DNA of 64,000 nucleotides from an uncultured Bacillota bacterium (GTDB taxonomy: Bacteria > Sysuimicrobiota > Sysuimicrobiia > Sysuimicrobiales > Segetimicrobiaceae). Shown in pieces: positions 1 through 64,000 of the stretch (position 1 is its first letter; every line of letters begins with the position of its first letter). A program made the position numbers and the translations under genes. Below the pieces are notes generated by a model, which had not been told where the DNA came from, did not search any database, and was given only the letters and a program-made list of their open reading frames with translations. Where the stretch lies: assembly GCA_963804645.1 (NCBI GenBank), contig CAWDRG010000013.1, positions 23,982 through 87,981 on the forward strand, read 5' to 3'.

Positions 1-1
1 G

Positions 2-973
2 CTGCGTGCGCTCCCCAAGATGAGTCCCAGTACGATCGACCGGCGCCTGCGCAGTCGGAAGCGCCAGATCCGCCGTCGGCTCTACGGCCGCACCAAGCCT
101 GGCACGTTGCTCAAGAGCCATATCCCCGTCCGCACCGAGCACTGGGACGTCACGGCCCCCGGCTTCGTGGAAGTCGACTTGGTCTCCCATTCCGGCAACT
201 CGGCCGTGGGGGACTTCCTCCAATCGCTCAACCTGACGGACATCCAGACGGGGTGGGTGGAGTCTCGGGCCCTCCTGAGCAAGACGCAGCGCGGCGTGCA
301 GCGGGCGCTCGCGGAGCTGCGGGCGGCGCTGCCCTTTGCGCTCCGCGGCCTCGATTCCGACAATGGCTCGGAGTTCATCAACACGGTGTTGTGGGAGTAT
401 TGCCGAGGGTCGAAGATCGAGTTCACCCGCAGCCGGCCCTACAAGAAAAACGACAACGCCCACGTGGAGCAGAAAAACTGGACCCACGTGCGCAAGCTGT
501 TGGGCTGGGACCGCTACGACTCCGCCGAGGCGCTCACGGCGATCAACGACCTCTACCGCCACGAACTGCGCCTGATGATGAACCTCTTTCAGCCGTCGGT
601 CAAGCTGGTCGGCAAGACGCGGGTCGGCGCCAAGGTCCACCGGACCTACGATCGCGCGCAAACGCCCGTGGATCGGCTCCTCGCCTCCAAACAGGGCGAT
701 CCGCGACAACTCCGGACCTTAGCGCGCCTGCGGGCCAAGATCGATCCCTTCGCCTTGGGGGCCGCCATCGATCGCAAGCTCGAGCGCATCTATCAGCTGG
801 CCAACCGGCGTCACAGTCCCCGCGCCAGCACCCCAGAGGCCAGCCCGGTCGACGCGCGGTTCCAGCCGCGCGCGCACCACTGGAACAACGACTGGTTGTT
901 TGCCAAGCGACAGGATCGTCGCGCCACCGCCGGTTCCGCGGTACTCGCCACGGCAAACGCGCCGGTGTCATGA
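2..973 (+). CDS. DDE integrase-core transposase (ISNCY/IS481-like), 5'-partial at window edge, C-terminus altered by inserted fragment
   Basis: EVDLVSH, LDSDNGSEFIN, FTRSRPYKKNDNAHVEQKN motifs; frame open from position 2. Confidence 0.85.
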   Translation: MRALPKMSPSTIDRRLRSRKRQIRRRLYGRTKPGTLLKSHIPVRTEHWDVTAPGFVEVDLVSHSGNSAVGDFLQSLNLTDIQTGWVESRALLSKTQRGVQRALAELRAALPFALRGLDSDNGSEFINTVLWEYCRGSKIEFTRSRPYKKNDNAHVEQKNWTHVRKLLGWDRYDSAEALTAINDLYRHELRLMMNLFQPSVKLVGKTRVGAKVHRTYDRAQTPVDRLLASKQGDPRQLRTLARLRAKIDPFALGAAIDRKLERIYQLANRRHSPRASTPEASPVDARFQPRAHHWNNDWLFAKRQDRRATAGSAVLATANAPVS

Positions 974-1447
974 TCGGTGCCCACGTTGACGAACCCGGCG
1001 TTGCGGCCGATGTCGTAAATCCCGTAGGGATACGCGCGCGGCACGGCGGGCCCGGGAAAGTCGTGGGTCTGCACGTGAATGGGCTGCTTGGCGGGCCGCC
1101 AGCGCTGACCGGCATTGTGGTAGCGGCCGAGCAGTTCTTTCTTCTTGGTGTCCACGGAAATCACGGGCCAGCCGTGCGCCAAGGACTTCTTCACCGCGGC
1201 GTTGATGAACCGAAACTGCGCATCGCGGTCGGGATGGTCCGTGCCCTCCTCGGTCTTGCGCGTTCCCTGCAGGCTATAGTCCAGCTCGTGCAGCAGCTGC
1301 GCGACCTTCATATGGCTCACCAAGTGGTGGTGCCGGCCCAGTGCTTGGGCAATGGCCCGCGTACTCTGGCAGATCCAGCGCAGGGGCGACTCTGGATCGC
1401 CTCGCGTTTGCCCCTCAATCATCGCCTCCAAGGCCGGTACGAGGCGC
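944..1447 (-). pseudogene. internal fragment of ISAzo13-family transposase
   Basis: TRGDPESPLRW, HPDRDAQF, ISVDTKKKEL, HDFP, PYGIYD, DHDTGAFAVAS; similarity ends abruptly at both sides. Confidence 0.85.
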
Positions 1448-1505
1448 GTAAGAACTTAAATGACCTGACGATACCCTCTCCGGTAAGGTTCTTTAATGAC
1501 TTGAC
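1448..1505 (+). repeat. two imperfect direct repeats, probable right end of the ISNCY-like element
   Basis: GTAAGAACTTAAATGACCTGAC (1448-1469) vs GTAAGGTTCTTTAATGACTTGAC (1483-1505); AT-rich in GC-rich background. Confidence 0.6.
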
Positions 1506-1527
1506 ACGTGTCACCGCACGCGGCGGC

Positions 1528-2526
1528 TCACCCGCCGTCGGGCCGCGCCTCCACCACCCTCGCGTGGATGAGACCCTCGGGCGTTCGGGTCTCGACTTCC
1601 ACCTCCGCCACGACGGCCGGCTTGACCCAGTGGGGCGCGGGCCCGGTTAGCGGAGCGCCGTGTGCGTCCGCCAGCGCCGGCTTCGGCACAAAGGGACAGG
1701 TCTTCCGCCCGAGCGCCTTGAGGAGCGGCTCGAGATCGTGGCGCACCTCGTCCGACTCAACGTCCGCGAGCCCCGCGTACCGGAGCCGGCGGTCGGTGTC
1801 GAACCGTCCTACGATCAGCCGCTCGAGCCGGCGGCGCGGCCCGCGCAGGAAGCCGCCAACCACCAACTCCTCGCGCGGACGCGCCGGAATCTTGATCCAG
1901 TCGGGCGAGCGCGCGCCGGGCTGGTACGCGCTGCCCCGACGCTTGGCCACCACGCCCGGGAGTCCGAGACGAACCGACTGGCGAAACAGCACGCGTCCGT
2001 CCACACCCTCGAGCGGATCGGTGATCCGCACGCCCTCCCCATCGACCGCCGGCTTGAGCGCCCGCAGCGCATCGCGTCGAAACTCGAGCGGGCGCTCCAA
2101 CAGCGTGTGGCCGTGGACGTAGAGACAATCGAACGCCATGTACACGAGCGGGACGCCGGCGACGGACGGCCGCGACCCGAGCGCGACGCGTGGGACGTCG
2201 GCGTTCGGCATCCCGCGGGCGTCGAGCGCCACCACCTCTCCATCAAGGATCAGCGACGCTGGACACCCGCGGCACGCCCGCGCGATCGTGGGGAGGGACG
2301 CGGTCACGTCGCGCCGGTCCTGGTCCCACAACCGCACCCGGCCGTCGCGGACCTCCGCGAGCACGCGGCGCCCGTCCCACCCCGGCTCGTAGAGCCAGTC
2401 CGGGCTGTTGAACGCGTGACGGCCGAGCGTGGCGACCATCGGCCGAAGCGCCGAGGGAAACGGGTCCTCCCCGTGGGCGCCCAGCCCGAGGCGGGACAGC
2501 GCGCGGGCCAGCGTGAGCAGCAGCAT
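1528..2526 (-). CDS. LigD-type ATP-dependent DNA ligase homolog (NTase + OB domains) with degenerate catalytic motifs
   Basis: WLYEPGWDGRR, LDGEVV, AFDCL, GVVAKR..S.YQPG.RS.DWIK, WVKPAVVAEV. Confidence 0.85.
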   Translation of the reverse strand: MLLLTLARALSRLGLGAHGEDPFPSALRPMVATLGRHAFNSPDWLYEPGWDGRRVLAEVRDGRVRLWDQDRRDVTASLPTIARACRGCPASLILDGEVVALDARGMPNADVPRVALGSRPSVAGVPLVYMAFDCLYVHGHTLLERPLEFRRDALRALKPAVDGEGVRITDPLEGVDGRVLFRQSVRLGLPGVVAKRRGSAYQPGARSPDWIKIPARPREELVVGGFLRGPRRRLERLIVGRFDTDRRLRYAGLADVESDEVRHDLEPLLKALGRKTCPFVPKPALADAHGAPLTGPAPHWVKPAVVAEVEVETRTPEGLIHARVVEARPDGG

Positions 2527-2652
2527 GCCGAAGAGGATTCACGCGCGGCACCCTCCGGGCCTGCCTCGGGCCCGACAGGGAGCCGTTCCCCGCGGCGCCG
2601 AAGAGTGGCACCGAGGCGGCGCGGACCGCCGGCTCGGCAAGGGAGGCGGACG

Positions 2653-3411
2653 ATGGAACGTCCCGGTGTGTTCCTGGAAGCCCTTACGTGGGACGAAGCG
2701 GCGCCGCTACTCGCCGGCGACCCGCTCGTTGTGCTGCCCATCGGCGCGGCGGCAAAAGAGCACGGGCCGCACCTGCCCCTCGGGACCGACCGCCTGCTCG
2801 CGGACTATCTCGCGGCGCGGCTCGCCGAGCGGGTGCGCGCCGTCATCCTCCCCACCCTCACCTACGGCTACTATCCGGCGTTCACCGAGTTTCCCGGCAG
2901 CACCCACCTGGAGGCCGAGACGTTCGGGGCGGTGGTCCGCGACATTCTGCTGTCCGTGCACCGGCACGGACCGCGGCGCTTTCTCATCCTCAACACCGGG
3001 ATCTCGACGACCCCCGTGCTGGACGTCGTCGCGCGCGATCTCAACCGGCTACATGGCCTGTTCGTCGGCGTGACGCGCATCGAGGACCTCGGCGCCCGGG
3101 ACATCGAGGGGCTGCTCACGCAGCCGGCGGGGAGCCACGCCGACGAGTACGAGACATCGCTGATGCTGGTCGTCGCCCCCGACGCGGTGCGGTCCGACCG
3201 CCTGGTCCGCGAGATCGGGGAGCGCCCCCGCGTCCGCGGGCTGATCGCGCCCGAGGCATTCCGCCGCGCCCCGGGGCCGGGGCACTCCAAGACCGGCGTC
3301 TACGGGGACGCCACGCTCGCCACGCGCGACAAGGGGGAGCGGATCGCCGCGGCCCTCATGCGCGCCCTGGTCGAGGCGGCCGAGTACGTGCGCACGGCGC
3401 CGCTCGCGTGA
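2653..3411 (+). CDS. creatininase-family amidohydrolase
   Basis: LTW, KEHGPHLPLGTD, HADEYETS, TGVYGD; ATG after GGGAGG. Confidence 0.9.
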   Translation: MERPGVFLEALTWDEAAPLLAGDPLVVLPIGAAAKEHGPHLPLGTDRLLADYLAARLAERVRAVILPTLTYGYYPAFTEFPGSTHLEAETFGAVVRDILLSVHRHGPRRFLILNTGISTTPVLDVVARDLNRLHGLFVGVTRIEDLGARDIEGLLTQPAGSHADEYETSLMLVVAPDAVRSDRLVREIGERPRVRGLIAPEAFRRAPGPGHSKTGVYGDATLATRDKGERIAAALMRALVEAAEYVRTAPLA

Positions 3412-3426
3412 CCCGCCCGGCGCCGC

Positions 3427-4254
3427 TCACCCGTGCGGGATAGGTGCGGCCGGCCCGGTCGCGGCCCGCCACGCCCCAATGAACTCGACCATCGCGACGA
3501 CGTAGGCGTCGAACAGCTCCTTCCCGCGTTCGACGGTGCCCTTCTTCGGATCCCCGTACGTGATGCAACCGTTCGACGAGATCTCGTGCACCGGCGGCAG
3601 GCCGAGGGTGATGTACCGCAAGAGCCCGGGATCGTCCCGCACCTGGCGCAGCAGCGCCTCGCGCCACGGGTCGAGCGTCATCGTCGGCTGCTCCAGGTGG
3701 GCGGACCGCACCAGGTGCGGCTGCTGGTACAGCATGCTCGACGTCTCGCCGATCCCGGCGTGGATGTCGAGCTTGTCGATCTCCGCGGTGAGATAGATCT
3801 TCCGGAGCTCCGCGATCCCGAACAGGAGGGCCGAGGCCTCGGTCTCCTTCGTGATCCGGTACGCGAGGTAGGCGAGCGCGGCCTCGTTCCCGCCGTGCCC
3901 GTTCGCGAGCAGGATCCGCCGGAACCCGTGGGACGCGAGCGACGCCGCGGATTCCATCACGACCCGCCCGAACGTCTCCTCCGACAGCGTGATCGTGCCG
4001 GGAAACTTCATGTGGTGGCTGGACAGCGCCGGGAACAGCACCGGCGCGCACAGCGCGTCGGCCTCGCGGGCGGCCGCCCGCGCCACCGCGATCACCCCGA
4101 GCGTGTCGGTCCCGATCGGCAGCGCGGGGCCGTGCTGTTCGATCGCGCCGAACGGGAGGATCGCGACGTCGGTGCGCCGCCGCAGCGCATCGACCTCCGG
4201 CCACGTGAGGTGGGGCAAATAGTGCGCGTCCTTCTCTTCACGCAGTGTACACAT
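3427..4254 (-). CDS. creatininase-family amidohydrolase
   Basis: EQHGPALPIGTD, FPGT, NGHGGN, HAGIGETS. Confidence 0.9.
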   Translation of the reverse strand: MCTLREEKDAHYLPHLTWPEVDALRRRTDVAILPFGAIEQHGPALPIGTDTLGVIAVARAAAREADALCAPVLFPALSSHHMKFPGTITLSEETFGRVVMESAASLASHGFRRILLANGHGGNEAALAYLAYRITKETEASALLFGIAELRKIYLTAEIDKLDIHAGIGETSSMLYQQPHLVRSAHLEQPTMTLDPWREALLRQVRDDPGLLRYITLGLPPVHEISSNGCITYGDPKKGTVERGKELFDAYVVAMVEFIGAWRAATGPAAPIPHG

Positions 4255-4257
4255 CGC

Positions 4258-5193
4258 TCACTCCCCCGTCCGTGTGCCCCGGTCCACCGGGGCAAACAGC
4301 GTGTTGAGGTCTTGGACCTCTCCGAGCAGCCCCTGCTCTCTCTGATAGCGCATCAACTGCGCGAGCGACCGCTGGTTGGCCGCGCCGAGGTCGTAGGGAA
4401 ACGCGTCGCCGAACAGCCGCTCCTGGTCCTCGAGCGCGGCCCGGCCCCACACGAGGCCGGTCGCGTACGGCTGCCGGAGCGCGCGGGCGGCGAGCGCCTT
4501 CGCGCGCGCGAACGCGTCGTAGAGCTCCTGCGGCAGCGACGGCCGCCGGTCGACCGCCGAGCGGGCCAGCGCGACCACGTGCATGATCGGATACACGCCG
4601 GTGGTGACGTACAGGTCGCGCTCGACGGGCTCGAACGCGGGAAACAGCCGGGCGACCCTCCCGTCCTCAAACGCCTGCGGCACGTCCGGCGAGATCACCC
4701 CGTCGAGGGCGCCGCGGGCGAGCAGGTCCCACAGATCGGCCCCGGGGCGCTCCTCGACCGCGAGCGGAGACGCGTGCGGGACGATCTCGCGGCCCGCCCG
4801 GACCCACGTCACGGCGTCCATCGGGACCCCGAGGTGGTGGTGCAGATCCCCGCGCGCCACCACCGACATCGTGAACTGGAGGCTGTACACACCGATCCGG
4901 CCGCCGTGCAGGTCCGAGGGTCGGGTGATGCCCCGGCGCACGTACACGCACGACGGACCGAACAGGCGCCGCGGGAACACCGGGACCGCGGTCAGCGCGG
5001 CACCCCGGGCGCGGGCCAGTACATACGACGACATCGACAGCTCGGCGGCGTCGTACGCGCCTTCGAGCAGCATCCGCTCGTGGCGGGGTCCCGAGCCGAC
5101 GACCACGGTCGAGACGTCCGGCAGCGGCACGCGCCCGTCTAGCAGCGGCCGGGTCAGCTCGTACGCCTCGAGCGCGAGGGTGACCGTCATCAC
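4258..5193 (-). CDS. 4,5-dihydroxyphthalate decarboxylase-like protein (PBP2 fold)
   Basis: YELTRPLLDG, ELSMSSY, PVFPRRLF, TGVYPIMHVV, QLMRYQREQGL; no signal peptide. Confidence 0.8.
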   Translation of the reverse strand: MMTVTLALEAYELTRPLLDGRVPLPDVSTVVVGSGPRHERMLLEGAYDAAELSMSSYVLARARGAALTAVPVFPRRLFGPSCVYVRRGITRPSDLHGGRIGVYSLQFTMSVVARGDLHHHLGVPMDAVTWVRAGREIVPHASPLAVEERPGADLWDLLARGALDGVISPDVPQAFEDGRVARLFPAFEPVERDLYVTTGVYPIMHVVALARSAVDRRPSLPQELYDAFARAKALAARALRQPYATGLVWGRAALEDQERLFGDAFPYDLGAANQRSLAQLMRYQREQGLLGEVQDLNTLFAPVDRGTRTGE

Positions 5194-5206
5194 AGCACCC
5201 CGGCGC

Positions 5207-6115
5207 TCACACGACGCCCCGCCGCCGGCGGGGATCCAGGAGGATCGCCAGCGCTTCCCCGACCAGGTTGAACGAGATGATCGTCAGCGACAGCGCCGTC
5301 GCCGGAACGATCACGAGCTGCGGGTGCGTGCGCAGGTACTGGAAGCCCTCGAAGATCATCTGCCCCCAGCTGGGCCGCGGCGGCTGCACGCCGATCCCGA
5401 TGAACGACAGCGTCGCCTCGGCGAGAATGAGGAAGCTCACGTCGAGGGTCGCGCGGATGATCAGCAGGTGCACGACGTTCGGGACGATGTGGCGCACGAG
5501 AATCCGCGGCACCGACGCGCCGACCGCGCGCGCGCCGTCCACGTACTCCCGCTCGCGGATCGACACGACCTCGCTGCGGATCAGGCGCGCGGTGGCCGGC
5601 CACGCGGTCATGATCAGCGCGATCACGATGTTGATGAGCGTCGGGCCGAAGATGCCGGTGATGAGCACCGCGAGCAGGATCGTCGGGAAGCCGATCAGGA
5701 GATCGACGATCCGCATCAGCACCTGATCGACGGTGCCCCCGTAGAACCCGGCGACGGTGCCCCACGCGATCCCGAGCAGCGACTCGCCCGCGACCGCGGA
5801 CAGCCCGACGCCCAGCGACACCCGCGCGCCGTAGACGACCCGGGTGAAGGTGTCGCGCCCGAACTGGTCCGTCCCGAGCCAGTGCGCCGCGCTCGGGCCG
5901 CGGAACAGGCTGTCCAGATCCTCGCTGTCGTACGCGTACCGCGAGAGGGTGGGTCCGACCGCGGCCAGGAAGATGATGACGAGCAGCAGCACGAGGCCCG
6001 CCGCGGCCAACCGGTCGTGCCGGGCGAAGCGGATGAGCCGCTCCCATCCGCCCGGCGGCGTCGCGCCCGCGCCGCGGACCGCGTCAGTATCGGATGCGGG
6101 GGTTGAGGTAGGCAT
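5207..6115 (-). CDS. peptide/nickel ABC transporter permease (DppC-like)
   Basis: HWLGTDQFGRD, EYVDGARAVG, SFIGIG..PP.PSWG. Confidence 0.92.
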   Translation of the reverse strand: MPTSTPASDTDAVRGAGATPPGGWERLIRFARHDRLAAAGLVLLLVIIFLAAVGPTLSRYAYDSEDLDSLFRGPSAAHWLGTDQFGRDTFTRVVYGARVSLGVGLSAVAGESLLGIAWGTVAGFYGGTVDQVLMRIVDLLIGFPTILLAVLITGIFGPTLINIVIALIMTAWPATARLIRSEVVSIREREYVDGARAVGASVPRILVRHIVPNVVHLLIIRATLDVSFLILAEATLSFIGIGVQPPRPSWGQMIFEGFQYLRTHPQLVIVPATALSLTIISFNLVGEALAILLDPRRRRGVV

Positions 6116-7004
6116 ACGACACGTCGACCGCCAGGTTCACGATGGAGAACAGGCCGGTGTAGACCAGTACCCCGGCCTGCAGCACCGTGTAGTCGCGCTG
6201 CAGAATCGCGTTGATCGTGACCCGGGCGATGCCCGGGATGTTGAACAGGATCTCGACGACGAACGCCCCGACGATCGCGTTGCCGAACGCGAGGCCGATC
6301 GTCGTCACCACGGGCAGCGCCGCGTTCCGCAGCACGTGGCGGAACAGCACGCGGCGCGCCTGCAAGCCCTTGCCGTGCGCCGTGCGGACATAATCCTCCA
6401 GCAGCACTTGGCCGACGCTGGAGCGCGCGATTCGCGCGATGAACGCGAGCGGGGCGATCGACAGCACCGCGACCGGCAGCACGTAATTTTGGGGCAGCCC
6501 CCACCCCGCGACCGGCAGCACTGGCCACCGCAGCGCGAACAGGTACACAAACACGGCCGCGCTCACGAAGCTCGGGACGGACAGCCCGAGCACCACCCCG
6601 ACCTGGATTGCGTGGTCGACCAGCGGCCAGCGCGTCGTCGACGCCGCGATGCCGAGCAGCGTCCCGGCGATCGCGGCGACGAGCACCGCGAGGGTGGCGA
6701 GGCGCAGGCTGATCGGCAGCGCGTGCCCCACGAGATCGCTCACCTGCAGGCTGGGATTGACGTAGGACGTGCCGAAGTCGAGGTGCGCCAGCCCGGCCAC
6801 GTACCGTCCGAACTGCACCGCGAGCGGACGGTCCAGCCCGAGCTGGTGGCGGAGCACCGCGGCCGTACCGGGGTTGTACCGGTCTCCCAGCATCGTCTCC
6901 ACCGGGTCGCCGGGGGCGAGATGGCCGGCGAGAAAGATCAGCAGCGCCGCGCCGAGGAACAGCGGGATCGCCAGGCCGATGCGGTACGCGACATACCGGA
7001 GCAT
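6084..7004 (-). CDS. peptide/nickel ABC transporter permease (DppB-like)
   Basis: PGDP, LGLDRPL, DYVRTAHGKGL, HVLRNA. Confidence 0.92.
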   Translation of the reverse strand: MLRYVAYRIGLAIPLFLGAALLIFLAGHLAPGDPVETMLGDRYNPGTAAVLRHQLGLDRPLAVQFGRYVAGLAHLDFGTSYVNPSLQVSDLVGHALPISLRLATLAVLVAAIAGTLLGIAASTTRWPLVDHAIQVGVVLGLSVPSFVSAAVFVYLFALRWPVLPVAGWGLPQNYVLPVAVLSIAPLAFIARIARSSVGQVLLEDYVRTAHGKGLQARRVLFRHVLRNAALPVVTTIGLAFGNAIVGAFVVEILFNIPGIARVTINAILQRDYTVLQAGVLVYTGLFSIVNLAVDVSYAYLNPRIRY

Positions 7005-7019
7005 GCGGGGGTCGGGCCG

Positions 7020-7049
7020 CGGCGGCCGGGGCGGGTGCCCCGGCCGCCG
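7020..7049 (-). promoter_or_regulatory. intercistronic 13-bp GC stem-loop after the binding-protein gene
   Basis: CGGCGGCCGGGGC-GGGT-GCCCCGGCCGCCG perfect inverted repeat; no U-tract. Confidence 0.55.
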
Positions 7050-7055
7050 GGCGGG

Positions 7056-8652
7056 TTACTTGACGATGGTCACCTTCGTGAACGGCAGCCAGCCGTTGAC
7101 GGCGGGCGAGGTCTGCAGGCCCTGGACGTAGGGCTTCTTCAGATAGGCGAAGTTCGAAAAGAACATCGGGACCATCGGCGCGTCGGTCACCGCGAGCGCC
7201 TCCGCCTGGTGGTACAGGGCGGTCCGCTGCGCCTCGGTCGGCGCGGCGTTCGCCTGGTCGACCAGCTTGTCAAATTCCGGGCTCATGTAGTTCACCCGGT
7301 CGATCGGCGACTTGCTGTACAGGAGCGCGTCCAGGTAGTCGCTGTAGTCGAGGTAGTCCGCGGCCCACCCGGTCATGAACGACTGGTACACCGTGCGCTT
7401 GTTCAGGTTGGCGATGAAGTTCGAGAACTCGGTGCGCTGCAGCTGCACGTCGACGCCGAGGTTCTGCTTGAGCATCGCCGCGACCGGCTCCGCCTCCATC
7501 TGCGCCACCGGACCGAACGGGTTCATCGCGATCTGCAGCGGCGGAAGCTTGCCCGGTGACGCCCGCCTCGTCCAGGAGCTTCTTCGCCCCCGCGGGGTCG
7601 TACGGCAGCCCCTTGTACCCCTGATAGAAGCCCGGGATCCCGGGCGGCACGATCGCGTTCGCCGGCGTGTAGAACCCGAAGAAGACCGTCTGGGCGATCT
7701 TCGCCTTGTCGATCGCCATCGCAAAGGCGCGCCGCACCCGGACGTCCTGGAACGGCGGGTACGCGCGCGGGTTGAGGCCGAGGAACAGCACCTGGGCGCG
7801 CGTGTAGACGAGCAGCTGCTGCTTCAGCGTCGGGTCCGTGCTGATCCGCTGGAAGTCGCCGAGCGGCACCGGGACGAAGTCGAGTTGGCCGGACAGGTAC
7901 TCGGACAGCTGCGTGCTGCTGTCGACCACGATCGGTACGTCCACGCCCGCGATCTTCGGCGCGCCCTGATAGTACTTCGGGAAGCTCATCAGCGTGATGT
8001 GGTCGTTGTGCGCCCACTCCTTGAACACAAACGGGCCCGACCCGGCGTCCTGGGTCGCAAACCAGCTGGTGCCGCCCCGCTCGATGACGTTCCGGTCGGC
8101 GACCACGGCGGCATAGTAGGCGAGCCGGTTGAGGAAGCCCCCGCGCCGGTCCGGGTTGAGCGTGATGACCAGGGTGAGCGGATCCGGTGCGGCGATGCCC
8201 GCGATGCCGGGCGCGCCCGCCGCGTACGCGTCGTAGCCCTGAATCCCGGTGACGACGAAGTCCCCGACCGGCGGCTTCAGCGCCGGGCTGCTCATGCGCT
8301 CGAACGACCACTTCCAGTCCGCCGCGGCGACCTTCCGGCCGCTGTGGAAGTACATGTTGTCGCGCAGATGGAACGTGTAGATGAGGCCGTTGGGAGAAAT
8401 GTCCCAGCTCCTGGCGGCCGCCGGCAGGAGCTTGCCGGTGCTGTCGAGCGAGACCAGCGTATCGTACATCAGGAAGACGATCGGCGCGGACGACGAGTCG
8501 ATCGCGAAGTACGGATCGAGCGTCGGCGGCTCCCCGCCGAGCGGCGTCCGGAACGTCGGCGGCGCCTGGCCGAGGGCGGACCCCGCCCAGGGGCCGACGG
8601 CCACCGCCACCACCAGCGCAAGACACATCCCCGTGCACAGCCGTCGGATCAT
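7056..8652 (-). CDS. peptide ABC transporter substrate-binding protein (DppA/OppA-like) with one frameshift near 7553
   Basis: signal peptide, EPPTLDP, GSGPF, DVRVRRAFAMAID in one frame; KLPPL...GWAADYLD in the other; removing one G joins them. Confidence 0.85.
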
Positions 8653-8736
8653 GGGACCCCTCCCCTGCGTCGCGTATCCCGTGAAGGTTCGAATCGCGCG
8701 GCCCCGGTCCCTGCCGCACCGGGCGTCGACTCGCGC

Positions 8737-9960
8737 TTACGTGGTCCAGGTCACAATCGGCGAGTTCGTCAGCCGCTCGCACCCCGTGTCGGTGATCACG
8801 AGCGTGTCCTCGACGACCCCGGTCCCGAGACCCTCCATGACGACCATCGGCTCGTACGCCACAGTCATCCGGGGACGCAGGACCGTCGTGCTGCCGGCGT
8901 ACAGACCCGGGACCTCGATCACCGACATCCCGATGCCGTGCCCAAACCCGCCGGCACAGTAGTAGGGCTCATACGGGGTCCCCGCGACGACCCGGAGCAG
9001 CCCGCGGGAGACGTCATCGATCGTGGCGCCCGGCCGGACATGCTCGAGGCCGGCGTGGTACAGCGCCAGCCCGATCTCGAGCAGCGCGCGCGGCGCGCCC
9101 GCGGCCCGGCCCACGGCGGTGCACCGGCTCGTGTCGGTGCAGTATCCGCCGAACGCGGCGCCGAGATCGAGAAACACCAACTCCCCGTCGCGCAGCGCCC
9201 GCCGGCGCGGCACGCCGTGCTTCAATCCCGCCTGGGCGCCTCCGACGACGCACGTCGCGAAGGCCTCCCGGGCGCCGCGCGCGTGCAGCTGCTCAACGGC
9301 CCCGGCGGCCACCACGGTCTCCTCCACCCCCGCCGCCACCCGGCCGAGCGCGGCGGTCATGGCCTCGTCGGCGATCGCGCCCCCCTGCCGCATCACCGCG
9401 ATCTCCTCGTCGCTCTTCTCGACGCGCACGACCGCGAGCACGTCGTCCGCCGCGACGAGCGACGGCAGGCGCGAGGTGAGCGCGGCGTAGATCGGGTGCG
9501 GCACGATCGACGTCCCGACGAGACCCACGGGCCGGGCCGCGCCCACGGCGTCGGCCGCGAGCAGCGCGACCTGATCGGCGACGCCGCCGTAGACGGGGCC
9601 GAGCGCGATGCGCACGTCCGGGACCCGGCACATCCAGATCATGGAGTGCATCGGCTCGCCGTGCAGGATGGAGTCGGTGGCCAGGATCACGCGGCCGTCG
9701 GCGTGGACCACCGCGAACGCGCTCCCGAACACGGGCGCGAAGTTCGTCAGGTAGGTGACGGCCGAGGGCGCCCCCGCGCTCCCATACACGACGAGCGCCC
9801 CGAGGCCGGCGCGCGCCATCGCCCGGCAGACCGCCCCCACGCGGCGGTCGTACTCCGCGTCGGAAAACGGCTGGACCAGATACGGCCGGCGCGCCTCCAA
9901 ATCATACGCCACCCGCGGCTGATAGGTGCTGCCCTCGTGGGCCGGCGTGGGGGCCGTCAT
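8737..9960 (-). CDS. M24-family (Xaa-Pro peptidase/creatinase-like) hydrolase
   Basis: KSDEEIA, DLG..GYCTDTSR, GHGIG, YEP, VEDT metal ligands. Confidence 0.88.
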   Translation of the reverse strand: MTAPTPAHEGSTYQPRVAYDLEARRPYLVQPFSDAEYDRRVGAVCRAMARAGLGALVVYGSAGAPSAVTYLTNFAPVFGSAFAVVHADGRVILATDSILHGEPMHSMIWMCRVPDVRIALGPVYGGVADQVALLAADAVGAARPVGLVGTSIVPHPIYAALTSRLPSLVAADDVLAVVRVEKSDEEIAVMRQGGAIADEAMTAALGRVAAGVEETVVAAGAVEQLHARGAREAFATCVVGGAQAGLKHGVPRRRALRDGELVFLDLGAAFGGYCTDTSRCTAVGRAAGAPRALLEIGLALYHAGLEHVRPGATIDDVSRGLLRVVAGTPYEPYYCAGGFGHGIGMSVIEVPGLYAGSTTVLRPRMTVAYEPMVVMEGLGTGVVEDTLVITDTGCERLTNSPIVTWTT

Positions 9961-10745
9961 TGGGCGGCCCCGCCGAGGTGGCGTGCGAGAAACGGCAGCA
10001 CCACGGGCGCCCACAGGTGCGGCGCGTGCACCCAGATCTGGTGCGCTTCGCGCTCGTCGGCGCCGAACGGCGGGAACAGGTGCCGCTCGCACGTCCCACC
10101 GGCCGAGCGGAGCCGCTCGAGGAGCGCCGCCGAGGGCGTGAGATCGAAGTCGTTCTTCGCCTGCAGGAGCAGCACGGGACATTGGATCTTCGCCGCGTAC
10201 TCGAGGAGAAACGGCCGCAAGCCCGGGACGGGTCCCCAGCTCATCGCCGCGGCGGCAAACGACACGCACGCGCGGACGGCAGGGTCGCGGGCGGCGGCGA
10301 GCAGCGAGTTGATCCCGCCGTACGACGAGCCCATGACCGCGGTCCGCGCCGGGTCCACCTCCGGCATCGCGCGCACGCACCGCAGGGCCGCGAGCACGTC
10401 GTCGCTTTCCGCGAGCAGGCGCGCGCACACCTGCGCGTCGTGGTCGGGCGTGCCGGTGGGGGCCGTCACCTCGTCGAGGCGGGACGGGCCCGGGGCGCCG
10501 GCGTATCCCCGCCGCCGCGCCACCAGCACCAGATAGCCGGCGGCGGTCAGCACCTCGGCGACGCCGGGCTTCGTGTCTTGCTCCAGCCCGCTGCCGTGGT
10601 TGAGCACGACCGCCGGGAACGGCCCCCGTCCGCGGGGACGGTACCGGTGCGCCGGCAGCTCGCGGCCGCCGCTCGGATATGTGAGCGGCTCGGCCGGGTG
10701 CGGTCCGGCGTGCGAAGTCTGGGAGTCCGGCACGGCCGCTACCAT
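9957..10745 (-). CDS. dienelactone-hydrolase-like alpha/beta hydrolase
   Basis: GPFPAVVLNHG, VDPARTAVMGSSYGG; overlaps both neighbours. Confidence 0.85.
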   Translation of the reverse strand: MVAAVPDSQTSHAGPHPAEPLTYPSGGRELPAHRYRPRGRGPFPAVVLNHGSGLEQDTKPGVAEVLTAAGYLVLVARRRGYAGAPGPSRLDEVTAPTGTPDHDAQVCARLLAESDDVLAALRCVRAMPEVDPARTAVMGSSYGGINSLLAAARDPAVRACVSFAAAAMSWGPVPGLRPFLLEYAAKIQCPVLLLQAKNDFDLTPSAALLERLRSAGGTCERHLFPPFGADEREAHQIWVHAPHLWAPVVLPFLARHLGGAAQ

Positions 10746-11953
10746 ACGCGCAGCGGACAGCCCGAGAGGGCCTCCGCGCCGTCCTCCGTAATCAGCACCG
10801 TCTCCTCGATGCACGCGGTGCCGAAGTGGGTCCGCACCAGCATCGGCTCGAGCGCGAACGTGTTCCCGGGCTCGAGGATCGAGGTCGTGGTCGGCCGCAG
10901 CGACGGCAGTTCGAACAGCGAGCATCCCAAGCCGTGCCCGAACCCCTTCGGCATGTAGTCCGCCTCGTAGCCCTCGCGCTCCGCGATCTCGCGCGCCGCC
11001 GCGATCAGGTCCTGCACCGGGACGCCGGGACCGGCCTTGGCAAACGCCGCCTCGTACATCGCCAGCCCGGTGTCGAGGAACCGCCGCTGCTCGTCGCTCG
11101 GCGTCCCGACGACCGTGCTGCGCGACACGTCCGCGAAGTAGCCCGCATACATCGCGGCCATATCGAGGAACACCATATCCCCGGACTCCATGACGCGGTC
11201 GCTCGGCGCGCAGTGCTTGAGGCCGGCGCGCGGCCCGGTCGCCACCGCGCTGTCGAACGCCAGCGCATCCGCCCCTTCTTTAAAGGCGGCGGCGTGCGCG
11301 GCGGCCGCGACGTCGCGCTCGCGCGCCCCGGGGGACAGCGCGGCAAGGGCCGCCTCGTGCATGCGGCCGGAGATCCACGCGGCCCGCCGCATCGCCTCGA
11401 TCTCCGGCGCCGACTTCTTCGCCCGAACGGCGAACAAGAGATCGTCCGCCGGCACCCACGCAACGCGCGGCAGCCGCTCGCGCAGGTCTTCCATGAACCG
11501 GTACGGCAGGATCGGGCCTCCGGCGATCCCCACGCGCCCGCGGTCTGCCCGCGCCTCCTGCAGCCGGTCGGCGGTGTGCCCCGAGACGCTCGTCTCGAGC
11601 GTCTTCGCCATGCCGGGACGCTCCGCGGGACGCGCGTCGTCCAGCCAGGTCGCCCAGATCGACGTGTGCATGGGCTCTCCGTGCATCAGCCAGTTGGTCG
11701 ACAGCATCGGCGCCCCGTCGACGGGTACGACCACCACCGTATCGCCGGGGCCGGCTTCGAAGTTCGACAGGTACCGGACGTGCCCGGGATCGCCCCGATT
11801 CGAAAACGCGACAAGCGCGCTGAGGCGCTCCACCCGAAGCTTCGCCTGCACCGCCACGATCCGGCGCTCATACTCCTCCCGAGGAAACGGCAGGTTCGTC
11901 CAGGGACGCCGCTCCTCGAGACCGTACGCCACTTTGGCCTGATACGTCGCCAT
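10739..11953 (-). CDS. M24-family (Xaa-Pro peptidase/creatinase-like) hydrolase
   Basis: KSAPEIE, DMA..GYFADVSR, GHGLG, LEP, IEET; ATG after GGAGGG. Confidence 0.88.
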   Translation of the reverse strand: MATYQAKVAYGLEERRPWTNLPFPREEYERRIVAVQAKLRVERLSALVAFSNRGDPGHVRYLSNFEAGPGDTVVVVPVDGAPMLSTNWLMHGEPMHTSIWATWLDDARPAERPGMAKTLETSVSGHTADRLQEARADRGRVGIAGGPILPYRFMEDLRERLPRVAWVPADDLLFAVRAKKSAPEIEAMRRAAWISGRMHEAALAALSPGARERDVAAAAHAAAFKEGADALAFDSAVATGPRAGLKHCAPSDRVMESGDMVFLDMAAMYAGYFADVSRSTVVGTPSDEQRRFLDTGLAMYEAAFAKAGPGVPVQDLIAAAREIAEREGYEADYMPKGFGHGLGCSLFELPSLRPTTTSILEPGNTFALEPMLVRTHFGTACIEETVLITEDGAEALSGCPLRVW

Positions 11954-12223
11954 GGGTTCCCTCCAGGACGTGACCGTCGGTCGTATTCTGTTCCGCCCCG
12001 CCGGAGGCCGTCCCTGTTTCGCGGGACAGACGGCGCCGCCGGAGGGGCACGGCGGGAAGGCAAGCATCTCCAGAGAGGGCGCGCGGCGAGACCTCGATCC
12101 GCCCGGCACACACGATCGGTGCGCCGCGTGACGGCAACGGAAGGCTCGCTGGCCGGTCCGGAGCGGTTCCGGCGCCGCGCTGGACAACACAGCGGGGAGC
12201 CGCGCGGGCGCGCGGCCCGTGCG

Positions 12224-12796
12224 CTAGATCCTGCGGACCCCACCGACCGTCGTCGCGGCCGGCGGCATCGGGGACTTCGAGGTGCGGCGGACCGGTTGGA
12301 TCTCGACCGGGTCGGTCTCGATGACGTACGTGCCGAGAATCTTGTCGTGCCAAGCTTGGTGGTTGTCGTCGAAGAGCGCCCACACGAACCCGAACCCGAG
12401 GACCGCCGCCGACAGCACCTTGGCAAACCACTCGCGAATTATCATCGTGAAGAAACTGGCAGGATGGCCGGTGTCATCGATGACCTGCAGCTTGAACAGG
12501 CGCTTGCCGGGGCTCGCGCCGTCGGACAGCAGGAGCAGCCACCACGCCAAATAGGCCAGCAGCACGAGCGCCGCACCGCCGGCCACCATGGACGGGACCT
12601 GCACGTTCCCGACCGTGACCTCGCCGGCCGCGATGACGATGCCCCAGTCGACGATGGTCGCCGCCAACCTGCGTGCCGGGCTCGCGCTGCGTCCGAGCGA
12701 CACGTTGGCCAGGAAGCTTCGACAGCGAGGACAGAAGCGGCCGCCAGCCTCCACCGTCGCGTGACAGGCCGGGCACTCCATCATGACCTTCGCCAT
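12224..12796 (-). CDS. RDD-family membrane protein with N-terminal zinc ribbon
   Basis: CPAC..FCPRC, RRLAATIVD, SPGKRLFKLQV, HQAWHDKILGTYV. Confidence 0.88.
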   Translation of the reverse strand: MAKVMMECPACHATVEAGGRFCPRCRSFLANVSLGRSASPARRLAATIVDWGIVIAAGEVTVGNVQVPSMVAGGAALVLLAYLAWWLLLLSDGASPGKRLFKLQVIDDTGHPASFFTMIIREWFAKVLSAAVLGFGFVWALFDDNHQAWHDKILGTYVIETDPVEIQPVRRTSKSPMPPAATTVGGVRRI

Positions 12797-12941
12797 CCGC
12801 GCCCCCCTCGCACCGGAGTGCGAGTCGCCGCCTCCCGGCCCAGACGCCGGAATTCCGGCTCCCTCAATATCTACGCCGCGGAGGTCCTACCTCCTGTTAC
12901 ATTGGCCCGGCGGGGGCGCCGAGGCACCAGCGGTGACCCGC

Positions 12942-13565
12942 CTACGGCGAGGAGCCGCCGCCGGTCACGGCCGCGAGCGTCGGCGCCACGGTGGGGGCCA
13001 GCGCCTGGTGCAGCACCTGCTGCATCACCAGCCCGAGCATGATCCCCTCCCCAAGCGCGGTTCCCTTCGTCTGCCAGACGAGCCGGCCCAGGGCCGCGTC
13101 GAAGACCTGCACGACTAAGTTGACCGTGCCGAGATACTGCCCGCCTGGCGGCGATGCATCGTCCATGGGGCTGAACGAGAAGAGCGTGATCCATCCAACC
13201 ACCAGGCGGTCCGCGCCGACACGCTGGGCCAGTGCTCCGAGGCGTGAAAAATTCAACGCGTCGCTGCCGCGCCACCGCAGCGCGGCCTCCGCGGCCGAGA
13301 CCTGCCCTCGGGGCACCACCGTGATCCGTCCCTCCCCGGCGCGGGCGAGCGCCGCCGAGAGGTCGTCCGCGGAAAACCGCTCGGGCACGACACCCAAGGC
13401 GCCGTCGATAGGCTGGGGCGCATAGAAGTCCACGACGCCGACCACGGGCACGGCGGCGGCCTGCGCCGCCCGGCCGCGGGGCGCCACTCCCGCGCCGGCG
13501 AGCAGCATCCCGACCAGCGCACCGAGCGCCCACGCACATCTCACCCGGGTTGTCCATCGCGGCAT
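12942..13565 (-). CDS. secreted protein, CsgG/TolB_N-like fold
   Basis: signal peptide, VGVVDF, LAQRVGADRLVVGWI, VFDAALGRLVW; ATG after AAGGAGG. Confidence 0.6.
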   Translation of the reverse strand: MPRWTTRVRCAWALGALVGMLLAGAGVAPRGRAAQAAAVPVVGVVDFYAPQPIDGALGVVPERFSADDLSAALARAGEGRITVVPRGQVSAAEAALRWRGSDALNFSRLGALAQRVGADRLVVGWITLFSFSPMDDASPPGGQYLGTVNLVVQVFDAALGRLVWQTKGTALGEGIMLGLVMQQVLHQALAPTVAPTLAAVTGGGSSP

Positions 13566-13734
13566 GTCCGCGTCCTCCTTGAACGGTGCGCAGACGAACA
13601 CCGTCCCCACAACATTATCCCACCGGGAGGGGGCACGATGTGTGCCGGGTGCGGGCGATCCCGTCCAGGCAGGCGTCCGCCCGGGAGCCGCGGAACCTCC
13701 GGGAAAGCCCGCACGCCGATCGCGGAGGGTCCGC

Positions 13735-14268
13735 ATGGAACACGCTGGCAGGATCACGGTGTTCGGCTCCTCCCGGGCGGCCCCGGACGACACGGTGTAT
13801 CGGGACGCGCGCCGCCTCGGGCGCCTGCTGGCCGAGGCCGGGTACGCGGTGTGCTCCGGCGGATACGCGGGGGTGATGGAAGCGGTCAGCCTCGGCGCCG
13901 CGGAGGGCGGCGGGACCGCGATCGGGGTCACGGTCGCGTCGTGGGCCGCCCAGGTCAGGCCGAACCCCTGGCTCACGAGCGAGATCGCGACCGCCGATCT
14001 GTTCGACCGGCTGGCCCGGCTGATCGCGAGCGACGCGTACGTCGCAATGCCGGGCGGCCCCGGCACGCTCGGAGAGGTCGCGCTCACCTGGAACCTCTTT
14101 CAGACCCACTCGATACCAGTCCGGCCCCTGATCCTCGTCGGACCCGAGTGGCGGCGCGGGCTTGCGCAGTTGGCGGAGAACTTCCGGATCACACCGTCCG
14201 ACCTGGCCTTCCTGCGCACCGTGGACTCCGTCGACGAGGTCCTGCCGGCGATCCGTGCGCCTCGATAG
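13735..14268 (+). CDS. LOG/lysine-decarboxylase-like Rossmann-fold protein
   Basis: ITVFGSS, SGGYAGVMEA, PGGPGTLGE. Confidence 0.88.
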   Translation: MEHAGRITVFGSSRAAPDDTVYRDARRLGRLLAEAGYAVCSGGYAGVMEAVSLGAAEGGGTAIGVTVASWAAQVRPNPWLTSEIATADLFDRLARLIASDAYVAMPGGPGTLGEVALTWNLFQTHSIPVRPLILVGPEWRRGLAQLAENFRITPSDLAFLRTVDSVDEVLPAIRAPR

Positions 14269-14372
14269 ACCGCGGCGCGGGCGCACCTCGAGCGCACGTG
14301 TCGCTGCCGGATTGGCGTGTCCCGCGACCACGGCCCGCGTGGCGCCCCGCCGTGCCGGGGCGCAGACGTGCG

Positions 14373-15131
14373 TCACATCTTGAAGACGGACCAGCCGCCG
14401 TCGATGCGGATTTCCTGGCCGGTGATATAGGCGGCCGCCGGAGACGCCAAGTACACGGCCAGCCGTGCGACCTCGACGGGATCCCCCATGCGTGCCTGCG
14501 GAATCTCGCTCAGCACCGCCTCGCGCTTGAGGTGCCCCATGCGCAGCGCGTGCGTCCACATCGCGGTCGCGAACATCCCGGGCGCGATCGCCACCACCCG
14601 CACGTTGTGCGGCGCCCATTCGACGGCGAGACTGCGCGTGACGGCCGCCACCCCGGCCTTGCTCGCCGAGTACGGCATCCGGCGAGGCCACGCAAACTCG
14701 GACGCGACGGACGAGATGTTGATGATCACCCCGCCCCCGTGCCCCACCATGTGGCGCCCCGCGGCGAGGCACCAGTATACGGTCCCGTGCAGATTGACGT
14801 TGAGCACGCGGGCGTAGTCGGCGGGCGTAAGTTCCAGCGACGGACACTGGTACTGGATCCCCGCCGCGTTGACGAGCACGTCGAGCCCGCCGTAGGTGTC
14901 GACGACGTGGCCTGCCGCCGCGGCGACCTGGTCGGAGTCCGTCACGTCGACCCGGCAGACGTGGGCACGCCCTCCCTGGCGCGTGATGGCCTCCACCGTG
15001 CTCAGGGCCGCCGCCTCGTCCACGTCGGCCACCACGACGACGTGGCCCTGTGCAGCGAACTCGGTGGCGATGGCACCGCCCAGCCCGCCTCCCGCGCCCG
15101 TTACGACCGCCACCGCCGCTCCGTCCGCCAT
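14373..15131 (-). CDS. short-chain dehydrogenase/reductase
   Basis: TGAGGGLG, NAAG, YSASK, DGG. Confidence 0.9.
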   Translation of the reverse strand: MADGAAVAVVTGAGGGLGGAIATEFAAQGHVVVVADVDEAAALSTVEAITRQGGRAHVCRVDVTDSDQVAAAAGHVVDTYGGLDVLVNAAGIQYQCPSLELTPADYARVLNVNLHGTVYWCLAAGRHMVGHGGGVIINISSVASEFAWPRRMPYSASKAGVAAVTRSLAVEWAPHNVRVVAIAPGMFATAMWTHALRMGHLKREAVLSEIPQARMGDPVEVARLAVYLASPAAAYITGQEIRIDGGWSVFKM

Positions 15132-15323
15132 GCGACCCCCCCGTGTGCTGCGTCGATCGACTGTCAGTGGTGTGGGCGTGCTCGGATCGAGCGCGGCACC
15201 GTGTCCGTCACCGCGGACCCGACCGGTGTCGCGTGCTGAGGCAGCGGCACGGGATCGCCCGGGACGGGCCACCGATCGAACCCACCAGTCCGTCCACGGA
15301 GGTGACGCGCCGGGGTCTCCGGG

Positions 15324-16808
15324 TCACCGGACGGTCGCGACGTCCCGCTCGGGCGCAACCGGGAACGGGCGCGGCCTGAGGAGCTGCGCGAAGGAAACGG
15401 GCGTCGGAAACACCTTCCATGGGTTCATCCGGCCGGCCGGGTCGAACACCACCTTGAGGCGCCGCATCGCCGCGAGGTCCGCCGCGGTGTAGATCCACGG
15501 CATGTAGTTGTTCTTCTCGAACCCGATGCCGTGCTCCCCGGAGATCGTGCCCCCGACGTCGACGCACAGCCGCAGCATCTCTTCCCCGGCACGAAGCACG
15601 CGGTCCGTCTCCCCCGGCACCCGGGCATCGAAGCCGATGATCGGGTGGAGGTTCCCATCCCCCGCATGAGACACGTTGATCATCAGGAGGTGCTCGCGCG
15701 CCGCGATCGCCTGCACGCGTCGCAGCACCTCCGGCAGCCGCGATCTCGGCACGACGGCGTCGTGGAGGTAGTAGTTGACCACGATGCGCCCGACGGTCCC
15801 GAACGCCGCCTTGCGGCCGAGCCACAACGCCTGGCGCTGCTCCTCGGTATCGGCGGCGCGCACCTCGACCGACCCGTGGGCGCGGCAGATCTCTCGCACA
15901 GCCGCGGCGGCGCCGGGCAGCGTCCCGCGCAACCCTTCCACTTCGATCAACAGCACTGCCTCCGCGTCGCGCGGGTACCCCGCGTGCACGAAGCGCTCGA
16001 TGACCTCGATCGCGTTTCGATCCATCAACTCCAACGCCACCGGTCCGATGCCCCGCCCGATGATCTCGGTGACGGCCTCGCCCGCGCGCCCGATGTCGTC
16101 GAACGCCGCCAGCAGCGTGACCACGGCCTCACGCCGCCGCAGCAAGCGTATCCAGATCCGCGTGACGATCCCGAGCGTCCCCTCCCCGCCGACCACGAGC
16201 CCGGTAAGGTCCATGCCCGGGGCGTCCGGTCCGTCGGCCCCGACCCGGATGAGCGTCCCATCGGGCAGCGCCAGTTCGAGCCCGAGGATGTGGTGGGTGG
16301 TGACGCCGTAGGCGATTGTGTGCGGGCCGCCAGCGTTGTGGCCCACGTTGCCGCCGATGCTGCTCGCGTACTGACTGCTGGGATCCGGCGCGTAGAAGTA
16401 ACCCAGGTCGGCCACCGCCCGGGTGATCTCGATGTTCGTGACTCCCGGCTCCACAACGGCCATCCGGTTGTCGAGATCGATGTCGAGAATCCGGTTCATC
16501 CGGTTGAGCCCGACCACGATGCCGCCGAGGATCGGCAGCGCGCCGCCGGCGATCCCCGTCCCCGCCCCCCGGGGCACGACCGGACTGCCGTGCTTCGCCG
16601 CCACCCGCAGGATCTCGCAGACCTCATCCGTGGTGCCCGGCAACACCACCAGGTCGGGGGCGGCAGTGATGTTCGACGCGTCGTACTCGTACGCCAACAC
16701 GTCGCCGGCGTCGGCGAAGACATACGCCTCGCCGACCACCGCGACGAGCTCCCTCACGAGCTCGGCGCGCGACGGCATCGGGACGCGCGCGTCCGCGAGC
16801 TCCATCAC
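15324..16808 (-). CDS. glcD: FAD-linked oxidase, glycolate oxidase subunit GlcD-like
   Basis: PRGAGT, PDPSS, GGNVGHNAGG, HAGDGNLHP, GEHGIG. Confidence 0.85.
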   Translation of the reverse strand: MMELADARVPMPSRAELVRELVAVVGEAYVFADAGDVLAYEYDASNITAAPDLVVLPGTTDEVCEILRVAAKHGSPVVPRGAGTGIAGGALPILGGIVVGLNRMNRILDIDLDNRMAVVEPGVTNIEITRAVADLGYFYAPDPSSQYASSIGGNVGHNAGGPHTIAYGVTTHHILGLELALPDGTLIRVGADGPDAPGMDLTGLVVGGEGTLGIVTRIWIRLLRRREAVVTLLAAFDDIGRAGEAVTEIIGRGIGPVALELMDRNAIEVIERFVHAGYPRDAEAVLLIEVEGLRGTLPGAAAAVREICRAHGSVEVRAADTEEQRQALWLGRKAAFGTVGRIVVNYYLHDAVVPRSRLPEVLRRVQAIAAREHLLMINVSHAGDGNLHPIIGFDARVPGETDRVLRAGEEMLRLCVDVGGTISGEHGIGFEKNNYMPWIYTAADLAAMRRLKVVFDPAGRMNPWKVFPTPVSFAQLLRPRPFPVAPERDVATVR

Positions 16809-16848
16809 GCGGCCCCCCCGCCCTTGGCCGTGCCGCCCCGCGCGCCCG

Positions 16849-18255
16849 TCACCCTGTAGCGGCTCCGGAGGTCGGAAGTCTCGAGGCCTTCCATGCCGTG
16901 AGGCCCCCGACGAGGTCCGCGACGGTGCTGACCCCGTGCTCCGCCAGCAGGCTCGCGGCGATGGCCGACCGGTAGCCGCCCTGGCAGTGGACCACGACCG
17001 GCCGATCTCGCGGCACCTCGCCGAGGCGCTCCAACAGGTGGTTCAGGGGGATGCCCAGGCTGCCTTCGATCCACTCCGCCTGGCGTTCGGCCGGGGCGCG
17101 CACGTCCACGACGACCGGCCTCATCTCCGACCGCAGCTGCTCCTCGAGCGCGGTTGCGGTGACGCGATCGATGCGCCGGACGAGCTCGGGCTGCGGGTCG
17201 ACCGCGGCCATGCCGCCCTCGAGATAGCCGACGACGTTGTCGAAGCCGATGCGGCCGAGCCGCATCGCCGATTCCAGCTCGCGCCCGGCATCCGCCACCA
17301 CGACGATCGGCCGCGCGGGATCCAGCAGCGTGCCGGCCCACGTCGCGAATTGACCGGCGAGGCTGATGTTCACGCTGTCGAGCAGGTGCGCGCCCTCAAA
17401 CTCCGCCGGCTCGCGTGTGTCCAGCAGCTGCGCCCCGGTGTTGCGCAGCCGCAGCACCTCGTCGAGCGTGAGCGGGCGCAGTTCTCGGCGCAGCGACTCC
17501 TCGAGCGTCGGCCGCTGCTTAGTGTTCAGGATCGCGTCGTAGGTGAAGTACGGCGGCGCGTCGGGTTGCTCCGCGAGCACGATCGAGATGAACTCGTCCT
17601 TGGTCATGGGCTGGAGCGCGTAGTTGTAGCGCCGCTGCGCGCCGATCGTAGAGACGGTGTCCGTGCTCAGATTCTTCCCGCACAGCGATCCGGCCCCGTG
17701 GGCGGGATAGACGCACGTGTCGTCGGGGAGCCGCAGGAGCTTCTCGTGCAGCGAGTCGTACAGCAGACTGGCCAGTGCGGTGGCCGACCACCCGAGCGCC
17801 GCGCGAAGGTCCGGGCGGCCGACGTCGCCGATAAACAGGGTATCCCCCGTCAGCACCGCGTACGGCGTCGCCGCGTTCTTCGCCAGGTCGTACACGACGA
17901 TGGAGATCGACTCGGGAGAGTGCCCGGGGGTCTCCAGCACAGACAGGCGCACGTCTCCGAACTCCACCGCGTCACCGTCGCCGAGCGGCGTGAACGGATA
18001 CTCGGCCGAGGCCGCCTTGCCGAGATAGATCTCCGCACCGGTCCGCTCGCGGAGCTCGAGGTGCCCCGCGACGAAGTCGGCGTGCAGATGCGTCAGGAAG
18101 ACGTGGCGGATCTCGAGTCCCGCGTCCCGCGCGTCGGCCAGATACTGATCCACGTCCCGCTGCGGGTCGATGATGGCTGCGGTCCCGGTGCGCTCGTCGC
18201 CCACCAGATACGACGCGTGCGCGAGGCACTTCAGATAGTACTGGGTCAGGATCAT
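16849..18255 (-). CDS. MBL-fold hydrolase with tandem rhodanese domains (persulfide dioxygenase/sulfurtransferase type)
   Basis: THLHADF, TPGHSPE, GDTLFIGDVGRPDL, PAHGAGSLCG, HCQGGYRS. Confidence 0.9.
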   Translation of the reverse strand: MILTQYYLKCLAHASYLVGDERTGTAAIIDPQRDVDQYLADARDAGLEIRHVFLTHLHADFVAGHLELRERTGAEIYLGKAASAEYPFTPLGDGDAVEFGDVRLSVLETPGHSPESISIVVYDLAKNAATPYAVLTGDTLFIGDVGRPDLRAALGWSATALASLLYDSLHEKLLRLPDDTCVYPAHGAGSLCGKNLSTDTVSTIGAQRRYNYALQPMTKDEFISIVLAEQPDAPPYFTYDAILNTKQRPTLEESLRRELRPLTLDEVLRLRNTGAQLLDTREPAEFEGAHLLDSVNISLAGQFATWAGTLLDPARPIVVVADAGRELESAMRLGRIGFDNVVGYLEGGMAAVDPQPELVRRIDRVTATALEEQLRSEMRPVVVDVRAPAERQAEWIEGSLGIPLNHLLERLGEVPRDRPVVVHCQGGYRSAIAASLLAEHGVSTVADLVGGLTAWKASRLPTSGAATG

Positions 18256-18368
18256 GTCACACCTCCGCCCTACGATCGAGGTTCCGTCGACCGGAGACAA
18301 ATTCCTTTCCCCGCGGGGCCACTCTGAGTCACCTCGCGAACTCGCACGTACGCGGCGCGCGACCGCCG

Positions 18369-19163
18369 CTACAGCGGCGGCGTAAACCGTCCGTCGATCG
18401 CGGTCCAGCCACCGTCGACGAACAGCAGCGCGCCGGTCACGTAACTCGCGGCGTCGGACGCGAGAAACACCACCGGGCCCGCGATCTCGTCGGGCGACGC
18501 CCAGCGGTCGAGCGCGGAGTGGGCGGCGTACGCCCGGTACCACGCGGGCTGCTCCTTGATCTGGCGCGTGAGCGGCGTATCGACCACCCCGGGCGCGATC
18601 GCGTTCACGCGCACCCCGCGCGGGCCGAGTTCCGCCGCGAGCGTGCGGCACAGGAGGACGACGCCGGCCTTCGTGGCCGCGTACACGCTCTGACCCGGCT
18701 CGACCGTCTGCGCCCGGATCGACGCGAAGGCGATGATGCTTCCGCGTCCCCGTTCGGCCATGTGCCGACCTGCCTCCCGGAGCACGTAAAACGTCCCCTT
18801 GAAGTTCACGGTGAGTACCCGGTCCAGTTCTTCGGCGCTGTACGCGAGGACGGGCTTGCGGACGTTGATCGCCGGCGTCGTGACGACCGCGTCGAGCGCG
18901 CCGTACCGGGCGAGCGCGTCCTCGAACAGCCGCCGCACGTCGTCCTCCCGGACGACGTCCACCGTCTGCGCTTCGGCCTGTCCGCCGCCATCGGCGATCA
19001 TCGCCGCGGTGGCCCGGGCGGCCTCGGGCCGGAGGTCGGCCGCGACCACGACCGCGCCGTGCGCCGCGAGCGCGCGGGCGGACGCCTGCCCGATGCCGGA
19101 GCCGGCGCCGATCACGACCGCGACCTTGCCGTCGAGACGAAACAAGCGTCCGTAGTCCATCAT
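18369..19163 (-). CDS. short-chain dehydrogenase/reductase
   Basis: GAGSGIG, YAATK, VNAIAPG, VDGGWT. Confidence 0.9.
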   Translation of the reverse strand: MMDYGRLFRLDGKVAVVIGAGSGIGQASARALAAHGAVVVAADLRPEAARATAAMIADGGGQAEAQTVDVVREDDVRRLFEDALARYGALDAVVTTPAINVRKPVLAYSAEELDRVLTVNFKGTFYVLREAGRHMAERGRGSIIAFASIRAQTVEPGQSVYAATKAGVVLLCRTLAAELGPRGVRVNAIAPGVVDTPLTRQIKEQPAWYRAYAAHSALDRWASPDEIAGPVVFLASDAASYVTGALLFVDGGWTAIDGRFTPPL

Positions 19164-19271
19164 CGCCCCCCGCACGGCCGAGTTCCGCCCCGGCGAACAG
19201 GAGTTTCGAGGCGGGGAGGACAAATACTTCCCCGTCGTCCAACGACGCCACTCACGAGGGAGCCCCCACCG

Positions 19272-20627
19272 ATGCCGGAGACTCAGGCGACCACCGCCGA
19301 CCTGATCGCTGCCTACGTCGACACACATCCCAAGTCGCGCGAGGCGTTCGAGCGTGCGAACCGGGTCCTGCCCGGGGGAATCACGCACGACAGCCGCGCG
19401 CTGACCCCGTTTCTGCCGTACATCGACCGCGCCTCGGGCGCCCGCAAATGGGACATCGACGGCCACGAGTACGTCGACTACGCGATGGGGCACGGGGCGC
19501 TGCTGCTCGGGCACGCGCACCCCGCGGTCGTCGAGGCGGTCCGCCGTCAGGTGGCCCTCGGCACCCACCTCGGCGCAAACCACCTGCTCGAGATCGAGTG
19601 GGCCGAGCGGATCTGCGCCATGGTCCCCGGCGTCGAGATGGTGCGGTTCACGAGTTCCGGAACCGAGGCGACGCTGCTGGCCCTCCGGCTGGCCCGCGCA
19701 GCGACGGGGCGGTCCAAGATCGTGAAGTTCCGGGGGCACTTCCACGGCTGGCACGACGCTGTGATGCCGGGCCAGACGCCGCCGTGGGACGAGGTCCCCG
19801 AGGGGGTACCGGCGGCGGTTGCGCGCGAAACGATCGTCGTCCCGCAGGACGCCGCGGCGCTCGACGCGGCCCTTGCCGCCGAACCCGACGTCGCCGCGGT
19901 CATCCTGGAGCCGAGCGGCGCGTCCTCGGGCACGCTTCCGGTCCCGCCCGGGTTCCTTAAAGACGTGCGCCGCGTGACGGCCGAGCGCGGGGTGTATCTC
20001 GTCTTCGATGAAGTCATCAGCGGATTCCGCTGGGCGCCCGGGGGGGTCCAGGAGATCTCGGGCGTCACGGCCGACCTCGTGACGATGGCGAAGATTCTCG
20101 CCGGCGGACTGCCGGGCGGCGCGGTCGGCGGGCGGCGGGACCTGCTCGAGCCGATCGGGATCCCCCGAGGCAACCGGCGCAAGATCCAGCACCCGGGCAC
20201 CTACAACGCGAACCCGCTCTCCGCATCCGCGGGGATCGCCTGTCTCGACCTTATTCGGGACGGGCGGGCGCAGGCGCACGCCGCCGACACCGCGGCGGCG
20301 CTGCGGCGGGGATTGAACACGGTCCTAGCCTCGCTCGGGGTGCGCGGCGCGGTCTACGGGGAGGCGTCCTCGTTCCACGTGGCCTTCGATCGGGCGATCA
20401 CGCCGGGCGACCCGGCGTCGGCCCGCGCCCTCCCCCAGGAAACGCTCAAGCAGCAGCGCGGCCTGCGTCCGGCCGGACCGCTGACGGTGGCGATGCTGAC
20501 GCGCGGCGTGCACCTTTTTGGGCTCGGCGGGTTCACGAGCATCGCGCACGGCCAGGAGGACGTCGACCGCACCGTGGACGCGTTCGAGCACGCGCTCCGC
20601 GAGATCGGCAGTTGGCTGCCTGACTAG
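19272..20627 (+). CDS. class III PLP aminotransferase (glutamate-1-semialdehyde aminomutase-like)
   Basis: SGTEAT, FHGWHD, FDEVISGFR, AKILAGGLP, HPGTYNANP. Confidence 0.88.
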   Translation: MPETQATTADLIAAYVDTHPKSREAFERANRVLPGGITHDSRALTPFLPYIDRASGARKWDIDGHEYVDYAMGHGALLLGHAHPAVVEAVRRQVALGTHLGANHLLEIEWAERICAMVPGVEMVRFTSSGTEATLLALRLARAATGRSKIVKFRGHFHGWHDAVMPGQTPPWDEVPEGVPAAVARETIVVPQDAAALDAALAAEPDVAAVILEPSGASSGTLPVPPGFLKDVRRVTAERGVYLVFDEVISGFRWAPGGVQEISGVTADLVTMAKILAGGLPGGAVGGRRDLLEPIGIPRGNRRKIQHPGTYNANPLSASAGIACLDLIRDGRAQAHAADTAAALRRGLNTVLASLGVRGAVYGEASSFHVAFDRAITPGDPASARALPQETLKQQRGLRPAGPLTVAMLTRGVHLFGLGGFTSIAHGQEDVDRTVDAFEHALREIGSWLPD

Positions 20628-20796
20628 CCGCGCACCGACCGAAACGGGCTGGTCACGTGCGCACACCCCGCCGCGCGTCGGCGCGGCCGACAGCGGGGGG
20701 TCTCCTTCCCCGTTTGTGCCGCACACCCGCCTGCCCGCGCGGCCCGGTCGCGGCGACTCTGTCGGCTCCCCGTCGTCATGAGGATGTGCGCGAGCC

Positions 20797-21120
20797 GACG
20801 CGAACGTGGCGTTTCATCTCGCGGAGCGGCTCAAGCGGATTGTGCTGTGCGAGCGCCGCTACGTGGCTGCGGGCGCGACAGGAAAATCCGGCGCCCTCGT
20901 GCGCATACACTACACGAACGAGCCGGAGGCCCGCCTCGCGCTCGCTAGCTTCCCGTATTTCCAGCACTGAAGCGACCTCGTCGGGCATGGGAGCCCCCGC
21001 TTCGTGCCCACCGGCATGCTCGCGCTCGTGGCACCCGAGCACGAAGATCGGCTGCACGCGAACGTAGCGATCCTGCAGCGGCTCCGCGCCCGCACGACGG
21101 TGATCACCCGCGATATGCTG
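20797..21120 (+). pseudogene. fragment of FAD-dependent D-amino acid/sarcosine oxidase-family gene
   Basis: reads VAFHLAERLKRIVLCERRYVAAGATGKSGALVRIHYTNEPEARLALASFPYFQH*SDLVG...TGMLALV; in-frame TGA at 20968; no GxGxxG or C-terminus. Confidence 0.7.
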
Positions 21121-21302
21121 GTCGTCGTGGGCACTGTGTCAACCCCTTTTGAGAGTGATCGCGGTGCGTGCTGTGGGCATCCCGCCGGCGAACCGGCACG
21201 ATGCAGTCCCGGGGGGCACGCCGCCCTGGTAGCGCAGATCCCCGCCTGCCCCACGCCGCCTCTACACGGCCACCGCTGCCGGCCCGGCCGGACGGGTCGA
21301 CG

Positions 21303-22295
21303 CTAGGCGCCCAAGTACTTCCCGAACCAGGCGAGCGTCTTCGGCCACGCGTCCGCGGCCGCCGCCGCGTTGTAGGCCGGCCCGGTGTCGTTGAAAAACG
21401 CGTGGTTAGCGTTCGGCTCGATCACGATTTCGTGAACGACGCCCGCGCGCTCGAGCGCAGCCTGCATCGCCGGGATGCCGGCGTCGACCCGCTGATCGAG
21501 TCCGCCGTAAAACGCCAGGACGGCCGCGCGGATCCTCGCCACGCCGTCCAGCGACGGGGGATTCGGACCGTAAAACGGCACCACCGCCTTGAGGTCGGCG
21601 TTCTGCATCGCCAGCTGCCACGTGAGCCCGCCGCCGAAGCAGAACCCCATCGCCCCCAACGCGCCGTGCCGCACCGACGCGAGCGTGCCGAGATACTTCA
21701 CGCCGTCGTTCAGCATCCCCACGAGTTGGTCCGCCGGCGCCTGCCCGAGGAACGTCGACACCTGCGCGAGATCCGGGTACTTCGCGGTGCCGCCAATCGG
21801 CGAGGCGAGATCGGGCGCCAGCGCGACGTAACCGGCCTTCGCGAGCCGCCGGGCCACGTCCATGTGGTGGTCCAGCAGGCCGCGGTTCTCGTGGGTCACG
21901 ACGACCCCCGGTGCGATGGGCTTTCCCACCGGCTGCGCGAGGTACGAGATCACGGACGTGGTCGGCGTCGGATAGATGTTCGCCGCGGTCGACGGGTAGG
22001 TGATCATCTGCGCGTGCACCGCGGGATCGTTCGGGGCCACCGTGGGCGCCGCGGCGGCCAACCGCGCCGGCGCCTGGGCCACGACCGCGGCGGCGACCTC
22101 GTCCGGGGTCGCTTCGACGCCGAGCACCGCCAGCAGTCCGCCGGCGAACACCGCGCCGCCGGAGAAGACACCGATGCGCCGCAGAAACTCCCGCCGGCCG
22201 AGGCGTCCGTCCCGATACTCCTCCACCCACTCCTCGACGACATACCGGCCCAGATGCGTCAGCGCCAGCGGTTTCGGGTTCGACGTCGCGTCCAC
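21303..22295 (-). CDS. dienelactone hydrolase family protein with twin-arginine N-terminus
   Basis: GRREFLRR, HENRGL, GFCFGG, PFYG, HAFFNDT; GTG after GGGAGG. Confidence 0.88.
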   Translation of the reverse strand: MDATSNPKPLALTHLGRYVVEEWVEEYRDGRLGRREFLRRIGVFSGGAVFAGGLLAVLGVEATPDEVAAAVVAQAPARLAAAAPTVAPNDPAVHAQMITYPSTAANIYPTPTTSVISYLAQPVGKPIAPGVVVTHENRGLLDHHMDVARRLAKAGYVALAPDLASPIGGTAKYPDLAQVSTFLGQAPADQLVGMLNDGVKYLGTLASVRHGALGAMGFCFGGGLTWQLAMQNADLKAVVPFYGPNPPSLDGVARIRAAVLAFYGGLDQRVDAGIPAMQAALERAGVVHEIVIEPNANHAFFNDTGPAYNAAAAADAWPKTLAWFGKYLGA

Positions 22296-22500
22296 GAGCG
22301 CCCACCTCCCATGTCGGGGATGTCGCTGTCTTCGGCTCCCGCGCGAGCCCGCCCTCCAGCGGGTGCGCCCGCCGTCGATTCTCGACAAGACCGTTACGCA
22401 AGTCGCGAGCCGCTCCCGCGCGACCGCCATACTGGCAGGCCGCCACCCGCACCACGCCGAACGACACCGCAGGGTCCAATGCTCCACCGGGAGGTCGTCC

Positions 22501-23511
22501 GTGCACCGGGTCCTAGCCGTGTTCAGCGTCACCGTCTTCGCCCTGTCCGCCGCCGCGGGCGGCGCGATCGCCCAGAATCCGCAGCTCGTCCGCGTGGCCA
22601 CGCTGAAGCTGGTGGGCGGCGCCCCCATCTTCTGGGGCATCCACCAAGGGTACTTCACCAAGGTAGGCCTGAACGTCCAGCCCGTGTACTTCGAGGCGGC
22701 CGCCCCCGTCGCCACCGCGGTCGCGACCGGCGACACCGAGGTCGGCGCGACCGGGATCACCGGCACCCTCTTCAACTTGTCCGCGGGCGGCGCCAAGATC
22801 TGGCTCGTCGCCGACCGCGGCCAGGAGTACGCCGGCTACCACCTGAACGCGATGGTCGTCACGAAGACCGAGTACGCCGCGGGCGTGCACTCGCTGAGCG
22901 ACCTCAAGGGCAAGCGCATCGGGATCACCACGCTCGGCTCGAGCTTTCACTACCAGCTCGGCGCGCTGCTCGAGCGCGACCACCTCACCCTCAACGACGT
23001 CCAGGTCGTCCCGCTGCGCGACTTCAACCTGGTCGTCGAGGCGCTCCGCACCGGGCAGATCGACGGCGCGATCCTGTCGCCCCCGTTTGGCGCGGCCTCG
23101 GAGCAGGACGGCTGGGGCAAGGTCCTGTTCTGGGTCGGCGACGAGCTCCGGAACCAAGTGACCGGCGTCTTCTACGGCGCGAAGATGCACGACAACCGGG
23201 ACCTCGGCGACCGCTTCATGGTCGGGTACATCCGCGCGACCCGCGACTACTACGACGCGTGTCTCGTCAAGCCGGCCCGCGGCTCCTGCGACGCGATCGT
23301 CGCGGTCACCGCGGAGGTCCTGCAGCAGACGCCCGCCGCGGTGCGCGACTCGCTGCCGTACATCGACCGCAACGGCCGCCTCTACACGCTGGATCTGCAG
23401 CGGCAGGAGACCTGGTATCTCGCGAACGGGATGAGCTCGAAGTCGGTGCCGCTCGAGCAGTTCATCGATCAGAGCTTCATCACGGACGCCGTGCACACCC
23501 TCGGTCCCTAG
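22501..23511 (+). CDS. NitT/TauT-family ABC substrate-binding protein
   Basis: signal peptide, GYFTKVGL, DLKGKRIG, GQIDGA. Confidence 0.85.
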   Translation: MHRVLAVFSVTVFALSAAAGGAIAQNPQLVRVATLKLVGGAPIFWGIHQGYFTKVGLNVQPVYFEAAAPVATAVATGDTEVGATGITGTLFNLSAGGAKIWLVADRGQEYAGYHLNAMVVTKTEYAAGVHSLSDLKGKRIGITTLGSSFHYQLGALLERDHLTLNDVQVVPLRDFNLVVEALRTGQIDGAILSPPFGAASEQDGWGKVLFWVGDELRNQVTGVFYGAKMHDNRDLGDRFMVGYIRATRDYYDACLVKPARGSCDAIVAVTAEVLQQTPAAVRDSLPYIDRNGRLYTLDLQRQETWYLANGMSSKSVPLEQFIDQSFITDAVHTLGP

Positions 23512-24288
23512 GTGCAGATCCGCTTCGAGGACGTCCACAAGAGTTACCGCCGGACCGACGGCACCACGATCGAAGCGCTCTCGGGCATCGACCTGGTCAT
23601 CGGCGAAGGCGAGTTCGTCGCGTTCGTCGGCCCGAGCGGATGCGGCAAATCCACCCTGCTGCTGCTCACCGCCGGCCTCGTGCCGCCGTCCGCCGGGCGC
23701 GTGGTGTTCGAAGGACCGGCCTCCGGGCAGCCGCTCACCGGGTTCGTGTTCCAGGAGTTCGCCCTATTTCACTGGCGGACGATCCTCGAGAACGTGGCGT
23801 TCGGGCTCGAGGTCCGGGGCGTGCCTCCGGCGTCGCGCGACGATCGCGCGCGCGAACTCATCCGCCTGGTCGGCCTCGACGGGTTCGAGGGACGCTATCC
23901 CGCGGAGCTCTCCGGCGGCATGCGGCAGCGCGTCGGAATCGCGCGGGCGCTGTGCGTCGATCCCGCGGTGCTGCTGATGGACGAACCGCTGTCGGCGCTC
24001 GACGCGCAGACGCGCCAATTGATGCAGGAAGAGATCCTCGGGATCTGGGAACGCACGCGGAAGACCGTGCTCTACGTCACCCACAACATCCAGGAAGCCG
24101 CGTTCCTGGCCGACCGGATCGTCGTCCTGTCGCGCCGGCCCGGCCGCGTCCGCGCGGTGCTGCCGGTGCCGTTCGGGCGTCCGCGCGGCGAGGATCTGTT
24201 CGCCGATCCCGGATTCGGCCGGTTTGGCCAGGATGTGTGGCGCATGATCCGCGATGAGGCCCGCACCGCGATGCGCGAGGAGGCCTAA
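23512..24288 (+). CDS. NitT/TauT-family ABC ATP-binding protein
   Basis: GPSGCGKST, LSGGMRQR, LLMDEP, VTH. Confidence 0.93.
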   Translation: MQIRFEDVHKSYRRTDGTTIEALSGIDLVIGEGEFVAFVGPSGCGKSTLLLLTAGLVPPSAGRVVFEGPASGQPLTGFVFQEFALFHWRTILENVAFGLEVRGVPPASRDDRARELIRLVGLDGFEGRYPAELSGGMRQRVGIARALCVDPAVLLMDEPLSALDAQTRQLMQEEILGIWERTRKTVLYVTHNIQEAAFLADRIVVLSRRPGRVRAVLPVPFGRPRGEDLFADPGFGRFGQDVWRMIRDEARTAMREEA

Positions 24289-24289
24289 C

Positions 24290-25106
24290 ATGTCCACAGA
24301 ACGCCGCGCGGGAGGTCATCGTCCTCGGCGCGCGCCCCGTGCCGCCCCTCGGAGGACGGCCCCTGCCGCTCGTCCGGATCGGATCGATCCTCGCCGTCCT
24401 CGCCGTGTGGGAGCTGGTGACGCACAGCGGCCGGGTCCCCACGGTGTTCCTGCCGACGCCGATGACCGTGGCGCGCGAGCTCGTCCGCATGGTGGCGACG
24501 GGAGAGCTCTGGCGCAGCCTCGCCCCGAGCCTCGCCCGGATCGTCTCGGGATTCGCGATCGGCGGCGCATCCGGGTTCGTGGTCGGCGTGCTCGCCGGGG
24601 TGTCCTCCTGGGCGGAGGCGATCGCGGATCCGCTGATCTCGGCGACCTATCCGGTGCCGAAGATCGCGCTCCTCCCGCTCTTGATCCTGTGGCTCGGGAT
24701 CGGCGAGCCGTCGAAGATCGCGGTGATCGCGATCGGGTCCTTCTTTCCGGTCGCGATCGGCACGATGTCCGCCGTGCGGGAGGTCGACCCGCTGCTCATT
24801 CGCGCGGCGCGCAGCCTGGGCGCGACCCGCGCGCAGATCGTCCTGAAGGTCCGCATCCCCGCGTCCCTGCCGGCGATCTTCGCCAGCCTGCGCCTGGCCG
24901 CGGGGATGGCGCTGCTGCTCGTCGTCTCGGCCGAGATGATCGCCGCCACGGCCGGCATCGGCTACCTAATTCTCTACGCCGGCGACCTGCTGCAGACGGC
25001 GCGGCTGCTCGCGGGCATCATCGTCCTGTCGATCCTCGGCGTACTGTCGACCGGGGTGCTGCAGGCGGTCGAACGCCGGCTGCTGCGGGGACGCTCCCAG
25101 GGCTAG
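24290..25106 (+). CDS. NitT/TauT-family ABC permease (start at 24290 needs removal of one G at ~24311; otherwise GTG 24339)
   Basis: LPTP, PKIALLPL, AARSLGA, AEMIAATAGIG. Confidence 0.88.
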
Positions 25107-25912
25107 GTCCGCCCCGGCGCGTCAAACCAGCGGAGGCGCGTCCAGCGCAGGTAGCGGTCGGAGAGCAGTTCCAGCGATTTCCTCGCGGTCAGGAACTCCT
25201 CGGCCAGCGTCTCGAGCACGCGGCCGTCGGCACCCGCCTCGGGCTGCGCGGCCGCGAGGCGATAGAACCGCCGGCCGTGCTCCTCGTACGTCTCGAGCGT
25301 CGGCGGCAGCACCCGCGGGCGCAGCGCCGAACCGCCGCGCGCCCGGGCCCATCGCAGCGAATCCGGGAACACCCCGCTCTGAAACAGCGCGATGTCCGCG
25401 ATCCGCCGGGACAGCCACGGCATCTCGTCGCGGTCTGCCATCCCGGCAAGCACGAGCATGTCTTCGAGGTCCGACGTGTTGAAGCGGCGCCGCACGTAGC
25501 CGTCGCGGTGCTTGACGTAGACGGTGACGAACTCGTTCCGGACGAACGACGTCAGCAGGTGGACGAGATAGCTCCACATCGCGGGTTCGGCGATGAACCG
25601 CCGCACCCGGGGCGCGTCGAACACGGCCACGGTCTCCGCCGCCGACCGCTCGAGCGTGTACGGGCGGTCCCGGAGATCGCGCACGACGCGCCGCAGCAGC
25701 ACGGTGAACATGAACCGCGGCGACACGCGCAGCAGCGCGTGCTCGTCACCGAGCAGCCGCTCGACCAGGCGGTCGTCCTCCAACAGCACCTCGAGGAGAT
25801 CTTCGCGGGCCCGCAGCCTTCGCGGGGCGTCGTCCGGATCGCGCAGGTCGCCTTCCACCGTCTCGGCCACAAACCGCAGATCGTCGTCCGTCAGCTGCAG
25901 CATCGTCGGCAC
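25103..25912 (-). CDS. hypothetical protein
   Basis: normal codon usage and globular composition (VSPRFMFTVLLRR, RRIADIALFQSGVFPD, YEEHGRRFY). Confidence 0.75.
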   Translation of the reverse strand: MPTMLQLTDDDLRFVAETVEGDLRDPDDAPRRLRAREDLLEVLLEDDRLVERLLGDEHALLRVSPRFMFTVLLRRVVRDLRDRPYTLERSAAETVAVFDAPRVRRFIAEPAMWSYLVHLLTSFVRNEFVTVYVKHRDGYVRRRFNTSDLEDMLVLAGMADRDEMPWLSRRIADIALFQSGVFPDSLRWARARGGSALRPRVLPPTLETYEEHGRRFYRLAAAQPEAGADGRVLETLAEEFLTARKSLELLSDRYLRWTRLRWFDAPGRT

Positions 25913-26049
25913 CCCCCGTGTACGCGCGGCGTCCGCTGGTCTGCCGCCTACTGTTCGACCTGTCTCTACAATTCCCCGTTCCGGCGGATTAGTGACCTTC
26001 GCGGCCGCCGGACAAGGGGGGGTCTCGCCTGGCGGCGTATCTTCACGTC

Positions 26050-26790
26050 ATGAGGACTCCATTGACGGGCAAAGTGGCTCTCGTAACGGGCGGGGGCACG
26101 GGCATCGGCCGGGCCTGCTCGCTCGCGCTCGCCGGCGCCGGCGCCGCGGTGGCCGTGAACTACAGCCGCTCGCGCGAGGACGCCGAGCGGACCGCCGACC
26201 AGATTCGGACGCAGGGCGGCAAGGCGATCGCGGTCCAGGCCGACGTCTCGAAGGCGGCGGAGGACGACGCCATGGTGGCCCGCGTCGTCCGCGAGTGGGG
26301 ACGGCTGGATGTGCTCGTCAACAACGCCGCGACGACGAAGTTCGTGGACCACAAGAACCTCGACGGGCTCAGCGAGGAGGACTGGGATCGGCTGTTCGCG
26401 GTGAACGTCAAAGGGGTGTTCTTCGTCACCCGCGCCGCGGCCCGCGCGATGACGGACGGCCGCGTGATCAACATCGGATCGGTCGCCGGCCTGAACGGCA
26501 CCGGGAGCTCGATCGCGTACGCGGCGACCAAAGCCGCGGTCCACGTGATGACCAAGTCGCTCGCGCGCGCGCTCGCGCCCCGGATCACGGTCAACACGGT
26601 CGCCCCCGGCCTGATCGAGACCCGGTGGCACGCGGGCCACGAGGCCGCCAACGCGGCCCGCGCGCAGGCGATGCTGGTGAAGCGGATCGGCCAGCCCGAG
26701 GACATCGCGCACATGGTGCTCAGCCTCGCGACCGCGGACAACTTTCTCACCGGGCAGGTCATCTTCATTGATGGAGGCGCCACGCTGTAG
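26050..26790 (+). CDS. short-chain dehydrogenase/reductase
   Basis: TGGGTGIG, NNA, YAATK, VAPG. Confidence 0.9.
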   Translation: MRTPLTGKVALVTGGGTGIGRACSLALAGAGAAVAVNYSRSREDAERTADQIRTQGGKAIAVQADVSKAAEDDAMVARVVREWGRLDVLVNNAATTKFVDHKNLDGLSEEDWDRLFAVNVKGVFFVTRAAARAMTDGRVINIGSVAGLNGTGSSIAYAATKAAVHVMTKSLARALAPRITVNTVAPGLIETRWHAGHEAANAARAQAMLVKRIGQPEDIAHMVLSLATADNFLTGQVIFIDGGATL

Positions 26791-26950
26791 CGGCGCGGGC
26801 GCCGGGTGTCCGACACCCCAACGGTTCGGCGACAGCCCTAAAGAATAGGCAATTTCTCGCACCACAGCCCTTTCGGCGAGCCGTTTGTCGCAGGGGTCCT
26901 GTGGGTTTTTGACCGAACGCGGGTCGGCCCCCCATAATTTTTTCTTCGCA

Positions 26951-26980
26951 GCAGGATTTTGGGGGGAGATAACTGAATAG
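26951..26980 (+). promoter_or_regulatory. SigH-like promoter in IS copy 1
   Basis: GCAGGA-N18-GAATAG, conserved in copy 2. Confidence 0.5.
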
Positions 26981-27052
26981 TACTAAGGCATTTCAGTCAC
27001 CAAAGCCTGGCGCCCAGCGGATGACCCGAGACGGGTGTCGAAGGGAAGGCCG

Positions 27053-27406
27053 ATGCGGATTCCCACCCACCCGACCCTCATCCGGCGGCAATTGGACGCC
27101 CGCGTGCAGCAGTTGGCGGCGCAGGGGCCGGTGCTGGCGGCCAGTTTAGTGAAGATCGCGCGCCGCTGCGGGCGGCCGGGCTGCCACTGTACGCAGGGCG
27201 CGCTGCACGTGGGCCATTACCTGTCGTACAAAGTGGCGGGCAAGACGCGGATGGTGTACGTGCCGGTCGACCTCGTCGAGGAGGTCCGGGGGTGGGTCGC
27301 GGAGCACCGCCGGTTGCGCCAATTGACGCAGGAGATCACGCAACTCACGCTGGCCCAGATCCGCGGGCACGTGACGGCGCGGAAGCGGCGGGCCGGCCGG
27401 GCCTAA
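27053..27406 (+). CDS. DUF6788-like small Cys/His-rich transposase accessory protein
   Basis: ASLVKIARRCGRPGCHC..G.LH..YL....GK....YVP. Confidence 0.8.
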   Translation: MRIPTHPTLIRRQLDARVQQLAAQGPVLAASLVKIARRCGRPGCHCTQGALHVGHYLSYKVAGKTRMVYVPVDLVEEVRGWVAEHRRLRQLTQEITQLTLAQIRGHVTARKRRAGRA

Positions 27407-28751
27407 GCGCCCTCGGGCAGACATTCCACCACACGATCCAGCACTTCTGGCCGGCGTTGAACCAGTGGCTGGCCGCGCTGCCGGACACGCGCCATCAGCC
27501 GTTCATCGAGTACGACCCCGAGTTTCTCGCCTGGTGGGGGCTCTTGCTCTTCTGCTGTAAACTGGGCAGTCGGCGCCAGTTGGACTTTGACTTGCGCGAT
27601 CCGGCGACGCAGGTGCTCCGCAATGTGAACCGGCTCGCCGGGACGCAGCACGCGACCTTGCCGGTGCACGACACGTTGGACCACTTCTTGGACCATCTGG
27701 GGAGTGCGCCGCTGGCGGCGCTGCGGACCCAGATGGTGCGCCGCCTGATTCGGATGAAGGTGTTGGATGGCGCGCGCCTGCTCGGCCGCGTCGTCGTCGC
27801 GATCGACGGGACGGGGCATCTGCACTTTCGGCGGCGGCACTGTCCCCAGTGTTTGGTGCGGCAGCATCCCGCCTACGACGCGTATCTGCACATGGTCGAA
27901 GAGGCGAAACTCCTCGGCCCGGCGGCCTCGGGCTGTCCCTCGGGACGGCCTTTATTGAGAACGCCGATCGTCCGTCGCCGGTGGGCCGGGATCCCGCGGC
28001 GTGGAAGCAGGACTGCGAGCTGGCGGCATTCCGCCGCCTGGTGCCGGCCCTGCGGCAAGCGTATCCCCAGATGGCCTTCTGTGTGACGAGCGATGCGCTG
28101 TATGCGTGCGCGCCGGCGGTACGATTGGTCGAAGCCCAGGGGTGGAGCTATGTGTTTACCTTCAAGGCGGGGAACGCGCCGACGGCCTGGGCCGAGTTTC
28201 AGGCCGTGATGGCGTTGTGCCCGGAGAATGTCCTGCGGCTGACCCTCCCCGACGGGACGCAGCAAGTGTACCGCTGGGCGACAGGGATGTCGTCGGACGA
28301 TGGGACCGGGCGCAGCGCGTATGGGTTCAACGCCCTGCGGTGCGAGGAGACGGTGAAGGCGACGACGACGACCTTCGTGTGGATGACGAACCTCCCGGTG
28401 AGCCGGGACACGGTGGTGGAGATTGCGACGAAAGGAGGGCGACGCCGCTGGACGATTGAGGCCGGGTTCAATGTGCAAAAAAACAGCGAGCTCAACCTGG
28501 AGCACGCCTACAGCACCGATCCGGAATTGATCAAGGCCTACTACTATCTCCTCCAGATCGCGCATATGATGCTGCAACTGCTGGAGCGCGGGAGTTTGCT
28601 CCGGCGCTTGGCCCAGCGGCACGGCAAAACGCCGGTGGCCCTCTTTGGCAGTCTCAAGAACATCGCCCGCCGGCTCCTCGAGGCGCTCCGCCACCACGTC
28701 CTTCCCGACGAGCCGAGACCGGCCATCCAAATCCGCTTCGATACATCCTAA
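27292..28751 (+). CDS. DDE transposase, frameshifted at ~27916 (one G missing relative to copy 2); start uncertain
   Basis: AIDGTG, SDALYA, GRRRWTIEAGFNVQKN. Confidence 0.85.
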
Positions 28752-29041
28752 GAGCGGTTCGCTGGCGGCTGCTCCGGCTCTCGTACTCGCTGTGCTCGCT
28801 GCTATGTTCCGCTTCTCGAAGTCATCGCTTCGAGCTCCCTCCCTATCACGCTCGTTTGACCCTTCCGCGATGCGGTCCCAGCCCTCCGGCTTGCCAGGTC
28901 CTATTCCTCATCGCTGGTTCGGCGACAGCCCTGAAGAATAAGAATTCGTCGCACCTCGCCCCCCCGCGGTAAGCGGTTAGCAGCACGCGTCCGCGACGAT
29001 GCGTGTCCCCAGGCGGTTTCTCGCCAATTATTTTCTTCGCA

Positions 29042-29071
29042 GCAGGAATTTCAGGGGTCAATACTGAATAG
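29042..29071 (+). promoter_or_regulatory. SigH-like promoter in IS copy 2
   Basis: GCAGGA-N18-GAATAG. Confidence 0.5.
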
Positions 29072-29144
29072 TGGATCGCTTAGCAGGCATCCTCGGCGGC
29101 GCGCGGGGTGGGGGCGCGGGGCGTGGTGTCGAAGGGAATGAACC

Positions 29145-29507
29145 ATGCGCATGCGGGACCACCCGACGCTGCAGCGTCGCCAGCTCGACGCGCGGGTCAA
29201 GCAATTACAGGCCCGCGGGCCGGTGCTGGCGGCGAGCTTGGTGCAAATCGCGCGGCGCTGCGGCCGGCCGGGGTGCCACTGCGCGCAGGGGGCGCTCCAC
29301 GTGGGGCACTACCTGACGCGCTCGGTCGACGGCAAGACCCAGACCACCTATGTCCCGGTCGAGCTGGTGGCTGAGGTTCGCGCATGGGTCGACGAATACC
29401 AGCGGCTGCGCCAGGTGATCCAGGAGAGCACGGAGCTAGCGCTGGCGCGGATCCGGGGCCACGTCCGCGCCCGGAAGCAGCGGGCGGGTCGATCCACGGG
29501 ACGCTGA
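29145..29507 (+). CDS. DUF6788-like small Cys/His-rich transposase accessory protein
   Basis: ASLVQIARRCGRPGCHCAQGALHVGHYL. Confidence 0.8.
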   Translation: MRMRDHPTLQRRQLDARVKQLQARGPVLAASLVQIARRCGRPGCHCAQGALHVGHYLTRSVDGKTQTTYVPVELVAEVRAWVDEYQRLRQVIQESTELALARIRGHVRARKQRAGRSTGR

Positions 29508-30841
29508 GCTCCGCCTTTCGGCGGACGGTCCAGCACTTCTGGCCGGCGCTCAATCAGTGGCTGGATGCGCTGCCGGACACCCGATATGTGCCGTTCATCG
29601 AGTACGACAAGAAGTTTCTGGCCTGGTGGGGGGTGTTGCTGTTCTGCTGCAAGCTGGGCAGCCGGCGCCAGTTGGACTTTGACTTACGCGATGCGACGAC
29701 GCAGGTGCTGGGCAATGTCAATCGGCTCGCCGGCACGCAGCAAGCGACCTTGCCGGTGCACGACACGTTGGATCACTTCTTGGGGCATGTGGGGAGCGCG
29801 CCGCTGGCGGCGCTGCGGACGCAGATGATCCGGCGGCTCCTCCGGATGAAAGTCCTGGATGCGGCGCGGTTGCTGGGGCGCGTGGTGGTCGCGATCGACG
29901 GGACCGGCCATCTCCACTTTCGCACGGAGCATTGTCCCCAGTGCTTGGTGCGGCGTCATGCGACCCACGACGTGTATCTGCACATGGTCGAAGAGGCGAA
30001 ACTCCTCGGGCCCGGCGGCCTCGGGCTGTCCATGGGGACGGCGTTTATCGAGAACGCCGATCGGCCGGCGCGGGCGGGGCGCGACCTGGACTCATGGAAG
30101 CAAGACTGCGAGCTGGCCGCGTTTCGCCGCCTGGTACCGAGCCTGCGGGAGGCGTATCCCCAGACGGCCTTGTGTGTGACCAGTGACGCGCTGTATGCGT
30201 GTGCGCCGGCCGTGCGGTTGGTCGAAGCCCAGGGCTGGAGCTATGTGTTCACGTTCAAGGCGGGGAACGCGCAGACTGCTTGGACCGAGTTTCAGGCCGT
30301 GTTGGCGTTGTGCCCGGAGCACGTCCTGCGGCTGACCCTGCCGAATGGCACGCGGCAGGCGTACCGATGGGCGACGGGGATGACGGCGGAGGATGCGCAC
30401 CGGCGCCCGTACCGGTTCAACGCCTTGTTGTGCGAGGAGACGGTCAAGGACACCACGACGACGTTCGTGTGGATGACGAACCTGCCGGTGACTCGGGAGA
30501 CGGTCGTGGAAATCGCGATGAAAGGGGGGCGACGTCGCTGGACGATTGAGGCGGGATTCAATGTCCAAAAAAACAGCGAGCTGAACTTGGAGCATCCCTA
30601 CAGCACCGATCCGGAGTTGATCAAGGCCTACTACTATCTCCTGCAGATCGCACACATGATGCTGCAACTACTGGAGCGGGGGAGTCTGCTTCAGCATCTG
30701 GCCCAGCGGCACGGCAAAACGCCGCTGGCACTGTTTGGCAGTCTCAAAAACATCGCCCGCCGGCTCCTCGAGGACCTGCGCCATCACCTGCTTCCCGAGG
30801 AGTCGAGACCCGCCATCCAAATCCGCTTCGATACCTCCTAA
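29384..30841 (+). CDS. DDE transposase (intact; start uncertain)
   Basis: AIDGTG, SDALYA, GRRRWTIEAGFNVQKN. Confidence 0.88.
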   Translation: MGRRIPAAAPGDPGEHGASAGADPGPRPRPEAAGGSIHGTLSSAFRRTVQHFWPALNQWLDALPDTRYVPFIEYDKKFLAWWGVLLFCCKLGSRRQLDFDLRDATTQVLGNVNRLAGTQQATLPVHDTLDHFLGHVGSAPLAALRTQMIRRLLRMKVLDAARLLGRVVVAIDGTGHLHFRTEHCPQCLVRRHATHDVYLHMVEEAKLLGPGGLGLSMGTAFIENADRPARAGRDLDSWKQDCELAAFRRLVPSLREAYPQTALCVTSDALYACAPAVRLVEAQGWSYVFTFKAGNAQTAWTEFQAVLALCPEHVLRLTLPNGTRQAYRWATGMTAEDAHRRPYRFNALLCEETVKDTTTTFVWMTNLPVTRETVVEIAMKGGRRRWTIEAGFNVQKNSELNLEHPYSTDPELIKAYYYLLQIAHMMLQLLERGSLLQHLAQRHGKTPLALFGSLKNIARRLLEDLRHHLLPEESRPAIQIRFDTS

Positions 30842-31017
30842 ACACCGGGGCGCTGGTGGCTGCTCCGGCTCTCGCACTCGCTGTGCTCGCTGCGCTCTTC
30901 ACCCTCTCGAAGCCGATCGCTTCGAGCCCACTCTCCATCACGCTGTTTCCGGCGTTCCCAACCCGCTCCCGGATGCCCGGCCTGCCGGGTCCTATTCCTC
31001 ACCGTTGATTCGGCGAA

Positions 31018-32314
31018 GGTAGTGTACGGTGTTGTGTGTAAAAGCAGGGACCCCGAAGAGAGAGGGCGTACCCCCGACCTGACCAACCGAAAGGAGGGAT
31101 ACGCCCGATGGCCAGTGTAGCCGCACTGACCGATCTCACCGTAGCCGATTTGTGGAGGGAGGTCAAGGATGAAGCGACCCTGTGGGGCGATGTGTCTCGG
31201 GAGACGCTCCGCACGGTCAAGCTCTTGTTGGAGAACCGGATGCACGATGAGTTGATCAACCATCTGAATGCTGGCCGGTATACTCGGAATCCGGACCGGC
31301 AGGGGTATCGGAATGGCGTCTACCGCCGCCGCTTGGTGACGACGTGGGGCACCATTCCCGATCTCCATATCCCCCGGGCCCGCCAGAGCGGGTTCCAGCC
31401 CTCGGTGCTCGGCCGCTACCAGCGCCGCACCAGCGACGTCAACACGCTCGTCCGTGCCGTCTTCCTCGGCGGCCTCTCGACCCGCCAGGTCGGGCCCGTC
31501 CTCGCCAAGCTCCTCGACGATGTGGTGAGCCCCACGACCGTCTCGACGATCACCCGGGCCTTGGATCAGGCCGCGGCGGCCTTCCACCACCGGACGCTGG
31601 GCGATCACTATCAATATCTGTTCCTCGACGCCGTCAGCCTCCGGGTGAAAGGGCTCGCGGGGAGCAAGCGCCGCTTGATTCTCGTGGCCTACGGCATTCG
31701 GCCGACCGGGCAGCGGGACCTGATCGATTTCCGGCTGGCCCGCTACGAGACCCAAGCCACCTGGGAAGCCTTTCTCACGACGCTGGCCTGCCGCGGGTTA
31801 GTGGGGAAGCAGTTGCAGCTGATTACGACGGACGGCCAGCGGGGCCTCCATGCCGCCCTCGATTTGGTCTATTCGGACGTCCCGCGCCAAGCGTGCTGGG
31901 TCCATGTCCTCCGCAACGTGGCCAATCGGCTGCGGGTCAAGGACCGGGAGGCGTGTCTGCGCATGGCGCGCCGGATCTATCAGGCGCCGACCGCCCACGC
32001 CGCGCGCCGCCTCCTGCGCCAGTGGGTCCAGGCCTGGCAGGCCACCGCCCCCGCGGCGGTCGCCTGTCTGACGCGCGAGGAGGACGCTCTGCTCAGCTTC
32101 TATGCCGTCAACGAGGCGGACTGGCGCCGGGTGCGCACGACGAACGCGATTGAACGGGTGTTTCGCGAAGTCCGCCGGCGCACGCGCCCCATGACGTGCT
32201 TCACGAACGTGGCCAGCTGTGATCGGATTATCTATGCGATCGTTCAGGCTCTGAATGTCCGGCAGGCGAGGCGCTCTCTCTCACGGGAATTTACACAAAA
32301 CACTTGACACTACC
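31018..32314 (+). mobile_element. IS256-family insertion sequence
   Basis: 25-bp IRs GGTAGTGT...TGTGTAAA (21/25 match); perfect 9-bp TSD TTCGGCGAA at 31009-31017 and 32315-32323. Confidence 0.95.
31108..32307 (+). CDS. IS256-family transposase
   Basis: YRNG..R, GLSTR, LFLDA, TTDG, QACWVH, RTTNAIERVFREVRRR. Confidence 0.95.
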   Translation: MASVAALTDLTVADLWREVKDEATLWGDVSRETLRTVKLLLENRMHDELINHLNAGRYTRNPDRQGYRNGVYRRRLVTTWGTIPDLHIPRARQSGFQPSVLGRYQRRTSDVNTLVRAVFLGGLSTRQVGPVLAKLLDDVVSPTTVSTITRALDQAAAAFHHRTLGDHYQYLFLDAVSLRVKGLAGSKRRLILVAYGIRPTGQRDLIDFRLARYETQATWEAFLTTLACRGLVGKQLQLITTDGQRGLHAALDLVYSDVPRQACWVHVLRNVANRLRVKDREACLRMARRIYQAPTAHAARRLLRQWVQAWQATAPAAVACLTREEDALLSFYAVNEADWRRVRTTNAIERVFREVRRRTRPMTCFTNVASCDRIIYAIVQALNVRQARRSLSREFTQNT

Positions 32315-32319
32315 TTCGG

Positions 32320-32333
32320 CGAACATCTGTTTG
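32320..32333 (+). promoter_or_regulatory. LexA operator (Gram-positive-type SOS box)
   Basis: CGAACATCTGTTTG directly upstream of lexA, overlapping the putative -35. Confidence 0.8.
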
Positions 32334-32360
32334 CGTTGCCACGCGTGTGTGTGTTATAAT
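32331..32360 (+). promoter_or_regulatory. sigma70/A promoter of lexA
   Basis: TTGCGT-N18-TATAAT with extended -10 TGn. Confidence 0.75.
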
Positions 32361-32397
32361 GCGGGGCGCCTGAATTCGGCCATCGGGGGGACGTATC

Positions 32398-33012
32398 GTG
32401 GGCAAAGGGCTGACGAAGCGGCAGCGGGAAATCCTCGCCTATGTGATGGACAACATGCAGGAGCGCGGATACCCGCCGTCGGTGCGTGAGATCGGGACCG
32501 CGCTCGGACTGACCAGCAGCTCCACCGTGCACAGCCATCTCGCGGCGCTTGAGAAGAAGGGCTTCATTCACCGCGACCCTAGCAAGCCGCGCGCGATCGA
32601 AATTCTGAAGGACGGCGCGAGCCAGCCCCCCAAGCGCGTCGTGCATGTGCCGGTCCTCGGCCGGATCGCCGCGGGACAGCCGATCTTCGCAGAAGAAAAC
32701 ATCGAGGACGTGTTTCCCCTCCCCCGCGACTTCGTGCGCGAGGACGCCGCGTTCATCCTGCGCGTTCGCGGGGACAGCATGATCGACGCCGGGATTCACG
32801 ACGGGGACTACCTGGTGGTGCGCCAGCAGGCGACCGCCAACAATGGGGAGATCGTCGCCGCGATGCTCGGCGACGAAGCCACGGTGAAGCGCTACTACCG
32901 CGAGCGGGACCACATCCGGCTGCAGCCTGAGAACAGCACGATGTCGCCGATCATCGCCCGGGACGTCACCGTCCTCGGCAAGGCGATCGCACTGATCCGC
33001 CGCCTTCCCTAG
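32398..33012 (+). CDS. lexA: SOS repressor LexA
   Basis: [20 protein letters not shown] cleavage site, GDSM, TVK. Confidence 0.97.
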
Positions 33013-33042
33013 CCGCCCGACTGAGCGTCCCCGGCGCGCCGC

Positions 33043-34413
33043 CTACGACTCGGCGGCGTCGGGATGCTTGCCGCCTACGAGATAGCGCCGGAAGCGGCCC
33101 ACGGCGGTCTCGGGCAGCTCGGCGTCCACGACCAGCCCGTCCGCGCCGCCGTCCCGCTTGAGCACGCGCCCTACGGCGTAGAGCTGCGCGAGCACCGCGC
33201 CGTCCTCGTAGGGAATCGCGAGCCGCACCCGCCGCATCGGATCGGGCAGCCGCTTCGACACCGCCCGCAGCAGGTTCACGAGCCCGACCCCCCGCAGCGC
33301 CGAGACCGGGATGCCCTCCGGCTCCTCGGCCATGAGGTCCCGGACGCCGTCGCGTCCCAGGCGGTCGGTCTTGTTGAACACCACCACGGTCGGCCGCCCG
33401 TCGGCGCCGAGGTCCCGCAGAACCTGCTCGACCGCGGCGCGCTGGTCCGGCCACCGCGGGTGGCTCGCATCGATGACGTGGATCAAGACGTCGGCCTCGG
33501 TCACCTCTTCGAGGGTCGCCCGGAACGCGGCGACCAGATCGTGCGGCAACCGCTGAATGAATCCGACGGTGTCGACCAGCAGGACCGACCGGTGGTTCGG
33601 CAGCACCACGCGGCGCGTCGTCGGATCGAGCGTCGCGAACAGCTTGTCGGCCGTGAAGACGTCGGCCTCCGTCAGCGTGTTGAGCAGCGTGGATTTGCCG
33701 GCGTTGGTGTACCCGACGAGGGCGACCACCGGCAGCGCGGCGTCCTTCCGCAGCTGGCGCTGTCGGGACCGGTGGCGGCTGAGGGCCGCGATCTCGCCCT
33801 TGAGCTCGGTGATCCGCGTCCGGATGCGGCGGCGGTCCGCTTCGAGTTTCGTCTCGCCCGGGCCGCGGGTCCCGATCCCGCCGCCCAGCCGCGACAGCAG
33901 CACGCCCCGGCCGGCGAGCCGGGGCAGCCGGTACGTCATCTGCGCCAGCTCCACCTGCAGGCGGCCCTCGCGGCTCCGGGCGCGCTGCGCGAAGATGTCG
34001 AGCACGAGGGCCGTGCGGTCGAGCACCTTCGTCTCGAGCGCGCGCTCGAGGTTCCGCTGTTGGGCGGGCGACAGCTCGTGGTCGAAGATCACGGTCTCGG
34101 CGCCGGCCGACGCGGCGCGCGCCCGAATCTCCTCGACTTTGCCGGATCCAACCCACGTCGCAGGATCCGGCCGCGCACGGCGCTGCACGACCTGGTCGAC
34201 CACCACCGCCCCGGCCGTCTCGGCGAGCCGGACGAGCTCTTGGAGGGTCTCGGAGCCGTCGGCGTCGAGGCGATCGGCCAGCCCCGCCAGCACCACGCGC
34301 TCCGGGCCGGTCTCCACCGTCTCAACCGTCACGGGACGCGCCGCGCGGTGCCCGTCGGCCTCCCCGTTGCTTCGGCCGAGTCGGTGCCCTTCCGGCGCCC
34401 CGGTGCTCCGCAT
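33043..34413 (-). CDS. hflX: GTPase HflX
   Basis: GTRGPGETKLE, GYTNAGKST, LFATLD, DTVGF, NKTD. Confidence 0.97.
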   Translation of the reverse strand: MRSTGAPEGHRLGRSNGEADGHRAARPVTVETVETGPERVVLAGLADRLDADGSETLQELVRLAETAGAVVVDQVVQRRARPDPATWVGSGKVEEIRARAASAGAETVIFDHELSPAQQRNLERALETKVLDRTALVLDIFAQRARSREGRLQVELAQMTYRLPRLAGRGVLLSRLGGGIGTRGPGETKLEADRRRIRTRITELKGEIAALSRHRSRQRQLRKDAALPVVALVGYTNAGKSTLLNTLTEADVFTADKLFATLDPTTRRVVLPNHRSVLLVDTVGFIQRLPHDLVAAFRATLEEVTEADVLIHVIDASHPRWPDQRAAVEQVLRDLGADGRPTVVVFNKTDRLGRDGVRDLMAEEPEGIPVSALRGVGLVNLLRAVSKRLPDPMRRVRLAIPYEDGAVLAQLYAVGRVLKRDGGADGLVVDAELPETAVGRFRRYLVGGKHPDAAES

Positions 34414-34538
34414 CGCCTACGCGGGCCCCCGACGGCCGCGGTCGTGTGCGATCGCGCGCAGACGTCCGCGCCGCGGGCGCGGGCCGCCGCGCGCATCCGG
34501 CGCCGCTCCCCGCGCTGCCGCGGGCCGTCCCGCGGAGA

Positions 34539-35744
34539 CTACCGTGCGACCCTCGATCCCACGGGGCGCTCCGCGGAGGACGCGCCGAGCGTCTCGCCGA
34601 TCCGTCGAATCGCCTCGGCAAACCGCTCATCCGACGTCGTAAGCGAGATCCGAATGTAGCCCTCGCCGCGCTGCCCGTACCCGGTGCCGGGCGTCACCAC
34701 GACGCCGGCGCGCTCGAGGAGATGGCTCGTAAACCCGACCGAATCGTAGCCCGCCGGCACGGGAATCCACAGGTAGAACGTCGCCTTCGGCAGCGGCGCG
34801 TCCAAGCCGGCGCGCCGCAGCCCCGCGACGACCGTGTTCCGGCGCTCCTGCCACCGGGCGACTCGCTCCCGCACCGGCGCGTCGGGCCCGTTGAGGGCGG
34901 CGACGCCCGCAGCCTGGATCGCCACGAACTGTCCGCTGTCGATGTTGGTCTTGAGCGTGCCGAGCGCCTGAATCGCGTCGCGGTTTCCCACGGCGAAGCC
35001 CAGGCGCCATCCGGTCATGCAGTAGGTCTTGCTGAGCGAGTGGAGTTCGATCGCCACGTCCCGGGCGCCCGGTGCCTCGAGGAAGCTGGACGGCCGGTAC
35101 CCGTCGTAGGCGATCTCGGAGTACGTGTTGTCGTGGACGATGAGCACATCCCACCGCTTCGCAAACTCGACCGCCTCCGCGAAAAACGCGAGCTCCGCGG
35201 TCCCGCCGGTGGGGTTGTTCGGATAGTTGAGAAACATCACCCGCGCGCGGCGCGCCACGTCGGACGGGATCGCGCCGAGATCAGGCACCCAGCCGCCCTC
35301 TCGGCTCATCGGCACCGGGTACGGCTCGCCCTCCGCCATCACCGTGGCGGTCGCGTACACCGGATAGCCGGGATCGCTCACGAGCGCCACGTCGCCCGGA
35401 TTCACGAACACCCACGGGATGTGCGCGAGCCCTTCCTTCGAACCGATCAGCGCCAGCACTTCCTTGTCCGGGTCGAGGGTGACGCCGAACCGCCTCGCGT
35501 ACCAGCCCGCGACGGCCTCGCGGTACTCGCGCGTGCCCTCGTACGGCGGATACTGGTGGGTCGCCGGATCCCTGGCGGCCTTGGCCAGTGCCTCGATGAT
35601 GTGATCCGGCGTCGGCAGGTCCGGATCGCCGACCGCGAGGCTGATCACGTCAACGCCCTTCGCCTTGAGCGCCGCCCGCTTCCGGTCGAGGTCGGCGAAC
35701 AGGTAGGGCGGAATCCGCTGCATGCGTTGGGCGATCTGCATCAT
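34539..35744 (-). CDS. dapL: LL-diaminopimelate aminotransferase
   Basis: IPPYLFA, GDPDLPTP, GSKEG, NYPNNPTG, SLSKTYCMTGWR; miaA-hflX context. Confidence 0.85.
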   Translation of the reverse strand: MMQIAQRMQRIPPYLFADLDRKRAALKAKGVDVISLAVGDPDLPTPDHIIEALAKAARDPATHQYPPYEGTREYREAVAGWYARRFGVTLDPDKEVLALIGSKEGLAHIPWVFVNPGDVALVSDPGYPVYATATVMAEGEPYPVPMSREGGWVPDLGAIPSDVARRARVMFLNYPNNPTGGTAELAFFAEAVEFAKRWDVLIVHDNTYSEIAYDGYRPSSFLEAPGARDVAIELHSLSKTYCMTGWRLGFAVGNRDAIQALGTLKTNIDSGQFVAIQAAGVAALNGPDAPVRERVARWQERRNTVVAGLRRAGLDAPLPKATFYLWIPVPAGYDSVGFTSHLLERAGVVVTPGTGYGQRGEGYIRISLTTSDERFAEAIRRIGETLGASSAERPVGSRVAR

Positions 35745-36700
35745 AGCCTCCCGGGCGCTCCGTCGGACGCGGCGTGTCGTCTCCGTAGTGCCATCATAGC
35801 AGAAATCTTCTCGGCGACCACGTCGGGTGGATCGTCGTCGACGTCGATCCACCGGTACCGCGGATCCGCCCGAAACCACGTCCACTGCCGCTTCGCGTAG
35901 CGGCGCGTGTTGCGCCGGAGCCGCTCCACGGCCTCGAGGAGGCCGGTCTCGCCGCGGATGTGCGGCACCAGGTCCTTGTAGCCGAGGCCCTGCATCGCCG
36001 GAAGCGACGGGGCATACCCGGCGTCGAGCAGCCGCCGCACCTCGTCCACGAGACCGTCGGTGAGCATCCGGTCGATGCGCCGGTCGATGCGCTCGTACAG
36101 GCGCGCGCGGTCCAGCGTGAGCGCGACCATCACGGGCGCCGCTTCCGGCGCCTCCGCAGGCGCCGCGGCCCACGGAATCCCGGTGCGCTCATAGACCTCG
36201 AGCGCGCGGATGATGCGCCGGAGGTTTCGCGGGTGCATCGCGGCGGCGCTCGCGGGATCGACCTCGGCGAGGCGGCGGTGCAGCGTGCCCGCCCCGCCCG
36301 CGCGCTCCTCTTCTTCCAGGCGGGCGCGCCGCGGCCAGTCGGGCGCGACAGCCGGGATCACTAACCCGTCCACCACGGCGCGGATGTACAGCCCGGTCCC
36401 GCCGAGGAGGATCGGCACGCGGCCGCGGGCGCGGATCTCGGCGATCGCCGCGCGGGCGAGCCGCTGATAGTCGGCGACCGTGAACACCTCGGTGGGGGCG
36501 GCAACGTCGAGGAGGTGATGCGGCACCGCCGCGCGATCGGCGCGGGACGGCTTGGCGGTACCGATGTCGAGCCCGCGGTACACCGTCCGGGAATCCGCCG
36601 ACACGATCTCCGCATCGAGCCGGCCTGCCGCCGCCACGGCGATCACGGTTTTTCCCACCGCCGTGGGGCCCGCGATGACGAGCAGCGGGCTTGAGGGCAA
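35741..36700 (-). CDS. miaA: tRNA dimethylallyltransferase
   Basis: GPTAVGKT, SADS..YRGLDIGTAKP, GGTGLY, TRRYAKRQWTW. Confidence 0.96.
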   Translation of the reverse strand: MPSSPLLVIAGPTAVGKTVIAVAAAGRLDAEIVSADSRTVYRGLDIGTAKPSRADRAAVPHHLLDVAAPTEVFTVADYQRLARAAIAEIRARGRVPILLGGTGLYIRAVVDGLVIPAVAPDWPRRARLEEEERAGGAGTLHRRLAEVDPASAAAMHPRNLRRIIRALEVYERTGIPWAAAPAEAPEAAPVMVALTLDRARLYERIDRRIDRMLTDGLVDEVRRLLDAGYAPSLPAMQGLGYKDLVPHIRGETGLLEAVERLRRNTRRYAKRQWTWFRADPRYRWIDVDDDPPDVVAEKISAMMALRRRHAASDGAPGRL

Positions 36701-36734
36701 CGCTACGGGACGGCGCGCGGGACGCCGCAGACAC

Positions 36735-37883
36735 TCATGGGGTGGTCTCGGTCTTCGGGGTCGCCTGGCCGCCGCGGCCCCGGCGCCGGCCTCTGCGGCG
36801 CCGCGCGGTCCCAGACGGCGCGGCGTGCGGCGCAACCGGCGCGACGGGTGCGGCCTCGGACGCCTTCGCCCGATGCGCGACGGCACGATGCACCGGCGGC
36901 GCCGTCGCCTTGATCACGGCCGGTTCCGGCGGCGTGCGCACGGGCGCGCGCTCCGCCTCCCGGGCGCTCGGGCCGTAGGGCCGGTCGTTCAACCAGATCA
37001 GCTGCCGCGGGGCCGATCGGCGATCGAAGTCGTAGAAGGCGCGGTACATCGTCCGCGCGATCTCCACCGCACGGACGGCGTTCTCGGCCGACAGCAGTGC
37101 CTCGGTGCGCGTCTCGCCGCCCCGGTCGGAGCGCTCGACTTCCTCGTACTCGCCCTTGTAGTGGGTCAGCATGTTCCGCCACGAGCGCAGCGTCGACAGC
37201 CCGCGCATCTCGCGTCCGCTCTCGGAAAACGTCTCGCCCGTCTTCCCCGCGAGGCGCGTCACCTCGACCCACTTGCCCTCGGGGGTCATCCGGTCGTAGT
37301 ACCGGTAGCGGCCGGCGAGCCGATCCGTGCCGACCATGCTGATGAACGCTTCGAGTGCGAAGTACGACATCAGGATGGCCAGCAGCGCGTTGGTCCGCTC
37401 GCACTGGCGGTCGGGCGGTGAGGCGTTAGCGCACCGCTCGGCGGCCGCCGCGTGTTCGACGGCGAGCTCGAACATCGTCCGCTCGAGATGCGTGCGCTCC
37501 CACGCTTCTTCATCGCCCGCATCGGGGGTTGCGGCCGGCTCCTCGGCGCGCTCCGGAGCCGGGGCCGGCGCCGCGGCGGCCGCCGGTCGGTTCGCGCGTC
37601 CGGACCGGCGACGGCGGCGCTTCGGAGTGGGGACGGCCGGTGCGATCTCCTGCTGAGGCTCCGCCGCCACGACGTCGACCGGTCGTCCCAGTATCGGCGC
37701 AAACAGGGCCTCCGCCAGCGCCTCGACATCCGGGCTGCCGACAAACGGCGGGAGGGGCATCGACCCCAGGATCTCGGAGGCCGACGGCGGCGTATGGCTC
37801 GCGAGTGCGGCGGCCGGCGCCGCGCGTCCGCCGCCGCGCCGCCTGCGCCGGCGCCTGGGACGTGGCGCTTCAGGTGTCACCAT
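36735..37883 (-). CDS. HEPN-motif protein with Arg-rich low-complexity termini
   Basis: AILMSYFALEAFI and WRNMLTHYK (RxxxxH) in a helical core; poly-Arg tracts at both ends. Confidence 0.7.
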   Translation of the reverse strand: MVTPEAPRPRRRRRRRGGGRAAPAAALASHTPPSASEILGSMPLPPFVGSPDVEALAEALFAPILGRPVDVVAAEPQQEIAPAVPTPKRRRRRSGRANRPAAAAAPAPAPERAEEPAATPDAGDEEAWERTHLERTMFELAVEHAAAAERCANASPPDRQCERTNALLAILMSYFALEAFISMVGTDRLAGRYRYYDRMTPEGKWVEVTRLAGKTGETFSESGREMRGLSTLRSWRNMLTHYKGEYEEVERSDRGGETRTEALLSAENAVRAVEIARTMYRAFYDFDRRSAPRQLIWLNDRPYGPSAREAERAPVRTPPEPAVIKATAPPVHRAVAHRAKASEAAPVAPVAPHAAPSGTARRRRGRRRGRGGQATPKTETTP

Positions 37884-37985
37884 GGACGGACTGTTCGCCG
37901 GTGGCGGCACGACCTCCCCCAGCGCGGCCGGCGGGCGCCGAACGCGGCGAAAGGACCCGGTGCCGTCGCGCCGAACACGAACATA

Positions 37986-40682
37986 GTGACGGAACTCACC
38001 CCGATGATGCGCCAGTACCGGGCGCTGAAAGATCAGCACCCTCACGCAATCCTCCTCTTCCGGCTCGGCGACTTCTTCGAAGCGTTCTTCGAGGACGCCC
38101 GCCTCGTCGCCCGCGAGCTCAACCTCACGCTGACGAGCCGGCCCGTCGCCAAAGGCCAGCGCATCCCCATGTGCGGGATCCCGCACCACGCCCTCCACAC
38201 GTACCTCCGCCGCCTGATCGACCGCGGCCACCGTGTCGCGATCTGCGATCAGGTCGAGGATCCCGCGCAGGCCCGGACCCTCGTCCGCCGCGAGGTCGTG
38301 CGGGTCGTCACGCCCGGCACGGTGGTGGAGGACGATCTCCTGGCGGCGCGCGAGAACAACTATCTCGCCGCCGCCGCCCGCGAGGGGGACGCGTGGGGCG
38401 TGGCCCTCGCCGACCTGTCGACCGGTGAGTTCTTTGCGACCGAGGGGACGGCGCCGCTCACGTTGTCGGACGTGCTCGCCCGCTACCGGCCGCGCGAGGT
38501 CCTGGTGCCGGACGTCGGCGGCGATGCGCTGCAGGTGGAGGAGGCAACCGCGACCCCGTACGACGCCTGGCGCTTCGACGCCGCGCTCGGCGCGCGGACG
38601 CTGCGCGAGCATCTCGAGGTCGCCTCGCTCGAGGCGTTCGACCTCCACACCGCCCCGCTCGCCACGGCCGCCGCCGGCGCGCTCGTCCAGTACCTCCACG
38701 AGACGCAGAAGGGACCGCTCCCCCACCTGCGCGGGCTACACCTCATCCCGCCGCAGGAGGGACTGGTCCTCGACGACGTGACCCGCCGCGCCCTCGGTCT
38801 CTGGCGCACGGCCCGCGACGGGAGTGCGTCGGAGACGCTGCTCGATGTAATCGACCTCACCGAGACTGCGATGGGCGCCCGTCTCCTGCGCCGGTGGCTC
38901 GCGCAGCCGCTCGCCGATGTCGGCGGGATCGCGGCCCGCCAGGATGCGGTGGCGGCGTTCGCGGCAGACGGCGGCGCGCGGGAAGACGTGCGCGCGCGCC
39001 TGCGGGCGCTCGGTGATCTGGAGCGGCTCGTCGGGCGGCTCGCGCACGAGACCGGCGGACCGCGGGACCTCGCGGCGCTTCGGGACGTCGCGGACACGGT
39101 CCCCCTCATCGCACCGGCGGTCTCGGGCATCGCCGCCGGCGCCGTGCGGGCCCTCGTCCCGGCGCTCGCCGTCCCCCCGGAGATCAGCGCGCGCCTCTCC
39201 CTGGCCCTTGAGGACGCCCCGCCCGCCTCGCCGAAGGACGGCGGTGTGATCCGCCCCGGATTCGACGCCGTGCTCGACGAGCTGCGCGCCGGCAGCCAGG
39301 CCGCGCGCGACTGGATGGCCCACCTCGAGGCCGCCGAGCGCGAGCGCACCGGGATCCGCAGCCTCAAGGTCGGCTACAACCAGGTGATGGGCTACTACAT
39401 CGAGGTCAGCCACGCCCACGCGCGCAGCGTGCCGCAGGAGTACGTCCGCAAGGGCACCCTCGTCGGCGCCGAGCGGTACATCACCGCGGAGATGAAGGAC
39501 CGCGAGACGCTGATCCTCTCGGCGCAGGAGCGGATCAACGCCCGCGCGTACGAAGTGTTCCGCGCGGTGCGCGACGAGGTGCGCGCCCACACTCCCGCCC
39601 TGCAGGCCGCGGCCCGGGCCCTCGCCGAGCTCGACGTCTACGCCGCCCTGGCCGAGATCGCGGTGCGCGGCGCCTACGTGCGGCCGCGGATCACGAACGG
39701 GCGCGCGATCCGGATCACCGGCGGGCGCCATCCGGTCGTCGAGCAGGCGCTCGGGGCCGAGCGGTTCGTGCCGAACGATCTCGTCCTCGGCGCGGACGGC
39801 CGCGAGCTGGCGATCGTGACCGGCCCCAACTTTGGCGGCAAGAGCACCTACATCCGTCAGGCCGCGCTGGCGGTGGTCCTCGCGCAGACCGGCAGCTTCG
39901 TCCCGGCCCGCGAGGCGGAGATCGGCCTGGTCGACCGCATCTTCACCCGGGTCGGCGCCACCGACGACCTCGCCGCCGGCCGCAGCACGTTTCTGTCGGA
40001 GATGATCGAGGTCGCGCGGATTCTCACGCAGGCGACGCCGAGAAGCCTCGTGATTCTCGACGAGGTCGGTCGGGGCACCAGCACCTACGACGGCATGAGC
40101 CTCGCGTGGGCGGTCGTCGAAGATCTGCACGACCGGATCGGCGCCCGGGCCTTGTTCGCGACGCACTACCATGAGCTGACGGAGCTCGCCTCGCAGCTCG
40201 AGGGGGTCGTGAACCTGCAGGTCCTGGTGCGCGAGGACGGGCACCACGTCGTCTTCCTGTACCGGGTCGCCGACGGCGCCGCCGCCTCCTCATACGGCAT
40301 CCACGTGGCGCGCCTGGCCGGCGTGCCCGACCCGGTGATCCGCCGGGCACGCGAGGTGCTCGCGGGGCTGGAGCGCGCGGCCGCCGGTCCGCGGCCGGCG
40401 CGCGGGCGGCGGGGGCCCTCGCGGAGCCAGCAGCTTCCGCTCGGGCTCGCGTCGCCGCTCGAGGACGCGCTACGCGCGATGGACCTCGCCACGATGACGC
40501 CGCTCGAGGCGCTGAACTTTCTCTCCACGCTGCGCGCGATGATCGACGCCCCGCCGGGCCTGCCCGACCAGGGCGCGGCTCCGCCCCCGGCCGCGGAAGC
40601 CGGGCGGTCACACCCCACCGACCGCGGCGGCACCATCGTGCCCTTCCCCGGCCCCGGCGGACCGCGAGGCGGCCCGCGGTGA
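37986..40682 (+). CDS. mutS: DNA mismatch repair protein MutS
   Basis: TPMMRQY, RLGDFFE, TGPNFGGKST, STF, DEVGRGT, ATHY. Confidence 0.97.
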   Translation: MTELTPMMRQYRALKDQHPHAILLFRLGDFFEAFFEDARLVARELNLTLTSRPVAKGQRIPMCGIPHHALHTYLRRLIDRGHRVAICDQVEDPAQARTLVRREVVRVVTPGTVVEDDLLAARENNYLAAAAREGDAWGVALADLSTGEFFATEGTAPLTLSDVLARYRPREVLVPDVGGDALQVEEATATPYDAWRFDAALGARTLREHLEVASLEAFDLHTAPLATAAAGALVQYLHETQKGPLPHLRGLHLIPPQEGLVLDDVTRRALGLWRTARDGSASETLLDVIDLTETAMGARLLRRWLAQPLADVGGIAARQDAVAAFAADGGAREDVRARLRALGDLERLVGRLAHETGGPRDLAALRDVADTVPLIAPAVSGIAAGAVRALVPALAVPPEISARLSLALEDAPPASPKDGGVIRPGFDAVLDELRAGSQAARDWMAHLEAAERERTGIRSLKVGYNQVMGYYIEVSHAHARSVPQEYVRKGTLVGAERYITAEMKDRETLILSAQERINARAYEVFRAVRDEVRAHTPALQAAARALAELDVYAALAEIAVRGAYVRPRITNGRAIRITGGRHPVVEQALGAERFVPNDLVLGADGRELAIVTGPNFGGKSTYIRQAALAVVLAQTGSFVPAREAEIGLVDRIFTRVGATDDLAAGRSTFLSEMIEVARILTQATPRSLVILDEVGRGTSTYDGMSLAWAVVEDLHDRIGARALFATHYHELTELASQLEGVVNLQVLVREDGHHVVFLYRVADGAAASSYGIHVARLAGVPDPVIRRAREVLAGLERAAAGPRPARGRRGPSRSQQLPLGLASPLEDALRAMDLATMTPLEALNFLSTLRAMIDAPPGLPDQGAAPPPAAEAGRSHPTDRGGTIVPFPGPGGPRGGPR

Positions 40683-42424
40683 GCGCGCGCGACGAGCCGC
40701 CGTCCCGGCAGCCGATCACCGTGCTGTCTCAGGCGGCCGCCGACCACATCGCGGCCGGGGAGGTGGTCGAACGCCCGGCGTCCGTCGTCAAGGAGCTGGT
40801 CGAGAACAGCCTCGACGCCGGCGCGAGCCGCGTCACGATCGAGATCGAGGGCGCCGGCAGCCGCCTCATCCGCGTGACCGACGACGGGGACGGGATCCCC
40901 ATTACGGAGCTGTCCCTCGCGTTTGAGCGGTTCGCGACCAGCAAGATCCGGTCGGCCGAGGACCTGCTGCGCGTCGCGACCTACGGTTTTCGCGGGGAGG
41001 CGCTCCCGAGCATCGCCGCGGTCGCGCGGGTCGAGGTCGTGACGCGCCCCCGCGGGGAGGCCAGCGCCGCCCGCATCGTCGTCACCGGCGGCAACAAGTC
41101 CAGCGTCACAGCGGGACCCGGGGCCGACGGCACCACGATCACGGTCGAGAACCTGTTCTTCAACACCCCCGCCCGGAAGGAATTTCTCCGATCGCCCGCG
41201 CGCGAGACCGCGCTGATCGCGGAGACGGTCGAGGCGCTTGCGCTGGCCGCGCCGGGCGTCGCCTTCAGACTGCTCGACGGCGGCCGTGAAGTGCTGTGGG
41301 CGCCCGCCGAGCCGTTCGGCGCTCGCGCACGAAGGCTGCTCGGTCCCAAGATCGCGGAGCACACCCTCGAGGTGGACGGCGCGGGCCGCGCTCTTCATCT
41401 CGCAGGCCTCATCGGGACCCCACAGGTCGCCGACGCCCGCCGCGTCCACCAGTGGTTTCTCGTGAACGGCCGGCCGATTCGCAGCCCACTGCTCGCCCGC
41501 GCGCTCACCCAGGCGTTCCACACGCTCATCCCCGACGACCGCTACCCGGTCGCCGTCCTGAATGTGCGCGTCGCGCCGCGCGAGGTGGACGTGAACGTGC
41601 ACCCCCGCAAGGCCGAGGTGCGCTTCGTCCGCGACCGCGAGATCTTCGACGACGTGGTGCGCGAGATCCGTCGCGCGCTGCACGGGGTGCCGCTCATCCA
41701 CGTCGCGGCACCCGCGCGCGAGGCCGGCGCGGAGCCCGCCCGCGATCCCGCGTTCCCGGCGGCCGACGTCGCGCGACCCGATGCGGAGACGCGCGCCGAC
41801 GCGGCCGGCGCGTTATGGGAGACGGCGGCCCCGCCGAGCGCGTGGCCCGAGATCCGCCTCGTCGGGCAGGTCGCGCGCACGTACATCGTCGGGGAGTCCG
41901 GGGGCGACCTGATCCTCATCGATCAACACGCCGCGCACGAACGGGTCCTCTACGAACGGATCCTGGACCAGCGGGACGCGCACGGGGCGCGCGCCCAAGG
42001 CCTGGTGGTCCCCGCGGTCCTCGAGGTGAGCCCCGGGGAGGCCGCGCTCTTGGCGGACCTCGGCCCGGACCTTGCGGCGCTCGGCTTCCAGGTCGAGCCG
42101 TTTGGGCCGCACACCATTCGCGTCACCGCGGTGCCGGCGGTCGCGGCCGATCGCGCGCCCGACGAGCTGCTGCGCGCCTGCCTCCAGGACCTCCGGGCTG
42201 ACCCGGGCCCCCACGCCGAGCGCGAGCTCGCGGAGCGCCTCGCCATCGCCACCGCCTGCCACACGGCGGTCCGCGCCGGCGACCCCCTCGACGGCCCGAC
42301 GATGACCGCGCTGCTCACCGCGCTCGCGCTGGCGCGGGACCCGTTTTCGTGTTTTCACGGCCGTCCGACGATGGTCCGGGTGCGCGCCCGCGATCTCGAG
42401 CACTGGTTCTACCGGCGTACGTAG
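40679..42424 (+). CDS. mutL: DNA mismatch repair endonuclease MutL
   Basis: IAAGEVVERP, ELVENSLDA, GFRGEAL, DQHAAHER, ACH, CFHGRP. Confidence 0.97.
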   Translation: MSARDEPPSRQPITVLSQAAADHIAAGEVVERPASVVKELVENSLDAGASRVTIEIEGAGSRLIRVTDDGDGIPITELSLAFERFATSKIRSAEDLLRVATYGFRGEALPSIAAVARVEVVTRPRGEASAARIVVTGGNKSSVTAGPGADGTTITVENLFFNTPARKEFLRSPARETALIAETVEALALAAPGVAFRLLDGGREVLWAPAEPFGARARRLLGPKIAEHTLEVDGAGRALHLAGLIGTPQVADARRVHQWFLVNGRPIRSPLLARALTQAFHTLIPDDRYPVAVLNVRVAPREVDVNVHPRKAEVRFVRDREIFDDVVREIRRALHGVPLIHVAAPAREAGAEPARDPAFPAADVARPDAETRADAAGALWETAAPPSAWPEIRLVGQVARTYIVGESGGDLILIDQHAAHERVLYERILDQRDAHGARAQGLVVPAVLEVSPGEAALLADLGPDLAALGFQVEPFGPHTIRVTAVPAVAADRAPDELLRACLQDLRADPGPHAERELAERLAIATACHTAVRAGDPLDGPTMTALLTALALARDPFSCFHGRPTMVRVRARDLEHWFYRRT

Positions 42425-42502
42425 CGACCGGATCCTCCCCGGCCGCACCGGGAACACCGTCCTCGCGCGCATTCCGAACGTCATGCCGTCAGACTATACC
42501 GC

Positions 42503-42531
42503 TTGACGTGTAACGTATATCGTCAGATGCT
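42503..42531 (+). promoter_or_regulatory. higBA promoter/operator
   Basis: TTGACG-N17-GATGCT containing inverted repeat TGACG-N12-CGTCA. Confidence 0.5.
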
Positions 42532-42537
42532 CGGAGC

Positions 42538-42816
42538 GTGATCAAGTCCTTCCGGTCGGAGGAGACGCGCGCGCTCCACGCGAGGCAGCGCATCACGCGA
42601 TTTCGCGGATTCGAGCCCACGGCGCAGCGAAGACTTCGACAATGGGATATCGCCTCGGAACTGCGTGACCCGGCATCACCGCCAGGGAATCGCTTGGAGA
42701 CGCTCCGCGGTAATCGGGCGGGACAGCGCAGCATTCGCATCAACGAACCGTGGCGCATCGGCTTCGTATGGCGCGACGGCGATGCCTACGAAATCGAGAT
42801 TGTGGACGATCACTAG
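42538..42816 (+). CDS. higB: HigB/RelE-family toxin, degenerate
   Basis: MIKSF, PPGNRLE.L.G.RAGQ.SIRIN..WRI.F.W, VDDH (family DYH). Confidence 0.8.
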   Translation: MIKSFRSEETRALHARQRITRFRGFEPTAQRRLRQWDIASELRDPASPPGNRLETLRGNRAGQRSIRINEPWRIGFVWRDGDAYEIEIVDDH

Positions 42817-42818
42817 GA

Positions 42819-43073
42819 GTGAACAAGCTCGCCCTGGATCTTCACGTTCCGGTCACTCGGATCGCGGAGATCGTTCACGAGCGTCAACGCATTACTCCAG
42901 ACACCGCGCTGCGCCTGGGGCGGTACTTCGACACCAGCGCACGCTTTTGGCTCAACGCGCAAGCGGCGTATGATCTCGAAGTTGCACACGACGCGCTCCA
43001 GTCCACGGTCGACCGCGATGTACGACCGCGACGAGCCTCTGGATCGACCCGGAACGTCCCCGCTCGGACGTAA
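42819..43073 (+). pseudogene. higA: HigA antitoxin lacking its N-terminal HPGE segment
   Basis: LALDLHVP..RIAEIV...RITPDTALRLGRYF.TS..FWLN.Q..YDL begins immediately at the higB stop. Confidence 0.8.
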
Positions 43074-43146
43074 TGTCGGTGGTCGGCGCCGCAGTCATCC
43101 CAGCCGCCGCGCGAGTCCCCCACGGCGGCGGCATACGCGGCGAGCG

Positions 43147-43977
43147 CTACACGTACTCCCACGGCTCGTCACTAAGTCCGCGCCCCCACGCGTCCGTCCC
43201 ATACAGCACCATCCACGACCGCGCGATCGCGCTGAGCGGCACCGCATCGTACTCGTCGGGGAGCAGCGACCGCAACACCACAAAGGCGTTGGGCGCGCTC
43301 GCGTAGACCAGGGCGTACCCCATCGATTCGCTCACGTTCCTTAACGCCAGCAGGCTCTGCCCCGCGCTGGGCTGCCCCGTCCACTGGAACGCGGGGTCGT
43401 ACGGCATCGTCACGCTGACATCATGCGGCACCTGATTGTTGTATTCAATCACCGCGACCCTCGGCCGGTACGCGGTGCCCGCGGCCTTCCACAGCCAATA
43501 GTCGTTGCCGTCCACGTCGATGGATAGGAGGTCAAACTCACGAGGGACGCCGTACTTCGCGAACAGCGGCGCGAGGTTCTCGACGGTCACCAACTCCCGG
43601 TAGACCGGGATGCGCGGATCGTCATGCACGCGGTCCAGCATCACCCCGGACCACCCCTGCTCCCGGAGCCACCGCGTGTTGCATTCCTCGCCTTCACTGC
43701 TGCCGATTTCGACGTAAAACCGGTTGGTCGCACCGACGAGCCGCATCAGACAGTCGATCACCCCGTCTTCCCCATTCTGCGAATAGTGTCTCGCCTCGTG
43801 AGCCCGCAGCGTCCTGAAGAGATCCATGCCTCGCCGGGACCGCGCCGCGCGGGGAGCCGCAAGGCGCCAGGCGAGCCCGTGGGCTCGCCTGAGCCGGTCC
43901 AAGGCGAATCCGGCGACCGCGCTCACCGCGCTGCGCGCGGCGTCTCTGGTCCCGTCAGCCATGCCGGGCGTCCTCAT
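43147..43977 (-). CDS. FkbM-like methyltransferase
   Basis: YSQNGEDG, VEIG, DLLSIDVDGNDY, PRVAVIEYN. Confidence 0.8.
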   Translation of the reverse strand: MRTPGMADGTRDAARSAVSAVAGFALDRLRRAHGLAWRLAAPRAARSRRGMDLFRTLRAHEARHYSQNGEDGVIDCLMRLVGATNRFYVEIGSSEGEECNTRWLREQGWSGVMLDRVHDDPRIPVYRELVTVENLAPLFAKYGVPREFDLLSIDVDGNDYWLWKAAGTAYRPRVAVIEYNNQVPHDVSVTMPYDPAFQWTGQPSAGQSLLALRNVSESMGYALVYASAPNAFVVLRSLLPDEYDAVPLSAIARSWMVLYGTDAWGRGLSDEPWEYV

Positions 43978-44068
43978 CACGCGGCCTCCGTAGTTTCCAG
44001 CGCCCGCCGGTGCCACCGTCCGAGGACCGACAGCGCACCCGCGCCGGCCGCCGCGACGGGAGGCATGC

Positions 44069-45457
44069 TTAGTGCTGCAGATAGCCGTGGACTGTCTTGG
44101 CGACCACGAACATGCCGACGATCTGCCCGTTGCTGTTGACGGCGTTGAGATTGGTCGCCGTCGCACCCGGCATGTCGATCGTGACAAACGTCCCCGTCGG
44201 GGTGCGCGCAAAGCCGTGGCTGCGGCCGGCGGTGTCCTGAAACGTGCCCACGATCTCCCCGACCTCGTTGATCCCGCCGAGATCGCTCTCGGTCGAGCCC
44301 GGGACGTCGATCAGGCTGACCGCCCCCGCGGGAAACCGCAGAAATCCATGCGTGTGCCCGGTGGCGTCGACGGTGCGGCCGACGATCTGGCCGTCGTCGT
44401 TGATCCCGTTGGCGTTGGTCACCTGCGCGCCTAGCGCGTCGATCGTAGTGAGCGTCCCGGCGGCGCTGCGCAGAAACGCATGGTTGGGTCCGCTCGCATC
44501 CCCGAACGTGCCCACGATCTGCCCGGCATCATTGATCGCGTTGGCGCTGGTGCCCATCGCGTTCGGAACATCGATCGTGACGAACCGCCCCCCGGGGGAA
44601 CGCAGGAAGCCGTGCCGCCGGCCGTGCACGTCCACGAAGTAGCCCACGGTCTGCCCGGCGCTGTTGATGCCCTCGAGTGCGGTCTCCGTCGCGCCCGGCC
44701 CGTCGATCGTCGTGAACGCGCCGCGGACACTGCGCAGAAAGCCGTGCCGCCGGCGGGCCGGGTCCACGAAGTTGCCGACGATCTGCCCGGCGTCGTTGAT
44801 GCCGGCGGCCGCGGTGGCGAGCGCGCCCGGCACGTCGACCGCCGCGTGCGTCACCTGCGCGGACCCCGGATGAAACGTGTCGAGGATCTGGACGAGGACC
44901 GGGACGTCCCGGCGAATCCGCGCGTCGATGTTCTCCGTGGTGCCGGTCACGACGAACCCGCGCTGGTTGACGGTCGCGTACATCTGCACCTGGTACAGCC
45001 CCACCCCGTCCGACCGCACCCACGTGTAGTAGCGATACGCGACCGGGTGGCCGTCCACGACGGTGTTGCCCTGCTGCACGACCGTGTAGCCGCGCAGTCC
45101 CGTCTTCAGCGTCTCCGCCGCCTTCGCGGCGTAGTCCGCCACCGGCATCGGCGACGGGAGTTCGTCGACCGCGACGTTGACGTTGGCCGGCACGCGCTCG
45201 TCCCTGCGCGTCGGGGCGACCGCCAGGAGCGCCACCCCCGGGGCGTTCTGCTGCACGCGCCACGTGGAGGGAATGCTCAGGGTGAACCGGCCGGCGGCGT
45301 CGGTCACCGACTGACTCGGCGGGACCTGGGCGTGCGCCGCGCCCGCCACGGCGACGACGGCGGCGCCCAGGGCGCACACCACCAGCCGTACCAGTCCCGG
45401 CCGCGGGCGCCCGCGGCGTGCGCGCCCCCTCGCCCCGTGTCGTGCCGGCGTGCTCAC
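44069..45457 (-). CDS. secreted protein: PsbP/DcrB-like domain plus five ~44-aa HAF-like beta-propeller repeats
   Basis: AHA-Q signal cleavage, FTLSIPSTW; repeats of DVPGA..T...GIND.GQIVG.F.D..G..HGF. Confidence 0.75.
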   Translation of the reverse strand: MSTPARHGARGRARRGRPRPGLVRLVVCALGAAVVAVAGAAHAQVPPSQSVTDAAGRFTLSIPSTWRVQQNAPGVALLAVAPTRRDERVPANVNVAVDELPSPMPVADYAAKAAETLKTGLRGYTVVQQGNTVVDGHPVAYRYYTWVRSDGVGLYQVQMYATVNQRGFVVTGTTENIDARIRRDVPVLVQILDTFHPGSAQVTHAAVDVPGALATAAAGINDAGQIVGNFVDPARRRHGFLRSVRGAFTTIDGPGATETALEGINSAGQTVGYFVDVHGRRHGFLRSPGGRFVTIDVPNAMGTSANAINDAGQIVGTFGDASGPNHAFLRSAAGTLTTIDALGAQVTNANGINDDGQIVGRTVDATGHTHGFLRFPAGAVSLIDVPGSTESDLGGINEVGEIVGTFQDTAGRSHGFARTPTGTFVTIDMPGATATNLNAVNSNGQIVGMFVVAKTVHGYLQH

Positions 45458-45500
45458 CCGTGCCGCCGCCCTCGGATCCGACGCACCGGCGTCGGGGCGC

Positions 45501-46160
45501 CTACTCGGGCACGACGCGCGCGAGCCATGATCCCACGCAGCCCGCGAGCTCCACGTGCCGATCGGTAAAATAGTGGTCGCCCCCCTCAAGATACACGGCG
45601 TCAACCCGCGCGTCGCGCACCGCCGCGGCCAATTCGTCGACCCGCGCGCTCCCTTCCAGCGACGCGTCCACGGCGCCCTGCACCACGAGGATGTGCCCCG
45701 CCAGTTGGGCGGCCAGATCCAAGCCCGCAAACCAGATCTCCGGCCGGACGCGCTTCACCGACCCCATCGTGGTGAACACCCACTGCCGGATCCGCCGGTC
45801 GCCGGACAGCGCCGGATAGCGCACGATCTTGTTGCAGGCGTACCCGTGGCCGAGCACCACGACGGTCCCGGCGCCGTGCCCGTAGAGAAAGTCCACGCCG
45901 GCGCGCAGGTCGTGATACGCGAGATCAAAGTCCTTCGGCTCCTTGAGATCGTGGTCGCGCAGATTGATGGAGAGGGTCGTGTACCCCATCGCGGCCAGGC
46001 GCGGGGGCAGCCACCGGGACGGCCCCTGGTAGAAGTTCCAACCGAGCCCGTGGACCACGAGCACCTGTGCCGCGGACGGCACTGGCCGCGGGGCATCGTA
46101 CAGCGCCCCGTCCAGCACGACCCCATCGGCCGTCGTACACGTCATCAACTCCGTCAGCAT
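45501..46160 (-). CDS. alpha/beta-hydrolase-fold protein (GHGYA at nucleophile elbow)
   Basis: TADGVVLDG, VHGLGWNFY, VVQGAVD, GGDHYF. Confidence 0.75.
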   Translation of the reverse strand: MLTELMTCTTADGVVLDGALYDAPRPVPSAAQVLVVHGLGWNFYQGPSRWLPPRLAAMGYTTLSINLRDHDLKEPKDFDLAYHDLRAGVDFLYGHGAGTVVVLGHGYACNKIVRYPALSGDRRIRQWVFTTMGSVKRVRPEIWFAGLDLAAQLAGHILVVQGAVDASLEGSARVDELAAAVRDARVDAVYLEGGDHYFTDRHVELAGCVGSWLARVVPE

Positions 46161-46176
46161 GCTGCACCTCCGCCGG

Positions 46177-47079
46177 TCAGCCTTTGAGCGCCCCGCCAAG
46201 CCATCCCTGTACGAGCACCCGGCGGCAGCACAGCGCGAGCGCCGCAGGAAAGAGTGCGGTGAGGAGCCCCGCGCTGTTCATCAGCCCCCAGCTCGGGTTC
46301 GAGATTGCGTTGAGCGACTGCGCGAGCACCACCGACACCGGCCACGCGCGCTGCGAGGCCGTGACGACGAGCGCGACGATGAAATCCGACCAGCTCGTGA
46401 TGAACGCGAACGCCCCCGCGGCGAACAGCGAAATGGTCGAGAGCGGCAGGACGATCCGGGTGAACACGCCGACCGGGCTGCAGCCGTCGATCGCCGCCGC
46501 CTCCTCGAGCTCGATCGGAAACGTCCGGTAGAATCCCTCAAGGATCCAGATCACGAACGGCAGCAGCAGCGCCGAGTCGGCGAGGATCAGGCCGGGCAGC
46601 GAATCGAGCAGCCCCACCCGCTGCAGGCCCATGTAGATCGGGATCAACACCACGATGACGGGCAGCATCCGGGTGCCGAGCAGACAGAACAGGATCGCCC
46701 GCCGGCGGCGCGGCGCGATGAACCGCGCGAGCGAGTAGGCAGCCACGGAGCCGCAGAGAAGGCAGATGATCACCGTCGCCGATGCCAAGAGCGCACTGTT
46801 CACAAAGGCGCGCGGAAACGCGCGGATCGCGGGGTTCTGGCCGGCCTCCTGCGCATCGGCGCCCGGGAGCTGCAGGAGCGTACGGTAGTGGACGGCCGTC
46901 ACGACCGGCGGGATCCAGTGCGGCGGTCGGGCGAGCAGGTCGCGATCGAGCGACAGGCTGGAGACCAGCATCCAGAAGGGCGGCGCGAGCAGATAGACGA
47001 GCGCCACCGCGAACAGCAGCGCAAGCGCACCCCGCTGGAGCGGGGGCCGGCGCCGGCGCGCCGCGCCCACGGCCGTCAC
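46177..47079 (-). CDS. carbohydrate ABC transporter permease
   Basis: FVNS, ELEEAAAIDG, FITSWSDF. Confidence 0.9.
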   Translation of the reverse strand: MTAVGAARRRRPPLQRGALALLFAVALVYLLAPPFWMLVSSLSLDRDLLARPPHWIPPVVTAVHYRTLLQLPGADAQEAGQNPAIRAFPRAFVNSALLASATVIICLLCGSVAAYSLARFIAPRRRRAILFCLLGTRMLPVIVVLIPIYMGLQRVGLLDSLPGLILADSALLLPFVIWILEGFYRTFPIELEEAAAIDGCSPVGVFTRIVLPLSTISLFAAGAFAFITSWSDFIVALVVTASQRAWPVSVVLAQSLNAISNPSWGLMNSAGLLTALFPAALALCCRRVLVQGWLGGALKG

Positions 47080-48017
47080 GCCCGCTCTCCCTGCGGGAGC
47101 GCCCGCCAGTACACGAGGGTCAGCACGATCGTCGCGGCCGTCAGCAGGCACGCCACCGCCGCGGCCGCCCCGAGGTCCCCGAACTGAAACGCCTCAGCGA
47201 ACGTGAAGTAGCTCACGACGGTCGTCGCGTCCCCCGGCCCGCCGCTGGTGAGCAGGTAGATAATATCGAACGCGCGCATCGAAAAGACCAGACAGAAGAG
47301 GACGGCGACCGCGAGCGCGGGGCTGATGAACGGCAGCGTCAGATGCCGGAACTGCGCCCACCCGCCGGCGCCGTCCAGCTCGGCGGACTCGTAGTATTCC
47401 AGCGGTACCGAGCGCATCGCGGCGTACAGGACGATCACCACGAACGGGACGAGCTTCCAGGCGTAGGCAAAGATCACCGCGTGCATCGCCGAGGCGCCGG
47501 TGCTGAGCCACGCCCGGTATCCGTGGAGCAGGTGCAGCGACACGAGCGCCCCATTGAGCGCGCCGAACGTCGGGTTGTAGATCCACTGCCACATCGAGGC
47601 GTTCACGATGTCCGGGATGCCCCACACCAGCACCGCGCTGGCCATGAGCCAGCCGGTCCCGGGCGCGTCGGTGTTGAGCAGCACCGCGATCCCGAGGCCG
47701 ATCCCCGTCGCGACGGCGACCGAGAGCACCGCGAAGTACAGCGTGTTGCGGAAGGCGTCCATGACGGATGCGTCTCCCAGCATGAACCGGTAGTTCGCCA
47801 GGCCCGCGAACGCGTGCGCGGAGGCGGAGCCGATGCGGAGGTTGAGGACGCTCAGGTACAGGACGTACCCGATCGGCACCACCGTGAACGCCACGATCAG
47901 CGCCAGGCCCGGTAGGTTCAGCAGGCGCAGGGGCACGTCCATCCGCGCCCACCGCGGGCGCGCGGCGACGCCGCCGGTCTGCTCCTCGGTCGCCGTCCTA
48001 GCGATAGCGGGCGGCAA
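47076..48017 (-). CDS. carbohydrate ABC transporter permease
   Basis: GLANY, YYESAELDGA, LTSGGP. Confidence 0.9.
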   Translation of the reverse strand: MPPAIARTATEEQTGGVAARPRWARMDVPLRLLNLPGLALIVAFTVVPIGYVLYLSVLNLRIGSASAHAFAGLANYRFMLGDASVMDAFRNTLYFAVLSVAVATGIGLGIAVLLNTDAPGTGWLMASAVLVWGIPDIVNASMWQWIYNPTFGALNGALVSLHLLHGYRAWLSTGASAMHAVIFAYAWKLVPFVVIVLYAAMRSVPLEYYESAELDGAGGWAQFRHLTLPFISPALAVAVLFCLVFSMRAFDIIYLLTSGGPGDATTVVSYFTFAEAFQFGDLGAAAAVACLLTAATIVLTLVYWRALPQGERA

Positions 48018-49317
48018 GCTCCTTGGCCTTCGCAGACCACGCCGAGCCGCCCTGCTGCGGCGACGTCCGCCCGGCGAGCATGTCCTGCAGCACGCCGTTC
48101 GCGTACGCTTCCCATTCCGAATACCACACCGCCTGGAACGGCACGACGGCGCTCATCGGCACGGCGCTTTCGAGATTGGCCTCGACCTGGGATGGATCCG
48201 CGCCCCACGACCGCAGTGAGTCGTCCACGACCGGGTCGCGCGCCACGCCGCCGTAGCCCCACGTGAGCGCGCCCGAGACGACCCATGCCTTGGGGGTGAC
48301 GAAGCTGCCCTTGTAGGTCCCGCCCATGTACTGCATAAACCGCCACGCCTCGGCCTTGTGCGCGCTCGCGGAGTTCATCGCGTACAGGCGCGCGAACCCC
48401 GCGGTCTTGTGCAGCGCCGGGGTGGGGGCGAGCTTCGTGACGCCGGCGACCTTCGACTTGGTCTTGTCGTTCGCCCACTGCGGGCCGGCGAAAAAGCTGG
48501 TCGTCAGCATCGTGGCGTAGTCACCGCTCATGAACGCCGCGGCCGACGTGTTCGGGTCGAGTTCGAGCCCGCTCGGATCCGACAACCCCTCCTTGTACGT
48601 CGAGGCCCACCACGCGATCGACTCGATCGCGATCGGGGTGATGTTGTAGCTGTCGTCCAGGACCCGGCCGCCGCGGGAGGCGGCCATCGTGTTGACGACC
48701 CACATCCCGCCCCACCCGGCGATCTTGACCGGCCACAGCATCGGGGCCTGGCTGAGGCCCTTGCTCTTGATGGCGCGCGCCTGCTGCGTCCACTCGTCGT
48801 ACGTCTTCGGCGGTGCCGCGAAGCCGGCCGCCTTCAACATCCGGTCGTTGTAGATCAGCGCGAAGTAGCTCGAGAAGTACGGCAGCCCGTACAACCGCCC
48901 CTGGAAGGTCATCGAGCGCGACGCGAGATTCAGCATCTGCTGCTTCAGCGCGGCGGCGCCGTCGTAGCCGTCGAGCGGCTGCAGCCACGGGGCCCACTGG
49001 GCCAGAATGCCGTCGGCGACGTACAGCACGTCGAACGGCGTCTTCGAATTCTGCATCAGCTGGATCTTGGGCACGTACTCGTTCCCGGGAATCACCTGCA
49101 TGTCGACCTTGATATCGGGGTTGTCGGCCTGAAACTGGTTGATGAACTGCTGCACGGTGTCGTTCTGGTAGTTCCACGTCATGAACGTGAGCTGGGTCGG
49201 CTCCGCGGCGGCGAACACCCGGCCCCCCAACGCCGCGGTCGCGCCGGCGGCCGCGGCCGCCACACCGAACTGCTTCAACGCCGCACGTCGGGTCAGTCGC
49301 ATGGTCATGGGCTCCAT
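47998..49317 (-). CDS. carbohydrate ABC substrate-binding protein with Tat signal
   Basis: LTRRAALK, NPDIKV, GRLYGLPY, PPKTYDEW. Confidence 0.88.
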   Translation of the reverse strand: MEPMTMRLTRRAALKQFGVAAAAAGATAALGGRVFAAAEPTQLTFMTWNYQNDTVQQFINQFQADNPDIKVDMQVIPGNEYVPKIQLMQNSKTPFDVLYVADGILAQWAPWLQPLDGYDGAAALKQQMLNLASRSMTFQGRLYGLPYFSSYFALIYNDRMLKAAGFAAPPKTYDEWTQQARAIKSKGLSQAPMLWPVKIAGWGGMWVVNTMAASRGGRVLDDSYNITPIAIESIAWWASTYKEGLSDPSGLELDPNTSAAAFMSGDYATMLTTSFFAGPQWANDKTKSKVAGVTKLAPTPALHKTAGFARLYAMNSASAHKAEAWRFMQYMGGTYKGSFVTPKAWVVSGALTWGYGGVARDPVVDDSLRSWGADPSQVEANLESAVPMSAVVPFQAVWYSEWEAYANGVLQDMLAGRTSPQQGGSAWSAKAKELAARYR

Positions 49318-49453
49318 CCCTCCGTTGTCCGCATATGGCTCGTAGGCGCGTCCGCGCGCGTTCGTGCCTGGGGTAGCGTACTCTTCGGGGCGACCGGTGC
49401 GGCTCCTTCCCGGCCGCAACTGGCGGGACCGGACGACACCGCCCGCGTGACGG

Positions 49454-50863
49454 TCAGGCGTCGGGCGGCCAGGCCGCGGCCCACGGCGCGGCCGCCTCAA
49501 ACGAGGCGGCGGCGCGAAGGACGAGGGCGTCGGCGAAGCGCGGCCCGACAATCTGCAGCCCGGCGGGCAGCCCGTCCGCGGTCCGCCCGCACGGCACGGT
49601 CGCCGCCGGGCACCCGGCCAAGCTCAGCGGGAACGTGAACGCGAGCCAGCCGAGCGCCGACACGTCGCGGCCGGCGATCCGCGTAACCTGGTCCACCCCG
49701 ATCGGCGGGGGCGGCGCGGCCAGCGTGGGCGTCAGCAGCAGATCGACTCGGGTGAAGAGATCCCGGAGCGCGTCCCCGACGATCCGGCGCTGGTGGGCGG
49801 CGCGGACGAACTCCACGGCGCGGCGGGACCGTCCCGCGCGCACCCACGGCACGAACGACGGGTCGAGATCGTCGAGCGGGTCATCGTCGGCGAAGCGCGC
49901 GGCCGCGGTGACGCCGCCGAGCGTCGCGAACGCGTCCTCGGGCGACGCGAACCCGGGATGGCCGTCCTCGATCCGGCAGCCGAACTCTTCGAACCGCGCG
50001 GCGGCGCGGCGCGCCAGATCGCGCACCTCCGGATCGACCGCCGCGTACCCCCAGTCCCCGGACCAGCAGACGCGCAGGCCGGTCGCCGGTGGACCGGCCA
50101 GCGGATCGGCCAGGGTCCCGTCGTCCGGCAGCGAGCCGATGTCGCGTCCGTCCGGTCCGGCCATGACGCGCAGCATCAGCGCCGCGTCGGCGACGGTGCG
50201 GGCGATCGGCCCGATGTGGCTCGTCGTCTCGAGCCCGCCGAAGACGGGCGCGGCCGCGACGCGTCCCAGCGTGGGCTTCATCCCAAACACACCGCAGCAG
50301 CTGGCCGGCGCCCGGATGGAGCCCCCGCTGTCGGTGCCCACCGCGAGCGGGGCGAGCCCCGCGGCCACGGCGGCCGCGGCGCCGCCGCTCGATCCCCCGG
50401 CCGTCCGCGACAGGTCCCACGGGTTTCGCGTCGGGCCGAAGACACGATTGTCGGTCACGGCTTTGTGCCCGAACTCCGGGGTGTTGGTCTTCCCGAGCAC
50501 AACCGCCCCGGCCGCCCGCAGCCGCTCCACCACCGGGGCGTCCACCGTGGGGATGAAGTCGCGATAGCGCGCCGATCCGAAGGTGGTCCGGATCCCGGCC
50601 GTCGGAATGAGGTCCTTAATGGAGACCGGGACCCCGTGCAGCGGACCGAGGACGTCGCCCCGCGCGACCGCGGCGTCCGCCTCCGCGGCCGCGGCGCGCG
50701 CGGACTCGGCCGCGACCGTGCAGTACGCGTTGAGCCGCGGGTTGCACCGCTCGACCCGGTGCAGCACGGCCTCGATGAGATCGGCGGACGAGAGCATCCC
50801 CGCCCGAATCGCGGACGCCGCCTCGACCGCGGTCAGGCGACACAGCGCGTCCGGCGGCGTCAC
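49454..50863 (-). CDS. amidase signature family enzyme
   Basis: GPLHGVPVSIKD, GKTNTPEFG, GGSSGG, GTDSGGSIR. Confidence 0.93.
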   Translation of the reverse strand: MTPPDALCRLTAVEAASAIRAGMLSSADLIEAVLHRVERCNPRLNAYCTVAAESARAAAAEADAAVARGDVLGPLHGVPVSIKDLIPTAGIRTTFGSARYRDFIPTVDAPVVERLRAAGAVVLGKTNTPEFGHKAVTDNRVFGPTRNPWDLSRTAGGSSGGAAAAVAAGLAPLAVGTDSGGSIRAPASCCGVFGMKPTLGRVAAAPVFGGLETTSHIGPIARTVADAALMLRVMAGPDGRDIGSLPDDGTLADPLAGPPATGLRVCWSGDWGYAAVDPEVRDLARRAAARFEEFGCRIEDGHPGFASPEDAFATLGGVTAAARFADDDPLDDLDPSFVPWVRAGRSRRAVEFVRAAHQRRIVGDALRDLFTRVDLLLTPTLAAPPPPIGVDQVTRIAGRDVSALGWLAFTFPLSLAGCPAATVPCGRTADGLPAGLQIVGPRFADALVLRAAASFEAAAPWAAAWPPDA

Positions 50864-50937
50864 GCTACCGAGTCCGTCCGGCGTGCGGGGGGAGCGGTGC
50901 GGCCGGGGCGCGCCTCACGCGGGGCGCCCCGCCGCGC

Positions 50938-52362
50938 TCACAGATCCACCGGCGGCCGGTCGAGGTCGCGCACCGGCGAGACGTAGGGACGGTCGGCGGT
51001 CAGGCGCCGGTGCTCGTCCTGCGCCCGCGCGAGGAGCGCCGGGTCCCGCATCAGCTCGCACGCCGCGGCCGCCAGCACCTGCGCCGCGAACAGCATGCCG
51101 CGGCGCCCGATCGGGCTCCCGACCGAGGCGCAGTTCTGCCAGGAGTGTCCCGGCATCCCGACGGGGGCGGTGACGATCCGGACCTCCCCGGTCGGCACCA
51201 CGTACGAGACGTCGCCCACGTCGGTCGAGCCGCCGGCCGGTTCGTCGTACGCGTTGTTCGGCAGGATCGACTCGATCAGCGTCGCCCGGGGATCGCCCGG
51301 CTGGCCGAGGTCGGTGCCGCGCCGGCGCAGCTCGTCCAGCGCCTTGCGGAGCGTCCCGTCGGCAAACGTGGCCTGCAGCGCGCGGGCCCACGCGTGCTCC
51401 TCGCTCGTGAACGTCGGCGCGCCGAGCGACTCCATCGTCGCGTGCAGCAGGTCGTCGACCGTGCGGCACTGCAGCGTGTCGTAGCAGCCCGCGACGAGCC
51501 GGACCTCATGGGTGGTGCCGGTCATCAGACACGCGCCCCGCGCGATGTCGAGCAGCCGCGCGTAGATCTCTTCCACCTGGGCACGCCGGGGGGCGCGCAC
51601 GTAGTACCAGACCTCGGCGCGCGGCGGCACCACGTTCGGCGCCAGGCCGCCGTCCGTGATCACGTAGTGAATGCGCGTGGAACTCGGGACGTGCTCGCGC
51701 AGGAAATTGGCGCCCACGTTCATGAGCTCGACCGCGTCGAGCGCACTGCGCCCGTGCTCGGGAGTGGCCGCGTGGGCCGGGATGCCGTGGAAGGTGAACC
51801 GCGCCGAGTTCAGGGCGGTGTGCGGTTCGGCCATGACGCGGTTGACCGGTCCCGGATGCCACGTGAGCGCGCAGTCGACGTCCCGGAAGAGGCCGGCCTT
51901 CACCATGAAGACCTTCCCGACGACCGTCTCCTCCGCCGGGCATCCGTAGAACCGGACGGTCCCGCGCACCTCCCCCCGCCGGATCGCGTCCCGCACCGCC
52001 ATCGCGGCGCCCGCGGCGGCGGTCCCGAGCAGGTTGTGACCGCAGCCGTGTCCCGGCCCGTTCACCACGATCGGACGCGGCTCCACGGTCCCGCGCGTCT
52101 GGCTCAAGCCCGGGAGCGCGTCAAACTCTCCGAGCAGCGCGATCACGGGCGCCCCCGCCCCGAAGCTGGCCACGAACGCGGTGGGCATCCCGGCCACCCC
52201 GCGCTCGACCGCGAACCCGTCGGCTTCGAGCGCGGCGGCGAGGGTCTCGCTACTGCGTGTCTCGTGCAGGCCTAACTCCGGCGTCTCCCAGATGCGGTCG
52301 CTAAGATCCGTCAGCGTCCGCGCGTGCTCCGTCACGAACTCGACCATCGAGTGCAGCGGCAT
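50938..52362 (-). CDS. M20 amidohydrolase (AbgB-like)
   Basis: EFDALPGLSQ, GHGCGHN, PAEE, WHP, GSTDVGDVS. Confidence 0.9.
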   Translation of the reverse strand: MPLHSMVEFVTEHARTLTDLSDRIWETPELGLHETRSSETLAAALEADGFAVERGVAGMPTAFVASFGAGAPVIALLGEFDALPGLSQTRGTVEPRPIVVNGPGHGCGHNLLGTAAAGAAMAVRDAIRRGEVRGTVRFYGCPAEETVVGKVFMVKAGLFRDVDCALTWHPGPVNRVMAEPHTALNSARFTFHGIPAHAATPEHGRSALDAVELMNVGANFLREHVPSSTRIHYVITDGGLAPNVVPPRAEVWYYVRAPRRAQVEEIYARLLDIARGACLMTGTTHEVRLVAGCYDTLQCRTVDDLLHATMESLGAPTFTSEEHAWARALQATFADGTLRKALDELRRRGTDLGQPGDPRATLIESILPNNAYDEPAGGSTDVGDVSYVVPTGEVRIVTAPVGMPGHSWQNCASVGSPIGRRGMLFAAQVLAAAACELMRDPALLARAQDEHRRLTADRPYVSPVRDLDRPPVDL

Positions 52363-52495
52363 CCGTCGGCCTCCTCCGCGCGCGTGCGGCGCGCCACGCG
52401 ACTAGCATTATTCGCGGCGCGGCGGCGCTCCTGGTCGACGCACCGCCCGACGCGCGAGGAACCGTCCGCCGGGCACCGAACCGTGTCCCGAGCCG

Positions 52496-53254
52496 ATGTC
52501 GACGCCGCCGGGAGACGCGGGCATGTCCACCCGACCGCCGGTTTCGATCGATCTCTTCGACGCCCTGCGCGGGCGCCGCGTCCTGGTGCGCCCGTTTCGG
52601 GCGGCGGACGCGCCCGCCGTGTGGGCGGCGATCGAGGAGTCGCGCGAGCATCTCGCCAAGTGGATGCCGTGGGTCCAGCACCTCTGGTCCCTCGCCGATG
52701 AGCGCGCCGCGCTGGCCGGCGTGCGGGCGCGATGGCGCACTCGTGAAGACCTGACCGTGGGCATCTTCGACCGCCGCACCGGGGCCCTGCTCGGAGGCAC
52801 CGGCCTGCACCGCATCAACTGGGCGCTGCGGGTCTTCGAGATCGGCTACTGGATTCGACGGACCGCGGAAGGCTCGGGCTACGTCACCGAAGCGGTCGCA
52901 CTGCTCGTGCGGTATGCCTTCGACCGCCTGGGCGCGCACCGGGTCGAGATCCGCATGGACCCGCGCAATGTCCGCAGCCGCCGCGTGCCCGAGCGCCTCG
53001 GCTTCGTCTTCGAGGGGATCCTGCGCCGCTCCGCCCCCGATGTCCACGGCGCGCCGTCGGATCGGTGCATCTTCGCGCTGATTCGGGAGGACTACCTGCG
53101 GCTTGCGTGGGCGGGCGGCCGCCGGTCGGCCGCACCGGGCGTGTCGGCTACACGGGCACCCGCGCGGCGCGGCCGTGCAGCACCCACGACCCGGACTCGA
53201 CGATCTCCACCGGCATCGTCCGGCCGATCAGCTCGGCGCCGCCCTCGAACGTGA
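52496..53254 (+). CDS. GNAT acetyltransferase, RimJ/RimL type
   Basis: SREHLAKWMPW, EIGYW, GYVTEAV, NVRSRRVPERLGF. Confidence 0.88.
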   Translation: MSTPPGDAGMSTRPPVSIDLFDALRGRRVLVRPFRAADAPAVWAAIEESREHLAKWMPWVQHLWSLADERAALAGVRARWRTREDLTVGIFDRRTGALLGGTGLHRINWALRVFEIGYWIRRTAEGSGYVTEAVALLVRYAFDRLGAHRVEIRMDPRNVRSRRVPERLGFVFEGILRRSAPDVHGAPSDRCIFALIREDYLRLAWAGGRRSAAPGVSATRAPARRGRAAPTTRTRRSPPASSGRSARRRPRT

Positions 53255-54491
53255 CGATCTTGTTCGTGCGCGTGCGCCCGAGCACGCCGCCCTTGCGGCC
53301 CAACTGCTCGACGAGCACCTCCTGGGTCCCGCCGACGAGCGTCCGGTTGATCTCCGCGGCAATGCGCTCCTGCAGCTGATTCAGCGCGAACAGCCGCCGG
53401 CGCTTCGCCTCATCGGACACCTGGTCCACGTAGCCGGCGGCGGGAGTGCCCTCGCGGGGCGAGTACATCGCGGTGTTGCAGGCGTCGAAGCGCACCTGCT
53501 CGACGAGGCCCAGCGTCCCCTCGAACTCGGCCTCCGTCTCCCCGGGAAACCCCACGATCAGATCCGTGGTAATACTGGCCCGCGGCATCGCCGCGCGGAT
53601 CGTGTCGATGGTGGCCCGGTACTGCGCCGTGGTGTAGGCGCGGTGCATCCGACGCAGGAGGCCGTCGTCGCCGGCCTGCACCGGCAGGTGGATATGCTCG
53701 CAGGCCTTCGGCAGCGCGGCCACCGCGTCGATCAGGCGCTGGCTCATGTCGCGCGGGTGGCTCGTCGTGAACCGGATGCGCTCGATCCCATCGACGTCGT
53801 GGACGCGCTCCAGCAGGTGCGCCAGGTCGACGCGGGGGACGAGATCGTGGCCGTAGCTGTCCACGTTCTGTCCGAGGAGCGTGACCTCACGGAATCCCTC
53901 GGCGGCGAGCGCGCGGACCTCTGTGACGACGTCGTCCGGCGGCACGCTCCGCTCGCGCCCGCGGACGTACGGCACGATGCAGAACGTGCAGAACTTGTTG
54001 CAGCCGTGGATGATGTTGACGAACCCGCGGACCGTCCCGGTCCGCACCGCCGGCAGCATCGGGAGCGGCTGCGCCTTGTCGGACCGCTCCCAGACGTCGT
54101 ACGCCGGCTGGCACCCGTCCTGCGCCTGGCGGAGCAGCTCCGGCAGGCGGTGGATGTTGTGCACGCCAAACACCACGTCGATCCACGGGGCCCGCTTCAG
54201 CACGCGCTCGCGGTCCTTCTGCACGAGGCAGCCCGCCATCCCGAGAATCAGCCCGGGCCGCTCGCGCTTGAGCTGCCGCAGCTCCCCCATCCGTCCGTAC
54301 GCCTTGTCGTCCGCGCCCTCCCGCACGGTACACGTGTTCAGGAGGATCACGTCGGCATCCGAGGGGTCGTCCGCGGGCTCGTACCCGAGGCCGGAAAGCA
54401 GCCCGGCCATCGCCTGAGAGTCCCGGACGTTCATCTGGCAGCCCTGCGTGATGATGTGATAGCGCTTCCGCGTCGCGTCCATCTCGCCCAC
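53148..54491 (-). CDS. miaB: tRNA-2-methylthio-N6-dimethylallyladenosine synthase
   Basis: GCQMN, NTC.VR, GCNKFCTFCIVPY.RG.ERS, GQNVDSYG, TRAM domain. Confidence 0.97.
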   Translation of the reverse strand: MGEMDATRKRYHIITQGCQMNVRDSQAMAGLLSGLGYEPADDPSDADVILLNTCTVREGADDKAYGRMGELRQLKRERPGLILGMAGCLVQKDRERVLKRAPWIDVVFGVHNIHRLPELLRQAQDGCQPAYDVWERSDKAQPLPMLPAVRTGTVRGFVNIIHGCNKFCTFCIVPYVRGRERSVPPDDVVTEVRALAAEGFREVTLLGQNVDSYGHDLVPRVDLAHLLERVHDVDGIERIRFTTSHPRDMSQRLIDAVAALPKACEHIHLPVQAGDDGLLRRMHRAYTTAQYRATIDTIRAAMPRASITTDLIVGFPGETEAEFEGTLGLVEQVRFDACNTAMYSPREGTPAAGYVDQVSDEAKRRRLFALNQLQERIAAEINRTLVGGTQEVLVEQLGRKGGVLGRTRTNKIVTFEGGAELIGRTMPVEIVESGSWVLHGRAARVPV

Positions 54492-54614
54492 CTTAGCGTC
54501 CCGGCGGTCTCCGGAATCTCACCGGAGCGTACCATACCGGCCGGAACTCCGCACCGCCCCCGGCGCGGACGCGCGGGACGGCCGTGCGGGCCGGCCGCGT
54601 CGGGCGGCGACCGC

Positions 54615-55112
54615 TCAGAGGTTGAAGTCCACGAGCGCCGTCACGCCCACCCCGTACACGCGGTGGATCTTGCCGGGCAGCGGGGTGAGGCTGTTGACGG
54701 GGATGAGGGCCTTCAGCGTCACGACGTTCTGGATCGATCCCGTGACCTGGGCGACCGCCTGCACCTGGTCGAGATCCGCTTTCGGGCCCTGGACCTGCGC
54801 CGCGCCGATCGTGCCGCCGCCGGATCCCCCGATGGTCACCGCGACGCCCACGATCGGCACCACCTTGGTGAGCTCCTTGTTCGCGGCGCCGCTGTTGAGC
54901 ATCAGCGTGTTGATGGCACTGTTGATCTGCGGGCCGAACGTCTTCACGACGTAGCCGATGCCGAACAGCTTGATCGCCGCCCCGATGGTATTCCCGCCGA
55001 TCGAGGGCAGCGACGGCAGCGAGATCTGCGCGAGCGCGGGCGACGCCCCCGCCCCGGCCAGAAACGCGATCACGATCAGCGCCGCGACGCGGCGCTTGCA
55101 TGCACGGTCCAT
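54615..55112 (-). CDS. hypothetical exported protein
   Basis: ALA-Q signal peptide; FGPQINSAIN, TKVVPIV, GAAQVQGP; ATG after GGAGG. Confidence 0.7.
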   Translation of the reverse strand: MDRACKRRVAALIVIAFLAGAGASPALAQISLPSLPSIGGNTIGAAIKLFGIGYVVKTFGPQINSAINTLMLNSGAANKELTKVVPIVGVAVTIGGSGGGTIGAAQVQGPKADLDQVQAVAQVTGSIQNVVTLKALIPVNSLTPLPGKIHRVYGVGVTALVDFNL

Positions 55113-55214
55113 GACGGCCTCCCCTCCCCGGCGTCTCGGTGACGCCGGGGACGGTCAGGTAGTTCGCGCGTCTGGACGGCTCCCCTCCCGCGGCCCGTGC
55201 CGCACGCCGGTGGG

Positions 55215-56561
55215 CTACCGGACGGACGCGGCGGACGGCGCCGGGTCGGCGCCGGTGATGTCCTCCAGGGCGCGGCCCGCGGTCTCCTGCCCGAACACGA
55301 GGATGATGACGATCCCCCCGATGAGCGCCGCCACGCACGCGGACATCGCCACGGCCCGGCCGCTCGACCACTGGTGGATCAGGATCCCGAGCGCCGCCGG
55401 CGACAGGATGCCGGCCGTGCGCCCGGCGGCCGAGGCCCAGCCGGTCGCGGTCGCGCGAATCCGCGTCGGGTACAGCTCGGCCGCGTACGCCAAGATCACC
55501 GGCCACGCCCCGAGGACGCCGCCCGCGAGCCCGATCCCGCCGAGCACGAGACCGAGCTCGCTGCGCGCCACGCCGAGCACGGCCGCGCCGAGCGCGCCGA
55601 GCGCGAGCGCGCCGACGAACACCGGCTTCCGCCCCACGCGGTCGAGCAGCAGCGTGGCGGCCAGCGTCGGCACGATCATCGCGCACGAGATGAGGAGCGA
55701 CACCCAGTCCGCGTTCGGAAACCCCTGCGCGGCCAGCATCGCGGGCAGGAAGACCACCGGCCCGTTGTAGGCGCCGATCATCACCCACCACACGACCCAC
55801 AGGAGCAGCGTCCCCCGGCGGAACCGCGGGCTCCACAGCTCCCGGAGATGCGCGGCCACCGAGACGTGCACGGCGCGCTCCTGCGCCGGCAGATCGATCC
55901 GGGCGCCGAACCGCTCCCACAGCTGGCGCGCGAGGGCCTCGGCCTCCGCCCGCCGGCCGTGCGCGAGCAGGAACCGCGGAGACTCGGGCACGAGCCACGG
56001 GACGATCACGGCGAGCGCAAGCGGCAGCGCGCCGACCGCGAACACCAGGCGCCAGTCCACCCCGTGCGCGGCCACGGCGCCGAGCGCCGCGACGATCCAG
56101 CCGAGGATCCAGATGATCTGCGTCCAGCCCATCAGCGCGCCGCGGATCTCGCGCGGCGCGAACTCGCCGACCATGCTGCCCGCGACGGGGGCCACCCCGC
56201 CGAACCCGATCCCGGCGACGAACATCAGCCCCACAAGCCACGCGAGCCCGGGGACCAGCGCGGCCCCGCCCATCGCGACGGCGCTCAGCGCGACCGTCGC
56301 CGCGTAGCCCGCGCGCCGGCCCATCCAGTCGGCCGCGTGCCCCATCGCCACGCCCCCGAGCAGCTGGCCCGCGCCGTGGACGGCGACGATCAGGCCCGCC
56401 TGCCACGGCGCCAGCCCCCACGATGTCCGGAGTCCCGGCAGCGCGAAACTGAGCACCCCGAGGTTGAGGCCGTTGCTCGCGAACGCCAGCCCGGCGAGCA
56501 CCGTCACCCGCCACGCGAGCGCCCGCGACTCCGTCGGCGGGGGGGCGGCCGAGGGGTTCAT
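55215..56561 (-). CDS. MFS transporter (aromatic acid/sugar-porter type)
   Basis: ADWMGRR, EFAP..RG, PESPRFL, DRVGRK, ELYPTRIR. Confidence 0.9.
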   Translation of the reverse strand: MNPSAAPPPTESRALAWRVTVLAGLAFASNGLNLGVLSFALPGLRTSWGLAPWQAGLIVAVHGAGQLLGGVAMGHAADWMGRRAGYAATVALSAVAMGGAALVPGLAWLVGLMFVAGIGFGGVAPVAGSMVGEFAPREIRGALMGWTQIIWILGWIVAALGAVAAHGVDWRLVFAVGALPLALAVIVPWLVPESPRFLLAHGRRAEAEALARQLWERFGARIDLPAQERAVHVSVAAHLRELWSPRFRRGTLLLWVVWWVMIGAYNGPVVFLPAMLAAQGFPNADWVSLLISCAMIVPTLAATLLLDRVGRKPVFVGALALGALGAAVLGVARSELGLVLGGIGLAGGVLGAWPVILAYAAELYPTRIRATATGWASAAGRTAGILSPAALGILIHQWSSGRAVAMSACVAALIGGIVIILVFGQETAGRALEDITGADPAPSAASVR

Positions 56562-57721
56562 GCGAGCGCGCCGGCCGCCCGGTCGAACCGGGCCGCGGAG
56601 AGGAATCCGATCGGGTGCGCCGTGCGGCCCGAGGCGGCGAGGTCGGCGAGAATCTCGCCGATCACCGTCGCGAACTTGAACCCGTGCCCGCTGAACCCGA
56701 CCGCGTAGACGAGACGGGGATGGACGGAGCTGCGGTCGATGACGAAGTGACCGTCGGGCGTCATCGTGTAGAGGCACGTCTCCGCGGCGAGCACCGGGCC
56801 GTCGAGCGCCGGAGCGAAGCGCCGCACGAGGCGCCGGACCGCGTCGACTTCCTCGGGCGCCACGTCGCGCCGGGCGGTCTCCGGGGTGCACGGACCGCTG
56901 TGCGCTCCCGTCTCGTGGATCGCCACCTTGAACCCCGGGCCCGCCGCCTGCGGGATGCCGTAGAGGTTGGTGCCGTCGAGCCACGCGATGAACAGCGGGC
57001 ATCGATCCGCCGCGATCGCGGCGGCCTGCTGGGGGGTCGCGGCTCCCAAATAGCAGACCGCCTGCCGGATGGCCTGGACCGGAAGGTCGAGGGACGCGAG
57101 GAGCGACGGCGCCCACGGCCCGGGCGTCGCGATCAGCGTGTCGGCCTCGTACCGTCCCCGGGCCGTCTCCACCACGGCGTGCGTCCCGTCGGCCCACCAC
57201 GCGCGAACCGGTTCCTCAAACCGCAGGTCGGCTCCGGACGCGGCGGCCGCCCGCTGCATCGCCTGTACGCACCGCTCCGGAAACAGGATGCCGGCCTGTG
57301 GTTCCCACAGCCCGACCAGGCCGTCGGGCAGCGCAAACGCGGGAAATCGGGCGCGCACGTCCTGGCAAGACAGCAGCTCGTACGGCAGGCCGTGCATCTG
57401 CGCGCTGCGCACCGCTCCCGCCACGACGCGGGCGTCTGCCGGGCCGATCATCAGCCCGCCGGTCGGCAGCCGCAGCCGGTCGCCCGACGCGCGCTCGAGC
57501 TCGTCCCACAGCGTGTACGCCCGCTCGAGCAGCGGCACGTAGGCGGGGTCCTCGAAGTACGCCTTGCGGATGATCCGGGTGTGTCCGTGCGAGGAACCGA
57601 GCAGGTGCCCGGGGGGATGTGCGTCGAGCCCCAGGACACGCCTCCCCCGGCCGGCCAGGCGCCACGCCGCGGCGCTGCCCATGACCCCGAGCCCGATCAC
57701 GATCTCGTCGTAGGCGGCGAT
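56558..57721 (-). CDS. solA: monomeric sarcosine/N-methyl-L-tryptophan oxidase (apparent ATC start)
   Basis: YDEIVIGLGVMGS, GSSHGHTRIIR, CLYTMTPD, FSGHGFKF. Confidence 0.88.
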   Translation of the reverse strand: MAAYDEIVIGLGVMGSAAAWRLAGRGRRVLGLDAHPPGHLLGSSHGHTRIIRKAYFEDPAYVPLLERAYTLWDELERASGDRLRLPTGGLMIGPADARVVAGAVRSAQMHGLPYELLSCQDVRARFPAFALPDGLVGLWEPQAGILFPERCVQAMQRAAAASGADLRFEEPVRAWWADGTHAVVETARGRYEADTLIATPGPWAPSLLASLDLPVQAIRQAVCYLGAATPQQAAAIAADRCPLFIAWLDGTNLYGIPQAAGPGFKVAIHETGAHSGPCTPETARRDVAPEEVDAVRRLVRRFAPALDGPVLAAETCLYTMTPDGHFVIDRSSVHPRLVYAVGFSGHGFKFATVIGEILADLAASGRTAHPIGFLSAARFDRAAGALA

Positions 57722-57750
57722 GCGTCTGCCCTCCGGGTGTGATCGGCTAG

Positions 57751-59078
57751 CAGGCCGCGGAAAAAACGAGTTTATGGCTAATCATCGTGCCCGGTTCGGG
57801 AGTGATCATGTCAACTGACGCTCCTCAGATCTGCTTGCGTGAGTTCCGCGCGATCCGTGCAACGTCGATATCGCATCGAGGTGTGGCGTCCTCATGCGAC
57901 TGCCTGTTGGAGGTTGCGGATCCGGATCAGGTTGTAGATTGCACATGCGAACACGAACATCCAGTCTACCCGGTCGGTGCCTCGATGGTGCAGCTTGCGC
58001 ATCAGCCCGATGGTCTTCAGCCAACCGAAGATTTCTTCCACGCGTTTGCGGATGCGTTGGCTGATTTCATAGCCGGGGTGCCGCGTGGTCCGCAGATCAA
58101 CGGCACTGCGCCGTTTGCTGGTATTCTGGGCAATGTGCGGCGTGACGTCCAAGTCGCGCAGGGCTTGGACGAATTCCGGAGTGTCGAAGCCCTTGTCCGC
58201 GCCGACCGTCACGTGGCGCTGGCCGGCCACCTGCTCGAGCAGCTCTTCAGCGGTGTCCCGTTCCGCCGTGCCCGTCGCCGCGGTCGCCTGGGCCCGCACC
58301 ACCAAGCCATGGCGGTTCTCCATCAGCACGTGGCCCATATAGTACAACTTCGCTTCCCGTCCATTGCCCTTGCGATGCAAGCGCGCCTCGGGATCCGTCG
58401 TCGAGTGGTGCGTGGTATTGCTGCGGCGTTGGCCGTGAAAGTTGACGGTCGGGTTCCCCGGATCATCCGGGGGCGGCTGGTCGGTCGGGTCCTCGTCCTT
58501 GGGGCGAAAGCTTTTCAGGCCCGCCCATGCTTCGATGGGTGTCCCGTCGACGGTGAAGTGCTCCACCGACAGCAGGTCCCGTTCCCGCGCTTGGGCCACC
58601 ACGCGCGTGAAGAAGGCTTGCGCGATATCGCCATCCAGCAGCCGCTGGCGGTTCTTCGTGAACGTCGTCGGGTCCCAGACCGGCTCGTCCATGTTCAACC
58701 CGACGAACCAGCGAAACAGCAAATTGTAATCCAGTTGCTCCATCAATTGCCGCTCACTGCGCACCGTGTAGAGCACCTGCAACAACAAGGCCCGCAGCAG
58801 TTTCTCCGGCGGAATCGATGGGCGCCCAATCCGCGAATAGAGCTTGGCGAATGTGGGCGACAACTCATGCAGCACCTCGTCTACCATGCTACGGATCGCG
58901 CGCAACGGATGGTCCTGCGGGACGCGCGCTTCCGGGGAGACGTAGCTGAACATGCCTTCCTGCTGCCGATCGTCTCCGCGCATCGTGGCACCTCCAAGGG
59001 AGGAAGGTGAATGAGGGTGAGACGCGACGGAGCATCATTCTATATGAACACCAAAATACCTGCTTTTTCATCATCCTG
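57751..59078 (-). mobile_element. IS5-family insertion sequence
   Basis: IRs CAGGCCGCGGAAAAA / CAGGATGATGAAAAA; CTAG duplication at 57747-57750 and 59079-59082. Confidence 0.93.
57892..58983 (-). CDS. IS5-family transposase
   Basis: HPLRAIR, GRPSIPPEKLL, VDGT, ADKGFD, RKRVEEIFGW.K. Confidence 0.95.
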   Translation of the reverse strand: MRGDDRQQEGMFSYVSPEARVPQDHPLRAIRSMVDEVLHELSPTFAKLYSRIGRPSIPPEKLLRALLLQVLYTVRSERQLMEQLDYNLLFRWFVGLNMDEPVWDPTTFTKNRQRLLDGDIAQAFFTRVVAQARERDLLSVEHFTVDGTPIEAWAGLKSFRPKDEDPTDQPPPDDPGNPTVNFHGQRRSNTTHHSTTDPEARLHRKGNGREAKLYYMGHVLMENRHGLVVRAQATAATGTAERDTAEELLEQVAGQRHVTVGADKGFDTPEFVQALRDLDVTPHIAQNTSKRRSAVDLRTTRHPGYEISQRIRKRVEEIFGWLKTIGLMRKLHHRGTDRVDWMFVFACAIYNLIRIRNLQQAVA

Positions 59079-60266
59079 CTAGGGCGCCGCGGCGCCGAAC
59101 GCGTCCAGCCCGGTGATATCCCGGCCCAAAATTAGGGTGTGCACATCGTAGGTCCCCTCGTACGTGTCCACGGTCTCGAGATTCGCGGCGTGGCGCATCG
59201 CGTGATACTCGACCGTGATCCCATACCCGCCGAGGATCCCCCGCGCCTCGCGGGCGATCTCGAGCGCCATGCGGACGTTGTTGCGCTTCGCGAGGCTGAC
59301 CTGCGTGTAGCGCATCGTGCCCGCGTCCTTGAGCCGGCCGAGGTGATAGACGAGCAGCTGCGCCTTCGTGATCTCCGTCAGCATGTTGACGAGGCGCTCC
59401 TGAATGATCTGCGTGCCCGCGATCGGCCGGCCGAACGCGACCCGCCCGCGGGCGTAGGCCAGCGCCTCCTCGTAGCACGCGGTCGCCGCGCCCACCGCGC
59501 CCCACGCGATCCCGTAGCGGGCCTGCGTCAGGCAGCGGAGCGCCGCGCCGAGCCCGACCGCCTTCGGCAGCGCGGCGTCGTCCGGCACCTCCACGTCCTC
59601 GAGCACGAGCTCGCTCGTGACCGACGCCCGCATGGAGATCTTGGTGTGGATGTCGTGCGCGGTCAACCCCGGGGTCCGGGCGTCGACGAGAAAGCCCCGG
59701 ATCTCGTCCCGGTCGTCCTTCGCCCAGATCAGGGCAACGTCGGCCACGGAGCCGTTCGTGATCCACATCTTCGTCCCGTTGATCGTCCAGCCCCCGGCGC
59801 GGCGCCGGGCCCGCGTCTGCATCGCCGCCGGATCGCTCCCGGCGGTGGGCTCGGTCAATCCGAAGCAGCCGAGCTTCTCGCCGGCCGCCATCGCCGGCAG
59901 CCAGCGGCGGCGCTGCTCCTCGGTGCCGTACTCGTAGATCGGATACATGACGAGCGCGCCCTGCACCGACGCGAACGACCGCACCCCGCTGTCGCCGCGC
60001 TCCAGCTCGCGCATGATCAACCCGTAGGCGACGTTGTTCATGCCGGCGCAGCCGTACGCCTGCGGCAGATTCGCCCCGTACACCCGCAGCGCGCCGAGCG
60101 CGCCCACGAGATCTTTCGGCAGCTCCCCCGCGAGCCACGCCCGTCCGATCCGCGGAATGACGTCGCGGTCGACGAGCCGCGCGATCGTGTCGCGCGCCAG
60201 CCGCTCGTCGTCGCTCAGCAGGTCGTCGATCCCGAAGTAGTCCACGCGGTCGCCGCCAGTCGCCAT
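59079..60266 (-). CDS. acyl-CoA dehydrogenase (glutaryl-CoA dehydrogenase-like)
   Basis: ELERGDSG.RS, FGLTEP..GSDP, KMWITNG, TYEGT. Confidence 0.92.
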   Translation of the reverse strand: MATGGDRVDYFGIDDLLSDDERLARDTIARLVDRDVIPRIGRAWLAGELPKDLVGALGALRVYGANLPQAYGCAGMNNVAYGLIMRELERGDSGVRSFASVQGALVMYPIYEYGTEEQRRRWLPAMAAGEKLGCFGLTEPTAGSDPAAMQTRARRRAGGWTINGTKMWITNGSVADVALIWAKDDRDEIRGFLVDARTPGLTAHDIHTKISMRASVTSELVLEDVEVPDDAALPKAVGLGAALRCLTQARYGIAWGAVGAATACYEEALAYARGRVAFGRPIAGTQIIQERLVNMLTEITKAQLLVYHLGRLKDAGTMRYTQVSLAKRNNVRMALEIAREARGILGGYGITVEYHAMRHAANLETVDTYEGTYDVHTLILGRDITGLDAFGAAAP

Positions 60267-60368
60267 CGTGCCCCCTCCGCCCACCGACCCGCCGGCGACG
60301 CGCCGGCGGGTCGGCTGGATGCCCATAGCTTCCCCGCATGCCGAGACGGATCCTGTCGCCGCGTCCGT

Positions 60369-61871
60369 TCAGCGCGTCGGGGGCCGCAGTTCGTAGACGC
60401 GGGCGCCCCCATCGTCCTCCCGGGACGCGATCTGAAATCCCTTCACGAGCGCGTCGAGCCGCGCCGTCTCGCCGGCCGACTCCGACTGCGCGCGCACGAT
60501 CAGCCAGACCGTCGGATGGCCCGCGGCCTCGCGCCGGAACCACTCGGGGGTCGCATCCGCCGGGAGCAGCGTCCCGGCGAGGCGCGAATCCGTGACGTAG
60601 TACCCGAGTGCCGTGGCGGCATCCGGGGTCGCATCGACGACGAGGTCACCGGGGCGCACCTGACGCGCGAGCGACGCCGCGACGTCCCGCCAGCGCTCCG
60701 GACGCGCCGCGGGATCGAAGTAGAACGCGCCGAACGCCGGCAGGCCGTACAGGAGGAGCGCGGCGCTGACCGCCGCCGCGACCAGCCCCCGCGGCGCGCG
60801 GACGTGCGCGGCGATGTCGGCGACCCCCTGCGCGGCGAGGACCGCGCTGAACGGCAGGAGAAATGTGAACCACCGCGGGACGAACACGGGGTACGGGCGC
60901 GCGAGCGAGACCCCGAGCATGACCGCAAGCACCGCCGCGGGCGGCAGGACGACCAGCGCGCGGCGGTCCCCGCCGAGGGACGCGATGCCGCGCCACAGGA
61001 CGATCGCGAACGGGGCCAGCAGCACGATCCGCTCCGGGGCCGTCAGCAGGCTGGGCGTAAACATCGTCGCGGCGCCAAACAGGGATCCCCCGAAGGCGAG
61101 GAGGCCGAGGAAGTCGGCGACGCTCAGGTAGAGCGCCTGCGGGTACCACCCGAGGAACGGCGCGTGCACGAACTGGCCGTACGCGACGGGCAGCCACGGC
61201 ACGTAGGCCAGCGCGGCCGCCACGGCGCATGCGCACCAGGCCGCGGCGCGTCGCCGGCGGTACAGCATCATCCACAGGCCGTGCGCGGCGACGATCAGCA
61301 GGCCGAGGTAGTGCGTGTATACCAGGAGCGTGATGAGCACCGCGTAGCCCGCCCACGCCGCGGGACGGCCGGTCTCGGCGGCGCGGTCGAGCGCCACCGT
61401 CGACCACGTGGCCAGGAGGGCGAGCAGCGCGTACATCCGGGCGTCCTGGCTCATCATGACGCCGATCGGCGCCACCGCCACGAACAGCGCGGCAAGCAGG
61501 CCGGTCGTCGCTGGGACGACCCGGCGGGCCAGGGCCCACGTGACCGGGATCATCGCCGTGCCGAAGACCGCGGACGGGATCCTGAGCGCCGCTTCCCCGG
61601 TCCCCGCGGCGAGCGTCCACAGCCGCAGCAAGAGATAGTACAGCGGCGGGTGCGTGTCCGCTGCGATCAGCTGGAACCACCCGTGCCACGACGAGCGCAC
61701 GACGAGCGCGCTGAACGTCTCGTCGTACCACAGGCTGTGCTGCCCGAGGAGCGCGAAGCGGAGCAGCGCGCCGAGCGCGGTGATCCCCGTCAGGACCGCC
61801 GCCTCGGGGACGGCACGGCCCGCGGATGCGGCGCGGACCGACCCGCCCGGGGACCCCGCGACGCCGATCAT
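60369..61871 (-). CDS. GT39/PMT-like integral membrane glycosyltransferase
   Basis: SLWYDE, HPPLYY, LRIPS, SQDARMY, THY. Confidence 0.85.
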   Translation of the reverse strand: MIGVAGSPGGSVRAASAGRAVPEAAVLTGITALGALLRFALLGQHSLWYDETFSALVVRSSWHGWFQLIAADTHPPLYYLLLRLWTLAAGTGEAALRIPSAVFGTAMIPVTWALARRVVPATTGLLAALFVAVAPIGVMMSQDARMYALLALLATWSTVALDRAAETGRPAAWAGYAVLITLLVYTHYLGLLIVAAHGLWMMLYRRRRAAAWCACAVAAALAYVPWLPVAYGQFVHAPFLGWYPQALYLSVADFLGLLAFGGSLFGAATMFTPSLLTAPERIVLLAPFAIVLWRGIASLGGDRRALVVLPPAAVLAVMLGVSLARPYPVFVPRWFTFLLPFSAVLAAQGVADIAAHVRAPRGLVAAAVSAALLLYGLPAFGAFYFDPAARPERWRDVAASLARQVRPGDLVVDATPDAATALGYYVTDSRLAGTLLPADATPEWFRREAAGHPTVWLIVRAQSESAGETARLDALVKGFQIASREDDGGARVYELRPPTR

Positions 61872-62896
61872 GCCGCGGATCCGCCTCCGAGATCCACGAC
61901 GACGCGGGGCGCCGCGACCTCCCCGCGCTGCAGGCCCGGAAAGAGCTCCGGGAGATCGTCGAGCCGGCACGTGCGGCCGGCCAGCGGGGTCACGTCCACG
62001 CGGCGCGCGTTAATCAGCCGCACCGCGCGGCCGTACTCGCGCGCGGTATAGGCGTAGACGCCTGCGAGCGTGCGCTCGCGCGTCACCAGCTCGTGCAGCG
62101 GCAGCTCGACCCGCGGCGAGTCCACCCCGACGAGCGCGATGCGGCCGCCCACTGCGGCGAGCGCGAGCGCCGTGCGGAGGGTCTCGTCGCGCCCGACCGC
62201 GTCGACGATCCGTGGGATCGGACCCGCCTCGGCGACGATGCGGCTGACGACGTCGCCGTCGCGCGCGGACACGGCCACCCCGCCGAGCGCCTCGGCGAGC
62301 GCGAGCCGTTCGGGGACGACGTCCGTGATAAACACACGCCGGGCGCCCCGCCGCCGGCACGCGAGCAGCACGCAGAGCCCGATCGCCCCGGCCCCCAGCA
62401 CGGCGACGGTCTCGCCGCGGCGCACGCCCGCGACGGCCGCGGCGTGCATGCCGACCGCGAGCGGCTCGGCGAGCGCGCCCTGGGCAAACGTGGTCCCCCG
62501 CGCGAGCGGCACGCAGTTCGCGGCCGGGGCGACGACATACTCCGCGAAGCCGCCGGGCGTGTCCACGCCGATCAGCCGCCGCTGCGCGCAGCGCTGCGTC
62601 GCGCCGCGCCGGCATGCCTCACACACCCCGCAGGTCAGCATCGGGAACACGGCCACCCGCGCGCCGAGCCGTGGCCGCTCGACCCCCGCCCCGCGGACGG
62701 CGACGACGCCGGCGATCTCGTGGCCCATGACCAGCCCGGGCGCGCGCCGGCCGGTGCGCCCGGACGCACCGTGAATGTCGCTGCCGCAGATGCCCGCGGC
62801 GCGCACCGCCACGACGACCTCGCCGGGACCGGGCGCGGGCTCGCCACGCTCCTCGAGCACCAGCCGACCGGGTCCTTGATAGACCACTGCCTTCAC
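61868..62896 (-). CDS. zinc-dependent alcohol/polyol dehydrogenase
   Basis: GICGSD, GHE, CGVCEAC..C, GAGAIG. Confidence 0.92.
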   Translation of the reverse strand: MKAVVYQGPGRLVLEERGEPAPGPGEVVVAVRAAGICGSDIHGASGRTGRRAPGLVMGHEIAGVVAVRGAGVERPRLGARVAVFPMLTCGVCEACRRGATQRCAQRRLIGVDTPGGFAEYVVAPAANCVPLARGTTFAQGALAEPLAVGMHAAAVAGVRRGETVAVLGAGAIGLCVLLACRRRGARRVFITDVVPERLALAEALGGVAVSARDGDVVSRIVAEAGPIPRIVDAVGRDETLRTALALAAVGGRIALVGVDSPRVELPLHELVTRERTLAGVYAYTAREYGRAVRLINARRVDVTPLAGRTCRLDDLPELFPGLQRGEVAAPRVVVDLGGGSAA

Positions 62897-62930
62897 GGGG
62901 AGCCCTCCTCCCGCCGGAGCGCCCGCCGGA

Positions 62931-64000
62931 TCACCGGCGGGGCTCGGGGATGCCGCGCGCGCCCACCAGCGCCACCACCATCACGCCGATCAGGACGCTC
63001 CAACCGGCCGCGTACGACGTCGTGTCGATCAACCACCCGAACAGCGGCGGCGACGAGATCGTGGCCACGTACAGCACCGTCATGCTGACGCCCATCGCCG
63101 TCGCGCCGCGTGCCTGGCCGGCCAGCTCGGTGACAAGCGTGCTGTACAATCCGTTCCACCCAAGCAGCAGTGCTCCTCCCACGAGCGCGATCACGGCGAC
63201 TTCAAGCCACGCGGCGGGCGGGCGGAGACCAAGCAGCAGCAGCGGGAACACGGCGCCGGCGCCGACGCACGCGACGAACGCGGGGACGCGGCGGCCGCCG
63301 TAGCGCAGGTCGGACACGGCCCCCCACGCCAGGCGTCCCAGGATGCCCCCCAGGTTGACCATGATGAGGATCCCGGCCGCGACGCGCGGGCTCCACCCGA
63401 ACCGGTCCACGAGGAAGAGCGCGAGATAATCTTGATAGCAAAACTGCGCGATGACGAGCACGGTCGCGACCCACGTCACGCGCCACACGCCCGGCGTGCG
63501 CAGGATCTCCCAGATCCCGGCCGAGAACGCGCGCCGCGCGGTCGAGACGCTCTCCTCGCGAGGCGTCCCGCGCAGCCCCACCCAGCACAGCGCCCCGAAC
63601 GCCGCGCAGATCGCGGCGACGGCGCCGACGGCGGCCCGCCACCCGTACGCGGTCGCGAGCGGCGGAATCACCACCGCGGCGAGCAGGCCGCCGAGCGGCA
63701 GGCCTGACTGCCGGATGCCCATCGCGGTGCCGCGTCCTTCCGTGCGGAAGACCTGCGCCACGACTTTGTTGCCGGCGGTCTGCCCGCTGCCGTACCCAAG
63801 CCCGGCGACCGCGAGCACCGCGGCGAGCGGCCAAAAGCTGCGCGTCAGCACCGCTCCGGCGGTCGCCGCCGCGGTGAACAGCGCGCCCCCGGCCAGCACC
63901 GCCCGTTCGCCCCACCGGTCCGAGAACACCCCGATCGGGATAAACAGCAGCATGGCGCCGAGATCGAACGCCCCGAACAGGAGGCCGAGCTGTCCCAGCG
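62931..64000 (-). CDS. MFS transporter, 5'-partial at window edge
   Basis: DRWGER, RGTAMGIRQSG, GWR, WGAVSD. Confidence 0.88.
   Translation of the reverse strand, partial: LGQLGLLFGAFDLGAMLLFIPIGVFSDRWGERAVLAGGALFTAAATAGAVLTRSFWPLAAVLAVAGLGYGSGQTAGNKVVAQVFRTEGRGTAMGIRQSGLPLGGLLAAVVIPPLATAYGWRAAVGAVAAICAAFGALCWVGLRGTPREESVSTARRAFSAGIWEILRTPGVWRVTWVATVLVIAQFCYQDYLALFLVDRFGWSPRVAAGILIMVNLGGILGRLAWGAVSDLRYGGRRVPAFVACVGAGAVFPLLLLGLRPPAAWLEVAVIALVGGALLLGWNGLYSTLVTELAGQARGATAMGVSMTVLYVATISSPPLFGWLIDTTSYAAGWSVLIGVMVVALVGARGIPEPRR

What the first reader, a model, noticed from the sequence alone, without database searches (positions are those of the whole stretch)
26824..32360. Three IS elements stacked in one 9-bp target at the lexA SOS box
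Seen: GTTCGGCGA-[IS copy1]-GTTCGGCGA-[IS copy2]-ATTCGGCGAA-[IS256]-TTCGGCGAA-CATCTGTTTG. Removing all three rebuilds GTTCGGCGAACATCTGTTTG, i.e. a palindrome GTTCG-G-CGAAC fused to the LexA box. Two unrelated IS families and two diverged same-orientation copies hit the same site within 1 bp, leaving operator and promoter intact. Inference: a targeted safe-harbour hotspot, possibly directed by bound LexA, by its release during SOS, or by the palindrome. The layout is compatible with polarised growth in which the newest element (IS256, perfect TSD) lies next to the operator, but the order cannot be proved here.
Basis: partly seen in the sequence, partly recalled or inferred. Interest (0 to 1): 0.85.

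Follow-up and report, generated by a model that had tools for sequence, protein, structure and literature searches.

The report
Promoter-edge insertion hotspot upstream of lexA
Three mobile elements really are stacked in one 9-base target in front of lexA, but the shared cause appears to be that these element families integrate a fixed 7-8 bases upstream of a promoter's -35 box, not the LexA operator.

Summary
Two 80%-identical IS4-like elements, each with a DUF6788 ORF (ISa1, ISa2), and one IS256-family element lie head to tail between an SDR gene and lexA. They are separated by GTTCGGCGA / GTTCGGCGA / ATTCGGCGA(A) / TTCGGCGAA. An empty allele (26824 joined to 32315) exists in peat-metagenome contigs, and all 20 orthologous lexA loci examined are empty.

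The LexA or palindrome reading is not supported. Other copies have unrelated TSDs. Only 1 of 20 IS sites lies near a LexA box. The GTTCG half of the palindrome is not conserved.

Instead, every resolved DUF6788-IS copy (30 sites: 13 in this genome, 8 in the phylum, 7 in Planctomycetota, 2 metagenomic) has its right end, then the TSD, then exactly 8 nt, then a -35-like hexamer, then 16-18 nt and a -10. 24 of 30 pass a test that 0.24% of random positions pass, and only at offset 8. IS256-type copies sit 7 nt from the -35 (12 of 16).

Two further piles in the same genome repeat the pattern. The stack is therefore best explained by promoter-edge targeting with polar growth. How the promoter is recognised (bound RNA polymerase, direct -35 readout or DNA bending) is inferred, not shown. 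Six literature searches found no described bacterial precedent.

The parts
26050..26790 (+). Short-chain dehydrogenase gene, the upstream neighbour. Its stop codon lies 42 nt before ISa1.
   Evidence: Pfam adh_short E 1.4e-54
26824..26832 (.). Target copy 1, GTTCGGCGA
   Evidence: Sequence; flanks listed
26833..28916 (+). ISa1: a 2084-bp IS4-like element with CAG...CTG termini. It carries a DUF6788 ORF (27035-27406) and a frameshifted transposase (27292-28086 and 27849-28751).
   Evidence: Copies 99.3-99.7% identical on C1 and C15. Metagenome copies carry an extra G behind 27915.
28917..28925 (.). Target copy 2, GTTCGGCGA
28926..31007 (+). ISa2: a 2082-bp element with a DUF6788 ORF (29145-29507) and an intact DDE transposase (29384-30841).
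   Evidence: 100% identical to the C9 copy and 99.95% to a C17 copy.
31008..31016 (.). Target copy 3, ATTCGGCGA. It differs by one G>A at 31008.
31009..31017 (.). Left copy of the IS256 TSD, TTCGGCGAA
31018..32314 (+). IS256-family element: 1297 bp, IRs GGTAGTGT..., transposase at 31108-32307.
   Evidence: Pfam Transposase_mut 2.1e-84. NCBIfam IS256 302.9 bits against a cut-off of 150. 94.9-97.4% identical to the other copies, or 90.7% over the 5' part of the interrupted C2 copy.
32315..32323 (.). Right copy of the IS256 TSD, TTCGGCGAA
32320..32333 (.). LexA-box-like operator CGAACATCTGTTTG. Its first 4 bases lie within the duplicated target.
   Evidence: Conserved in 20 of 20 orthologous lexA loci
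32331..32360 (+). lexA core promoter: -35 TTGCGT (32331-32336), an 18-nt spacer, and TGT-TATAAT (-10 at 32355-32360).
   Evidence: Conserved TTGC(A/G)T ... TGnTATAAT in the orthologues. The stricter consensus scan did not call it, because its -35 matches only 3 of 6.
32398..33012 (+). lexA gene
   Evidence: Pfam LexA_DNA_bind 1.3e-27 and Peptidase_S24 9.9e-37

Best explanation
The pile exists because both element types choose their target by its distance from a sigma-70-type core promoter, not by the target's own sequence.

- The IS4-like elements with a DUF6788 ORF (here called ISa, ISb and ISc) integrate so that their right end (the 3' end of the transposase gene) faces the promoter. The 9- or 10-bp duplication ends exactly 8 nt upstream of the -35 hexamer.
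- The IS256-type elements of this clade integrate in either orientation. Their 8- or 9-bp duplication ends 7 nt upstream of the -35.

Each integration regenerates the same target next to the intact promoter, so the next element lands in the promoter-proximal copy and the pile grows towards the promoter. At lexA the order was ISa1 (now frameshifted), then ISa2, then IS256. The LexA box is involved only because at this promoter it overlaps the -35 and its first bases fall in the target.

Shown: the fixed distance, the fixed orientation for the DUF6788 elements, and recurrence in three piles and two phyla.

Inferred, at roughly even odds: the transpososome is positioned by RNA polymerase holoenzyme bound at the promoter, or by the bend it makes around -48. 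For the DUF6788 elements, that small zinc-knuckle protein may act as the adaptor.
For: 1. In this genome, all 13 independent sites of the three DUF6788-IS families show right end, TSD, 8 nt, -35-like hexamer, 16-18 nt, -10.
2. The same holds in 8 sites from 7 other genomes of the phylum, 7 sites from 4 Planctomycetota genomes and 2 metagenome contigs.
3. Of these 30 sites, 24 meet criterion A (-35 at least 3/6 at offset 8, and -10 at least 4/6 at spacer 16-18), 12 meet a stricter criterion, and 26 have a -10 of at least 4/6. Scanning offsets 0-20 gives 24 hits at offset 8 and at most 2 at any other offset.
4. Criterion A is met by 0.24% of 400,000 random positions and by 0.26% of positions 40-200 nt upstream of long ORFs. 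The binomial P for the earlier count of 19 of 24 was 5e-46.
5. In the 30-site profile the only informative columns are TTG at +9 to +11 and the -10 region.
6. Eight sites lack TTG but still have a -10-like hexamer at the right spacing. This argues that the whole promoter is measured.
7. IS256 clade: 12 of 16 copies with credible ends have a -10 of at least 5/6 at 37-40 nt from one end. The random expectation is 0.29%, P 7e-28.
8. There are two further piles. On C15: ISa1, CGTTACGCC-A, IS256d, TTACGCCA, 7 nt, TTGACA-16-TATAAT, tRNA-Met. On C2: IS256, ISc-like element, ISb, promoter, re-using (C)GCGGCCCG(G).
9. The downstream genes include rplJ (L10), greA, rimP, an S1-domain gene, a phosphoribosyltransferase, tRNA-Met and tRNA-Pro, which by recalled knowledge are typically strongly expressed.
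10. Flanks are unique, because BLAST identity stops at the IS ends.
Against: 1. One base (G>A at 31008) does not fit simple polar growth.
2. The IS256 copy that the model makes the newest differs by 2.6-3.3% from every other intact copy.
3. No transcription start has been mapped; the promoters are consensus matches plus conservation. The tool's stricter scan does not call the lexA promoter.
4. Six of 30 sites fail criterion A, and two (L002, L174) have a poor -10.
5. Five of the 30 sites (L005, L006, L036, L038, L045) rest on the right end only, because their left TSD was not found. L038 and L040 are probably one ancestral event.
6. Many DUF6788 loci could not be resolved and so were not tested: 10 of 24 in this genome, 14 of 20 phylum regions, 16 of 20 Planctomycetota regions and 76 of 80 metagenome loci.
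7. IS256 subtypes B, C and D of the same genome mostly do not follow the rule (1 of 8). Two IS256-A copies (C9, C2b) and L193 also do not.
8. Surviving copies have passed through selection, so de novo target choice was not observed.
Confidence: 0.8

Rival explanations
1. One reading: LexA bound at (or released from) its operator, or the 11-bp palindrome GTTCG-G-CGAAC, directs the transposases to this site.
For: The target overlaps the first bases of a conserved LexA box. The IS256 TSD TTCGGCGAA is itself symmetric. One other site (the hpt promoter on C17) has GAACGTGAGTAC between its -35 and -10.
Against: Only 1 of 20 IS sites has a CGAAC-N4-GTTYG box within 200 bp. Other putative SOS promoters found in that scan carry no IS. 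TSDs are unrelated and the TSD columns carry no information. The palindrome's left half is absent from 20 of 20 orthologues. The rule holds at rplJ, greA, rimP and tRNA promoters.
Confidence: 0.04
2. The elements attract one another: ISa targets IS256 ends, or IS256 targets the DNA next to ISa ends. On this view the promoter is incidental.
For: In two loci an ISa right end and an IS256-type end lie exactly 10 bp apart.
Against: 11 of 13 DUF6788-IS sites and most IS256-A sites have no other IS next to them, yet they keep the promoter distance. The IS256 end facing ISa differs between the two loci (left end on C13, right end on C15). On C2 the IS256 is the outermost member. The sequence 8 nt inside the IS256 ends is not -35-like.
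Confidence: 0.04
3. The same promoter-edge rule, but read directly from DNA. The transposase or DUF6788 recognises the TTG(ACA) motif at a fixed distance, and selection then removes copies that landed in genes, so only promoter-associated copies survive. No RNA polymerase is involved.
For: TTG is the most informative feature (22 of 30 exact). Only surviving copies were seen. The DUF6788 model has a Cys3His knuckle plus a beta-sheet that could bind DNA.
Against: Eight sites lack TTG but keep a -10-like hexamer at the correct spacing. An unrelated IS256 transposase without DUF6788 chooses a target 1 bp away. No copy was found at a TTGACA-like motif without a -10, except possibly L174 and L002.
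Confidence: 0.2
4. Insertion is random and purifying selection acts within a very short intergenic region, so only this spot is tolerated.
For: Only about 50 nt separate the SDR stop codon from the -35.
Against: Three hits fall within 1 bp. The offset scan peaks at a single base across 30 sites with differing intergenic lengths. The upstream-of-gene control gives 0.26%.
Confidence: 0.02
5. Assembly artefact: repeats were collapsed or mis-joined into a false tandem.
For: ISa2 is 100% identical to another copy. The listed contigs did not bridge the SDR-ISa1 or the ISa1-ISa2 joints.
Against: Every joint carries the matching target duplication, which a mis-join would not create. An independent X1 contig crosses the ISa2-TSD-IS256 joint. 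The empty allele has exactly the predicted sequence.
Confidence: 0.02

Closest known systems
IS1202-family subgroup that inserts next to XerCD dif/pdif sites (PMC10132070 and bioRxiv 10.1101/2022.12.17.520857; abstracts seen in search listings)
   Same: Insertion is orientation-specific and at a fixed few-bp distance from a protein-binding site. The target duplication itself has no consensus. The effect is a safe haven.
   Different: There the landmark is a recombinase site; here it is the -35/-10 core promoter. The transposase family differs, and so does the accessory ORF (DUF6788).
Ty3, Ty1 and other retrotransposons that integrate upstream of RNA polymerase III genes by tethering to transcription factors (PMC5911963, abstract seen in the listing; the mechanism is recalled)
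   Same: Integration is positioned by a promoter or transcription complex, just upstream of strongly expressed genes including tRNA genes. Repeated hits leave the gene intact.
   Different: Those are eukaryotic retroelements with an integrase. Tethering is demonstrated there and only inferred here.
IS5 and IS1 insertion upstream of bgl, glpFK, fucAO and flhDC in E. coli (PMC2753651, PMC11894529 and PMC9678765, abstracts seen in the listings)
   Same: IS hotspots lie in regulatory DNA upstream of promoters.
   Different: Those hotspots are broad and are tied to DNA structure or regulators, and insertion activates silent operons. No single-base register relative to the -35 is reported in those abstracts.
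IS256 family (membership tested) and its eukaryotic Mutator relatives, which favour gene 5' ends (bioRxiv 10.64898/2026.05.18.725947, abstract seen in the listing)
   Same: The transposase is of Mutator type, the TSD is 8-9 bp, and there is a bias towards gene starts.
   Different: The five target-site searches, only aimed at this family, found no fixed distance from the -35 reported for bacterial IS256 members. Other IS256 subtypes in this same genome do not show it.
IS231A (IS4 family), which prefers bent DNA and the ends of Tn4430 (recalled, not looked up)
   Same: An IS4-type transposase selects a structural feature rather than a sequence.
   Different: The landmark differs. IS231A has no DUF6788 partner and no relation to promoters.

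Membership tests
IS256 family (element 31018-32314) | Mutator-type DDE transposase scoring above curated cut-offs | tested here: met
   Pfam PF00872 284 bits against a cut-off of 21. NCBIfam NF033543 302.9 bits against 150.
IS256 family (element 31018-32314) | Imperfect terminal inverted repeats and an 8-9 bp target duplication (ranges recalled) | tested here: met
   The ends are GGTAGTGTACGG... and GGTAGTGTCAAG... The TSD is a perfect 9 bp, TTCGGCGAA.
IS4 family (ISa, ISb, ISc) | Transposase scoring above curated IS4 model cut-offs | tested here: not met
   NCBIfam IS4 models score 21.7-47.3 bits against cut-offs of 115-152. IS701, IS1634 and IS1380 models are also far below their cut-offs. 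Pfam DDE_Tnp_1 is passed by ISb and ISc only (32 and 26 bits against 23). For ISa, DDE_Tnp_1_4 scores 18 bits against 34.7.
IS4 family (ISa, ISb, ISc) | DDE triad with the Y-x2-R-x3-E-x6-K signature (recalled definition) | tested here: inconclusive
   The ISa2 translation shows ...AIDGTGH......VTSDALY... and RWTIEAGFNVQK (R-x3-E-x6-K), but G stands where the Y is expected (read by eye).
IS4 family (ISa, ISb, ISc) | Target duplication of 9-12 bp (recalled range) | tested here: met
   9 bp for ISa and ISc, 10 bp for ISb. The duplication is perfect in 12 of the 14 G000 copies; the imperfect ones are ISa2 at lexA and ISb_C2.
LexA (Cheo-type) operator at 32320-32333 | GAAC-N4-GTT(T/C) box conserved upstream of lexA orthologues | tested here: met
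   20 of 20 orthologous loci carry CGAAC-N4-GTTTG at a fixed distance from TGnTATAAT. LexA binding itself was not tested.
   1 of 20 sites has a box within 200 bp. The TSD columns carry no information.
Landmark-directed, orientation-specific IS (works like IS1202 at dif) | Fixed distance and fixed orientation relative to a landmark at independent sites | tested here: met
   In 30 of 30 DUF6788-IS sites the right end faces the promoter-like motif, and 24 of 30 pass criterion A at offset 8 only.
Transcription-complex-tethered integration (works like Ty3) | Physical contact between an element protein and the transcription machinery | not testable with these tools
See Tried and rejected for the one complex prediction, which gave no verdict.

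The most novel reading that the evidence does not exclude
Promoter-bound RNA polymerase holoenzyme is used as a landing beacon by two unrelated bacterial transposon lineages: an unclassified IS4-like group with a DUF6788 zinc-knuckle partner, and a clade of IS256. They integrate with single-base precision at about -52 to -43, assuming a start site 7 nt after the -10. This would be a bacterial counterpart of Ty3 targeting to RNA polymerase III genes. DUF6788, which is also attached to serine recombinases and IS1380-type transposases, would be a portable promoter-targeting adaptor.
Probability: 0.4. Interest if true: 0.9.

Novelty: new variant of a known kind. Interest (0 to 1): 0.8.

Why it matters
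Target-specific insertion sequences are known for dif sites, REP elements, attTn7 and RNA-guided sites. A class that measures its position from the -35/-10 core promoter to the base was not found in the six literature searches made here.

If real, it would do several things:
- It explains how IS elements can multiply in compact genomes without killing genes. They sit just outside core promoters, often of highly expressed housekeeping and tRNA genes.
- It explains recurrent IS piles at a single target.
- It gives DUF6788 a testable role.
- It could provide a natural marker of promoter positions in uncultured phyla.
- It could yield a tool that inserts cargo immediately upstream of active promoters.

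It also warns that IS stacks next to a regulator's operator need not involve that regulator.

Tried and rejected
**Structure and complex prediction**
- DUF6788 folds with confidence (pLDDT 89.4). Foldseek against the PDB gave no match at E <= 0.001. VIA-align wide gave only generic helical-hairpin look-alikes, best Z 8.4. No functional lead came from this.
- Complex prediction with DUF6788 (alignment A1) and sigma-A residues 296-382 gave no verdict (score 0.15 against a mark of 0.32). It is neither support nor evidence against.

**Loci that could not be resolved**
- The genome-contig scan with the ISa2 transposase gave only 3 loci.
- In the metagenome scan, 80 loci were kept of 358 relatives. 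Most are IS-only contigs. Only L079 (the same locus as G000 C9), L081 and L148 had CAG-type IRs with a perfect TSD.
- L151 (IR 11/18, TSD 7/9) was dropped as a chance pair. It shows no promoter and would be a miss if counted.
- Other pairs printed by the end-finder (non-CAG ends, 8-bp repeats, GC-rich) were dropped as chance matches before counting.
- Unresolved regions: 14 of 20 in the phylum and 16 of 20 in Planctomycetota. In G000, 10 of 24 DUF6788 hits were unresolved: an ISc-like copy in the C2 pile, 3 next to serine recombinases, 3 in a repeat I called ISe, 2 of IS1380 type, and 1 on C5.
- IS256-like loci in other genomes: of 13 examined, 4 gave no IR pair and 2 gave spurious ends.
- Left TSDs for L005, L006, L036, L038 and L045 were not found.
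- G025 is flagged as unpublished. Its loci were not examined and nothing here rests on it.

**Other searches**
- The plasmid collection holds only 24-30%-identical relatives of the ISa2 transposase.
- Literature. 'DUF6788' returned 0 papers. Five further full-text searches on IS target specificity and promoters listed no bacterial IS with a fixed distance to the -35. I saw only listings and abstract openings, and opened no paper or supplement.
- Read laying. No partly filled allele and no contig bridging 26832/26833 or 28916-28926 appeared among the rows shown; 271 pieces and 31 loose ends were not shown. The loose-end consensus rows for other insertion sites were too short or too mixed to score.
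- The hybrid-promoter idea was rejected. The outward TTGACA in the IS256 right IR lies 5 nt from the end, which would need a -10 about 12 nt into the flank. The -10 is at 37-40 nt.

Full report
**Anatomy**

The region 26824-32360 contains three complete insertion sequences in the same orientation, between a short-chain dehydrogenase gene (26050-26790) and lexA (32398-33012).

- ISa1 (26833-28916, 2084 bp) and ISa2 (28926-31007, 2082 bp) are 80.5% identical.
- Each begins CAGCCCT(A/G)AAGAATA and ends ...CCTATTCCTCA(T/C)CG(C/T)TG.
- Each encodes a 120-123-aa DUF6788 protein (PF20586, E about 1e-17) followed by a roughly 485-aa DDE transposase. The transposase is intact in ISa2 and frameshifted in ISa1.
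- The third element (31018-32314, 1297 bp) is a clear IS256-family member.
- The junctions read GTTCGGCGA | ISa1 | GTTCGGCGA | ISa2 | ATTCGGCGA-A | IS256 | TTCGGCGAA | CATCTGT-TTGCGT.

**Is the arrangement real, and what was there before?**

- Contigs of two peat-metagenome runs join 26824 to 32315 and skip all 5490 bases. They carry a handful of SNPs on both sides, so they come from a close strain with the empty site and exactly the sequence predicted by removing the three elements. X1 has one extra G.
- An X1 contig crosses the joint from the ISa2 end through ATTCGGCGAA into IS256.
- All 20 orthologous lexA loci found in the 23 genomes of the family are IS-free.
- Those loci share CGAAC-N4-GTTTG followed by TTGC(A/G)T and, 17-18 nt later, TGnTATAAT. 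So the box at 32320-33 is a conserved operator overlapping the -35.

**Testing the LexA or palindrome idea**

The assembly (22 contigs, 5.3 Mb) holds two more ISa1 copies, three more ISa2 copies and eight more IS256-like copies.

- The ISa copies have perfect 9-bp duplications of unrelated sequence.
- A scan for CGAAC-N4-GTTYG gave 42 strand-hits in the genome. Only the lexA site, of 20 IS sites, has one within 200 bp.

**What the sites do share**

Reading outward from the right end of every ISa copy gives the TSD, then 8 nt, then a -35-like hexamer, then 16-18 nt, then a -10. Examples:
- GCGCGCGTT-acacatcc-TTGACA-18-TATAAT
- GGCGTCCGT-actggtcg-TTGACG-17-TATTAT
- ACTCGGTGC-tgttcccg-TTGACA-17-TATAAT
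- at lexA, GTTCGGCGA-acatctgt-TTGCGT-18-TATAAT

The genome carries 24 DUF6788 hits. Two further IS4-like families with this ORF behave identically:
- ISb: about 1990 bp, termini CAGCGATTTCGCAAA, 10-bp TSD, 5 copies.
- ISc: about 1940 bp, 9-bp TSD, 2 copies.

Copies from elsewhere were then collected:
- Eight sites in seven other genomes of the same small phylum (94 genomes searched).
- Seven sites in four Planctomycetota genomes.
- Two metagenome contigs.

Results for the 30 sites:
- 24 pass criterion A (-35 at least 3/6 at offset 8, and -10 at least 4/6 at spacer 16-18).
- 12 pass a stricter criterion.
- 22 have an exact TTG.
- 26 have a -10 of at least 4/6.
- Sliding the offset from 0 to 20 gives 24 hits at offset 8 and at most 2 at any other offset.

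Criterion A is met by 0.24% of random genome positions and by 0.26% of positions 40-200 nt upstream of long ORFs. A column profile shows information only at the TTG and at the -10, and none in the TSD or the 8-nt spacer. Orientation is the same in all 30 sites.

Caveats:
- Five sites rest on the right end only.
- L038 and L040 are probably one ancestral insertion.
- Many DUF6788 loci could not be resolved (listed in Tried and rejected).

**The IS256-type elements**

- Their duplication ends 7 nt before the -35.
- Of 9 copies of this subtype in the genome, 7 have a -10 of at least 5/6 at 37-40 nt from one end. Four of these face the promoter with the right end and three with the left.
- Of 7 related copies with credible ends in other genomes of the phylum, 5 do so, and a sixth has TTGCTG at the right offset.
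- The random expectation is 0.29%, so 12 of 16 gives P about 7e-28.
- Three other IS256 subtypes in the same genome mostly do not follow the rule (1 of 8).

**Piles recur**

- On C15, ISa1 is followed by CGTTACGCC-A, a 71%-identical IS256 relative, TTACGCCA, 7 nt, TTGACA-16-TATAAT and tRNA-Met.
- On C2, a decayed IS256 copy, an ISc-like element and an ISb copy are separated by versions of (C)GCGGCCCG(G) and end 8 nt before TTGCGG-16-TATACT.

The stack at lexA is thus one of three in this genome. The order of element types differs between them, which argues against mutual attraction and for independent use of the same promoter landmark.

**Order of events at lexA**

An element inserted at the fixed distance recreates the target next to the promoter, so later arrivals must lie closer to the promoter. 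This gives the order ISa1, then ISa2, then IS256.

For this order:
- ISa1 is frameshifted, whereas metagenome copies have an extra G behind 27915.
- ISa2 is identical to a sibling copy.
- The C15 pile fits the model exactly.

Against it:
- The model needs one G>A change at 31008. That base lies exactly at the edge of the IS256 staggered cut.
- The IS256 copy is 2.6-3.3% diverged from the other intact copies.

Both points remain unexplained.

**Mechanism**

Shown: a single-base register relative to the -35/-10, fixed orientation for the DUF6788 elements, and no sequence requirement in the target.

The downstream genes include L10, GreA, RimP, an S1-domain protein, a phosphoribosyltransferase, methylmalonyl-CoA mutase, tRNA-Met and tRNA-Pro.

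Inferred: eight sites without TTG still keep a correctly spaced -10, and an unrelated transposase picks a target 1 bp away. The landmark is therefore more likely the RNA polymerase-promoter complex, or the bend it imposes about 48 bp upstream of the start, than the -35 sequence alone.

DUF6788 is a candidate adaptor:
- Its predicted fold is an N-terminal helix, a Cys3His knuckle (C39, C44, C46, H52), a beta-hairpin and a 46-residue helix.
- It also precedes a large serine recombinase and is fused to an IS1380-type transposase in this genome.

Fold searches were uninformative, and nothing tested here shows binding.

**Comparison and novelty**

The transposases of ISa, ISb and ISc resemble IS4 and IS701 only below the curated cut-offs, so I do not file them as IS4 members. 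They work like landmark-directed IS such as the IS1202 subgroup at dif sites. Conceptually they resemble Ty3 at RNA polymerase III genes.

One search for DUF6788 (0 papers) and five on IS targeting and promoters found no description of a bacterial IS with a fixed distance to the -35. I saw listings and abstract openings only.

**Verdict**

- The LexA interpretation is not supported.
- The safe-harbour and polar-growth ideas are supported.
- The underlying rule, promoter-edge targeting, is strongly supported statistically. It is a new variant of target-specific transposition, and its molecular basis is still open.

Noticed in passing
G000 contig C2:159835-167121 (outside the window): A third IS pile at a promoter edge. 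Read towards the promoter: an IS256-A copy (itself split by a 2.1-kb element), an ISc-like element, an ISb copy, then 8 nt and TTGCGG-16-TATACT. The members are separated by versions of (C)GCGGCCCG(G). The registers are off by 1-2 bp for the two outer members.
   Followed up: partly
G000 contig C15:173132-176681 (outside the window): A second pile. ISa1 and a 71%-identical IS256 relative occupy overlapping targets (CGTTACGCC and TTACGCCA) just upstream of the promoter of a tRNA-Met gene.
   Followed up: yes
L225 (G000:C11:12000-16000) and L230 (G000:C9:199600-203600): DUF6788 is not restricted to IS4-like elements. It precedes a large serine recombinase (Resolvase, Recombinase, Zn_ribbon_recom), and it lies in one open frame with an IS1380-type DDE_Tnp_1_4 transposase (E 5e-101). 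The ends and targets of these elements were not resolved.
   Followed up: partly
window 31008: A single G>A difference lies between the third target copy and the other two, exactly at the border of the IS256 staggered cut. It may be a repair error at integration. It remains unexplained.
   Followed up: no
window 27915: The ISa1 transposase is frameshifted here, whereas contigs of two metagenome runs carry an extra G behind 27915. The C15 copy is also split into two frames, and the C1 copy is intact.
   Followed up: partly
window 26888-26938 and 29012-29054: Near the left end of ISa1, a terminator-like hairpin is followed by TTGACC-18-CATAAT. This may insulate the element from read-in and provide its own promoter. 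ISa2 has a hairpin at the same relative place.
   Followed up: no
window 30979-31271 in run X1: A metagenome contig crosses the same ISa2-TSD-IS256 joint, but it differs at 9 letters and 5 indels within the first 100 bases of IS256. It may be a variant allele or a graph path through a related copy.
   Followed up: no
G000:C9:347478-348074 and all family genomes: A second LexA paralogue (about 46% identical) is present in G000 and in 21 of the other 22 family genomes searched.
   Followed up: no
L040 (G068:C85) and L038 (G069:C165): ISc-like elements lie before the same orthologous promoter in two species of the genus. Alignment is collinear at 83% identity through the IS and the flank, so this is probably one old insertion, although the TSDs now differ.
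   Followed up: partly
G000:C17:488238-492132: An ISa2 copy (at the hpt promoter) and an IS256-A copy (at another promoter-like site, TTGCCA-17-TATACT) lie 520 bp apart, each at its own promoter edge.
   Followed up: partly
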